From Cyanophora paradoxa CCMP329 (lineage: Eukaryota > Plantae > Glaucophyta): DNA of 64,000 nucleotides. Below the pieces are notes generated by a model. That model ran no database searches, was not told where the DNA came from, and worked only from the letters and a program-made list of their open reading frames with translations. The DNA is taken from assembly GCA_004431415.1 (NCBI GenBank), contig QPMI01000604.1, positions 1-64,000 on the forward strand, read 5' to 3'. Position 1 is the first letter of the stretch. Each line of letters begins with the position of its first letter. This document shows, piece by piece, positions 1 through 64,000 of this stretch. Both the position numbers and the translations under genes were made by a program.

Positions 1-415
1 TCAACGCGGCGAACGTCGACGGGTACGATTACGACAACGATGGCGACGACGGGTACACGGCGCCGTACAGCGGCACTCCGTACACCCCACCGCCTTCGTC
101 GTCCCCTGCGCCCTCGGCCGCCACTCGCAGTTACTCGGCTCTTCGGTCAATCTCGTCCACACGACGCCGTCGACCCCGCCGACAACCAATCGATCTACCA
201 ATCCGCCCTCCCCGCGCCCCAGCAGCCGGCGCCGGGCCACAAGCCCGTCCCGGCTGCTGCGACTGGCACGCACCGGTGCCCGGGAGGATACGGCAATCGC
301 CCGCCCATCGGCGCCCTACGATTACGCCCGTACGCAGACGGTCACGGCGATCCGTACGAGCCAGGCTACCCGCGCGACGCGCGCCCGAGGGTGAGGCCCG
401 GGACAACGATCACAT

Positions 416-760
416 TTGCACACGTTGTCGGTCGTTGGGAGCCGCGGACATCATCACTACTCTGACGACTACCACGAGTGTTGCTCCACCCGTACCGTCG
501 GGAACTACTCAAATTCGTCAACCAAGGCTCCAAGACCCGAGGTCCTGGCTGCGGCCCGCCTCTGCGGCCTCATCCTGGCGGCCCGCAGCACCGTCCTACA
601 ACGCGGTCCCCCGCCGTCGAACTCTGTACCGTCGCTCCGGCGCAGCTACAAACCGCCCTTGCAGGAACTGCGGCGAGCAGGCCACCACGCGTCGGCGTGC
701 ACGAAGCGGTGCGCTGCTACAACTGCGGAGGGAGGGTCACACGCAGAACCGCTGCCCAGT
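416..760 (+). CDS. Gag/nucleocapsid-like zinc-knuckle region (frameshifted fragment)
   Basis: Restoring one G in each of two G-runs gives CRNCGEQGHHASAC and CYNCGGEGHTQNRC, both CX2CX4HX4C. A further CTRC...H...C cluster lies near 417-483. Confidence 0.75.
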
Positions 761-953
761 GCAAGCGCCAGCACGACGGCGGTCCCCACACGTCCGTCCC
801 GAAGCGTGGCCCGATGGTGGTGCTGCGGCGCAGGAGGCGGCGGGCACCGTGGTGGCCATCGCGCGGTGGCAGGGCGGCTACCAGAGCGGCGGTGGAGGCG
901 GCGGCCAAGGGGACGGGATCTAACGCCACCCTCTCGGCAATCCGCCCCGATGC

Positions 954-1130
954 AGCGCCCGACTGGCCCCGTTGTTGACGCGCCGTCTTCGCGCCCGACT
1001 GGCCCGTTGTTGACGCGCCGTCTTCGCGCCCGGCTGGCCCGTCACTGACGCGCTGCCTTCGCGCCCGACTGGCTCCGTTGCTGACGCGCCGTCTCCGCGC
1101 CGACGGCCCATCGCTAACGCGCCGCCCCGA
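954..1130 (+). repeat. ~36-bp tandem repeat, ~5 degenerate copies, probably coding (SRPTGPVVDAPS)
   Basis: Units such as gcgcccgactggccccgttgttgacgcgccgtcttc repeated head-to-tail without spacers. Confidence 0.85.
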
Positions 1131-2937
1131 ACCCCGCCCGACTGACCACGGAGACGCCGTGCAGTCCGGTGGTCTGACTCGGGCCGGGAGACCGAGGCTA
1201 CGACGGACAGCCTGGCCATGGTACCGATCGCTCCGGTGCAAACTGTCCGATCACGCCGACGCAGCCCTCGGCATCGGACATCGCGCACTTCGTTCGGACG
1301 TCAACGCCACGACGGCGACGCAGCCGGTAACGTCGGCGGCGGAGAGGACGGCCCCGTCCCGTCGCCATCCCGTCGCTGAACCCGCGTCGCCGTCCCCTCG
1401 TCGACTCACGCGACCGGCCGTCGTCGCCGGCCCCGTCTGACTTGTCGACAGAGATGGAAACGGGAAGCCGTACTGCGGCCGAGTCCCGTGTTCCAATTCG
1501 GTGTGCGCAGCCCGGCGGGGCGTCACTGCGGCAGTATCCGCGACCTCATCAACGCTGGCCTCCGCCGGCACGACCACACTCGCATGTCCGCGCTTGCTCC
1601 CGTCACGTCCAAGAAAACCCCGCTCTTCACTCGAAACTTTGGCCGTATGCACCGCCCGCGCCCGAACGCCATCAATCCGTCGCCCGCGTCGCAGTCACGA
1701 GGTCGCTCACCTTCGCGGCCGCCCCTCGGCGAAGAGCACGAACTCCGACGCTGACTCTGTGCGGAGCCGAAGACCCGACGTACTGCGCCCTGGGGACCCG
1801 TCACAGAGTCGCCGATGGACACTGCACTCGGCCCGCTACCTCCAAATCGAGCACCGACTCCCCGCAGCCACCTCGCAGCAGGAGGGAACGTCTCGAAGGA
1901 AGTGGGCGGCGACCCGAACTACAAGGCCCCGCCCGCCAAGATGCCCGAAATCGACTCGCTACCGCGGTCGAGGGCTGCGAGTCCTTGGTACCCTTTGCAC
2001 TGACTGGCTCGACAACGTTGCTTACAACATGCACACTCGCCGTGTTAACAACCGCATGCACGTCGACGGCATCCAGGCACTGACTGGCTTCGTGATGGCA
2101 TCCCTTCGAGCGACCAGCGCCAGATCCACGCGCGTACCATCCTTTACTGCCCGCCCTCCAGATGCTCACGACGTACCTCGAGCGAAGGGCCCCGGTGTCT
2201 GCTGGGCTCGCGTCCGCAACGCTATCGATGCGGAAGGCGACTCGGAGGAGGCGCGCGCGCACCGCTTCCCAAGCCCACGACAACATGTACCCGTCTTCAC
2301 GCAGGCCTCCAATTACGTACCGCGGTATTCACGGAGGATGCGCACATGCTCGCCGTCGGACCTGTCTTCGCCAACGAGACGTGTGCTGACTGCCACCCCA
2401 TGTCGTCGGCCGCCAGGAGAATGGTACCCTTGTTGCCCGCCCATTCCCTCGGCACACCGTCGTGACGCGCCAATGACGGACTTCGTACTGCTCACTCCGC
2501 GCTCATCGCTGCGCTTGAAAGCCTCCCTACGTCGCACCCCGTTCGTGACCGACCAGGGAGATGGAGTTCTTTGTGATCGCCCGCGACATCTCCGGACACG
2601 CGAAGAACGGGCGGTTCCCGATCCCGCCGGCGCTCGACGTGAACCCCGGCATCCCGTGCGCTGACGGCACTCACGCTCACCACAGCCACCCGCATTGGCA
2701 CTTGCTGGCGACCCGCCCGCTCATCAACCCGAAAGGCCACAGTGAGCACAAGCGTCTGAATGCGGCCGTCACACGCATCATTGCAGACACGGCCACTGAG
2801 GATGACGTGACAACGTTGCGCACGTGATCGCAATCGCCCGTGAGACGACGACTATCGCGGCAATTAACACTAACATCTCGAACACCAACGAGCAGCTTCG
2901 CCGGCCTACCGGGCGCTGAGGCGAGCAGCTGTTACAC

Positions 2938-5900
2938 TTGGTTGAAATGGCAGCGATGGCCATCACGAACACGGGCGCCCCGCCGCCTCGCACGCGGCAG
3001 GCTGCGGCCAACCACGTCACGAGTGTACTGCGTAAGGAGCTCGAGGCATTCGATGTTGACACTACGGTTCAGGCAATCGTCAACGCTCTGTGCGCCCGTC
3101 GTGTCTTCACTTTCACCGACGGCGCCATGGACACAACCGACGCGCCGCCTGCACCTACGACAACGCTGACGCTCCCAGGAGCTGCTGTCGTCGAGTCCCT
3201 CCTGAACCGTGTCAAGACGTCCTTCACCGACGCGCAGAACCGCAGCCCAACATTCATGCGCCCAACCGACGAACGGCCGCTGTCAATTACGTTGAGAGCA
3301 CACTCCGCACGTACCTCCGTGGCTACGACGTCGAGTCTACGATCCTACTTCTCGTCTACATTCTCGAGCGCGAGGGTGAGCTACGGTTCGCCTCAGGCCC
3401 TGACGCGACTTCGGCAAAGGCTGCTGACGCCTACGCTCGTTTCGTCGCGGCAAACGCTCCGACCGACCCCGTCGCCGGACCCAGCTCTGTCGCGACGGCA
3501 GAGGGCCTCGCCCCTGAGGACAAGACGCCAATCGTCCCGCCGACCACGCCCACTCCACCGCGCCCGCCGTACTGCGGCCCAAGGCGTCGGAGGACAGGGC
3601 TGACAATGACCCCATCAACCGCAACGGAAGTTGCGCGAGATGCTGATGGACATTGCGGAAGACTCGATCACGCTCATCGCTCGTCGCCACCAGGCAGCGG
3701 GAGGTATGAGCGCGAGGGTGGAGACCGCGTCTTCGCCTCTCGCACGGTCGAGAAGATCATGGTCAGTGTTGGGGGACAGCAAATTCTTCTCTTCCTGTCG
3801 CCAGTCGACATGCCTGCACCGTGCCACACGTGCAGCATCGGCCCGATGGCTCACCCGTCATCGTGAACCACCGCTCCGTGCATCAGTGATCAGCATTGCG
3901 CACCGCTACTACGAGTACATCGACTCGACCACGGGCAACACGGTGACAATGACTAACGTCGAGCTTCAGGAGCACTGCCGCCTCTGCACAACGCCGCCGT
4001 ACATGGAGTTCGTCCGCAATTGCCCCGTACCGTCGCCAACCTCACGCCAGCGCACGCCGTACCCGAGTACTCTGCGACCTGACGATGCACCGGCGGACAT
4101 CACGCTCGACGCTCTGTACGGAGTGACGATGGAAATGAAGACGCTCTTCCTGCGGATTATCGGTCTGTTAATGGATATCACCCCACAGGGAACGACGTCT
4201 TTGACGGGGAACGACGACTGGCCTCGGGTCGCTGACATCTTCCTTAACGTCGACGTCAGCCCCTTCACCGTCCGCGCCAGCACCCTCCGGCCTGGCGTTC
4301 GCGACGCGAGTACTGGACCGATAGGCACTCGGCCAATCATTCTCGCCCCGGAGTTGTCAACACCTCTGGCAGACACGTCCCGACTCGCGCGAACGACTGT
4401 GAACGCGTCGCTTCCCGTCTGCTTGTCGGCACCGGCGTTCTACCATGCTCACGCGTTAATGCACCCCGTCGATGAGCCGAACACGCGCCTCGGCCCGACA
4501 CCAACTGATCTTCCGCCCTACCCGGTGCCTGAGACCACGGTCGCTGCAGCTGGGGGATGAGCCGCAAGTTGGCGTCGATTTACGTCGCTGCCGTTCTACA
4601 CGACTGGCCGGCTCGACAGCGGGACAAGATTAAGCCGCATCTCACTCTCCGAACCAACGACGTCGACATGGAGTACTTGCGACTCGCCGCCGAGAACGCG
4701 CGACTTCGGGACCCGACGCAGTTTTCGGCGAGGTACCTCGAAGTCCACAACGTGTTGACAGACATCCTTCGTCGCCGCACGCCTGGAACGCCGTCCCCGA
4801 CCACTCCGCCGACAAGCACGCGCAGCTGCTGGCCGACGAACAGCTCGCACGTGAACTGCAGGCTCGCCTCGACGCCGAAGCTGCAAGGAGAGGACCGGTG
4901 CAGGCCGCGGCGCAAGCCCCCTACTTGCAGGCTGCAATCGGTGGTATTGCTCGTGGCCGCACCATGGACGCCCGTCGCCGTACTGCGGCAGCACAGGCTC
5001 CACCGCGCCAATCGGCGAGGCACGGGGAACGGTCAGGGGCCGCGGCCGCGCGCTCCGATTCATACCAGCCGGCCCAGACCCCGGGCAACCCTCACTACCA
5101 CGACGACGACATGACGTGCCAACGGCACCGGTGACACCGCCGACCGACGCCCCGGAGCCCCCGGCCCCGCGGAACGACCCACCCCCTGCGCCCGAGGTGA
5201 CGGCCTCGTCGACGGACACTCCGGACGCCCAGCCCGTTGCACCCGCGACGACGACTCCGGACGCCCAGCCCGTTGCACCCGTGACGACGACTCCGGTGGC
5301 CCCGACGCCCGCTCTCGAGACGCCGGTCTCGTCGACGGCCGCTCGAGATGCTTCGCCCATCGCACCGGCGATGGCGACCTCGCTGACGACCCGCACAGCG
5401 TCCCGTCCCCCACGGCCGTGGCTGCGGTCTCGACGGCCCCGTCGCCTGCGCCTGAGCTACTGGCCCCGTCCGACGCCCCGCCAGCCCCGGCCACGACTGT
5501 GACGGCGGCCCCGCCGCAGAGCCCGGCCCAACCCCCGATGCTGCCGATCCCGTCACTTCACCCCGACTACACTGCACCGACCGACGCGTCGATGCCTGAC
5601 TCGACGACTGCCGACTCGTCGGCACTGAGAGGACCGAGGACGTGCCCATGGGCGACCCGCGCGTTTCGAGGGGGATCATCGTCGACACGCCGACCTTGCC
5701 GAGCCCTCACGACGACCGTGACAGTCCTCCTGACACCGACGAAGACACGTCCAGCGACTCGGAGCCGAGATCAAGGACGTGGCCGCCAACCTTGGACACC
5801 GCCACGCCTGGACGATCCTTCGCCTCAAGCCCGTGGTGCACAACCAGCTGCGTGCGTACCTGGACACGCCGCGACGCTTCATGGTCACAACGACGACGAC

Positions 5901-8900
5901 GGATTGGCGCAAGACCCCTGAGACGCCGACCCTCTTCGCCGCCAGCGAGCTCACGAGCTGCATGCACCTCGCAGCTGCCCGCAGCAACACGCCTACTGGG
6001 CAACCGTTGCTGGGTACTCGCCCGAGTGACCAGGCTCACTACCTCCTTCAACATCTGACCGAATTCCGCTCCGTCATCCACGTCATCATGCGCCTCGCGC
6101 GGGCTCAGCCCTTCGCGCCTGGGGAGACGGCGACCACGTGGCCTCACCCGAACGACCCGCTCGCCGATGTCCTCGGACGGCCAGAGATGCTGGAGCTGTT
6201 TGGTTTGACACCGACAGAGTTCACTCTTGTACACCAGTCCAAGACTCCAGTCGTACCGTGCATCCTTCAGGTGGCTGTCAACCTTGCCCGCAATCTCCGG
6301 ACGCTGCACTACGACGTGGAGATGACGGAGAGCGATGAACGGTTCTTGAACTTCGACAAGATCACGAACACGGCGACGCGCCTTGCAACAATCAGGCAAC
6401 TGGTCCAAACTGTCAAGTTCACGGCCCCGCTCACAGGACCTGACGACATCTATCTGTCTACGCTTCGACACGGTTCACCGCCGCCCGACATCGCCTTGTC
6501 GATGCGTTCGACGGCCCTGGCGCGGGCGTGGGACATCGCTGCATACTTCGACCATTACAAGTGGGACGAGACGCGCGACCGCTACGGGGATAGCCGATTT
6601 GCTCACCTCTACGACGTTCGTGACCCAGCACCGAGCTCCGACCGTCCATGGCCGACGAGTCACGCGCCGTTGCTGTCAATGCTCACCGAGCAAGTCGAGA
6701 ACGTACTCCGCCTCGTCAACATCACAGCCGACGTCGAGGGCCCCGGCAACTTCCTGCGCCGTTACTACACGTCCCGTTTCAACCCGAAATCCGACGCAAA
6801 CCCGGCTACGAACCAGCGGGCGACCGCCGAGCTCGCGGAGGAGATCCGGCTGAACAGCCAGTTAGCAGTGGTCGCGGCACGCGATGTCCATCGTCTGCGC
6901 ACGCCCCCCGTCAGCGAGTCCGACCTACACCACTGTCTTCGGCACGGACTGTCCCGTCACCGCTCCGGCGTCCTCCCCTCAAATTTCACGAACGTCGTCG
7001 CCGCGTCTGTCACGGAGACGACTGCGCTGGCAAGGCTCGCCGAGCTACATGACACCACCGTTGTCGCGATGTCAATCACTACGTTCATGCACAAGCGTCA
7101 ACTCGCCAAGAAGGGCAAACCGATCCGTCTCGAATCGCGACTGCACGCCCCCGTCTTCACCCGAAGCAGCCCGAGCCAGCTGTCGAGCTCTATTACAACT
7201 CTGACCGTTACATAATGGTGCACCCTGAAGAGGCGGCGCTCCTGGCGTGCAAAACTGCGTGGCGCTCCCATATCCTCCAGCTGACTCTCGAGGCCATGCG
7301 TCGCGCGTACAAGCTCGAGACGGAGTCAAGCACTCGTACTGCGAGCAAGCTTGCTTTCGGCCTCGTCGCTCGACTCGACACTGCACTTAGCAAGGCTACG
7401 ACCACCCAGCGCTTGGCGGTAACACGGGCCTTCCTCCTGGACGCCGTGCATCGATTGAATCTGTTCTACTGCATGCTTTACCCGCGCTACCGCGATCACC
7501 TACTCCCTGTCCTCCCCAGTCCGATGGTACCCGTCACCGACCCTCTCGCCGTCCCGGTCCCACGGCCCCCTGAGCGCGACGTTGACGAGTACGGATACCT
7601 GACACAGTGGACGTCGGACGGCATCGACATCTTGCCTCGCGTTCCTGACTGGGATTCCCTCGTTGGACTTGTCGACGACATGAGCAAGGACACTTTCTGG
7701 AACTCCAACACGTACTTCGGGCTTCGCGCCCGCGCTATGGTCTACGGAACAGAGCGCAAGCGCCCCCGCGAGAAGCGACCGAATGACGAGAAGTTGCAGA
7801 AGAAGGAGCGCAAGGCCGCCCGGCTCACTCCCGAGGAGGTCGACTCCATCATCTCCAGAATTTTGAGCGAACTCCACACTGTTCCTTTCAAGGAGGTGCT
7901 ACTCTCGGAGAACGCTGACATTCCTGACGTCTATTTCTGGGCCTTCCTCAACGAGGAATGGGCGAAAGGCTTCACGGTCGTCGACGGCGCTGGCTACCAG
8001 CACGGAGTGTGGCCGGATCTGAGCGGCGTGATGGTCCGACGGGAACCGCGACCTGATTCGACGGAGAACGAGCGCGACACGTTCTATGCGGGTTTTGGAC
8101 GGCGCAACAATCACATCAACGGGGAATTATTCGCCCAAACGATCAACGACTGGTACCCAATCCGTCTCCACAATCCTCGCCCCCACTCCCGTACGGCATG
8201 CGCACATACAGCCCCGAGGAGACGCGAGCTGGAGGTGACTTCCTACCTCTGGATACTGATCCGGGACGGGATACCTCCTATCACATCTTCATGACACCGC
8301 TTCTCTTCACGAACACGGACTTCCTGGCCACAGCGTACTGCAAAACGATCCAGGAACATGGGCGACACGCGCCCCACATCTTCGCCGTCGCGGCTCACAT
8401 CCTCGGAGGCCCAGCCCCGTTCGGACAGACGGCTGATCTGACCGAGGAGCTCACTGTGGAGGACGGGCACAGACCGGAGGAGCTCCCGGAGCCGCCGCCG
8501 GTCGAAGAGCTGGAGGGAATCCCGACTCGGGACCCACCCCCAGTTCATCCCGCCACCACGACAAAGAAGTACATGCACGTCCTAGGTGAGGTCCACATGC
8601 CATACGTGCTACTCGGCGACTCTGGTCTCGAGGCATTTCTCCGGCGCGTCCCGTACATGCGCCCATTCCTCATGAAGATGCACGTACGCTGGTCGAACTT
8701 CTCGCGAGCACTCAGTCGTGTCCTACGCTACGGCGTCGGCCCCGGCACCTACCCGTACCGCGCCGGTGCTCCCGGCCATGGCGAACTCAGCCAGCACAAC
8801 CGTGCGGGCCTGCCCTTCCGATCGTTCCTGATCACGGCCGCCGACGAGTTCCACCCGGCCAACAAGTATGCCGACTACTTCGACTGCATCTACGACGAGG

Positions 8901-11572
8901 ACAACCACGCGCACCTCCGTGACTCCGCTTCACGTCAAGATGTCGAACGATGCTTCTACGAGATTGCCATGCCCGACGACCTCAACGCGCCGCCCATGAC
9001 TCTTACGCCGGCCAATGCTGACCTGTGCGGCCCTCGAATCGTCCGATTCACGCACGTTGCACCGGCCGGACCCAGCCGCGGTGCCCCCAACACGATCCAG
9101 AACCGCTCGCACATCACTATCTTCGACGCGAACAACCGGAACACCTGGCAGCAGATCATCGCGGGCACGAGGAAACCCCCAAACGAGGCGGCGGGGCCGC
9201 ACCCGTGCGGCCCCGACCCCAAGTACTTCCCGGTGTCCGTCAATGACTACACTGGCCCTGGGGGCGTCGTCGTGTCTCTGCGTCGTCGCGGGCCCACGGG
9301 CACCGCGCCTGCAACGCCCCCCGTCGTCCACCAGGTCCTGGGGTTCCCGCTTTCGGTACACACTTGGGTGTACGGAATCGCAGCGTACCTGGCGGCGGCA
9401 GTCAAGCTGCACGGTGCCTTGTCGTTCTTCCTCGAGCCCCTACCGGGGGAACTCGGGAACATCATCATCGACTACGTTCGTAGCCACGAGGATGAGCTGC
9501 AATTCCGCTTCACGGCTTCAGGCGAAGTGGCGCGCAGTGCCAAACTCGACAAATGGTACGAGGTCGAGTACCCTGACTGCGAACGCGTCGACCCGGCACA
9601 TTTAATCACAGCCTTCGAATCCCTACTGCACAAGGCAACCAACGACTGGTTGGCGGTCCAGATCAAGCACGAGACACCCCCGGCGGCTCGCGAAGATGTC
9701 GACATGGATCGAAACCACTGCTGGCCCGTAGCATTCCGACTCCCGGATGGAGTCATCAACGCACTCAACGCCCAAGTCCGGGGCGCTGACTTCGATCCCA
9801 CGAACGATCCGTCACACCCGCATCGTCCCAGTGTCTATGACGTCAACGCGAGCGCAGTGCGCAACGCTATTATGGATTTCGAACAGCGATACGCCGACAT
9901 ACACGAGCAATTCCGTCACGCCGAATATGGCAACTTCACATTCGATCCATTCTACAATGAATTCGGCGCCGCCATCTTCAGTCGCGAACCGCAGGCGCGG
10001 GCGCTACTCCACGGTTGGTTGGAACAATTCGTTTACAATCACGCCACCGTCGACGCGGCGACGAGGCGGCCCATCACGTTCACTAGCCGCGAAGCCTACC
10101 GGGCGGTACAGATCGTCGACGTCCTCCCCCTGCGTCACTCCCTGGGCGATCCGGACAACGACAGCCTCCTTCGTCAGATCCCCCACATTTACATTGGTCA
10201 CGGCCCCCACGGCGCGCCTGTCGACCCGTACGAAGGCCGCACGCGCTTCACTAACATCATGAACTACATCACTACGACGAAGGCAGAGGAGTCGCGCGCG
10301 TACATTTGGGACCCGCGCCTCGACGGCAAGATCAAGCTCGTGGGCACGGACGAGTACATTCGTCGGAACCCTGGGATTGCGCGCAAGCCCTTTGTCCGAC
10401 CCTTCGTCGTCTGGTCGACCGACTTCAAGGATCTGCGCACCAACGAGCCGACGGGACTGGCACGCTTCGGTCACATCCAGGGTGTTGTCTTCAAGCCATC
10501 TGGCAGTAACAGGCCTCCGCGTCGTAGTCCTACGGGACCGAGACGACGGGAACCTCTGACGGCGACGACTCCAGCTCGGACAGTGGTGGCTCCACCGCCG
10601 AGTCCGTAGCTCCATCGGAGACCCCGTCGCCGGGACGCCGAGCCTAGCCTCGCGCGTGCAGTCGTCCGCGTTCGCCCCCACGGCCTCCTTGGACCGCTCA
10701 CACGGCAGCACACGTACACGATCGCATACAACGACCTCACTAATCCCAGGACGTCGACGGATCTCACGATGGGCTGCTGGCTCCTCTACTCTGGACGGGG
10801 ACCGGACTACGAGCGGATCACGTCCGCGCGACACCGTGCCTTCGAGGACCCTGAATTCGCTGCCAGTTATCACTTGTACGACTGGTCGCCGCTTCAGCGG
10901 TCTCACCAACTCAACGCCCACGCAATCCTGGAGACGCTCCACGAGATCGAGAACTTTCGGTGGGATTTCACAACCTCTCAGGGCCTGTCAGCCGACCTCG
11001 CTTTCACTCGCGCCTTGTTCACTCGGGCGGCCTTCATCCTCAATTCAATCGGCCTCGCGGCGTGGGACGTGGTCCTCCACAATGACTTCCGTAGTCATGA
11101 CGCTCAACGGACACGTTTCTACGAGCGGCACGTACTCCAACGCGACACGCGCCTCCGCCACGCTTGGCCCCAACTCGTCAAATATCTCCGGGCGTCTCTC
11201 TCGCGCCACCGCGAAGCCATCCCGTTCCGATCCCCCGGAGAGCCTGGCTACCGGCCGGCTGAACGACGGGATGGCGCAGCGGGGACCGAAGTTGACGCGA
11301 TCAACGAGATTCACTATGGCTGGCCCAGCAACCGCCACCTCAACAAGCTCGCAAACGCCGACTGCAAGCCCATCCTTGGCGTCGGATACTTTTCAGCCAC
11401 AATGCGCAATCACCGGCCCCCGCTGCGTCTGTCGGCAGCTCCCTGCAGGGCACGCCCATTCGCCGCGACGGTCGTACCCCGTCTGAGATCGACGCGCTCG
11501 TACCCCTGCCCTCTGTTCGGAACCGAACCCCGGAGGAGCGGCGCAGACGGCGACAATCCCGCAAGGCGCTGA
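2938..11572 (+). CDS. Uncharacterised element-encoded coding region, probably one frameshifted polyprotein (ORFs 2938-3603, 3631-4560, 5779-7215, 7215-8294, 8198-10609, 10769-11572)
   Basis: Long, globular-looking ORFs (478, 359, 803, 267 aa) abut or overlap on one strand, with Pro/Thr/acidic linkers. Junctions are compatible with single-base indels. No family recognised. Confidence 0.6.
5218..5296 (+). repeat. 36-bp coding repeat x2 (TPDAQPVAPxTT)
   Basis: actccggacgcccagcccgttgcacccgYgacgacg duplicated in a Pro/Thr-rich linker. Confidence 0.85.
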
Positions 11573-11921
11573 ACGCCAAGGCATGCCCCGTACCGCGGGT
11601 GAAGCCTCCCAAGGGCAAGAATTCACGGCAGTCTCGATATGCCATTGCGCCCCCGTCGCATCTCGACGTTGCTGACGAGGAAGAGTACATGCACTTCCTG
11701 CAGCAAGAACGTGACCTCGGTCGTCCGCGACCTGATCCCACTTCTAGCAGCGCTATCGCCCCGCTGGACGAAGGTGAAGGCGCCCAGAATGAGCCGACAC
11801 ACGTTCGCTTGCCGCGTGGCACCGTTGTCATGGACACCTGGAGCGAGGGCCCCCGCCCCTCGTTGACGTTCCTCCGCCACCGACGATCCGTGAACTTGTT
11901 TCCGATGGGACCGCGGTCATC

Positions 11922-13645
11922 ATGGCTCAGGCTCGTGACCCTCTTTGCCAGATGGTGTTCGCACTTCTTCGCGAGAAGGAGAACCTGGCGCGCTGTCACT
12001 CCCACTACACTGCTGGTGAACGTGACCCGGAGGTGCTTGGGAGCTGCATTCTCTGCAAGTCTGCACGCGATCGCTTCGCTCGTGAAGCTACTCAGTACAC
12101 GATCGATGAGCAAGATACCGTACTGCGGTTGCCCTTGCTCCCCACTATGCGGCCTCAGATCGTTGTACCCCCAGAGTGGCGGGAGAAGATTGTTCACGCT
12201 TACCACGATGACTGGGCTCACCGTGGTGCCCCATTGTTGCTCGGCGCATCGCCTCACGGTTTTGGTGGCCGGGCATGACGACTGCTGTCCATCGCTACGT
12301 GAAGACGTGCCGACACTGTCAGTTTGCCAAGGCTCACAAGAAGCCGAAGTCACAATTCACTGTGATCGAGTCTGAGCATCCTGGCGACTTGCGTCAAGCC
12401 GATCATTTCCCTATGGCGCCCTCTGAGAACGGTCGACTTCACCGTTTCACACTTGTGCACATTGACGTCGACGCTTTTACCAAGTACCCTGAGATTTTGA
12501 TGCTGACGGAGGCTGATGGTCGTGCCTGTGAGTGGGCTGCACAAACTGTGTACGCGAATCACGGCCCTTGCAAGCGGTATCTCACGGATAACGCCAAGGT
12601 CTTCACGCCTACTAGTCTCTGGGGCAAATTCTGGACTCGCCAGGGTACTCGGTTGATTTACGCTCCCACGTCCCACCAGTCCACGAACGGCGGTGCTGAG
12701 CGGCTTGGTGGCATTTACAAGCGCTTGGTGTATGCTCTTTGCGATGAGAACGGGGAGGACAATTCCCATTGGCCTTTCTATCATTATCGCGTACTCTTCG
12801 CTCTCCGGACCACGATTCACGCTGCCACTGGTTTTTCACCCGCCGCTCTGCACTTTGGACGAGAATTGATGTTGCCTGGCGATCTTCGTCTCGACCTCAC
12901 CCTGCGCGAACCTCACGAAGATCCCGTTTCTCTCTACGATTACGCTTTGTCGGTCGCTCGAGCCGCCCGCGACCAAATCTCTGCCGTCCGAGAACACCGC
13001 AAACTTTACAACAAGAAGTTGCTTCGCTATGGCACTGGCCGTGAGCCGCATCGTGTTTTCAAGCCTGGTGACAAAGTGTTGTGCTGGATTATCAGCGCGA
13101 AGACCAGTAACGTCAAGCGCACTGGGCCTCGCAATGGTTGGACTGGCCCTTACACTGTCACTGAGGTTCACTCTCACGGTCTTTTGTACACTGTCCGAGG
13201 CGATGACACTTCACTGGTGTATCGCTCGCGCGAGGTTCTCATGCACGTTGATCTCATGATCGCTTTTCACGAGCGTCCTGCCAATGTTCTCGCTCCCCGC
13301 AAAGCCGGTCGCCCTCGCAAGGCCCCGTGCCTGTGCCGCCCGATCATGAGGTCCCCGTGCCTCCGCCACCTGCCGTTGATCCCGATTCACTTTCCGATGA
13401 TGACACGACGGATGACGAGTCTTGAATCACAGCCCGTACTGCGGTTTACCGGATTCACTTCCGTTGTCGATGACGTGCCCTTCACTGGGATGTGGCTTGC
13501 GAGTTTCGGGAATTCTCTCTTGGCGCTGGGTCAGCGGCTGATCACTGCTGCCTGGTTTGCCCTCAACCAAATGCGCAGCTCTACATCTCTTCTGATCCAG
13601 CCGCGTGGAAGCGTCTGTGAGGACCTGGAGAGCTGTTGCCGATAG
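11922..13645 (+). CDS. Retroviral-type (rve) DDE integrase with H2C2 domain and GPY/F motif (frameshift near 12260)
   Basis: H2C2: IVVPPEWREKIVHAYHDDWAHRG...WWPGMTTAVHRYVKTCRHCQ. DDE: QADHF / YLTDNA / NGGAER. Also ALRTTIHAATGFSPAALHFGRE, WTGPYTVTEV and an AT-hook-like KAGRPRK. Confidence 0.92.
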
Positions 13646-13931
13646 GGTTTCCTAGCCGTTAGTGCTTCGTTTGCACTTCGTTCGCAGTAGTACCGTGACT
13701 TGACCCGCGGCTTCTCGCGATTTCCTGAGTCACTGTACCCCTGTACGAAGATGCGACCCTAGCTACTTTTTCTGACTCTAGCTTGATACTTTCCGGTAGC
13801 CGTGTCCTAGGGTACACAGTAGTCTGTGATTAGCAGCTTTCTCTTGCAACGTGACAGCCTGCTCGCCTGCTGCTGGTACGCTACGGGAAGGTTGCTAAGG
13901 TCTACTGGGACGTATAAAACCTCCTAAAACA

Positions 13932-14300
13932 CGAGTCCTGCAGACCGCCGCCATGCCCCGGGGCCCCGCTCTCCTCCTCGCCGCCCTCGCCGGGCGGGGC
14001 GACGGGGGGCCCGAGGGCCGTCGCCACGGCGATGCGGCGCTCGACCTCGCCCAGCACCCGCTGCTCCAGCCGCTCGTTCTCCCCCCGCACCTGCAAACGC
14101 TCAGGCCGGGGAGGGGGGGGGGTACGGCCTCGGGCCGGGGCCCCGCCCTCCGAGGCTCCTCGCCGGCTTTGCCGCCAGCTCCTCCACCCTCGCCACCGCT
14201 GGCCATGGGAGGGTACGCGCGCCTCGCGAAGGAAGTCGGGCTGGCGTCCCTGCCAAGTGACCTCGAGCTCCAGGGCCGACGTCGCCCGTGGCCTTCAGGG
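13932..14300 (-). pseudogene. Decayed partial duplicate of the coiled-coil gene's 3' exons
   Basis: 13932-~14133 is nearly identical to 20357-~20563. ~14170-14300 resembles ~21325-21470. The intervening exons are deleted and the copy is truncated by the element end. Confidence 0.8.
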
Positions 14301-14832
14301 CGCATGGATATGCAGATCGATGTCAGACGCTTAATACATTAGTTCCGCTTTTGAAGATAATTAAGGCTTCATAAAATTGGCTTGATTAGAAACTTGAAAA
14401 AGAGTTGTTCACTAATCTCAGAGTCTGTGATTCCCCTCTCCTGGCCTGTATGCTTTGCGTCTTCAATTTGACCCTCTGCTTAAAATTGTTAAGAGGGAAA
14501 ATGCGGGGGCGGGGGAGGGGAGGGGGGAGGAGGGGGGGGGGGGATCGGGAGGGGAGACGAGGTCTAGATCTAGAGAGGAGGGATCGATCCGGAGCCTAGA
14601 TATATAGAGGAAACTTCGATCGAAATAGATTTAACTCGCGCAACGCAATTTTTTGCGCCGTGGCACTGCGGCAATTTATTGCAACGCGCGTATGCATGCG
14701 CAACGCAGACCGCCGCAACGCACCCGGACAGCGAAATATACTTTTCACGTGCTCATTCAAAAAAGGCCCTTGGCCCACTCACTCATACCTTTTCACTGGC
14801 ACTGCGGCACGCGGACAGCGACGCAATAAATA

Positions 14833-16519
14833 ATGCAGTCGCAGTGGTGGTGCCAGTGGTGCACGAAAAGAAAAGCGTTCAGCTCGGAGCGCGGCGCATT
14901 CGACCACGCCCGCGTGACGCACCCGTTGGAGCATTCTGTTCACGTCCAGCCGATCCTGGATGGACGAGAGCGCTCGGTGCGGGCGCGGATCGACGCGGCG
15001 GTGGCGAACGAGGCAACGCATCGACGAGCGGAGACGGAGCTTGCTGCGCGCGAGGCATCACGGCGAGAAGCCGAGATCACGTGCACTCGGCTTGCGGTAG
15101 TCGAGGCCTCACGGCGAGAAGCCGAGATCACTCAGCTTGCCACAGCCGTCTCGCAGCTCAGTGACCACTTGGAGCGCGATCGGCAGCTGTTCCGTCTCGC
15201 CTGTGTCTCGAGGGACGCGGCTGCCTGCAGTATTCCGCGCGCCCGACGTGACCCTTGTCTGCCCCGCGGCCGGCGCCGCGCCTCAGCCGCAGGATTGCGA
15301 TTCGTCAACGTCGTTCAAACAGCATGCGCAGACGTCCGGGATCCGATCGCGATATCGATCGCAAGAATTCGAATGGCGCCGGCGAGCAATGCGAAGGCGC
15401 CGACTTTGCAGCTAGCGCTGGCCATGGCCAGCACATCCGCATTCCAGCACACCTCTGGTACTTGAAGGTGCTTCGAATTCGAATTCGAATTAACATGCGA
15501 TTCGAATTCACCAATACAAATTACGATCATCGGATCTTTGAACAAATCGTAATAGAGCGATTCAATTACAACTTACATGCAATTACGGCTTCGAATTCCC
15601 GCCCGTTACATTGGACGGCAGATGCGAACGGAATATTTCAAGAACGGCCTCCACGTGCGCGAATATTTGCTCAAGCCTGGAGCCTCCGAGCCCGTTTCCC
15701 CGCCGAACGCGCGCGCCCGCAGCTGGCGGAGGCGGCGGCGCGGGAGGTGGAGGTCGGCTTCAGCGCCGACGCGGCGCTCCTTCTGCTCTGCTTCGTCTAC
15801 ACCGGCACCCTCGACACAGAGGTCCGAAATCGAATAACAAAGCTCTAATCAGGATACCAGCCACGGCATTGCACTATTAATTGGAATCCTTCTCCAATCT
15901 TTCGAATCTTGCTGATATCCATGATATCGATGTATATGCAGCTTGTCGGATCCGATCGGGAAATACCGACTCCCGAGCTCCTCGTCGAGCTCCTGCAGGT
16001 ACTCGCGATCGCTGGATTTGCTATGTAGTATTTAAATCTCCATTAATATTCGATTCGATTTTATTTTCGGATGACGATTTGACTCTTCCCCATTTTCTGG
16101 CGGCCCGGCAGGCGGCGGACTACTACGGCGTGCCGGCACTCTGCGCGCGGGCCGCGGACCTCCTCGCCCGGCCCGGCGTCGTGCCCGTGCCCGAGCCCGA
16201 GCCGGCCGCCCCGGGCGCCGCCGCCCTCCTCTTCTCCATCCTCCGCGCCGCCCGCGCCGTCGCCGACCCCGCCAGCTCCAGGGCGCGCCCCCGCCCCCCT
16301 TCCCGACCCCGACCCCGATCCACACGAGCCTTGATGCCTGCTCTCGGCCTCTGAACGCAGGTGCGGGAGGTGGCGTTCGAGCGGGTGCGGCGGGGGCGGG
16401 GCGCCCTCCTCGCCTCGGCGGAGTACAGGCGGCTGGCGGAGGGCGCCCTCGAGCCCGAGGGCGCGGCCGACTCGCGGCGCCTCCTCGCCGACATCGTCGC
16501 CGCCCTCGCGCAGGGCTAG
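14833..16519 (+). CDS. C2H2 zinc finger + coiled coil + BTB/POZ protein (multi-exon, apparently frameshifted; possible pseudogene)
   Basis: C2H2: CQWCTKRKAFSSERGAFDHARVTH. BTB motifs: DVTLVC, IPAHLWYLK, FSADAALLLLCFVYTGTL, AADYYGVPALCARA. Frame change near 15200-15240. Confidence 0.65.
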
Positions 16520-17208
16520 CTAGGCCTACGCTTTGATAGATTGCTAGTTGTACAGATTCTAATTAATTCTAATTAAAGGTTTCACCTCGCGCCCTGTATA
16601 AATTTCCTGAATCGCTTGTGAATTATATGTTGAGGAAAGAAGAAATTAAAAGGGGGGCCGTTAGCCTTACGAGCTACAGACATAAAGCGGTGCCCGAACC
16701 CGCTCTCCGAGGCTCCGTCGCCAGCCGTCACTCGCCGCTTGCAAAATTGCAACTGGCAAGTCCTCGTGCCGAAGTGTGCATATGCATGCTTCGAATTCGA
16801 ATTCGAATTCAGTGCGCTGACCTCCGTATATCGCGTATCCGGAAGGCCGCGCCCCCTGGCCATAAATACTCGCGGCCATGGCCGCCGGGCTCCCTGGCGC
16901 TCCACGGCCGGCACCCCCGCCCACTGCTCTTCAGCCGTGGCTGCATGCATCCCGTCCCCCGCCCCCGCCCCCCTTGCGATCGCATGCGCAGGGAGTTTAA
17001 TTAAAATATTTGTATGGATATGGGCGAAAACGCGAGCTGGCTCGACCTCGAGGGCCGCAAGCCCCAATCTGACCGCGAACTATAGCGATGAGAGCCCGTA
17101 GGAAAATGTAGTTGGAATTGGTTCAACAGTTATAAACAGATCTAGATCTAGAATGACAGAATGACAGAAAGAAGGGGAGCGTGCGGGTCGGGAAAGGTTT
17201 GAAGCGTC

Positions 17209-19504
17209 TCAGAGCCATCGCCTCGCCTGCAGCTGGCGCACGCAGCGCCCACGCCTCCAGGCTCCGATCTGCACTCATGATCAACGGTCAGGCTACGTAT
17301 TGCACCCAGCACAGCTAATCATTGAATGAAAAAAAGGTCCGCACCGGCACCAGCGGTCAGTTACCAGCGGTCTCCTTCACTCTCGAAGACGAATCTCTCG
17401 TTGACGACGATGCCGTGCCCTTTGCGAGTCGTGCCCTCAAACCAGCCTCGAAGCAGGTCGCACGCCTCCTGGTAGAGCGAGTCGTTGAGCTGCGCGTGAA
17501 AGGAAACTTGGAGATTGGACTCCGGCAAGCTGGCCAGCTCGCGGAAGACGCCCAGCTCGTCGATGCCTGCAACTTTGCTGTGGATGTGCAAGCTCTTGAG
17601 CTTCGGCCCGACCCGCACGACTTCCTGCATGCAGGACGTGAGGAACGGGGCATACAGTTGCTGGGAATCGTCGTTGACTGACCTGCACGACCTCTGCTGC
17701 AGCCGGCGCACGGACGATGTTGAGCGATTCGAGGCTGGGCCGCGCGGCACGGATCAGGGCCGCCAGGCTCGTATGGTCCATCGTGACCGCTGGGTCGACG
17801 TCGGGTAAGATGAAGTCGCGATCAGGGTGGCTTCCATCCACACAGAGAGAAAGCGACTGGAGGAGGGGGGCCGCTCCGATCCCCGCCGCCGCAGCCCGGA
17901 GCAGCTCAGCGCCTCCATCTGGAGCATAGAAGACCTGCGCAGATCTAGACAATCAGCTCATATTTACATTGAAACCAAGATAAGGCACGCCGAGAGGAAG
18001 GATCGCGCGCCTTGAGATCGAGCCTGAGGGTGCTCAACTTCTGCAACGAGCCGATCATGGCGAGGAGGTCGCCAGAAGTGTGATCAACCTGTCGGGCCAG
18101 GCAAGGGCGCTTAATATAAAAGCGAAAACGGAAGCGAACTATATTTTTATCAATTGCAAAGACATACCCACGCCGACAGATTTTCAAGGTACCTAAAGCG
18201 AAGGATGGTGGTGAGGGCCTCGCCCGAGACTGCCAACGGATGCAGATTTCCTGGAATTTCTAAATCCAGCCCGAGCCCCCGAACGCAATCGGGCTTCAGA
18301 GCCTCGAGGGCTCCCTCGATGACATCCGTCCGAAAAACAAGGACCCGCAGCTCTTCCAGGGAGAGTGCAGAGAGCTTCCGAAGGGCTTCTTCGTCCCACA
18401 CATTGCAACACAGCTTTTTAAGGCCCCGACAGGTGTGCACCAGCTGCATCTGCGGTGATCAAGAAAGCAGTAAGTAACTATGAAATAGTTAACTGTAAAC
18501 ATTTAGAGATATCAGTTGACATGCTCTAGCTCTGCTGGGCACGAGCGAACCACGTCTTCAGAGTACATGTGGTCAGCAGACGTCACTTCGAACTCCTGCA
18601 AGTGGGGGAAGGAGACTGGATCTGGAAGCTGCATCCAGGTCCGGAAGAGCGTCAGGTAGTCCAGCTGCAGCGATCGGAGGGGAGCGCGAAGAAGAGCTGT
18701 CTGGAGAGAGCGCGCGACGTCGAGCGCGATCTCATGACCAGCGTCTCCCGCAAAGAACCAGACGAAAGAATCCGCGAAATGGAAGTGCTCCAGCGGGGCA
18801 GGAGCCGACGAAAGGGCCGCCAGCATCTCTGTTAAACAGCCGTCAGCGCGGCATGTGATTTTCGAAGTTTGACAAAGCGCTGTACGCTATAAACAGCTAT
18901 AGCGATTCTGTTAGCGAGTGCACGCGTACACATGCGCACCTGCCATTGCGAAGCCAGCCTCAATCATATTCTCTCTGCAGCGAGCGTGGGCGCTACAGCT
19001 GCAGCTGGACTGAGGGCGACATCTGCAGCTGCTATTCCGGCCTAGGTGGCCTTCGAGCGACCCGATGTCCAAGCCGACGACGACCCGCTGACAGCCCGCC
19101 AGTGCCCCGCTCCGTACGCGAGCTGCGACCCTGTCGAGCCGCTTTCTGTACTCTATCAGGTGCAGAGGATCCGGACTGCGATATGCATCTTCCGGCTCGA
19201 CCCGCGATTGCAAGCGAAGCTCGAGCTTTTGCCAGTGCACGCCGCGCGTAAGCTGCCGGAACCGACGATCCAACGACCACAGACGGCACGTCTCGTACGC
19301 CTCCGTCGCCTCCAGCTCGCTGAAGATGCGCTGCACCAGCTCGTCCGGCAGCCGCGCGAAATGGTTGACGCCACTTTCGCCTGCCTCGCCGCTCTCGCCT
19401 GTTTCGGATGCAGACGACGGACCTGCTGCTACTTCTGCAGCCGACTCTGGCGGGGTCGAGGGCTCTCCCTTCCGCGCCCGCTTCTGCGCCCGCTCCTCGT
19501 CCAT
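17209..19504 (-). CDS. F-box protein with LRR-like C-terminal region (multi-exon; 3' end approximate)
   Basis: F-box: HFARLPDELVQRIFSEL...LDRRFRQL. Downstream LxxLxL repeats: LRSLQLD, LKKLCCN, LEELRVL, LSTLRLDL, LKSLHIH. Confidence 0.75.
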
Positions 19505-19851
19505 TTGCCTGGCGTTCGAATTCGCAGAGCTGAGAAACTATAAGCTGCGGTTGCGCTCGATGCCGGCCGCGTGCCCGATCCGATTTCGAAATTCGAAGGC
19601 CGGCCTGCAGCTGCAGCTGCAGCTGCCAATGCGCAGAGCGTGTACCCCCTCGTCGCGCTTCAAATTCGACTTCAGCTGGCAGCTCCCCTAGGCGGCAGCT
19701 CCGGCACCAGAGCCGTTCTCCTATAACATCGAATTTGAATTTCATGCCCGCCCGCGCGAGCGGCCCGCGGTCGCTCTTGAGCTCATCATGGCGTTCGGAT
19801 TTACGGATTCATTCTGGGAGTCTCACTCCTCTGCACCCGCGCTGCAGGGGC

Positions 19852-22800
19852 TCAGGGCGCGGGGCTGTCGACCCCCTCGGGGTCCCCGCCGCCCCCGCCC
19901 CGGCTGCCCCCGATCACGCCCCCGCCCTGCTGCAGGTCCGCTAGCAGGTCCTGCGCCACGACTCGGCCCCGGGGGGGAGGAGCCAGCGGGCGGGGGGTAC
20001 CTTGATCTGGCTGGAGAGGTCCTCGAGGTCGTCCGAGAGACGCGTCGCGTTCTCCGCCTCCCTGGGGGGGGGGATCAGGCAGGAGGGGGGGGGAGCGGGC
20101 CCGGGGTACCGGTTATCGAGCTCCTTGAGCTTCGTCTCGAGCTCGTCGACGCGCCGCCGGAGCGCGGCCGCCTCCTCGGGCGTACCTCCCGCCGGCCGCC
20201 CGGCTCCCGCCGCCGCCGCCGCCCCGCCCGACTCGGGCCGGCGGCGGGCCCGGGCCCGGGGCCGGCCTCGCCGGAGAGGCGCGCCTCGTCGACGGCGGCG
20301 CGCAGCGTCTCGAGGTCCACGCGCAGTCGCGCCACGTCGCCCCGCAGGATCGGCAGCGAGTCCTGCAGGCCGCCACCCCTTCCCGGGGCCCCGCTCTCCT
20401 CCTCGCCGCCCTCGCCGGGCGGGGCGACCGGCGGCCCGAGGGCCGTCGCGACGGCGATGCGCCGCTCCACCTCGCCCAGCACCCGCTGCTCCAGCCGCTC
20501 GTTCTCCCCCCGCACCTGCAAACGCTCAGGCCGGGGGGGGGAGGGGGGGTTATGGCCTCGGACCTTCTCCATGAGGGCCGCGGCGGCGGCGGCGGCGCTC
20601 CCGCCGGACCCGGGCCGCGCGTGCGGCTGCCCCGGTGGGGGCGCCTCCCGCGCCGCAGCGGCCACCTCGTCCTTCAAGGCGGCGATCTGACCGGCGCCGC
20701 CGCCGTCGGCGAGGCAGGGGGCGGGGCGGAGAGGGCGGGGGGTAAGGGGGCGCACGTCCTTGTGTGCGCGGGCAAGGGCCCCGCGGATGTCCTCGAGCTC
20801 CCCCACCACGTACCGCGCCTGCCGCCCCCCCGCCCCCTCAGACGGGGCGGGGCGGGGGGTACGGGGCGGGGCGGGCGCGCCTTCATGCCCTGGCCGGCGG
20901 GGCCGCCCACCACGGCCCCGTCCTCCGCCTCCTCGTCGCCCGCCCTGCCCCGCCCTCAGCGGAGAGCCGGGCAGAGGATAAGAGACAGGCGCACGCGGGG
21001 CGCGGGGCGGGGGAGCGCCCCTCGAGCATGACGGCCTCCTGCAGGAGCACCACGCGCCGGTCGCACGCCTCCGCCACCTCCTTCGCCCTGTTAGGCCCGG
21101 GCGGTTTGTTAGGGAGGAAAGGGCGGAGGCAAAGGCGGGGGGGCGGGGCGGGGCGGGACCGGTCGGCGGAGCGCTGGAGGTCGTCGATGCGCTGCCCGAG
21201 GAGCTGCACCTCGTGCCGCATCTGAGGGGCGAGCGACGCCCCAGTCAGAGGGAGACCGCTCGGAATCGCAGAGAACGCACCTCGGCGCCCTGGGCCCGCG
21301 TCTCCGCCGACGCCCGCGCCTCCGCCGCCAGGCCCTCCACCCTCGCCACCTGCCCCGCCCCTCAGCGCAGCCACGGGGGGAGGGGTGGGAGGGGGGTTAC
21401 ACGGGCCTCGCGGAGGAACTCGGCCTGGCGGCCCTCCCACGTGACCTTGAGCGCCGACGTCGCGTTCGTGAGGCGGGCCAGCTCGCCGTCGAGCCGCCGC
21501 ATCTCCCCCTCCGCCAGCACGTGCAGCTCCTGCTGAGGATCAGCAGGGGCGGCCTGGTCGAGCGGAGCGGAGCGGAGCAAAGCTGGCTGGCCTTGTTGCG
21601 CTCGAGGGCGGCGACGAGGTTCGCGGACTCGGCCGCCTGCGCCTCGATGGCCCGCCGGTGGCCCTCCGCATCCCGCTCCGCCCCGTCCAGCCGCCCGCTC
21701 AGCCGCACGTCCGTCTCCTGCACGCCCGACTGAGCTAAGAGGGAGGAGCGGAGGGGCGGGGCGGGCGGGGCGGGGCGGGGCGGGCCTGGAGGGCGGATGC
21801 GAGGGCGGACTCGGCGCGGGCGTTGGCCTCCTGCAGGGCCTCCAGCGCGTCCCGCAGCCGCCCGCCCTCCTCCCGCGCCGCCGCCGCCTCCGCCGCCACC
21901 CCCGCCACGTCCGCCCGCACCACCTCCAGCACCTGGCCCCGCCGCTCAGTCTTCTCCCGCTCAGCTTTCTCCCGCTCGGCTTTGCAGGGCTCGCCTCCTC
22001 ACGGACGGCGTCGCAGGCGGCGTCGGAGAGGAGGCGGGCGGCCGCGGCGGAGGCCTCGCGGTCCGACTCGCCCCGCTCGAGCGCCTCCTGCAGCTCCGCG
22101 ACGGCGCGCACCAGCGCCCCCGCCGACTCCTCCCGCTCCGCCCGCTCCGCCGCCAGCTGGTCCCGCAGGCCCGCCAGCCCCTTCTTCGTCCGCTCCCAAG
22201 TCGCGAACCTGCGAACGAAGGGCGCCCGCCGCCTCAGAGGGCGCGGGCGAAGGCGGCGGGGGGCAGAGGGCGCGCCGGGCGCCGCGCTCGTCGAGGACGG
22301 CGATCTTAGCGACGAGGGCCTGGTCCCCCTCGACGCGGGCCGCCGCCTCCTCGCGCAGCCGGTGCTCCCACGCCGCCACCCACGCGTCGAAGTCGCGCTG
22401 CAGCTTCTCGTGCGCCTCGGCGCGCGCCTTCTCCGCCGCCTCCACCGCCGCCTGCACCGACTCCACCTCCGCGGACACGTTCCCCCGCATCTCCTCCCGC
22501 AGCGCCGCCTCCCGCTGCCCCGAAAACGTGAGCGAACGCGGGGTGAACGCAGGGCGGGGCGGGGGGCGGGGGCGCACGTCGAGGGAGGCCTGGACAGTGT
22601 GGAGGGCGCCGTCGACGCGCGCGTCGCACTGCGCGGTCGCCTCCGCCGCCGCCGCCTCCGCGCGCTCCTCGGCGGCCCGCGCCCGCGCCTCCGCCTCCTC
22701 CTGCGCCGCCCGCGCCAGCGCCGCCGCCTCGGCCCGCGCCCGCTCCACCGCCTCCCGGGCCTCCGCCTCGCCGGCCGCCCGCGCCTCCGCCTCGGCGGCG

Positions 22801-25800
22801 AGAGCCTTGCGCGTCTCCCCGACCATGCCCTCGAGGTCCGCCCGCGCCCGCTCGTCGGCGTCGGCCTTGGCCCTGGCCCAGGCCATCGCCTCCTCCTTCA
22901 GCTGCGCGACGACCCGCTCGAGGCGGGCCTCGAGCTCCCCGACGACCTGCGCCGCCCCGTCCTCCCCCTTCATCCGCGCCTTGATCTCCGCCCTCAGCAC
23001 CTCCTCCAGGCCCCCGATCTGCGAACGCGCCGCCCGCGTCAGAGCTCGAACCCGCCCAGCTGAGCCTACTCTAATCTTCGGAGCGCGCCGCCGAGTCGGT
23101 GTGCTTCTTCCAGCCGAAGAGCGACTCCTGCAGCTGCGCGATCCCGTTCCGCATCTCCTCCCGCGCCTCCCGGTCCCGCGCCGCCCGCACTTCGTTCTGG
23201 GGGGGGGGGGGTCGGAGGGGGGGGGGGGAAGGGGGTACACGCGCGCACGTGCTGGGCGAGGGCCGCCTCGACGGCGCGCTGCCGCTCGTCGAGCTCCTTC
23301 CGCGTCCGCTCCTCGAACCGCTGCCGCGCGTCGTCCACTGCGTACCCCCCCGGGGGGTCGGTTGGAGGGTGGGCGGGGGTAAGAGGAGGGGGGTACTGGG
23401 CGAGCGCACGGGTACGGATCGCCCTGGCGAGCTCGTCGAAGCGATCAAGGACGCCCTGCACGAAAAAAGTGGTCAGGGTGGGGGGAGAGAGACGGCACGG
23501 GGGTACGCGGACCTCGCTGGCGGTGCCGGCGGCGGCGGCGCGCAGGGCGACCGTGACGTCGTCGCGCTGCCGCACCGCCTCCACCGCACGCAACGCCTCG
23601 TCCCTGTACCCCCCGCCGGCTCAGAGGGGGGTACGGGTTCGGCACAGGGCTGGGGCGGACCTGTAGGCGCGGGCGGCATCCGTGGCGCGCGAGAGGACGC
23701 TCTCGAGCCGCTCCGAAGTCCTCGCCTCGCGCTCGCTCAGCGCCTGCGCCGAAAAGGAAACTCGGGGGTACGCGCGCGCGAGCGGGGTACGGGATTCGCG
23801 CACGTGTCGGAGGGCCTCCAGCCCCTGCCGCGCCTCGACGGCCGACTGGTCCCGCATCCCCTCCGCCTGCATCACCTGTACCCCCCCCCCAGTTCGCTCG
23901 CAACGAAGCGGGAAGGGAACGATAGAGGAAAAGGGCGCGCCTTGGCCTGGAGGGCGGAGCAGAGCTGGGAGAGCTGGTCGATCCGGTCCAGCATCGAGCG
24001 CACGTCCCGCCCCTGAGCGCGAACGAAGTGAGCGGGGCGGACCCTCTTGAAATAGCTCTGGAGCGGGGCGGGGAGGAAGAAGCAGCGGTGGCACCTGGGC
24101 GCCCTGGCGGGCGGCGTCCTCGCCCTCCCTCCGCTGCGCGGCCCGCTCCTGCACGCCCCGCGGTGAGAGGGCGGACGAACCAAGGATGATCAAATCAAAT
24201 CAAATGAAGGCGGGCCTGGGCGGCGAGGCGGGCCTCGAGGGAGGAGACGCGCTCGCGGGTCTTCGCCTTCACGTCCACCGCCTCCGCCGCCTGCTCTTCC
24301 ACCTGAAGAGGGAAGGCTCAGCCGCTCCACGAGTCCGAAGGGGCCCAGCAGGCCCCAGCAGGCTCTAGAGGCTCCAGGCCCGCCCGGCCCGCCCCCGCGC
24401 GCCTCAGCGGAGCGAAGAAGAGGACCCGGGCGGCTCTTTCGAGTCCAAAGGGGTCTAGCAGGCTCTAGAAGCTCTCCTCTTATCAAGATCCCCGCTCAAG
24501 CTCTGACGGACCTGGCGGCGGAGGCGTATGACCTGGTCGACCAGCGCCCCGAGGTCCTCGTCCCCCCTCGCCCGCACCCGGTCCAGCCTAGGGCGGATCA
24601 AATCAGGGGCGGGTGGGGGAGACGAGGGTAGGGGCGTGCTTCTCGAGCTGGGCGCGCTGCTCGGCCTCGCGGGAGGCGGCGTCCACGTCGTCCCGCGCCT
24701 GCCGCCGCTGCAGCGCCGCCCGCAGCTCCGCTGAGACCGCCTCCTGCATCCGCAGCGCCTCCCGCACCTGCGCCGAGGGCGTCGGGGGCCGCCTCGACGG
24801 CCAGGCATCGTGCAGGAACCCCACCTCCAGGAACCGCTCCTCGCCCCTCTGAAGCAAGAGAGAGAGAGAGTTAGAGGCTTAAGAGAACAGAGAATGGAAA
24901 AAGGATAGGCTTGGGACCTGGCTGTTCTTCTCGAGGCTGGCGATGCGGCGCTGGAGGGCCTCGGCGCTGGCCGCGAGGTCGCGCTCCAGCCGCAGCCGCA
25001 TCTCCATCTCCGTGCGCAGCCGCTCCTCGCTCTGCAGCAGCTTCGCCTCAAGCTCCTGCCGCGTCCGCACCGCGTCGAAGGCCACGCCCCGCAGCTCGCT
25101 CTCCAGGCTCGCCACCCGCTGCGCGTCCATCGCCGCCGCGCGCGCCCCGTCCACGTCGAACGACGGCAGCGGGAGCAGCCCGGGGCCCGCCTCGCCCGCC
25201 CGCGCCCCCGCGTTCAGCACCCGCTCCTGCTGGTACGCGTACGCCTGCAGCGCGGCCGGGACGTACGCCCCGTAGGCGAGCGGCTGCGGCGGCGGGGGCG
25301 CCGGCGGCTGCGGGGCCAGCGGCGGCGGCTGCGCGTACTGCTGCACCTGCAGCGCCGGCAGCGAGGGCGCCTGGTACTGCGAGTACGGCTGCGCCTCGCC
25401 GGCCGGGGTGCTGCGTTTCGCTGGCGGCGTCACGGAGCGCCGCGCCGCCGCCGGGGGCTGCGGCGGCGTCCGCTGCCGCTGCGGCGGCCGGTCCTGCGCC
25501 TGCCTGGGCGGTGCCGCCGGCGGCTCGGGCGGCCGCCTGCGGCTTGTTGGCGCTGCGTTCGTGCGGCGGGGGCAGAGGGGAGCTTACCCGGGCGCAGCGT
25601 CGACGAGCAGGCCGGCCATTCCATTGCCCTCCATGCTCCGCCTCGCGTTCGCAGCGGCTGCTCCCGCGGGCGGCAACGACGAGGCCCGCGGCAGCGGGTC
25701 CCTCGCAGGCGCCTGCGTCGGGCTTAGCTACGAATGCGTCGGGGGGACAGGGCCGGCTCACGGGGGGCTCGGAGTATGCGTAGCTTTGCGGCGGGGGCTG

Positions 25801-26042
25801 TGGCGGCGCGCTCGGTGCCTGCACCGCCTCTCGCGGCGCACCGCGTCTCCTCTGCTGCATCACCTCCCAGTTGTCTGCGCACAGGCGGGCGTAAGAAGCT
25901 CCCAGCAGCTGCAAGGCACCACGCCCGGGCCTCTGGAGCCTCGGGGCCGCTAGCTAGGCTCACAGTCAGCATCGGCGCGCTGCCTCGCTCTCCGCGCCTC
26001 CGCCGCTCTTTCGGCCTCGGAGCCGATGTACAGCGGTTCCAT
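19852..26042 (-). CDS. Large multi-exon coiled-coil protein of unknown function (start uncertain)
   Basis: Many E/A/R-rich heptad exons (e.g. RVASLESELRG...ERDLAASAEALQRRIASLEK) separated by short C-rich introns. Last exon ends at TGA 19854-19852. Confidence 0.6.
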
Positions 26043-26199
26043 GGTGCTGTACAGCGGCTCTCGGGGGCTGCGTTGTCTGGGTGTGGCTCTCTTCGGTTTT
26101 CGGTTTCTTGCTGTAGCCCTTAGCTGCTCATTCCCCCTTGACCTCTGCTGGGTACGCGTTGTATTTGACCTCCGACCCGCAACAACAACTCCTGCAAAC

Positions 26200-26914
26200 A
26201 TGGGTGAGCCGCCTTCCCGCGCACCTCGCGTTTCTCCGTCGTTTTCTGACCTGTTTTGGCCACTCGGCTCGCGCCCTCCTTCAGTGGTGCGTCCCGTCTA
26301 TAGTGATTGAGACCCGCCCGGTCAACCCAGCGCGATCCGCTAACGTCGCTTTCCCCTGCTTTCTCCGACGTCGTGCTGCGTCCCTAGAACTGGTGCGCGA
26401 CCGTCCGGCGTATACGTCCGGCCGTTTTTATACGTGGCCGCCACGTGTACGTTGGCCGCCGTTGCTGACTTTGCTCCCGCGCGTGTTTCGTCATTGGGAT
26501 TCGTGTTGTGCAGGGACAAGGTCCGTCCGCCGCGCCGCCTGCCGATTTGTTGCCCCGGGGTGTCGCTTGGCATGGCGCTGACTCGGAGCCTCGCCCGCCT
26601 CGCGCAGGTTCTCAAGATCGTGGTACGCACCGAGTGAACGAGAGCAACATCGTAGCTCGCCGCGCCGTCGCCGACGGCGGCCTGGCGCGCGCAGGTTGCC
26701 ATCATCCTGCCGCCGGTGGCCATCCTCGTCTGGGGCGGCGGCTGCAACCAGACCCTCCTCATCAACATTGTGCTCTGGTACGTACGCTTTTCGGGGCCCG
26801 CCGGCCGCCCTTCGACCGTTCCCGCGCGATCTTGCTTGTCATGACCTGCGCCCTCTTCGCAGCTTCTTCCTGTTCTTCCCGGCCATAGTTCACGCCATCT
26901 ACAACCTGTTCTAG
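26200..26914 (+). CDS. PMP3: PMP3/RCI2 (UPF0057) family small proteolipid, 55 aa, 7 coding exons including microexons
   Basis: Exons 26200-26203, 26285-26286, 26388-26392, 26514-26520, 26608-26622, 26695-26777 and 26863-26914 give MVNWDKVLKIVVAIILPPVAILVWGGGCNQTLLINIVLCFFLFFPAIVHAIYNLF, matching the AIxLPP...C...INxxL...PxIxHAxY signature. Confidence 0.85.
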
Positions 26915-27141
26915 GAGATTTACCGCGGGTGCGGATCGCTCTTTAGATTTTCGCCTAGTAGGGTGAAATGATCGACTGATCCGATGATCGAATCTCAGGT
27001 TCGGGCCGCGGCTGTACGATAGCGCGACACGCTCTCGATGTATTTTGAATATTTGTTTATGAATGTGAATACGATGTAAAGCGAGATCTCCCCCGACGAT
27101 GCGGTTGACTGCGCCCCCAAGCAAACGGCGCATGCTCATGA

Positions 27142-29384
27142 TCACTGATGAAATTGGCCAACGTTAGCGTTGCCGGGACGGGGCGCTGCGGGGGGCGCTC
27201 GCGGGTCTGGCGCGGGCCGAGGCGGTGGGCGGACCGCCGGGTGCCGGCTCGCCGCGCGAGAGCGGGGGCCGCCGGCCGCCGGGGGCGGTGGTCGGGGAGG
27301 GGCCGCGGCGCCGGCGGTGGCGGCGCGGCGGAGCGGGCCGGCGGGGGTCGGGGAGGGGCCCCGGGTAGATGCTCCGGACCCGCGGCGCTCGGGGGACACG
27401 GAGCGCCGCCGGGTACGCGCGCCGTCCTCCGCGAACGTCACGGAGTTGCGCCGCGTGGGGTACGGCGCCTCCTCCTGGACCCGCCGCAGCTGCTCCGCCT
27501 GCTCCTGCGGGGCCGGAAGTTCAGACGGGTACAAGGAGAGCGGGCCTGAATCCGGAGGGGGGGTACCGCGATGAGAGCGTCCCGCTCGGCGCGCTCGCGG
27601 AGGAGCCGCGAGTTGTCGTAGTGGAGCTTCTCGCAGAGCTCCTCGAGGTGCGCGACGCGCAGCCGCAGCTTCCTGAGCTCCTCCCGCGCCGCGGGGCCGC
27701 CCTCCGCGTACACGGCCTCCGCCTTCGTCGGCGCGATCGTCGCCGCGAGGTCTGACTCCGCCCGGTTCTTGGAGAGGGCCCGCTCGATGGCGGCGCGGAG
27801 GGTCACGCCGATGGGCACCGACTCGAGGTTGCCCATGTACAGCAGCGCGTAGTTCGCCTCGGCGGCCTTCAGCAGCGCCGCGCCGCCCTCGGGCCCGATG
27901 GGGTTGTCCGAGAGGCGCAGGGCCGTGAGCGTCCGGTTCACGTGGAGCGCCTGCGCCAGGGACGAGGCCGCCCGGTCCGAGAGCTCGTTGTGGCCAAGGT
28001 GCAGGTCCGTCAGCGTGAAGTTGTGCTGCGGGGGGTACACGAATCAAGGAGAGGGGGGGCGGGGCGGGAGGGGGTACGGGGACGGCGCACGTGGAGGGCG
28101 TCGGAGAGGGCGAGGGCGCCCTCGGTGCCGAGGGCGTTGTAGCGGAGGCCGACGGAGATGAGGGATCGGCTCCGGCGGAGGACGCCGCCGAGGATGCGGC
28201 CGGCCTCCGGTCCGAGGTAGGCGTGGGCGAGCTGTAGGGAGGTCAGGGAGGTGTTGGTGGCGAGGTAGCGCTCCAGGGACTGCGCGAAGCGGTGCCCGCC
28301 CGAGGCCAGCTCGTTGTGCGTCAGCGAGAGCGTCGCCAGCGTCCCGTTGTACTGCGCGCGCGGCGGCGCGTCGGGGGCGGGGTGCGCATGCGGGCGAGGA
28401 AGCGTGGGAGGGGGGCGGGGCACGGACCTCGAGGCGGTCGACGAGGGCCGTGGCGCCGGGCTCGCGCAGGTTGAGCACGAGGTTGATGAGGCCCGTGTTG
28501 GTCGAGAGCGCGTTCCCGATGACGGCGCCCAGCGAGTCGTGCTCCTGCTTGCGGGTCAGGCGAGCCGGCCGCGGGGGGCGGGCAAAGCCCGGGCCGGGCG
28601 GGCTGGGCACGCGCCTGCATGGGGTTCTGGGAGATGTCGAGGGAGAGGAGAGAGGAGGACTGGCAGAGGGAGTTGGCGAGCGCCTCGCCCGACTTGCGGT
28701 TCAGCATGTTCCGGGAGAGGTTCAGCGAGAGCAGCGTCTTGTTCTGCAGCAGCATGGACGCGAGCTCGACGCCCGCCTTGTCGCCCATGTTGTTGCAGCT
28801 CAGGTCCAGCTCCGTGATCGACTTGTTCGTCGACATCGCTGCGCGGCGGCGGCGCCGGCGAAGGCGGCTCGGGCGGCGGCTCAGGCGGCGGGAGCGCGGG
28901 GCGGGCGCGGACCCTTGACCAGGTCCTTGGCGACCTCGACGGTAAAGGCCTTGCTGCCCACGCGCGCCAGCGAGAGGCTCTTCAGCGAGTGCTGCACCGC
29001 CACCGAGAGCACGAGCGCCCGCAGCTCGTTCTGGCCGACCTCCTGCGCGGTTGCGTTTGCACCGCTTAGCTCCGGCGCGCCGCGGGGGCGGCGGGATAGC
29101 AGCGGACCGCCTCTGCATCCTCTATGCTATATGCTTCAAAGCTCGGCTCCAGCAGGTGCCTGTAGTACGACGCCTGCCGCCCGCCGGCTCAGCTCGGCGC
29201 CGGCTATAGCTAGCTAGCTAAGCGACGGCGGAGCGGGTTCGGGCGGACCTCGGGGCGGACACCGAGGCGTGTGCACGCCTGCGCACCACCCCAGTAAGCG
29301 CCGGAACACCCGGCGAGTGCCCGGCGAGCGAGGCGCGGCAAGCGACGGGCGGGCCTTGTTGTAGATGTCCTTGCAGTAGGCCAT
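27142..29384 (-). CDS. Ribonuclease-inhibitor/NLRC3-like LRR protein with C-terminal coiled coil
   Basis: Repeats NKSITELDLSCNNMGDKAG, NKTLLSLNLSRN, NTSLTSLQLAHAYLGPEAG, NFTLTDLHLGHNEL, NRTLTALRLSDNPIGPEGG. First exon MAYCKDIYNK. Confidence 0.8.
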
Positions 29385-29540
29385 CGTGCGGATGGGGTCT
29401 CACGCGTGCCCCGGACGCCGCAGCCCGGACGCCAGGCGCAGCCGTGGCGTAGGGGGACCGTCGGGTTCAAACCGGGGACGGGGGGGGAATATCTGGTTGG
29501 GGTACAGCGACCTCCGTGTCTGGGAGTAACACCAGCAGCA

Positions 29541-30733
29541 ATGGGTGAGTGACAGCGCATCGCCGCCGACCGGCCCAGAGCCCCCAGCTAGGCACCGCAG
29601 CGCTTGCGGCACGGCTAGAGAGAGCTCTCGCGCTCCTTGCCGGGCAACCCGGGCGCGAGAGGCATAGGATCGCGCTAGGTCGCCTCCCGACTCGCCGCAG
29701 CACCAGCTGACGCATCCGCGCTCCTGCGCACTTCTTATGCAGCGGCGGCAACTACGGAGATCAAGCTCTTCAACAAGTGGTGCGTGCTGGCGACCGAACC
29801 TCGTCAATCGCGTAGGCGGCTCACTCCGGCGGCCCCCGCCGCGCCTCAGGTCGTTCGACGATGTCGAGATCAACGACATCTCGCTGGAGGTGCGCATATC
29901 TGGCGTGGGGCGGGTCGGGCGCGGCAGCGGCGCGGATCAGCAGCATACCGCGGCAGCTCGTTAAGCCGGCGGGGCTTGGGATCGCAGCGATCATAGGCAT
30001 ATGGTCTGGGCAGCTCTGAGCTGAGGTCCCGCCCCGCGCCCGCGCAGGACTACATCGCTGTGAAGCCGAAGTATGCGGTGTACCTGCCCCACACCGCGGG
30101 CCGCTTCGCCGCGAAGCGCTTCCGCAAGGCCATGTGCCCGATCGTCGAGCGCGTCGCGAACTCGATGATGATGCACGGCCGCAACAACGGCAAGAAGCTC
30201 ATGGCCGTCCGCATCATGAAGCACGCGTTCGAGATCATCCACCTGCTCACGGACCAGAACCCGATCCAAGTGCTCGTTGACGCCATCATCAACAGCGGCC
30301 CCCGCGAGGACTCCACTCGTATCGGCACTGCTGGTGTCGTCCGCCGCCAGGCCGTCGATGTGTCGCCCCTGCGCCGCGTCAACCAGGCGATCTGGCTCCT
30401 CACCACCGGCGTGCGTCCCGCCCCGCCTCGCCGCCTGCCGCCCGCCCGCCCGCCTGCTCGCTCGCCCGCCCGTCCGGATCCCTCACCCCGCCCCGCCCCG
30501 CCCCGCCCCGCAGGCCCGCGAGTCGGCGTTCCGCAGCGTGAAGACCATCGCTGAGTGCCTTGCTGATGAGCTCATCAACGCCGCCAAGGTGCCCCGCGCC
30601 GCACCGCGCCGCCCCGCGCCTCCGCAGCCGCTGACGGGCTCGCGCGCGCGCGCGCCTCGCGCAGGGCTCGTCCAACTCCTTCGCCATCAAGAAGAAGGAC
30701 GAGATCGAGCGTGTCGCCAAGGCCAACCGTTAA
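29541..30733 (+). CDS. RPS5: 40S ribosomal protein S5 (uS7), 6 exons
   Basis: Spliced product [62 protein letters not shown]...[12 protein letters not shown]...[13 protein letters not shown]...ARESAFR...[32 protein letters not shown]. All introns GT-AG. Confidence 0.98.
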
Positions 30734-31572
30734 TTCGGCACCCGGCCGGGCGCGCGCCCCGCAAGCGCGCGAATGCAGTCGTCCGTCCGCCACAGACGCT
30801 CCATGTGCTGCTTCTGGCCGTCCTTGTACCGCTGCCCAATTTCACAAGCGGCCAGTCCTTTCCACCGCGTCCTCGCACGGCGGCCGCTCTCCGGGGGGCG
30901 GGCGGAGTCTAGGCCGGAGGGGAGGGGGTAAGGGCGGGGCGACCGGGGGCCTCCCGCGGCAGCGCCAGCCTGGTGCGATATCGGGACGGCGAGAGCTCTC
31001 GCCCCTACCATGAAGCGCTCTCCTCTGGGACTCACAGGGCAGGACGGGCCGGGGCCCCGGGCTAGCTGTGAAGGCCGGATCCGTCGCTGCGGCGCGCACT
31101 CTGCTCGGGAGACCAGATATCTATTCGGAGCTCGAGATCTAGACTTCACGTCGACGTCGACGATGAGAGCTATCATGCATGACCTGGTCGCCGTTAAATC
31201 CCGATTTGCAAGTCGATGCGTGCTAGCTTGGCCTCGTTTGCGATTTCAATATTAATTGCAACCGTGAACTGATTTTCACACTTGTGCTTCAAAAAAGTGG
31301 ACCGAATTCGAATTCGAAGAAGAACTTGGCAAGCGTACTAGGCAGAAAATAGTATGCAGCTAAAGGCTATCTACTGTATTACGGTATAGTATCTAGTAGT
31401 ACTGTGTAACGAGTCCAAAACGCTGACTCCGGGTTATAATGCAAGCGGCGCTATACTCTCACATCTAGATCTATGTAAAGCTTTCTACGAAGCTTTAATC
31501 TGCCTGAGCAAAAGCTTGGTGGAACAGTGCGACAGCTGAAAGTCAAGGAGACGGCCCGGCGCCGGCGCGCGC

Positions 31573-32732
31573 CTACAGGGTGGAGCAGTTGCGCAGAGAG
31601 GGCGCGCAGTTGCTCCAGAGGCGCCCCGCGCCGCAGCAGGCAAAGAGGCCCGGGGCCTCCACGTCGCCGGGGACCGGGGGCAGTGGGGGCACGCCCTTGC
31701 CGACCGGGCGCTCCCGGAACGAGAGGAGGTTCGAGAGCCAGCCGTCGCTCTGCTCGCCCCGCACATCCGCGTCGCTCGCGACGGGCAGGACGGCCTGGCT
31801 CCCGAAGCGGGTGTACCCCCCGTCCGCCGCCGAGATGCGGTCCGCGTAGTCGCTGTGGACCCTCGGAGGGGGCGCCGGGGAGACCGGCGGGGCGGCCGGC
31901 ATGGGGGCCGCGGCGGGCGCGGGCGCGGCGCCGGCCGCGTTGGCAACGACGAAAGAGGCCCGGACGTTCACTGCGGCTCCCGCCTTCTTCGCGTTCTCGA
32001 TCGGGACCTGCCGGGGTCCGAAGCCGTCAGGACGGGCGCGTAGGGTATGCAACTACGGATGCGAAACAGCGTACCCAAAGCTCGGCGACGTGCGGGGGCT
32101 GCAGGAGGCCGGAGATGTCCAGGGCGGCGGTACCCAGGCTCTTCTCGTCGCCCTTGACGGCGTCCTGGACCTGAGACGGGAGCCAGAGTCAGGGGCGGAG
32201 CCCGGATTCGGACGGCGCGGGCGGAGGCTCCATCGAGGGTAGTTGTGGTCACCTGAATCAAAAGTCGGGGCGCGCCTTCCGCCGAGGGCTCTGTTCCGGG
32301 GGGCGAGGTTAGCGCTTGGCGAGCGAGGATTGATCGCGGGCTGCCGCTGACCGGACGCGTATCCGCCCGGCGTCGACACGAACTGATTCTTGGCCGTCGC
32401 CAGCGGAAGGAACGTCCACGACATCGCTGTTGCGCGCGAGGGGCGCGTGCAGAGTGAGATCGAGCTGCGTACTCGCTTTGAATGCGGGAGAGTTGCGCGC
32501 GCACCCGTCCCGTTCGCGAGGCACGTAACTATGATGCGAGGGTAGTCAGTACCGAGGTTGTGCACCTGCGGCATGCAAAGGTCAGCTCGGGACTTGGAAC
32601 TCTCGATCCGAGCCGCTGCCCTAGCCGGAGTCCGCTCCCGGGCTCAGCGCGCGCGCGCGCGCGTTCATCATAGGCGACGCTGCGCACCCCGAGGACCTGA
32701 ACGAGGAGCTTCCCGTGTGCTCCCATTGGCAT
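31573..32732 (-). CDS. C2-domain-like protein with Cys-rich tail and C-terminal CaaX (CSTL)
   Basis: Exons join in frame: GKLLVQVLG/VHNL..., RLLIQ/VQDAVKGDEKSLGTAALDISGL...ELW/VPI (C2-like pattern). Ends FACCGAG...RNCSTL*. Confidence 0.55.
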
Positions 32733-33376
32733 GTCTTGAGCGTGAATTGCTGTACGGAACTGCCACGGAGGCGTCAGACTCGGTCAGAGGTCCGGAGCCG
32801 AGGCAACTATTGCAGCGGGGCTTCGATGATAGCTATAGTTGGCGCCAAGGGGGAGGCCCTGAGCTGCTCGGAAACTCGTCGCCGTACCTTCACGCGTCGA
32901 TGCTAGCCGGTGGATGCCGGTCTGCGCTGCCTGCAGCCGCGCTTCGCTTCGCTTGCTTTATGCTGGGGTAGAGGGCGCTTCGTGCGCAAGTCGCTAGCGC
33001 CTCCAGCTCTTGAGCGGTCCGCGAGGTCAGCGCCCAGCGCCGCGGCGCTAGCGCGACCGTCGGACGCTCCGCGGGATCCGAAGATTCTTGATATAGCGAA
33101 GGGCCCTGGCGCCCCGCTATAGCTAGCGCTCCAGCTGCAGCGCCGGCGCCCCGCCCCGGCAGCCAAGCTACATTGCTACCAAGTTATACACCGTGGCACT
33201 CAGTGACTGGGCCATGGCCAGCACTGCGGCAAGCGCACGCGCCCGTCTAGATCCCCTGCCCCCAGCCGCACTCGAGATCTCGCCTAAGCTCTGATCATGA
33301 TGCAAATTAAAGAGTAAAGATCCATGCCATATCAAAGCCGGACAGAGCCCAAGGGCGCGGCGGGGCCTGTACAGTA

Positions 33377-36300
33377 CTACCTATCTATGGCGCCGCCCGC
33401 GGCCACCCGGCCGCTACATCGCGACCGAGGCGGCGGCCGGCCGATATCGACGCCGGGCTGGGCTCGGCCCAGGCTCAGCAGGGGCTGTAGTAGCGGCGGG
33501 AGGCGAGGCCCGGGACGCAGGGGACGAGCCGCTGGAGCAGGAAGGCGTGGCATCCCCCCGGGCCCTCCGCCCCCTCCTCCTCGTCCCTCTCCAGGTCCCC
33601 CGGGAGCGCCGGGAGCGCCCCCGGTCGCCGCGATGCAACCGCCGAGCTGCCGTGCCTGTTGCCAGAGGTCAGAAGAGGGGGGGAAGAAGCGGAGTGGGGT
33701 ACGGCGCACGAGGAGCCGAAGGAGCGGAGGGACCCGGCGACGCAGAGGTACTCGAAGAGGGACCCCTCGCCCTCCCGCGCCGACCGGTCCTCGTCGCTCT
33801 CGTCCTAAAAATAGATCAGGATGTGGAGGGGGGCCAAGAAGGGAGGGGGGTACGCGTGCCTGGAGTGCGTCCGCGGAGTCGGCGAGGTCGTGGATGCGCT
33901 TCATCGCCTTCTTGATGCGGTCCAGCGCGTCGTAGTGGACGTCCGCCGCCTTCTGCGCGCCCCGGTCTGAGCGCTCAGACCATATCTGATCTGATCTGAT
34001 CTGACCGCGAGGGACGTGTGCGCCCGCGCGAGGAAGTTCTTCGCCTCCTCGTAACGGTGCAGCTGCGGGGGTACCGTAAATTTAAGAAGGGGTATAAGCA
34101 TCGGCGGCGCGGGCCGCACATGCTCGCAGAGCCTCGCGGCGTGCCACAGGTCGTTGGCGCACTGCACCGACTCCGGGCCCTGCGCGGCCGCCCGTCGGCG
34201 AGGCAGAAGTAGGTAGGGCGAGAGGGGCGAGATAGAAGGGGGGTACCATGACGCGCTCGTGGAGCTCCATCGCCTCGAGGCAGAAATCCAGCGCCTCCTT
34301 GAACTTGCGCTGTACCCGGGGGCTCAGAGAACGCGGGAAACGGTGGGGGGGGTACACCCGCCTTGGCGGAGAGGACGCGGGAGATGTTCTGGAGGTCCCG
34401 CGCGACCTCCCGGTGGTCCTTCTGCGATTCGTGCGAACGAAGAAGAAGAAGCGGTCGGAATCCAGTACCCCAGGACCGCAAGGGGGTACGCACGCTGAGG
34501 GCGCGGCGGCGGATGTCGAGGGCGCGCTTGTGGTAGGCGAGGGCGTCGTCGAGGCGGTTGAGGCGGGCGCAGAGGGTCGCCACCTCCGAGACGTCCCCCG
34601 CCACGTCCGGGTGGTCCGGCCCTGAGGGGAGGAGGGAGGCAGACCCGTTCAGAACAGAGGAGGAGGGGGGGGTGGAGGAGGAGGGGGTAGGGGGCACCGA
34701 GCGCGGCCTCGTCGATCTGCAGCGCGCGCTCGTGCTGCTTCAGCGCGTCCCACAGCTGATGGGGGGTACGCGTCAGGACAAGGGGGGTAGGTAGGAAGGT
34801 CAAGGAGGGGGGGGGGGTACGGGGCGGGGCACCTGGCCCTGCTGGGCGTACAGGGATCCGAGGGCGTTGAGCCACGCGGAGAGGGCCCGGTGGTCCTTCC
34901 CCAGCTGCTGCTCCCGCGCCTGCGTCGGATCCGATCAGATCAGATCAGATCAGATCAGATCAGGTCTCTATGAGATCGCAGCAGAGGAAGGCGCGGGGCG
35001 GGCTGCTTGGGGGACGTTCGCCTAGAGCCGGGCCGGGGGGGCACACGCGCCTGGATCGCGTCGTGGTACAGCTTGAGCGCCTGAGGCAAGGGCGGGTGAG
35101 CGCCGGAGGGGCGGGGGCGCATGTGGAAGGGGCGGGCACCTCGTCCTTGTTGGTCTGGGCGCAGAGGGCGGCGAGGGAGCGGTAGAGGGTGACGACCTCC
35201 GTGGAGGCGAGCCCCAGCATGCGCTCGCTCGTGCTGATGGCGTTGCGGAGGGCGGCTCGGGCCTTTGCCGGGTCGTCCAGGGCCTCGTTGACGTGGGCGA
35301 GGCCGGCCGTGCACGCCGCGTAGAGCGAGCTCATGGGCCCCTGCGAGCGCGCCGCGATGCGCTGGGCGCGCTCGAGGAGGGGCAGGGCCTCGTCGTGGCG
35401 GCCGTGGTCGCAGTAGAGGCCCGCGAGGTTGCAGAGAAGGACGGCGAGGTCGGGGGCCTCCTCGCCGGGGGGCGTCCCCGGCAGCGGCGGGGGCAGGCCC
35501 AGCCGCCCGCCCATCGGCGGGGTGGAGGTCAGGTCCGCCGAGGCGCGGCGGCGCCCCGCGCCGTTCGAGCCGTCGCTGGCCCCGCTGGAGGTGCGGGAGA
35601 TGATGCCGCCGGCGCCGGCGCCGGCGCCGGCGCCGGCGTCGACCGCGCTGGACGTGCGCGTGGGCGGCGGGGCCGCGGTCCCCGTCCGCCCGCCGTACAC
35701 GCCCCTGCCGCCCGCCCGGCGCGCTCAGATCAGATGGGATCGGATCGGATCGGATCAGATCTGATCTGAGCGCCCACCGCTCGTCGAGAATGCGGATCGC
35801 GCGCGTGTAGTACCGCTCGGCGCGCTCCGCCTGGCCCATCGCCTGCTCAGACCCGATCAGATCAGATCAGATCCGATCAGAAAATCAGATCAGATCAGAT
35901 CTGAGCGCGCCTCGTAGAGCCCGGCGAGGTCGTTCAGGGCGGACGCGACGTTCGAGTGGAGGGCGCCGAGGGCGCGCCGGTTGGCGTGGAGGGCCCGCCG
36001 GTACGCCGCCCCTGCCTCCTCGTAGCGGCCCTGGCTGTGGAAGACGTGCCCCAGCCGCGAGAGCAGGGCGGCCACGGGCGGGCTCTCCGCCCCATGGTCC
36101 CGCTCGGCCTCCTCGATGGCCCGCTGGAGGCCCGTCACGAGCCGGTCCGTCTTGTCCTTGCCCGCCGAGCCGGTCCGGGGGCACCGGTCCAGCTCCGCCA
36201 CGTTGAGGAGCGGCGCGATGCGCTCCACTGGCGTCGCGGCGAGGCGGCGCGAAGTTAGGGGCCGAGCTCGAGGCGTTGGCGGGAGCGCCCGGCGGACCTT

Positions 36301-37230
36301 TGGAGCGGCGCTCCGGAGTGGCGAGCCAGGGCCCCGGCGTGCTGCGCCCGTCCTCGCATTCGCTGTCGCTCCGCGATTCCTCGTCCCTGCGTGCCGGAAC
36401 CGGTTACGGAGGGCGGGCGGGCGGGCGGAGGGGCGGGCGGACCACGGGTTGCTGCTGGGCGCGCGAGCCGGGATGAACTCGCCGATGGTTTCGAGGCCGG
36501 TGAAGGTAGGCCGCCGCAGTCGCGACGAGCTCTTTCCCGGCGAGACGCGCTCGAAGCTCCCGCTCTGCGGCAGCGGAGACGACATGTTGAACGACGAGTT
36601 GCGCCGCTGCTGCTCGTTCGCCAGCAGGAGCAGCATGCGCGCCGCGTGCCGCGACTTGTCCGGGTCCTGCATCTGCTCCAGCACCGCAACGGCGTCCTGC
36701 GGGTCTCCAGTCAGCAGCGCCCGCGGGGCGGGGGGCGCTTGGATCCCCGGAGGGCGACGCGGGCGGGCGGGCGGGCCTTGCCGAGCTCTGCCTTCGCGCG
36801 CTCCAGCTCCATGCGCGTCTTCTCGACTTCGCTGAAGCTCAGACTACGCGGCGGCGGTCGCCGCAGGCTCAGCTGGGGCGTGAGCTGGGGCGAGGGCTGC
36901 GGGCCGAGCGGAGTCGTGGCGTGGGCCGCGGGCGTTGCTTGCGCGCTGCTGGGCGCGGAGTCGGCGTTGCTCGGAGCTGCTGGCTTGACGGAGGGTGTGG
37001 CGGGCGTGGCGGGAGCATCATCTCGACGCGGGCTGGGGTTCTTGAACCCACGGAAAATGCCACCCTCCGTTTCGTCCGGCGGCGTGGCGCGGAGCGATGA
37101 TCGGTCTGCGGAAGCGGCCGATGGGTTAGATTGGGCCCGGTCGGACGCGTCAACGCCAGCCGGCGTTGGCGTGCGGTCGTGGCGGGGAACTGGTCTAGCT
37201 CGGGTGCGGACCTGTGGACTTGTCGGTCAT
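33377..37230 (-). CDS. Kinesin-light-chain-like TPR repeat protein (multi-exon; 3' end approximate)
   Basis: TPRs: HGAESPPVAALLSRLGHVFHSQGRYEEA, LGALHSNVASALNDLAGLY, LAVLLCNLAGLYCDHGRHDEALPLLERA, GPDHPDVAGDVSEVATL...ALAYHKRALDIRRRAL. Confidence 0.8.
33953..35910. repeat. (GATCA/GATCG)n microsatellite tracts filling four introns of the TPR gene
   Basis: Tracts in introns 33953-34005, 35705-35777 and 35843-35910, and at ~34928-34963. The same repeat fills PNGase intron 52934-53008. Confidence 0.85.
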
Positions 37231-38374
37231 CGTATACTGCTCCAGTCCGATCCGCTGAACGCCGGTCTCGCGGAAACGGCCGCTGGAGAGGGCAACCGAC
37301 TTGCGCACGAAGCGTCCTGTACCCCAGCAAAAAACAACGAAGCGAATTCGAATTCGAAGCGCGGCGCCGGCGCCCGGCTGCCGAACGTTAATTAAACGCT
37401 GCCGGCGCCGAATTCTCGACGCGTTAAGGTGTATATAGACTCACTGGAGAGGAGTTTCCTGGACATCGCCCAGCTAGCGCTGCAGCTGCCGCATGCGCGC
37501 GCGCAGTACTAGTGCACAGCGGCAGCTGCAGCAGGCTGCCAGGCTGCCACCAGCTAGGCTGCAGCCTGGCGGCTCCCTGCGAGCTCAACGAAGGCGGAAT
37601 TCGAATCGACTCGACGAGTTCCTCAACCACGCCGCGGCGGCCGCGGCCGCCGACGTCCGACGGTCGGGCGCGTACAGCTGCAGCGTACGTATACGCGTAC
37701 GGCGGCGTCCGAGTTGACGTTCGGTGCCGGCCGCGGCCGGCGCCGCCCGCGGGCCGGCGCCGGGGCGCGCGCACGGGCCTCGGGCATGCGCAGGGGCCTG
37801 CAGCTGGTTCGCCCAATATTGCATATTGAAAGCTCGAGGTGTGCCAATTTGCAAGCTGGCATGCATATATGGGGGGGACATGGCGTCCGGTGGTAGCCGT
37901 GGCCAGTCCACTGGGCCATGGCCGGCGCTCCCCCCCCCCCCCCCCCCCCCCCCCCGCGCGCCAGACCAGGTGGTGGTGGCCAGCCCCGCGCGCCCATGGC
38001 CAGTCCAACACGTGGAAGTTTGGAAGCCCTGGAAGTTTAAAGCACCTCGCGATCGTAGTCCGCGGCTGTACATGTCCGCCGCCCTCCCTCGCCTCCGCGC
38101 CGCCTCTAGGTCTCCCTCCTCGGAGCTCCCTCCCGAGTCCCTGCTCCACTCCCGACTCCCTCCTCACCTCATGCAGTCCGATCACCGGATTCCGGATCCT
38201 GACTCCTGAGCTCCGGATCCGACAGCCTCCTCAGAGACGATCATCGGATCGCGATCGAGCGCCCGCACGCGTACGGCGGCATGCGCAGCTCATGATCAGC
38301 GGCTCATGATTGATATCAATTGCAAGTACGTTTACTAACAGTCCCAGCTATACACTAGCTATAGCAATCTCGAT

Positions 38375-38868
38375 TAGAGCTGTGCTCGCTGGGGGGGGCC
38401 GGGCCCAGCGGCCGCTGAAGCCCGGCGAGCGGCGCCCGTCGCTGGCCCGTCGCTGAGGTGGGGGTACCGCTAAAACCTGTCGAAAACCTGCTGAAAACCA
38501 ACCGAAAACCTATCTGTTCCGTTTAGTTTATTTCGTACAAGCTTTTAAGATGCGCGCGTACGCAAATGCAGATTTAATGCTTAGTTCCGCGAGCCATCTG
38601 TCAATTTCTGCGAGATAGAGGCCAGCGGCAGGCTGCTTTTGGGCGAAGCGGAGCGCCTGGATGCTCGAAAACAGTCGAAATTTAGCAAGATTGATCGGCT
38701 ACGCCGACCTCGTCGACCTTCAGATGAGAAAAAAGCGGGATGGAGCTTTTTTTGGCGCCTGTCAGCCATAAAAAACGCTGAGCGAGGAGGTGTCGCTGGC
38801 GGAAAACGCCAAGCGTAGCGGCCGCTGGAACCTCGCGAGCGAAGCGACCACCAGCGACCACAGCCCTA
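38375..38868. mobile_element. hAT-type non-autonomous element (MITE), 494 bp
   Basis: Imperfect 18-bp TIRs TAGAGCTGTGCTCGCTGG ... CCAGCGACCACAGCCCTA, flanked by the 8-bp TSD ATCTCGAT (38367-38374 and 38869-38876). Confidence 0.85.
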
Positions 38869-39545
38869 ATCTCGATAGGCCTATATTGGTATAACTAGCC
38901 TAGAAGCGCTAGTTTAGGATACCGCCTGGTTCTAGTCGCCCGCCTGGCGGCCCTGGCCTGCCCAGTACTAGTGCCCGCCTCAGGGTCGCCTAGGCCGTGC
39001 GAGAAGCGGTCAAATTGGGTCAATCCGCCGCCCGCGGCCGGTCATGTTCGCTACACCGTCTTACAGGTCCGGTCGTCAATTCATATTCTCGTGAATGGGC
39101 AACTCGCCGATTCATGCGAGACCGTCGGACTCGAGCTTTTTTCCCCTTGCGACGTTTCGCGTTCGCGCGTGCGTGGCGCGGGCCGGGAGTCGACGTCGGC
39201 CTGCAGCTGGGACTTCAAGCTTCACTCCATCCCGCCTCAGCAAGAAACAGCGCCGCCTAGGCCTGCGTGCCTCGTCGTCCCTCCTCGGGCCAGCAGCAGC
39301 AGCAGGCGTGTGCCTTCGGCACTTGCTCGCCTTAAAAGCTTCAAGGTTCGCAGGCGCGCGGTCGCCCAGTTTTAATTTTGACCGGTCGCGCGCGCGCGCC
39401 GGCCGCGGGCGGCGCGCGCCGCGGCGCCGGCGACGAGCTGCACGGCCCGCGAAGCCTTAGTCCTGTAGCATTCGGCCGAGGCCCGCGCGCCGCAGCTCGG
39501 CCTGCGCGCGAGGTCTGACCGGTGCCGCGGTGCGCGCGCGCGCAG

Positions 39546-42500
39546 ATGAACATCGCTCCGGCGTCGGAGCTCCAGGCCGCCATCGACCAGGCGAAGAAGA
39601 AGCTTACGATCGTCTTTGTCGGGTCCGAGTGTGCGCGCCGAGAAGCGCCGCTGCGGCGCCGGCGCCGCTTCGCGGCCGCGCCGCGCTGACCGGACGGCGG
39701 CCCCGGCCCGACTCCGCCGCATGCATATGCGCAGGCACGCCCTGGTCGAAGACGGGTGTTACGGCAGGGGTGATTCCTAGCCAAATCCGGCGCCGAGCTA
39801 GTGTGAGGTGATCCGGCTACGTAGCCTATTGGATAGGACGCTCGCGTCCAGCGGCCTAGCGGACAGGACGTCGCGTCTGTTGTCTCCGAGACGGGTCCAC
39901 TTCCGCCGCTTCGATTCCGGAGAGGCGCGTTTCCACGGCGACCGCCGTCGACCCCCCCCAACATGTCACGAAAGGCGAGCGTCCTATCCAATAGGCTACG
40001 TAGCCGGATCACCTCACACTAGCTCGGCGCCGGATTTGGCTAGGAATCACCCCTGCCGTAACACGGGTGGCCTTGGAGATGTGTGCTGCGCCATTCTAGA
40101 TCTAGAACCCCGGCTTGCGCGCACGCGCGCGCGCGCGGGCGAGGTCCTCAGACGGAGCACGTGCAGGTCGTGCGGGACCTGCCCATCAGCCTGGCGAAGC
40201 GCGGGCACCGCGTCATGAGCATCCAGCCCCGCTACGACCAGGTGCGACCTCGACATTCCTGGCGCTCGCGCGACGTTTCGGTTCTCGGCGCGCGCTGACC
40301 GCGGCCGCGCGGCCGGCGCGCGCCCGCTCGGATTCGGCGAGCAGTACTTTGACGCCTGGTGCGACCCTGTCAGCGCTGGCCATATTCGTGGCACGTGCTC
40401 GGTTGACTGAACGGCGAATTCGAACGGGCGCGCGCAGGGACACGTCGGTGCGCGCGAGCGTCGAGATGCAAGTCAGCGCCGCCCGCAAGACCGAGGAGGT
40501 CGGCTTCTTCCACAGGTGCGGCGGGTTAACGTTGCCGGGATCAAATTGGGGCCATCTCGGCTTAGACGAGCGACCGTCGGACATTCCTTTAATTTCAAGC
40601 ATCATGATCGTAATCAGTGAATAAAATGTTTCCATAGGTGCAAATTGCAGGGGCCTCCCGGAGTCCTTGATCTAATGGAGGCGTTAACGTTCCCTTTTTA
40701 TTTATTGAATTTTAAAATAAGAAGCGCCCCCGCCTGCCCTGTGCACTTTCGATTCACCTGACGAGCGCCGCGGGCGCCCGCAGCGTCGCGAAGGGCGTCG
40801 ACCGCGTCTTCGTCGACCACCCCTGGTTCCTCGCCAAAGTCTGGGTGCGCTCCTCCTCCGACAAACTTTATCGTCCTTATCGTCCTATCGTACCGAGCGC
40901 TAGCGTTCTACTGATCTTTCAACACGTTTATTTCCGCGCAGGGGATGACGGGGAACAAGCTGTACGGGACCAAGGCCGGCGTGGACTACCCCGACAACGC
41001 CCTCCGCTTCGCCCTCCTCTGCCGCGCCGCCCTCGAGGCCCCCCTCCGCGTGCGCCTCGAATTTATGAACATATATCGAACTACATTTCGATCCATCTTG
41101 ATTTCGAACTAGCGAATATCTTGACTTCGATTTATTACCACTTTATACAGCGAATCTAAATATATACCACCTTGACTTTATAGCATCATAATATATATTT
41201 CGAGCGTCGAATTCGAATTTCACTTGTTCTGCGTCGACGTCAGATTCCGCTGCCGGACCCGTCGGGGGCGCCCTACGGGGAGGAGGTCCTCTTCGTCTGC
41301 AACGACTGGCACGCCGCCCTCCTGCCCCTCTACCTCAAGGTGCCTGGATTTGATTTAACTATAAGAATTTGATTATGTTCATGCTTTGAATTCGTGGACT
41401 CTCTAATGATTTTAATCTGTTCAAACGCCGCCCTCCTGCCCCTCTACCTCAAGGTGTTTATCTCTCTGATGATTTGATTCTTCTTGAACTCTAGCTGTTC
41501 GACAATATTAATATGTATTCAATATGTTCCTCCCCTTCTACCTATAGGCTATTGAATTAAATTACATGCTTTGTATGTGCTTTGTATTGGTGGATGCTTT
41601 AGTGGCTGTTTAATGATTTGATATCGATCCTGATCGAATTCATGCTTTGAGTATTCGATCTGACCGGTGCCGGCCCCGCAGGCACACTACAAGAGCCGCG
41701 GGGTGTACAAGGGCGCGCGGGTCGTCTTCCTCCTCCACAACATCATCTACCAGGCAACCAAACCCAACTGAAACCTGAACCAAACATTTCTACATTAGAA
41801 ATTGCAAATCGGGCTTTCCGAAACAATGCTCCAAACAAAATTTGTCTACTAGGCTAGCTCTTCGCGATCGTTCGCATGACGAGCCCCGCGCTCTCGCGAT
41901 CATCTACATTTACCAGCTAGGCAACCGAGTCTGATAACGAAGCCAACCAAAACCTAAACATTCGTCTAACTCTTCCTTCTTTTATACGACTAACTCTGCG
42001 ATCCGCGCAGGGGCGCTTCCCCGTGGAGTTCTGGCCGGCGCTGGGCCTCCCCGAGGCGGCCCGCCGGGACCTCGCCTTCTCCTCCTGCTTCGCCCCCCCG
42101 CCCCTCGACGGCGTCTCCGACCAGCGTCCGCCCGTTAACCCTTCGTATACGTTAACGTTAACTAAGCTTTAATTTCGATCGCAGCGATCATCTCCCTCGA
42201 GCCGATGGCCATGCTGAACTACCTCCAGGCGGTGCAATCGTTGATTTAATTTAATCTCTTAATCTTATTTGGTGCCATAAATGCAATTATAATTAAATCA
42301 AAACTGTCCCTGTGTGAGCTCAATCGATTATCTATAGCTATATAGCTAGATGAGCTCTAGACGATCGCGAGCTTAATTCTCAACGAGGCGTAGTAAGAAG
42401 ATACATTGCACGCTCAAGCATTCCTAGACGTTTAATTTTGAGTTTTCAACTTCATCCTCTCACTCGCTTGCCCCCACGCGCGCATGCGCAGGGCTTCATC

Positions 42501-45443
42501 CACGCGGACCGCCTCTGCACGGTCTCGCCCCAGTTCGCCGCCGAGGTCGCCTCGGGCCCCCGCGGCGGCGTCGAGCTCGACACGTTCATCCGCGCCAAGG
42601 GCATCACTGTGCGCTGGCGCCGCGAACTTCGCAAACTTAAAGAATTCGCTACGTTTTTGGATTGTTAGTTGCACTGACTGCTAGTTCTTTATATACCGGC
42701 GCCAAGGTATATATAAGAACTAGCAGTCAGTACAGGGCAATCAGAACTAGCAACAGGTATATATATATATATACAGGGCATCACCGTGCGCTGGCGCCAG
42801 CGCCGGCGCCGGCGCTCCCATGGCCAATGCATATGCGAACTTCGCCTAAACCAATTCTAAAGAGAATTCGCTACGTGTCAGCCTGGCAGAGTGTTAATTT
42901 AACTGGATGTTAGTTATATACCTTTTAAAATCTTACATGACTCGGGAGGATTATGTGCGCAGGGGATCATGAACGGGGTGGACGTGGGGACGTGGGACCC
43001 GCAGGCGGACGTCTTCATCGTGACCCGCTACGGCCCCGCGAGCGTCGAGGAGGGCAAGGCCGCCAACAAGGCCGTCCTCCAGGCGCGTCTTTGCTTAATC
43101 GAACCCATTCTTTTCTAGCTTCTCTTATATATGGAAACATAATAAGCACCCCTTACCTTTGGTCTCTTCTGCGCATTCTTCCACTCTTCTTCTTCTACCT
43201 TTTTTCATTTTAATGCCACGCATTCTTCCTTAGCGTTTCTAGCGTCGCTTCTTTATTAAAACTTGACTCACTGTGGACTTCTTTAATTAATTTGCCTTAT
43301 TCATTTCGGTCTTTTAACTCACAGTGGACGTGGGCGCGCAGGGGCAGATGGGCCTGAAGGTGTCCCCCACGACGCCCCTCGTCGCCTTCGTCGGGCGCCT
43401 CGACGACCAGAAGGGTGCCCGAGCTCCCTTGCTCTCGACTTCTTTCGAATTCTAACTTTCGAATTCTTTGCAGGGGCGGACTGCCTGCTGGAGGCCCTGC
43501 CCTACCTCGTCAACACCCTCGGCGCCCAGGTGCGCGATGCGATGCCTTTACTTTAAATTCTCGATGCCCGAAGCTCCTGTAGCTAATTCTCTCAAAGCTC
43601 TCAAAGACCCAATCTTTTGTAATTTCGTCGCCCCTTCTCTCATCTTTCGTGCGCTTCGGGCAGGTCGTGTGCTACGGGACGGGGCGGGAGGACCTCGTCG
43701 CCCAGTTCAAGGCCCTCGAGAAGCTGTACCCGGGGATGGCCAAGGGGAAGACCGCCTTCGTCCCCAAAGAGGAGCACACGGTCCGCCGCATTTAGTTAAA
43801 GTTTCTAGGCATCCAATTGATATTAAGAGATATCGATCTAATTATATATAATGCCTGCACTCTGATGATCGTTTAAATGCGATGTGTCCCCAACGAGGAG
43901 CACACGGTCCGCCGCGTCCATCGCTTCCAGAAGTCCGATTTCATAGATTGAATTAAGTGCCCGCCTTCTGCAAATCGTTTGATTGCGATGCTTTCGATCC
44001 TATTTATGCTGTCTTTAATCCACCCCTTCCTCATACACGAGTATTCCCTTTCTCGAGCTCGACCGCGGCGCTCACCCCCGGCGATCGGCCGCGCAGCTGA
44101 TGGCGGGGGCGGACTACATCGTCGTCCCCTCGCGCTTCGAGCCCTGCGGCCTCGTCCAGCTCCACGCCATGCGGGTCCGCCAAAATAGAAGACGGCTTTA
44201 GAAATATTCTGATCGTGTCTACCGAATAAAATCTCTTTCCAGCTTGGTCATTATTTAATTTTATCTGACCTCTCTACTCTGTTGTTCTAATTATAATTAC
44301 CGATATCGATGCTAATCGTTCACGCGCAGTACGGGACAGTACCGATCGTGTCGTGCACGGGGGGCCTCAAGGACAGCGTCACCCCGCAGTGCGGCTTCAC
44401 CTTCGAGGAGGTGCGCAAATATTAACGCGCATGCTAGCTTTAGTTAATATGACGTCGCGGCGTTTAATGCGGAGGTCGAAGGAAGAAAGAGGCGTGCTAA
44501 TAAAGAGAAATGAAAAAGAATTAGGCCGTGTTGATCGCGCTTTAGGTATTGGATATGCGCTTATCTCTAGCTCATCTAGATCTCTCCGTGATCATGAAAA
44601 TTGAGATTTTATTTAGTTGGTTTATCTGAGTCGGCTTGGGCCTAGGCCTTGATCATGATAACGCGCTGTTTACGCTCTAGACGTGCACGTCACGGCGTGT
44701 GCTAATTATAATATTTATACTCGAGTCCGTGCACGTGTGCTAATTATAATATTTATACTCGAGTCGCTGATCGTGATCGCTTCTGGAAATGGCCCCGCAG
44801 ATCCCGTCGCCGGAGTACCCCGGGATGAAGATCACGCCGGACCTGCTGGCCAAGGGGGCCCGCATCATCGAGGCCGGCTGCAAGGAGGCCCTCGCCGCCT
44901 ACGGCACCAAGGTCCGCGGAGACCAAGCTTAAGGCTAGGGACCGGCGGGCCGGGGCTTCTCCTCTAACGTATTTGAATTTCGGCCTTCAGCTTGAGTTTA
45001 AGCCGAAGCTTAATAAGATGAAGGGGCCGTGGCGGCTCAAGCTTCTCCTCTGACTCTGACTCTCCTTCGTCGGCCCTGCAGGCGCTCACGGAGATGCGGC
45101 GGGCGTGCATGCGGCAGGACTTCCGCTGGGCCACCCGCGTCCTCCTCTACGAGAAGGTCCTTATAAATAGCTTACGTATAATTTACAAGGCACTTATTTA
45201 CTTGTTGTTTGACAGGTCTTCTACGAGACGCTCGGGATCGAGCGCGGGGCGCCGGCCACGCCGAAGGAGGCCCCCGTGGCGCCCGTCCCCTCCGCCGCCC
45301 CCAAGCCCGCCGACCTCGAGGCGGCGCAGGCGCCTCAGGCTCCGGTCCCCGCGGCCGGCCCCGCCACCGCGGCGCCGACGCCGGCGCGCGAGTCGTCGTC
45401 GCGGGCACCGGTACCCCCGGTCCGCAAGGCCGTCAAGGCCTAG
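39546..45443 (+). CDS. GBSS: Granule-bound starch synthase (GT5), ~20 exons, interrupted by a MITE in the KTGGL motif
   Basis: [35 protein letters not shown][insertion][79 protein letters not shown]. Pro/Ala-rich tail ends at TAG 45443. Confidence 0.95.
39757..40063. mobile_element. 307-bp MITE with 89-bp perfect TIRs (TGT...ACA) and 4-bp TSD CGGG; Ginger-like signature
   Basis: 39757-39845 is the exact reverse complement of 39975-40063. CGGG occurs at 39753-39756 and 40064-40067. Removing the element and one TSD restores AAG ACG GGT GGC CTT (KTGGL). Confidence 0.95.
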
Positions 45444-46090
45444 GCCGGCGCCCAGGCCCGCCCGCCCCCACGCAGCAGCCGCAGCTCACGTACGTATACG
45501 TTCCCTTGGGCAACGAATCCGAGCATCGATATCGATATCGATATCGGTGTTCTGGCGAACGTAGCGTTCGGCGCCGTAGTAGTATTTGGCGCCGAGATTT
45601 CCTCTAGATCTAGCAGGCAATTTTGCTTTCGGCTCGGCGACGTCGATATCGCTATCGCTTCTCGCTGAGTCAGATATCTATCCACGTTAACGTTATTAGA
45701 ATATCTTTTCTTTCGTGAGCTGCACTGCTGCAGCTGCAGGCAATTTTGGTTTCCATATAATATAGGCAGTTACTTTGCACTCATGAGCACGTCCGAGCCT
45801 TGTTTAAATTTATGCTACAGTTTTCGAATTCAAGGCCAATTTTGGAAAAGTGTTCGATTCCAGTAGAAACGCAATCTAGATCTACGTGTGATAGCCGCAA
45901 ACAATCGAAATATATACAGCATTGCGACTGCGTCGCAGGCAGGATCTTCGGGATTCCGAGGCCTCGCATATATATTGAAGAGAATATTCGAGGGAGCTCG
46001 GCATCGCATTTGAAGAGGCCTCACAGGGAGGAGGAGGGAGATATTGGAAGTCTCACAGAAGTTCTGCGAAGATCTAGTTGAGCAGTGCTC

Positions 46091-47742
46091 TTAGGATTCG
46101 GGCCGGAGGATGCCCCGGAGGCTCGGGGGGAGGTACGGCCGCGTCGGCCGCGCGGCCGCGGGCGGGGCGGGCGTGGCGGCGGAGGCGGGGGCGGAGCTCG
46201 AGGCGCCGGAAGATCTAGAGTGGGCGGCCGCGGGTCGCCGGTGCAGCGGGGGCGGGGCCGAGGGGCCCTGCGGGGGTGCCGGGGGCTCCGGGGCCCGAAC
46301 GGAGGCTGCCCGCGGCCGACCGGAGGCGGGCTGCCCGGCACGCGGGGCGGCACCCTCGCCGCAGCGGTAGGGGCAGCCGGCGCCCCACGCCGCGATGCAG
46401 AGGCGGTGGAACTGGTCTGCGCCGGACGACTCGTGCTCAGCGAAAGCGAATGGACGTATACGTAAGTAAATTTGCGTGGCGCGAGTCAGCACGAGTCAGC
46501 AGCTCTAGAGCGCGCGAACTGGAAATTTAAACTGCGCATGTGCAGAAATAAATTGGGATGGCGCACGGCCGCAGGGGAGGGCGGCAAGGGCGGGCCCCGG
46601 GGCCATGGCCGCGAGGCAGATCGGGCACTCGAGCTCCTCCGGATCGTCGCCGGCCGACGGGGGCCTGCCGCTTTGCTCGGACATGCTTATATAATTAAAA
46701 CATTTGCTCGGAGAAGCTTATAGATAGCATATATAAGATCGTAGCTGAAGCGCACGATGCCTCTGCAGCTGGAAACGTCGCTCCCTTCGAATTCTCCGGG
46801 CGCCTGCTCCTCAAGATTTCTTCTTGGAGCTGCGCATGCCGCCGCTGCTGCTCCTCCTCCAGCTGCTCTTCCTCCCGCCGCCGCCGTTCGTCCTCCAGCT
46901 CCCGCTGGCGTCTCGCCTCCTCCTCGAGCTCCCGCCTCCGCTGCTCCGCGCGCCGCGCCTCCACCTCGACCTCGATCTCCTGCCGCAGCTCCCGGATCCT
47001 GCGCATGTGCGCGCAAGGTCAAGATGCGTTGTATTTGAAAGGCTGTCATGATCATGATCATTCGGTTCAGGGGAAGATCCATATAGAGGACGTCGCACCG
47101 GCTGAGCATATCGGCGCCGGAGCTTTGTGAGGTACCGGCTGAGCCAGCGTTTGTGAGGTGGCGCTCGCAGTTCCCCGCCTCCCGCACGGCCGCCTCCAGC
47201 TCGCCCGCCCCCGCCATGCACCCTGCCCACAATCTCATACATTCAAAACGCGAAACAAACGTTAACACACACGAAGAACGAGTCGCGCACGGATGCGGAG
47301 CAGACGCGCCTCAGGGTCACCGGGCGACCGCTATATTATCAAAATGTTGCGAAACGCGGCCAATTAGTCCCGCGCTGAAGGTTAGAGCGTTCGTCTCAAA
47401 GTAAGCTGAAAGCCGCGCGCCTTTAGAAGCGCATCGAGGAGGGGGCGGGCGCGTGTCCAGTTCGACTTCCCGACGAGCTTCTGAGCTGTTTTCTGCCGAA
47501 GATTGACGATCTAGTTTCAGAGCAAGTGCGGAAATCTAACAGTTTGCGAGCGCTAGTGAAATTACCCGGTCTGCAGCATCGCGGGCGTCCCGCTCGGCAC
47601 GCTCGGCCTCCTGTTTCAACTGCTGGCGCTTCTCCTCGGCCCGCTTCTGCTCCTCCCTAGCCTGCCGCCGCGTATGCACCGCAGCGTCGACGTCCGACCT
47701 TTTCGCAGAATTCCGCGATCGTGAATGGCCCATGCTGGCCAT
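46091..47742 (-). CDS. Coiled-coil + RING-H2 finger protein (putative E3 ligase; 5' extent uncertain)
   Basis: Spliced ECPICLAAMAPGPALAALPCG/HQFHRLCIAAWGAGCPYRC, preceded by E/R-rich helices at 46830-47006 and 47570-47700. Confidence 0.7.
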
Positions 47743-47799
47743 GGGCTGCGAAGGAATTTTGCGAAGCACTCCAGTGCGCGCGGTATGCTCGAGACGCTG

Positions 47800-49700
47800 A
47801 AAACATATTAAATCGCGATTAGAAAGTTCTTCGGAAGGTTTTTGATACATGCGCTGCGAGCAGTCTACGAACCAGAATAAATGCTTCCGGCGACAAACTG
47901 AACGTGTTTGCACCAGCAGGCAGCCTCCCCGCCTGCCTGTAAAACTCGAGCATTTTCTGATGCAGGCAATTAAACGATAAAACATCAATATTATAATCGG
48001 ACTACATAACAAAGCCTCGCCTCTGCATAGAAGACGATAATATCGGAGTTGAACACGTGTCCCCAAAGACGCTTCTCCTCGTGATCAAACGGGAAGTGTA
48101 GAATTTGATGCAAATCCAGAAGGGCCTGTTCTGTAGAGCAGTGTAGCAATCCGAAGGTCCTCTCGTGCGAGAGAATAGCTCGCTGTGCGAAAAGTAAATC
48201 CCGTAAAGTTGTGGAGCGAAAGAGCGCACGTAGGGAGACGCACTCGATTATACGACACGGCCTCGTCCCAGCGACGCGCGTCCATGTGCAAAAATGTAAG
48301 ACAATACAGGATATGGAGGGATTCCTCGGCGAAGCGTTCTCCTTGTCCGAGGCTTTGCTCTGTTTCGATGAGAGCGCGCTGCGTGCCAAAATGCAGATCT
48401 AAATGAGTTAAGGATACTTTTGATTTGCAGCCTGCAAAAACCACCCACCTCCAAATACGACTTAGCCCTGAAAAAATCCGATTTGCTTTCAAAGAGATGT
48501 CGTCCAAGATGTATCAGCGCAAATCCAAGAACATTTTCCTTCTTGCAGGATGCACACGCCCGTTCCGCAATCTCCAGGTTCAGCTGAGCGTGCGGACTCT
48601 CACGAAACTGCACCGCGAATGCATGGACGCCGGATCGGGACCGCTAACGCGCCTGCAGGATCTGTTCCGTTTCGCGCGGATGTCCTGCATCGGAAAATAG
48701 CCCGGATAGCCGTAGAAGGAAGTCCTTGCAACTGTTACGTATACTGCAGCAGCGCGATGCCAGTCGCTGCTCATTGCCGGAGTCGCGGTCGCTCTTGATC
48801 GCCAACTGAGTGGGAATTTGCAAGGAATTATGTAATCAACATTACATGAATGGGATTAGAACGCACCTGATAATACGTCCAGGCGGCCTCGCGATCCGAC
48901 AGTTGGAGGCTGACGAGTGCGAGATTGCTTAGCAAATTTGCGACGTGATCGGAATCGTCGCTGGGTGTGGCGTGCTGCTTGGTGATGTCCAGTGCCTCCT
49001 GCATTTTGAGCACAATATCAAAATCTTATAGTTATAATTAGCGCAAAAATTTATCTTGTCAGTCGCACCAGGTAGGCCTGCTTTGCAGTAGAGTAGTCTC
49101 CCAAACTCTGGCGAATTTCGCCATAGAGCGTTGCGTGCCTTACGAGATTTCCCGGAGACGCAGCACGCAGAAGCTCGTCCCGACGCTTTTCGTCGAAAAG
49201 GCGGGGAATGAGGAAGCGCTGCAGACTTAAGGAGTCAAGAATAGAAAAGATCTAGAGCATGGCAAGAGTATAGCAAGGAGTCCCTGGCACCTCGTGCAAC
49301 TGCAACGCAATCATGAAACCTGCCCCGATCCACAGGCTGCAATTTGCGAGTCTAAGAGCGTAAGCGACCGACGTCAAGCTTTGCGCCCCACGCCTGGCGA
49401 CGAATTCTTCATGTTCATCCTGCATTAAAAAATAATAAGCAGAAGACTTTCATTTAACGCGACTTCGAAAACTTTCGAATTCGGGAATCACGTGAAAGAG
49501 CTAATTAATTATATTATAAGCGCACGTTCCACCGGGTCCAGCAGGCCTCGAGCTCCATGCGGCTTTCGGGCCGCGTCTGCCCCATTGCCTCCAGGCGGAG
49601 GACGAAATCCGCGCAGAAGGCAGCATCGTCGGCGGCATCCGGAGAGCGCGCCTCCTCGCACTGTTGGCACGTGCACTCGTGCTTGCACGCCCACGGGCGT
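47800..49700 (-). CDS. TPR-like and Cys-cluster exons of a poorly resolved gene, possibly the 5' part of the RING gene
   Basis: Fragments ALYGEIRQSLGDYSTAKQAYL, VANLLSNLALVSLQLSDREAAWTYYQ, ERACASCKKE and CKHECTCQQC. AT-richer introns; no complete model could be built. Confidence 0.35.
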
Positions 49701-50709
49701 GGAGGCTCGAGCTCGGGCCTGGTTCAAGGTGGTGGATCAGCGGGCCGGGATCAAAAGATCAGCACATACAGCCGCGCAATCGCGGTCTCGCACTGGAGCT
49801 GCATGCACTCGACGCATTGGAAAACTTTGGTGCTATCGCTGCCGAGCTTGAAAACGTGCAGCTGTACATCTCGCGCTCGGGTTTCGCGACAACAGACCGC
49901 GCGCAGCCATTCTCACCGTGGAAAGAGTCGAATTCGAAGAGAAATCAATACCGGTTGCCTGCGCATATAGATGCATGCATAAGTCGACGCGTACGCACGC
50001 GCGCGAGGCTTGCGCGACGCGCGCGATCAGACCTCATGCAAAAACTCGTCGAAGGCGCGAACGTCTGTATACGTATTTAGCTCTCGGAACTTGCGTTCTA
50101 GATCGGAACTGGCCATCAATTTCGCGGATCTCGGCGTGCAAAAGCACGAATTGCGGATCCACGCGTGGCTTCTTCTTGAGCGTCCGGCCGTGCACGCGTA
50201 CGTGTCCCTCTAGATCTAGCTAGCTCGGCCCATTCCTCCCCTAGCTAGGCCTCCTCCCTTGATCCCCTCGAGCTCTCGAGCTGATCCCCCCGGGGTTATA
50301 TACCCCCGGGGTTATAATTAACACACAAGCCCCCCTTGAACACGTTCAACCTCCAACCTCTCTCGCCTATATATATTCCATCGTCCGGGATCCCGGACGC
50401 AACTTTCGCAGCAATCCTGCTTTTGCAGCAATCCTCTTAATTCGTCGCTTTTCTCGCTTTAATTTGATCATATGCATCCAATTTCGAAACACACTGGCGG
50501 ACCAGAACCCCGCCCTCGCTTGCCGCCTTCCTACTCGTTGCCGGAGGCCGGAGATACGGTCTCTCCTTTGATCATCCAATTTCGCAGTCTTTTCGAGCCA
50601 ATTTCGACCAGATCCTACTGTAGACCGCTCCCCCCCCCCCCCCCCGCGCTCTTCGAGCTCTAGATCTCCCTCTCCATTCGATGGAATTTCGGGAGTTTTA
50701 CGCCGCCCC

Positions 50710-53700
50710 CTACTCGTTGCCGGAGATGCGGTCGCGGAGCTCCTCGGGCTTGAGCGAGGTCGCCCCCTGCGCCCGCGTCTTCTCCTCCAGCTGCCGGGGG
50801 AAGAAGGATCAGGATCATCAGGATCAGGAGGCAAGATCTAGCAGCGGGCGAGGGGCGAGGGGGTGCGGGGCGTGCGGGGGAAGGAGGGGGGGGGGGGGGG
50901 GGGGCGTCAGGATCGGGAGGTAAGATCCAGGAGGGGGCGAGGGGCGAGTGGCGAGGGGCGAGGGGCGGGGCGGTGCGGGCGTGTCTCGGCGGCCCTCAAT
51001 GTCTAGGAGGGGGCCGGGCGCGGGGCGGGGCTATGGCGGGCACCTGGCGGCGCTCCTCGTCGCGGCGGGCGCGGGCGGCTTCGGCGAGGGCCGGCGGGAG
51101 CCGCGAGGCGCCCCGCTGCGTCAGGCTCGCCAGCGTCGCCTCCACCCACGCCTGCCCAGGAGAGAGCGTCAGAAAAGGGGGGCGGGGTGGGGGGGAGGGG
51201 AGCGGATGCCCGTTAGAGGAGAAGCACAGGAGCGCACAGTAGCGCAGGGCCTTAGAGCGGGCCCTTCGGTCTTTTGGCTCTACTTCTCCCTCTTTTCTCG
51301 ACGCCCGCCCGCCCCCTCTCGCCCGCTGACCTCGGGGACGTCGGTGCGGCGGGTGAGGACGTCGGCCCAGTTGTTCGTGTACCGCCGCGCCACGCACACG
51401 CTCTCGTACGCTGCGGGGGGGACCGGGCTCAGACGCGCTCAGAAGGAGGACTCAGAAGCGGGGCGCGGGGCGGACGGGTAGTGGCGACGACGTAGGAGAG
51501 CTTCTTGCCCCAGCCTGCGCCCCGGGCGGGGAGAGAAAGAAATGAGGACCGGCCCCTTTGCTCCAGAGCGCGAGGACCAAGCGGGGAGCGGGGCGGCGGG
51601 GCTCGCACCGGCCTCGTAGGTGAGCGGGGCGTCCCAAATGTCCTCGCACGGGTCCATGTGCACCTGGGGGGGGGAGGAGCGGGCTCAGGTGAGGAGGGGG
51701 TGGGGGGGGGGGATGGGGGAGGAGAGGGGGGAAGGGAGGACCCAGCGCCCGAGCTCCTCCGAGTAGACCTCAGTCCCTGCCGCGCCCCGACTCAGAGAGG
51801 AAGGAAAGAAGAAGGGGGGGGGGGAAGGAAAAGGGGGGTACGGGCGCACAGACGTGGTCGGTCCAGTCGTTGATGAAGCGAGCGTCGTACCCCATCGCCC
51901 GGCAGAAGAGCGTGAAGCACTGCGCGGCGGGGCGGGGCGGGGCGGGAGACGGGCGTGAGCAGATGAAGGTAGGCCGCGATATTAAGGGAAAGGGCGCTGG
52001 AGGCACCTGGGCCCACTCGCCGCAGCGGCCGCGGCGGCTCTTCATGAGCGCCGCGACGTGGTTGTAGCGGGGGAAGCGCGTCTCCGTCCGGCACGCCTGC
52101 GCCCCACGCTCAGAGACGAGCAGCCGAGCAGCAGAAGACGAGAAGGCGGGGGCGGTCGCTGTGTAGAGCTAGAGCGAAGCTGAGCTATAGAGCCGGAGCC
52201 AAGTTCTGAGATGCGGGCGCGGCGCCCGGCTCGGCTCGCCCGGCACACGTAGAACGCGGAAGAGCTAGAGCTAAGCTGTCGCTAAGGGACAGAGCTCCGA
52301 GGCGGATGGGGCTTGCTAAGCGCGCGATGAACTTGGAGCAGAGCTCTAAATGAAAGCGCCGGGCTCGGCTCGCCTGGCAGACGTAGGTCTCGGCGTGCCC
52401 CGCGAGCCCCGCCCGCTCCTCTGCGGCCCCGGCGTGAGCGGCCCGGCCTGTAGGGAGGAGGAAAGGCGTTGAAGGCTCTAGCCTCCCCTGCACTGCCCGG
52501 CCCGCCCCAGGCCCGGCCCGCACCGGGCGTCGGGGGCGCGAGGCCCGTCCGCTCCATGTTCGAGCTGCGCGGGGGGCCGCGCCTCAGAGGACACGGCGCA
52601 GCGCGGCGCCTCCGACCGAAAGCGACGGGGCGCGCACCCGCCGCAGGAGTCGCAGGGCGGGCTGTTGACCCAGCGGAAGTACTCGTGCTTGAACCTGCGC
52701 GACGGGCCCTCAGACCCGCCTACGGAGAGGAAGAGGGGAGGGTACCAGTGCATGAGCTGGCAGACGATCTCGTCGCGGCGGCCCCGCCCCGCCTGCCCCA
52801 AATCTCAGATAAAATCAGAGAGATCAAATCAGGGATCGAATCAGCGCGCCTGGCCCTCGCGGGCGCGGGCGGCGATCGCCTCGTCGGCGCGCCGCTCGAG
52901 CTCCGCCCGCGGGATCGCCTCCAGCGCCTTCCTCTGCTCAGATCAGATCAGATCGGATCGGATCAGATCGGATCGGATCAGATCAGATCAGATCAGTTCA
53001 GATCGAACCTGCATCGCGGGGTCCTCGTACTGCTTCGTCATCTCGACGGCCCCCAGCAGCCGCTGCATGAACCGCTCCTTGTTCCCCTGCATATGCGTAC
53101 CCGGCTCGGATCGGGAGGGGGGGGAAGCCGGGAGGGGGTACGGCGCACCTCCTGCTGGCGCCCGAGGAGCTGGGCCTTCGCCTGCCGCACCGCTGCGGCC
53201 TGGGCCGCGTGCGACTGGGGGTACAAGATTTCAGTCATGGGGATGGCGGGGTACGCGGTCGAGGGGATGGGGAGGGGGTACATGCCTGCTGCAGGTCCGC
53301 GAGCATCAGGTCCCCGAGGCGCCCCGCCACCTTGCCGACCTGTACCCCCCATTCGGACGGCAGAAGGGCTATTGTGGAGGGGGGGTGGGGATGCGCGCCT
53401 GGGTATCGACGCGTTCGGCGAAGAGGCATAGGCCCCCGAGCTGGGGGCACCGGCAGAAGAAGGGGGTAGCCTCCTCGGAGGCCGCCACCTGGACAGGGGG
53501 GTACCACGATCAGCAGGGGTACCGCGCAGAGGGGGGGATGACGGGGGAGAAGGGGGTACCTGGCCGCTGGCGCTCTGGCAGGTGGTCGCGCACGCCTGGC
53601 AGACCCTGTCCCCGCCCTGCGAACGAAGGCGAACGCTCCTCCGTGAGTCCCGGCCGAGGGGGGTAGAGGGGCGACCGGGCGGCTCGCCCTCAGAACGAAG

Positions 53701-54495
53701 ACCGGCTGCGCGGCGCGTCAGGCGAGTGAGAAGGGGGTACTGGTGGACGCGGGAAGAGGGGGGTACGGCGCGCCTGGAGGATCTCGCGTTTGCCGAAGAA
53801 GATGCGGGAGCAGCAGTTGCGGACCTCCTCGATGTCCTCCTGGAAGAACACTGCGACTCCGGTTCGAATCCGGCGAGGATCATTTCTTTCGAGGGCGCGC
53901 TCGTTCGGGGGCGCACCCTGCTCGAGCTCCTTGGGGACCTCGGGGGTAGGCCCGACGCAGTCCTTGCCCTTTGGATTCGATCTGCGCGGCATCCGTGAGT
54001 CTATGCAGAGGATCGCGCGAAGGACGGGAGGGGCGGGCGCACCCGCCGGCGGCGCAGGCGGCGGCGGCGGCGGCGGCGGCGGGGTCCGGGGCGCCCATGA
54101 GCAGCACCGGCTTCCCGGCGGCCGCCGCCTCCGCCACCTCTTCTGCCGTCTTGAGGATCTGCGGGGGGGGGGTACTGAGTCCAACGCGCGGCCGGCGAGC
54201 TGGCGGCCTGGAGCCGTGCGCGCCTTCCCCTTGGAGAGGAGCTTCTGGCGCTCGGGGGGTACGTCCGTCAACGAGAAGAGCTGCGGGGCGGCTGAGCAAG
54301 AGCGGGGGGGGGTACGGGGACGGCCGAAGCGGGGGGTACGTGCGGGCCTGGGAGAGGAGCAGCTCGAGGCCGTCCGCGGGGTCGAACTCGACCTCGTGCG
54401 TCTTCCTGCGCGCTTTCAGAGGGACGAAGCGGGGCGGGGCGGGCGGGCCGAAGCGGGGCCTACTTGTTGTGGGTGATGGAGATTGAGACCGGCAT
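50710..54495 (-). CDS. PNG1: Peptide:N-glycanase (PNG1/NGLY1 family) with N-terminal ubiquitin-like domain
   Basis: [78 protein letters not shown] (C-H-D triad). N-terminal [19 protein letters not shown]...VLLMG is UBL-like. Confidence 0.9.
52934..53008. repeat. Intron consisting almost wholly of (GATCA/GATCG)n
   Basis: Minus-strand intron GTTCG(ATCTG/ATCCG)n...AGCAG between exons EDPAMQ and RKALEAIP. Confidence 0.85.
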
Positions 54496-55095
54496 GGCTC
54501 CTGCTTGCTCGCCTGAAGAGGTCTGCTCTCAGGAATCACTCTGCGCGGCGCCAGCGTGCGCGTCAGCGAATGCGCGTCAGCGAATGGCCCGCAGCGTCTC
54601 GGAGAGGGAGAGCGTTCTCGGTTGTCTTAAAGCTGCAGGCGAGAGTGCTTGAGCAGCCTGGCACGCGAGCCGGTGGTGCCTGAATGCATTCGCACAATGC
54701 GTACACGCCCGGCCGGGCGGCCCACGATGGCCGCAGCGAGAATAGAGCATCTTCACACAGCTAATGCACCAGGGGCGCGCTTTCCCACTCACCCCACGCG
54801 GCCGCTGCCGATCCTTCGCCGAAGACGGGCGGCGGGCAGTCCGGGGCGACGGAGCGCGACAGAAGCGACAGCTGCGGCCAGGAATCGATCAGCGGATGCC
54901 GCCCCGGCGCGCACGTCGCGGGCAGAGCGGTGTCGGCTGACATGAGTCGGCGCTCCTGCTGGTCGACGCAGCGCCGCGCTGAGCACCTGCCGAGCGGCGC
55001 GGAGTGAGGATGCGGGTCGCTGGAAGCGTCTAGAGCCCTCGGACCTGAGCCGCCTGCTTTTTTTCGCAGCGAATAGGGTACAACGTATTCGAGGG

Positions 55096-57411
55096 ATGAA
55101 GAGCGATCCGGGAGGCGGCGCGCCTGCGCTAGGCGGAGGCGATCCAACCGGGGGCGATCTGGGCGGGAGCGCGCCTCCGGCGCTCGCGCCCGTCCTGCAC
55201 GGGCAGTGCTCTTGGACGGACGAGGTGCCGGCCGCTCTCCCGCGCTGGTGCTTGCGCCGCGCTGACGCCCGAAGCCAGCTGCTTGTCAAGAGCAACAAGT
55301 TCTACCCGCCCAGCGTCCGCACCAGCGAGGAACAGCTGAAGTTCTACGCCTCCAAGTTCCCATTCGTGCGCCACGCCTGCGCCGCGCGTTTCAACCGCTT
55401 TCAGACGCTGCGCTGACTTCGCTGCGCGTCGCACGCGAAGGTAGAGATCGATACGAGGTCCGCACGCGCACCGCACGCGTACGCGTGGTGCCGCCGCGCT
55501 GGGGCCGCGGCCAGCGCCGGCGCGCGCGACGTCGAGCCTGCAGCTGACGAGGCGCCTCGCCGCCGTCGCGCAGCAACTACGCGATCCCAAGCCCGAAGAA
55601 GGTCGCGGACTGGGTCGCGCGCACGCCCCCGGGCTTCCTCTTCCACTTCAAAATCTTCGGGCGCGTACGCGTGCACGCGCGCAGCTTAAACTGCGCTCTC
55701 GATCTCTCTTAGTCTCCGGTCCACGCCTCCGCCCTGACCTCTGGCCCGCGCGGCCCGGCCCGGCAGCCTGCTCTGCGGGCGGGAGGTCCAGTACAGGAGC
55801 ATGCCCTGGCAGGCGAAGCAGCTGCTGCCCGCGGAGCGCTTCGGTGGCGAGGCGGGCACAGTCTCCATGGCCGACCTCAGCGAGGCGCGCGCGCTCGCGG
55901 CGCTTTCTAAGCTTCGGCGCTGAATTCCCGCCGAATTTCCAGGAGGCGGAGGAGGCGGTGTGGGGCGCCTTCCACGCGGCCGTGCAGCCGGCGGCGGAGA
56001 AGGGACGCCTCGGCCTCGTCGTCTTCCAGTTCGCCGCGGGCTTCGGCGACACGGGCGAGAACCGCGCCTGGATCGCCCGCTGCGCCGAGAAGGCGAGCAC
56101 CTCGAATTTGATCCGCCGAATTCGAATCGAACCCGATCTCAGATGAGGCCGCACACGATCGCGGTGGAGCTGCGCGCGCGCGAGTGGTACGCCCCCGCCG
56201 CCGGCACCGCCGACTTCCTCCGCTCCATCGGCGCCGTGCGCACCCGCACCCGTCCCTGCGCCCCCTCCGCCTTCGAATTTGATCTCTTGATGCAGGTCCG
56301 GGTGACTGTGGACGAGAGGGACGTCGAGAACGTCGCCCCCGAGGCCGTCGACGCGAACCCGGGTGCATAATTCAGTGTGCCCCAGTAACCCCGCCGGCCG
56401 GCCGACCGCGTCCCTCCCGCTCAGAGGCGGGGCGGCCGGTGCCGCTGGAGCCGGCTCCGAGCCACGCCGAGCTCGCCTACGTCCGCGTGCACCGCCGCGC
56501 CGGCCCCGCCCGCCTCCTCCGCCCCCCCGAGCTCCAGCGGTGCGCCTGCCCCCGCCCGGCGCGACGCGCTGCGAGGCAAGCTCTAGCGCATAAATTGCAC
56601 CGCAAGTCTAAGATCCAGCGCTGCGCGTGCGGCATAACCCTAGGGATTCAAATCTTATCTTATTTGAAGGCGGCTCTTGTGACGCCCCTCCGCCAGATGG
56701 CTCGCCATCCTCGCGGTCCTCCGCGCCCAGGTGGCCCGCGCCGTCTTCATCGCCTGGAACACCAACGAGGCGGACCAGAGCGTCCAGAACGCCGTGCGCG
56801 CCGCCCATGAGATGATCAGCTTGATGCTAAGATCTAGACCCTGATCATGAGCTCTAACATGATTTGCAGTACGCGCTCTCGCGGATGCTGGAGCCCGACT
56901 CGCTGGCGGAGTGGGAGCGCAAGCGGCTCGAGGCCCACGGCGGCGGCATCAAAGGTTCGGCAACTAAGGGCTGCCTGCGCCGTCGAATCTCACTTTCGGG
57001 TCTCTGACGGGCGCTGGTGGGGGCGGACGCTCAGCCATGTTCGCGCGCGCGGAGGCGAGGGGCAGAGAGGCGGCGCCGGCGCCGGCGCCGGCGGATGCGG
57101 GAGGCGGCGCGGGCGAGGCCGCCGAGGTCGCCGAGGCCGCTCCGGACCCGCCGGCAACGCAGGCCGGCCGCTCGGGCCTGAGGGGGCCCGGCGCGACGCA
57201 GCCTGCAGCCGCCGGGGCGTCAACTGCTCCGGGCAGCCCGAAAGATCGAAAGGCGGGCGCGCCCGCCTCGCCGGGCGGGGCGGGGGCCAAGCGGGCGGCG
57301 GCGGGCGGCGGGGGGAGCGCCGGGAAGGGCAAGAAGGCGAAGGGAGGACAGGCGCAGGGGCCGCCCCCGGGCCAGGCGTCCCTCAAGAGCTTCTTCGGCC
57401 CCAAGACGTGA
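55096..57411 (+). CDS. DUF72 (YecE/YunF-like) TIM-barrel protein with C-terminal PIP box
   Basis: GQCSW, FYP...LKFYASKFPF/VEIDTS/NYAIPS, WVARTPPGFLFHFK, GRLGLVVFQF, IAVELR, VTVDE, AYVRVHRR. The last exon, joined in frame via IKA-MF, ends QASLKSFFGPKT*. Confidence 0.85.
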
Positions 57412-57835
57412 ACGATGGGCTCGATCATGAGATCTAGGCCTAGATTGTAGATTGTAGAACCTAGATCTACAGTAACAAGGTAGGGAATACGTGGTTGTAA
57501 AGTACAAGAGTAGCCATAGCTATTTAGTGTACGTGATTATAATTATTCATCATGATCATGATCATAATCATGAGTACTAGTCGACGTCTTGCCCTCAGGG
57601 GCCTCGCGCGCATTTCCATTTTTAAGCGATTTTCTGGCCTGGACTTCTTCAGTGCGGACAGTGTCGTGGGCCCCGACCGGTACCCGACCCTGCGAGGCTT
57701 GTGTGCCTGGCGCCCCCGGCCTAAGGGTTGCTCGCCCTCGCGATCGGACTTCATGAACCAGCAGCTAAAGACGCGAGCGCCCTGCCCTGCCCCGCCCTGC
57801 CAAGCCCTGCCATATATCATTTCCACTCTGATCGC

Positions 57836-59855
57836 TCACAACGCGAGGTCGAATCGGACGGTGTCCGAGCGGAGGAAGGGGCCGCCGCCACCGCCCTTCT
57901 CCAGCTGCGCGGGGCCGGCCGGCCACCCCGTCAGCCCCCAGCGCGGGCGAGCGAGCGGGCGGGCGCCGCGCGGGTTAGAGGGGACCCACCTGCCGGACCC
58001 ACGCGATGCTCGTTTCGTTCGCGAAGTACCCCTGCGACGCGGCGGCGTCAGACGCGGGGACGGGGGCGGGCGGAGCGGTGGGGGAAGCGTGTGGCTCACC
58101 TGAGCCGCCCAGGACAGCATCTCCGAGGTCTTGTACGGCCCAAAGACTTCCTGCCCCTCCTCGCTCCCTGCGAACGAAGAGGTCAGGGGACGGCGGCGCG
58201 GGGGGTACGCGGCGGCGGGGCCGGGGCTCGCATTTGTACTCCCACAGCGGCTCGTCCGAGCCGGACGCGGCGTCGGCGCCGGCCGCCGGGCCCCCCGGCG
58301 GGCCGGCCCGCGCCCCCGAAGGCCGCACGGCCGCCAGAAACTTCTCGTACGGGTCCTGGTACACGCCTGTACCCCCCAGCCGTCGGCGGGGCGCCGGCGC
58401 GGACGGACGGACGGGCGGGCGGGCGGGCGCACTGGCGTGGCCGGCGCTCAGGAGGCGGTCAGCCGCTTCGGTGAGCCGCTCGAAGTCGCTCCCGGGCGCC
58501 CCGCCCCTCTTCTTCACCTGGGCCGCCTTCCCGGGCGCCGGCGCCGGGCCCCGCAGCCGCCGCAGCGCCGTCAGGACCGTCTCCCTGCGAGCGAAGTGGG
58601 CGCGGGCATCCCCCGGGGCGCCGCGCCGCGTACCCCGGCTTGATCAGGGAGAGAATCGTGCGCCGGCACGCGGGAACGTCCACCTACGGGCCGGGCCGGG
58701 TCAAAAAGGGGAGGGCGGGGGGGAGGGGAGGAAAGGAAGGTGGGGGGGTAGGCCCGCCTCCTCGGCGTCCTCGTCGGAGTCGATGGGCTTGTCGGCCTGC
58801 AGGTCCCACGAGAGGTTCTTGGCGCGCTTGACCCACTCGAACTTGTCCGCCTTGGCCTTGTCCGCCGCCAGCCGCTTCTTCCGCCTGCGCGCCCCGCCCC
58901 GTCGGCGGCGGCGGCGGCCGAGGGCGACCGGGCGGGAAAGCCCGGGGGCGGCGCGGGCGCACGAGAACTCGGGTCCCAGGTTCTTCTCCTCCTCGTCCGC
59001 GTCGTCCTCGTCCGGGTTCTGCGGCGCGGCGGCGCTCGGCGGGCGGGGGGCGGCGGGCGAGGCGGGGCGCGCGGGGCGGGGGGCGGGGGGCGGGGGACGG
59101 GTACCGCCTGGGCCTCGTCTTCGCCCTCGACCTCCTCGAGCCACGCGTCGCGCACGTCCTTCTTCAGGCGGTGCTCCACCTGCACGCCGGCCACCCGCGC
59201 GTCGGACCGCGGGCGGCGGGCGGCGGGCGGCGGGCGGAGAGCGGAGGGCGCGGGGACGGAGGGACGGATAAGGGCGCACGTAGTTGCCATCCTCGTCGAA
59301 GTAGCCCTCCTTCTTCTCGCGCTTCAGGTTGAACGGCTCCAGGGGCACGTCCCAGTCCGACTGCGGGCGCCGCTCAGCCGCAGCGGAGCGGGCGGGCGGG
59401 TGGCAATGGTGCGGCCGGCAGATAGCGCCCCGGCGGCGCGCTGTGCCCGCACCTGCATCTTCTTGGCAGCATCGTCTGGGCCTTCCTCCTCACCCTCCAC
59501 CTCGGTCATCATCTTCAGGGCGGCGGCATCCGCGGCATCCTTCTTCTTCTTACGACGCGCGATCTGCGCGTCCAGGTCGTTCTCGTCCTCCGGCTCGTTG
59601 CCACCGAAGCCTTGTTCAAACGCGTCCAGCTCCGCGTCCTCTTCCGACGCGTCCCCCTCGTCATCGTAGTCCTCGCTGTACTCAGCTCGCATCAGCGGGA
59701 CGATCGCGCTGCGTACGCTGCGGGAGGGTGGGAGCATCGCACTCGAAAGCGGCACGCTTCGCCGCCCCGCGAATCTCGCCCTGGACGAGATCCCGGTGCG
59801 ACTTGCCGCGCTTCTCGACGCCATCCAGCGACCCAGCTCCACGTTTGGGCGGCAT
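57836..59855 (-). CDS. CD2BP2: U5 snRNP 52K protein / CD2BP2 / Lin1 homolog with GYF domain
   Basis: PLEPFNLKREKKEGYFDEDGNYV, DAWLEEV, ETVLTALRRL, FERLTEAADRLL, LWEYK...VFGPYKTSEMLSWAAQ/GYF. Confidence 0.9.
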
Positions 59856-59900
59856 CGTTGTGCTTGCTCTGTACCCGTTCCAGCCAGGGTACAGTGACGG

Positions 59901-62900
59901 ATGAGGTCGGCCGCTGTGGTCCTCGTGGCCGTGCTCGCGGCGCTCCTTGTGGGCCGCCCGGCGCTTAGGATAGAGCGGTCAGCACCGGGGAGCAGCCCCC
60001 GGCCCGCGTGGCGCGAGGCGAGGAACTCGAGCTTGGAGGAGCCCGCGGCCGCGCCGCGTACGGAGGCGCAGAGCAGCGCAAGCGTGGAACATGGTGCGTG
60101 CGGAGGACAGCGCTGAGCGCCCGCCCTCCTCGCGGGCCGCTCAAGCCGCCGCGCAGAGTTCATCGTGTCCTTCAAGTCGTACCTCCACGCGGAGGAGCAC
60201 GAGCGCGCCCTGCGTGCATCCGTAGGGGACGACGCTTCCTTGCGGGTTATCCCGCGCAAGAACGCGGCGGCCGCTTTCCCGACGGACTTCCTTTTAGTCC
60301 GGGTGAGGGGCCCCGGGCCGCGCGAGGGAGGGCCGCCACGACGCGGGACGCAGCTCGCGGACGGAGCGGACGAGGGCGAGCTGCTGCGGCGGATCCGTGC
60401 GATCCCGGAGGTCCGGCACGTCGTCCCGCAGCGGCGCATCGTCGACACGCTCCTCTCGCTGCGCACCGGGCCGGGCACCGACCCGCTCGGCCGCCCGCCG
60501 TGGCGATCGCGGTGCGCTCGTTTCTCTCGCCGCCCGCCGCCCGCCGCCCGCCTCCGGTCGACGCTGGCGGCGCCTCACGCGCCCCGCGGCGCAGGAAAGG
60601 GACGGGGCGGCCCTTCTCGTTCGACGAGGAGGAGGGCCTCCCGCTGCGGAGCAGGCGGAGGCTCCTCAGCTCCCAGGTCACGTCCCTCCTCAACGCCGAC
60701 CAGCTCTGGGGCAAGGGGTTCTCCGGCGCGCCGCCCCGCCTCGCCGCGCTGCGCCCCGCGTCGCCGCGCCGCGCCGCCGCTGAGCGCGGCGCCGCGGCGA
60801 GCAGGCAAGGGCGTCAAGGTCGCGATCTTCGACACGGGGCTCAAGATCGACCACCCCCACTTCCGCAACATCAAGGCGCGCTTGTACCCCCCTCTTCCCC
60901 CCCGCCCCCAGCCTCCTCACGGTACCCCGCAGGAGCGGACGAACTGGACGGACGAGGACACGCTCGACGACGGACTCGGCCACGGCACCTTCGTCGCGGG
61001 GGTACGCGTTTTCCTTCTCCCGGCCCTTCCGCTCCGTTCGCCCGCCCGCGGTCGCCCGACGGCCGATTCGCTTCGTTCGCTCGCAGGTGGTGGCCTCGCA
61101 CGACGGGGAGTGCAAGGGCTTCGCCCCCGACGCCGACATCCACACCTTCCGCGTCTTCACCAACGGGCAGGGTACCCCCCCCTGCCCTGCCCCCCCCCGC
61201 GCTTTCTCCTTGCGCCGACCCCCCGGGGGGGTACAGTCTCGTACACGTCGTGGTTCCTGGACGCCTTCAACTACGCCATCCGCTCCCGCGTCAACATTCT
61301 GAACCTCTCCATCGGGTATCCCCCTTCTCTCGTCGCCCAAATCGCGTACCCCCGCTCACCTTCCCCCCCACGCAGGGGCCCGGACTACATGGACCGACCC
61401 TTTGTCGACAAGGTCCGTTCGTTCGTTTAGGCACCCCCAAGCCGCTCGGGCCCCGCTCCGCCTCGGGCCTGCCCCAGAAGCCCTGCGTCCCGCCCGCGGG
61501 AGAGAGGCACAGCCCTCTCCGCCCTTGGCCCTCGCCCCGCCCGAGGGGCACTAGACGAGCAGCTACCGCCCCACCCCGCCCAGCCCGCGCCGCCCGGGGC
61601 CGCCCGCGCCCTCGGGCGGACCGACCTGAGCACGGGGGCGGCCTCAGGTGAACGAGATGGCGGCGAACAACATTATCGTCGTCTCCGCCATCGGCAACGA
61701 CGGGCCCCTCTACGGGTTCGGCTCCCGCCGGGGCCGCTTTCCGCCGCTCTCCGGGGGCCACTCTTTCACACCTTAACTCTGCCTCCGCGCAGGACCCTGA
61801 ACAACCCCGCCGACCAGACCGACGTCATCGGCGTGCGTGCCGACCCGAGGCCGTCCCCGTACCCCGGCCCGACGCGCGAGCGCGCAGGTGGGGGGTATCG
61901 ATTTCGACGAGTCGATCGCCTCCTTCTCGTCCCGCGGGATGACCTCCTGGGAGGGTGCGTACCCCCCTCCCCTCCTCCCCCCCTCCCCCCTTCCTCTCTT
62001 GAACCTTGCTGTACCCCCACCCTCCCGCAGCGCCCGACGGATACGGCCGCCCGAAGCCCGACCTGGTCGCCTACGGTCCGCCCGTAACCCCCCCCCCCCC
62101 CGCCTCTCTTTTTCTGTACCCCTTACGCCCCCGCCCGCCCGCCCCTGCAGGCCGCAACGTGTACGGCTCTCGCATGGGCGGCGGCTGCCGCTCCCTCTCC
62201 GGTACCCCCCCCCCCGGGCCCTATCCACCCCTACCCCTGCCAACCGCGCGTGTACCCGGCAGGGACGTCGGTGGCCTCGCCGGTGGTCTGTGGGGCGGTG
62301 ACGCTGCTCGCGTCTGTCATCCCCGAGGACCGCCGCTGGAAGGTCAACCAAGGCGCAGAGATGGGGCGGGGCGGGGCGAACAGGGCCCTGAGGCCCTCCC
62401 CCCGCAGGTGCTCAACCCGGCGAGCATGAAGCAGGCGCTGGTTGAGTCGGCGGTGCGCGTCAAGACGGGCGCCAACGTCTTCGAGCAGGGCGCCGGCAAG
62501 TGCGTGGGCGTGGGCGTGGGAGTGGGAGTGGGGGTGGGACGGGCCCGACCCGCCCACTCGGCTCGATCCATCCGAGCCGGCTGCCCGCCCGCCTGGCCCG
62601 GCTCGGCTCGATACGAGCCGGCTCGCGCGCAGGCTGAACCTGGTGGGCGCCCACGAGATCCTCGCGAAGTACACGCCCCGCGCCTCCCTCCACCCCAAGA
62701 GGTAGGCTGAGCTCAGCTGAGCTGAGCTGTCTGCGAGCGCGCCGGCGCTGTACTGAGCCGAGCTTCCTTCCCCCCCCCTCCCCCCCCTGCCCCCCCCCCC
62801 CCCCCCCCCCCCCCCAGCCTGGACCTGGCGGACTGCCCGTACATGTGGCCCTTCTGCACGCAGCCGCTCTACGCCCGCGCGCAGCCCGTCGTCTTCAATG

Positions 62901-64000
62901 TGACGATCCTCAACGGCATGGGCCTCATGGGCCGCGTCGCCGAGCAGGTGGGTGGCCCAGCTTTCCAGCTTTCCTTAAGCTCGCCCGGCTCACTTCGCCT
63001 TTCCTTCCAGCCGGTGTGGACGCCCGGCGAGAACGGGGACAAGCTGAAGATCTCGGTGAGCTACCCGGAGCGCCTCTGGCCCTGGACGGGATACCTGGGC
63101 GTGCACATCACGGTGGACGCCTCCGCCGACAAGTTCGACGGGTTCGCGGAGGGCAAGCTTTCCGTGAAGGTCGCCAGCCCGGGCGACACGCCGGTGCCCT
63201 TGCCCTTGCCCTCCGCCGCAGCGCCCGCCCCGCCCCTGACTGATCGAGCCGGGCAGGACGAGCCCGAGCGTACGAGCGTGGCGGAGCTGCCCATCCGCGC
63301 CAAGATCATCCCCACGCCCGACGTGCGCCCGTCCCGTCCCCTGCCTGCTTCGCTCCGCGCTCCGCCTCGTCCCGATGACGCCGCGGCGGCGCAGCGCTCG
63401 AAGCGGATCCTGTGGGACCAGTTCCACAACCTGCAGTACCCCCCGGGCTTCATGCCCCGCGACAACCTCAACATCAAGGCGCGCGCCCAGCGCCCCGCGC
63501 CCAGCGCAACGCTGAACGCTTAACGCGCCCTTCCGGGCCTTGACGCCCGCCCCGCCCCGCAGGACGACGTGCTGGACTGGAACGGGGACCACCCGCACAC
63601 GAACTACCGCGGGGCCTACAGCCAGCTCCGCGAGCACGGGTCCGCGCGCGCCCTTGCAGCCGCGCCCGCCCACCCTACCCACCTACCCCCCCCTCCCCCC
63701 CCCCAGGTTCTTCGTGGAGCTGCTGGGGAGGCCCTTCACCTGCTTCGACGCCAAGGAGTACGGTCCGCGCCCCGCCGGCCCACCCGCCAGCGCCAGCGAC
63801 CTCCCCCGCCCCGCCAGCGCCCGCCCCGCCAGCGCCCGCCCCGCCCCAGCCAGCGACCTTCCCCCCGACCCCCTTTGATGCGGTACCCCCGGCAGGGGCG
63901 CTGGTGCTGGTGGACTCGGAGGAGGAGTACTTCCCCGAGGAGGTCCAGAAGATCAAGGCCGTGCGCCCGCCCGCCCGCACCCGGGAGGGAAGAGGGGGGG
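59901..64000 (+). CDS. MBTPS1: Site-1 protease (SKI-1/MBTPS1 subtilase), runs off window end
   Basis: Signal peptide; RRLL autoprocessing site; VAIFDTG, LDDGLGHGTFVAG, SYTSWFLDAFNYAI, SAIGNDGPLYGTLNNPADQ, SGTSVASPVV, CPYMWPFCTQPLY, RILWDQFHNLQYPPG, LDWNGDHPHTNY. Confidence 0.95.

What the first reader, a model, noticed from the sequence alone, without database searches (positions are those of the whole stretch)
39753..40067. Very recent TGT...ACA MITE disrupts the KTGGL motif of GBSS (natural waxy-like allele)
Perfect 89-bp TIRs and an intact CGGG TSD indicate a young insertion. It adds 311 bp, and read-through hits TGA at 39809-39811. No AG is positioned for precise splicing out, while the other exons I could read look intact. 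TGT...ACA ends with a 4-bp TSD are the Ginger signature. The big integrase element's end (TGTTTTAGGAGG, reverse complement) partly resembles TGTTACGGCAGG, and both targets read CGNG. This suggests an active Ginger-like family, although the two ends are not identical.
Basis: partly seen in the sequence, partly recalled or inferred. Interest (0 to 1): 0.8.

Follow-up and report, generated by a model that had tools for sequence, protein, structure and literature searches.

The report
Young MITE breaks a GBSS paralogue
A 307-base hairpin-shaped jumping element really does sit inside the sugar-nucleotide-binding KTGGL motif of a granule-bound starch synthase gene in a Cyanophora-type alga, but the broken gene is a second, diverged copy, so this is a clean example of a known kind of mutation and probably not a starch ("waxy") null.

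Summary
A 307-bp element (39757-40063) with perfect 89-bp terminal inverted repeats and a CGGG duplication splits a 35-nt exon. Without the element that exon reads TPWSKTGGLGD.

- **Real insertion:** contigs of two DNA runs cross both junctions without mismatch, and no empty-site contig was seen.
- **Multi-copy family:** depth over the element is several-fold that of the flanks, and RNA-run contigs carry other copies.
- **Effect on the gene:** read-through stops at TGA 39809-39811. No GT-AG pair can remove the 311 bp, no in-frame cryptic pair restores KTGGL, and skipping the exon shifts the frame.
- **Host gene:** about 22 exons (39546-45443), otherwise intact and colinear with Cyanophora paradoxa GBSS. 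It is only about 81% identical to three canonical Cyanophora versions, which are 91-98% alike, so it is most likely a paralogue.
- **Second copy:** the same DNA runs hold another GBSS-like copy, so a waxy phenotype is unlikely.
- **Ginger label:** partly supported. The TGTNR ends, TIR length and 4-bp GC-rich duplication fit. The duplication sequence is not canonical, its length depends on how the ends are read, and the neighbouring integrase element shares no end similarity.

No usable RNA evidence was obtained. The kind of event is known; this is a new instance.

The parts
39757..40063 (.). 307-bp non-autonomous inverted-repeat element (MITE), 62% GC, near-palindromic over its whole length
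   Evidence: Junctions on both sides are supported by contigs of DNA runs X1 and X17 (table 8).
39757..39845 (.). Left terminal inverted repeat, 89 nt, starting TGTTA
   Evidence: 100% complementary to 39975-40063.
39975..40063 (.). Right terminal inverted repeat, 89 nt, ending TAACA
   Evidence: In RNA-run contigs that carry other copies, similarity stops at 40063 (table 8, records 19, 20, 25, 28).
39753..39756 (.). Left copy of the target-site duplication, CGGG (4-bp reading)
   Evidence: The direct repeat can be read as 2, 4 or 6 bp with symmetric ends.
40064..40067 (.). Right copy of the target-site duplication, CGGG
39735..40080 (+). Exon 2 of the GBSS paralogue: 35 nt without the insertion (encodes TPWSKTGGLGD), 346 nt with it
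   Evidence: The acceptor is CAG before 39735 and the donor is GTGTGC at 40081.
39809..39811 (+). First in-frame stop (TGA) met by read-through into the element
39546..45443 (+). GBSS-family gene of about 22 exons, from ATG 39546 to stop 45441-45443, colinear with C. paradoxa GBSS A8V967 from residue 1 to the C-terminal tail. The donors I examined are mostly GTGCG or GTCCG, with two best-scoring GC donors (41754, 43083). The acceptors I examined are mostly GCAG.

Best explanation
A cut-and-paste, non-autonomous DNA transposon (MITE) of a multi-copy and probably still active family inserted recently into the 35-nt second exon of a granule-bound starch synthase paralogue of a Cyanophora-type glaucophyte. 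It landed between the second and third codons of the nucleotide-sugar-binding K-T-G-G-L motif and duplicated 4 bp (CGGG). The insertion is present in the sequenced DNA (shown). Any transcript that reads through ends after 24 further codons at a TGA, and no canonical splice or exon skip can restore the frame and the motif (shown from sequence). This copy is therefore a null allele (inferred). The transcribed element would also form an 89-bp perfect RNA hairpin, a plausible trigger for RNA silencing (inferred, untested). The gene is a diverged second copy and the same DNA carries another GBSS-like gene, so the cell most likely still makes amylose (inferred). By its ends (TGTTA...TAACA), TIR length and GC-rich 4-bp duplication the element looks most like a Ginger1-type MITE. 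That assignment is provisional.
For: Anatomy. Reads: table 8. In run X1, contigs span 39300-39785 and 40035-41340. In run X17, contigs span 39300-39770 and 40050-41340. All four have 0 mismatches, and table 5 shows no joint that skips the 311 bp. Multi-copy: depth in the bins over the element is 616-1103 (X1) and 319-2120 (X17), against about 160 and 120 in the flanks. A variant internal contig and RNA-run contigs carry other copies that end at 40063 (tables 2 and 8). Null effect: the TGA at 39809-39811, and the enumeration of all GT..AG pairs, none of which restores KTGGL. Exon 2 is 35 nt, so skipping it shifts the frame. Gene identity: Glyco_transf_5 and GT1 pieces lie in order across the exons. 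The best solved structure for every exon tested is 6GNG, C. paradoxa GBSSI. Intactness: full colinearity with A8V967, with in-frame GT-AG or GC-AG joints resolved by the splice search for 19 of the 21 introns and read by eye for the other two. Pairwise dN/dS against a canonical transcript is 0.26. Paralogue status: 81% identity to each of P0032, P0204 and P0206, which are 91-98% alike. X1 and X17 also hold a second contig that shares 42514-42582 exactly, carries the Lys-codon base at 42583 and has single-copy depth (tables 3, 5, 8). C. paradoxa is reported as probably haploid (PMC6704402). Ginger1 traits are taken from PMC2836005.
Against: No RNA evidence: the two runs guessed to be RNA show no exon of this gene and no exon of the canonical copy either, so they say nothing about expression, nonsense-mediated decay or unusual processing. 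All 20 DNA holders may be one strain, so polymorphism (an empty allele) is untested. The species was not verified by me. If the window comes from a Cyanophora species other than C. paradoxa and the second contig is not a functional gene, this could be the main GBSS. No protein 70-90% identical to A8V967 is in the large protein collection, so the paralogue has no independent record. The Ginger assignment fails on the target sequence and lacks a matching autonomous partner.
Confidence: 0.78

Rival explanations
1. The gene is the only functional GBSS of this organism, being the orthologue in a Cyanophora species distant from the sequenced C. paradoxa strains. In that case the insertion is a true waxy-type null.
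For: The gene is equidistant (81%) from all three canonical Cyanophora versions, which also fits a deep orthologue. No separate paralogue protein is on record. I did not verify the species myself.
Against: DNA runs X1 and X17 hold a second GBSS-like contig of single-copy depth. It carries the canonical Lys-codon base at 42583 and a difference at 42513, where the canonical protein has Ile. Earlier follow-ups of this scan identify the genome as C. paradoxa, whose annotated proteome contains an intact 592-aa GBSS, P0204.
Confidence: 0.1
2. The element is removed from the RNA by a non-canonical route, for example hairpin-guided excision that uses the 7-nt direct repeat brought together by the 89-bp stem, as in euglenid non-conventional introns. 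Or it behaves as an introner. In either case the gene stays functional.
For: The ends are brought together by a perfect stem and are flanked by a 7-nt direct repeat. The rest of the gene is fully intact. Earlier notes of this scan report introner-like intron families in this genome (unchecked).
Against: None of the eight possible precise excision windows has GT-AG, GC-AG or AT-AC ends, and no in-frame cryptic pair restores the motif. Candidate sites inside the element do not resemble this gene's predominant GTGCG/GTCCG donors and GCAG acceptors. No such mechanism is known in glaucophytes, and no transcript was seen.
Confidence: 0.04
3. The paralogue was already silent or dispensable before the insertion, so the MITE is a neutral passenger in a dying gene and not the disabling event.
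For: No exon of the gene appears in the two runs guessed to be RNA. dN/dS of 0.26 is higher than is usual for a core enzyme.
Against: About 22 exons, including 12-14-nt and 35-nt micro-exons, are intact, and nearly all splice sites are close to consensus. There is no stop or frameshift other than the MITE. dN/dS is well below 1. The same RNA runs also lack the canonical copy's conserved exon, so they are uninformative.
Confidence: 0.06
4. Assembly or library artefact: a fold-back chimera placed in the exon.
For: Long perfect palindromes can arise as library artefacts. Contigs break inside the repeat, so no single contig spans the whole element.
Against: Both junctions are found with 0 mismatches in two runs, one of them not flagged as a possible source. 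A clean 4-bp duplication and precise restoration of the reading frame on removal are signatures of transposition. Other copies of the family exist.
Confidence: 0.02

Closest known systems
Transposon-induced waxy alleles of cereals (for example the maize wx-B2 allele in which the MITE family Tourist was first found, and the transposon-insertion waxy alleles of foxtail millet). This comparison is from my own knowledge and was not checked in a paper here.
   Same: A small inverted-repeat element inserted in the coding region of a granule-bound starch synthase gene, giving a predicted null allele.
   Different: The host is a unicellular glaucophyte with cytosolic starch. The hit gene is a diverged paralogue with another GBSS copy present. 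The element belongs to a different, Ginger-like type. No phenotype is known.
Ginger1 DNA transposons and their non-autonomous derivatives (Bao, Kapitonov and Jurka 2010, PMC2836005)
   Same: TGTNR termini (TGTTA here), TIRs within the 40-270 bp range (89 bp), and a 4-bp GC-rich duplication.
   Different: The duplication is CGGG and not CCGG or CCGT/ACGG. The duplication length is ambiguous from one copy. No autonomous partner with matching ends was identified. Ginger1 was described from animals.
Cyanophora paradoxa GBSSI (UniProt A8V967; structure 6GNG; PMC6086201)
   Same: The same family and architecture, colinear from Met1 to the Pro/Ala-rich tail, with 70-93% identity per exon and 81% overall.
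   Different: About 19% of residues differ, whereas three canonical versions differ from each other by 2-9%. This copy is interrupted in exon 2.
Introner elements (transposon-derived spliceosomal introns of Micromonas, Aureococcus and others). This comparison is from my own knowledge.
   Same: A short TIR-plus-duplication element sitting inside coding sequence of an alga.
   Different: Introners supply or co-opt GT and AG so that they are spliced exactly. Here no such pair exists.

Membership tests
MITE (non-autonomous class II transposon) | Terminal inverted repeats | tested here: met
   89-nt perfect TIRs.
MITE (non-autonomous class II transposon) | Target-site duplication, and an empty site that reconstitutes the host sequence | tested here: met
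   CGGG stands on both sides, and removal of 311 bp restores TPWSKTGGLGD.
MITE (non-autonomous class II transposon) | Small size without room for a transposase | tested here: met
   The element is 307 bp, mostly stem. There is no tRNA or Rfam match.
MITE (non-autonomous class II transposon) | Multiple copies in the genome | tested here: inconclusive
   Summed contig depth is 2.5- to 18-fold that of the flanks, and other copies appear in RNA-run contigs. There is no copy census, no second copy in the window, and no match in metagenome contigs.
Ginger1 superfamily | TGTNR termini | tested here: met
   TGTTA at both ends under the 4-bp reading (PMC2836005).
Ginger1 superfamily | 4-bp target-site duplication | tested here: inconclusive
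   The 4-bp reading is symmetric, but 2-bp and 6-bp readings are symmetric too. Other copies stop matching at 40063, which weakly favours 4 bp.
Ginger1 superfamily | Target CCGG (75%) or CCGT/ACGG (24%) | tested here: not met
   The duplication is CGGG, and the site context is ACGGGT.
Ginger1 superfamily | TIRs of about 40-270 bp | tested here: met
   89 bp.
Ginger1 superfamily | An autonomous partner with the same ends that encodes a Gypsy-like integrase (YPYY, H2C2, DDE, GPY/F) | tested here: inconclusive
   The window's large element encodes an H2C2 plus integrase core. Its end is not similar to the MITE end. The rest of the genome could not be searched.
Granule-bound starch synthase (GT5, GBSS clade) | N-terminal K-T-G-G-L motif | tested here: met
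   Present only in the empty-site reading. It is split by the element in the actual sequence.
Granule-bound starch synthase (GT5, GBSS clade) | Glyco_transf_5 catalytic domain followed by a GT1 domain | tested here: met
   Colinear Pfam pieces lie across the exons, mostly below the whole-protein cut-off because each exon was scanned alone. The joined model was not scanned.
Granule-bound starch synthase (GT5, GBSS clade) | Closest relatives are GBSS and not soluble starch synthases | tested here: met
   The best PDB match is always 6GNG, then rice GBSSI or the CLg1 enzyme. Identity is 81% to C. paradoxa GBSS and 59% to other glaucophyte and red-algal GBSS.
Granule-bound starch synthase (GT5, GBSS clade) | Bound to starch granules and makes amylose | not testable with these tools
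   Needs a granule proteome and an amylose assay.
Introner / transposon-derived intron | Element plus duplication provides GT...AG so that it is spliced out exactly | tested here: not met
   None of the possible precise windows has canonical ends, and no in-frame pair restores the motif.

The most novel reading that the evidence does not exclude
The hairpin element is taken out of the pre-mRNA by a structure-guided, non-spliceosomal route, with its ends juxtaposed by the 89-bp stem and flanked by a 7-nt direct repeat, so that the GBSS paralogue stays functional. That would be a euglenid-like 'non-conventional intron' arising from a MITE in an archaeplastid. A milder novel reading is that this is the first documented currently active Ginger-type MITE family in Glaucophyta, with a relaxed (CGGG) target.
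Probability: 0.04. Interest if true: 0.8.

Novelty: new member of a known kind. Interest (0 to 1): 0.3.

Why it matters
The finding shows that at least one cut-and-paste transposon family has been active very recently in the model glaucophyte lineage, whose published repeat analysis saw 'little or no expansion' of repeats (PMC6704402).

It also provides a natural knockout of one of two GBSS copies. That could be used to ask whether the duplicated enzymes of cytosolic starch synthesis in Cyanophora have divided their roles, a question a 2026 preprint calls open (10.64898/2026.09.25.754361).

It does not change what is known about how MITEs disrupt genes.

Tried and rejected
- **Splicing rescue.** I enumerated every GT..AG pair in exon 2 plus the element. 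None restores KTGGL, and precise excision windows lack canonical ends.
- **tRNA-derived or known RNA element.** ARAGORN and Rfam found nothing.
- **The large integrase element as autonomous partner.** I located its integrase, but its end does not align with the MITE end above the level of shuffles.
- **Other copies in public data.** The 26-nt end had no match in metagenome contigs, and the sequence look-up in the scan's notes was blank.
- **Finding this gene's product or fragments in the large protein collection.** An exon query found nothing. A search with A8V967 returned no protein of 70-90% identity. Ten exact ORF look-ups all missed. A8V967 has no encoding contig on record.
- **RNA evidence.** The two runs guessed to be RNA carried neither this gene nor the canonical copy's conserved exon, so they could not be used.
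- **Joined model.** The joined (spliced) protein model was deliberately not built for any search or fold. All searches were made exon by exon, by reference.

Full report
**1.

The stretch 39757-40063 is a 307-bp element that starts TGT and ends ACA. Its terminal 89 nt are perfectly complementary (39757-39845 against 39975-40063). CGGG stands immediately outside both ends (39753-39756 and 40064-40067).

Element plus one CGGG is 311 bp. As single-stranded RNA it folds into one long hairpin of -242 kcal/mol, against -114 +/- 5 for shuffles (z = -24.5). The repeat is therefore not a chance feature.

The direct repeat that flanks the element can be extended to ACGGGTG. As a result, three readings give symmetric ends:
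- a 2-bp duplication (GG);
- a 4-bp duplication (CGGG, with TGTTA ends);
- a 6-bp duplication (ACGGGT, with GTTAC ends).

The 4-bp reading is the one that matches known families. It is weakly favoured by other copies seen in read contigs, whose similarity stops exactly at 40063 (table 8).

**2. The insertion is real in the DNA**

Twenty DNA runs of one coded organism hold 96-97% of the sampled words of the gene. I laid two of them on the gene.

In X1, which may be the source of the assembly, contigs run 39300-39785 and 40035-41340. In X17, which is not flagged as a source, contigs run 39300-39770 and 40050-41340. All four have 0 mismatches, so both flank/element junctions are supported (table 8).

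In X1 the contigs stop exactly where a 31-mer graph must fold on the 90-nt palindrome. No contig joins 39756-58 to 40068-70, so no empty site was seen (table 5). Contigs drop rare variants, however, and all the runs may be one strain.

Summed depth over the element is 616-1103 in X1 and 319-2120 in X17, against about 160 and 120 beside it. A variant of the internal part (39892-39961, six differences) has its own contig. Two runs guessed to be RNA contain a 276-nt contig and a 3.3-kb contig that carry ends of other copies. The family is therefore multi-copy, and some copies are transcribed.

**3. What is hit**

Deleting the 311 bp gives a 35-nt exon (39735-39756 plus 40068-40080). Together with the last base of exon 1 it reads C-TPWSKTGGLGD. 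This is the nucleotide-sugar-binding motif of GT5 starch and glycogen synthases.

Scanned exon by exon, Pfam finds Glyco_transf_5 pieces in profile order, followed by a GT1 piece. [quoted passage not shown] Identity is 70-93% per exon, ahead of rice GBSSI and the cyanobacterial CLg1 enzyme (PMC6086201).

With the C. paradoxa protein A8V967 (P0032) as guide, the window gene is colinear from Met1 (39546) to the Pro/Ala-rich tail and the stop at 45441-45443. It has about 22 exons, including micro-exons of 14 and 35 nt. Of the 21 exon joints, 19 were resolved by the splice search with a GT (or GC) donor and an AG acceptor, and I read the other two by eye. The donors and acceptors I examined follow a strong consensus of GTGCG or GTCCG donors and GCAG acceptors. 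There is no stop or frameshift other than the element.

The joined model was not built for any search or fold.

**4. Consequence for this copy**

Read-through adds 24 codons and stops at TGA 39809-39811.

None of the eight possible windows for exact removal begins and ends with GT-AG, GC-AG or AT-AC. Among all GT..AG pairs inside the enlarged exon, the in-frame ones replace or destroy the Lys-Thr of KTGGL. Candidate sites in the element do not look like this gene's donors and acceptors. Skipping the 35-nt exon shifts the frame.

The copy is therefore predicted to be null. The hairpin could in addition feed RNA silencing, which is an inference.

**5. It is most likely a paralogue, so 'waxy' is doubtful**

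Summed over exon-wise alignments, the window gene is 80.8%, 81.3% and 80.9% identical to three canonical Cyanophora versions. It is about 59% identical to GBSS of Gloeochaete, Cyanoptyche and a red alga. The three canonical versions are:
- A8V967;
- the EukProt C. paradoxa model tig00000135_g7967 (P0204), 98% identical to A8V967;
- a transcript from a 2025 run (P0206, locus L001), 91.5% identical to A8V967.

At the nucleotide level the window gene is 84% identical to L001. Pairwise dS is 0.53, dN is 0.14 and dN/dS is 0.26. That is constraint on average, not a long-dead gene.

The gene thus branches outside the canonical Cyanophora group. Decisively for the same-genome question, both DNA runs contain a second path through exon 12:
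- A 69-nt contig (42514-42582) has double depth (234 in X17).
- It splits at 42583 into the window's C (Thr codon) and an A (Lys codon, as in all canonical proteins).
- It also differs at 42513, where canonical proteins have Ile.
- It rejoins at 43050-43079, with single-copy depth on each branch (tables 3, 5, 8).

C. paradoxa is reported to be probably haploid (PMC6704402). The second path is therefore better read as another gene than as an allele.

I did not verify the species myself. Earlier follow-ups of this scan call the genome C. paradoxa. No protein 70-90% identical to A8V967 exists in the large collection. The paralogue therefore has no independent record, perhaps because the insertion defeats gene prediction.

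**6. What kind of element**

Ginger1 elements have TGTNR ends, TIRs of 40-270 bp and 4-bp duplications that are CCGG (75%) or CCGT/ACGG (24%) (PMC2836005). This element has TGTTA ends and 89-bp TIRs. Under the preferred reading it has a GC-rich 4-bp duplication, but that duplication is CGGG.

The large element at the left of the window (its end is at 13931) does encode a retroviral-type integrase. An H2C2 zinc domain is split between two frames near 12165-12340, followed by a core that matches foamy-virus and Ty3 integrases at E of about 1e-6. Its terminal 120 nt do not align with the MITE end better than shuffled sequence. Only TGTT and a few scattered bases are shared. Its other end is outside the window, so its duplication is unknown.

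The proposed family link is therefore unsupported. The Ginger1-like label for the MITE is a reasonable lead and not a demonstrated membership.

**7. What could not be settled**

Expression is open. The two runs guessed to be RNA show no exon of this gene. They also lack the 69 nt shared with the other copy, so they are uninformative. Polymorphism between strains, copy number, the duplication consensus and the autonomous partner all need the whole genome or bench work.

**8. Verdict**

This is a verified, tidy and very young MITE insertion that knocks out one of two GBSS genes of a Cyanophora-type alga. It is a new instance of a classic kind of mutation. It is useful as a natural knockout and as evidence of recent transposon activity in glaucophytes, but it is not surprising in kind.

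Noticed in passing
window 42600-42953: Intron 12 of the GBSS gene contains a diverged tandem duplication of about 177-225 bp. It repeats the last 9 nt of exon 12 together with its donor site: GGCATCACT+GTGCGCTGGCGCC at 42600-42621 and GGCATCACC+GTGCGCTGGCGCC at 42777-42798, the second preceded by an AG. Either the intron was lengthened by duplication across the exon/intron boundary, or there is a potential 9-nt alternative micro-exon.
   Followed up: partly
window 12165-13642 (+), element end at 13920-13931: The large element's integrase is real: an H2C2 zinc domain at E 2e-10, and a catalytic core matching PFV and Ty3 integrases at E about 1e-6. The zinc domain is split between two reading frames near 12230-12275, either by a frameshift or by a short intron. 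Pfam's rve model did not reach E 0.5.
   Followed up: partly
window 42514-42615 and 43050-43079: DNA runs hold a second GBSS-like copy that is identical to this gene over 69 nt of exon 12. A transcript of a related strain differs at four positions in the same stretch, which may indicate gene conversion between the two copies.
   Followed up: partly
window 40238-40263 and 40355-40380: Two successive introns around the 14-nt micro-exon (YFDAW) start with nearly the same 12 nt (C[AT]GGTGCGACC). This reflects an unusually rigid donor consensus (GTGCG or GTCCG) across this gene.
   Followed up: no
window 40500-45200: The introns of this gene are markedly AT-richer (window GC 53-55%) than the exons and the surrounding 65-78% GC genome. 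They contain simple TA and poly-pyrimidine runs.
   Followed up: no
loci L001 and L002 (Logan contigs of SRR33659062 and SRR33659066): These transcripts encode a canonical Cyanophora GBSS that is only 91.5% identical to A8V967, while the EukProt C. paradoxa model is 98% identical. Material labelled Cyanophora in public data therefore spans clearly different strains or species.
   Followed up: partly
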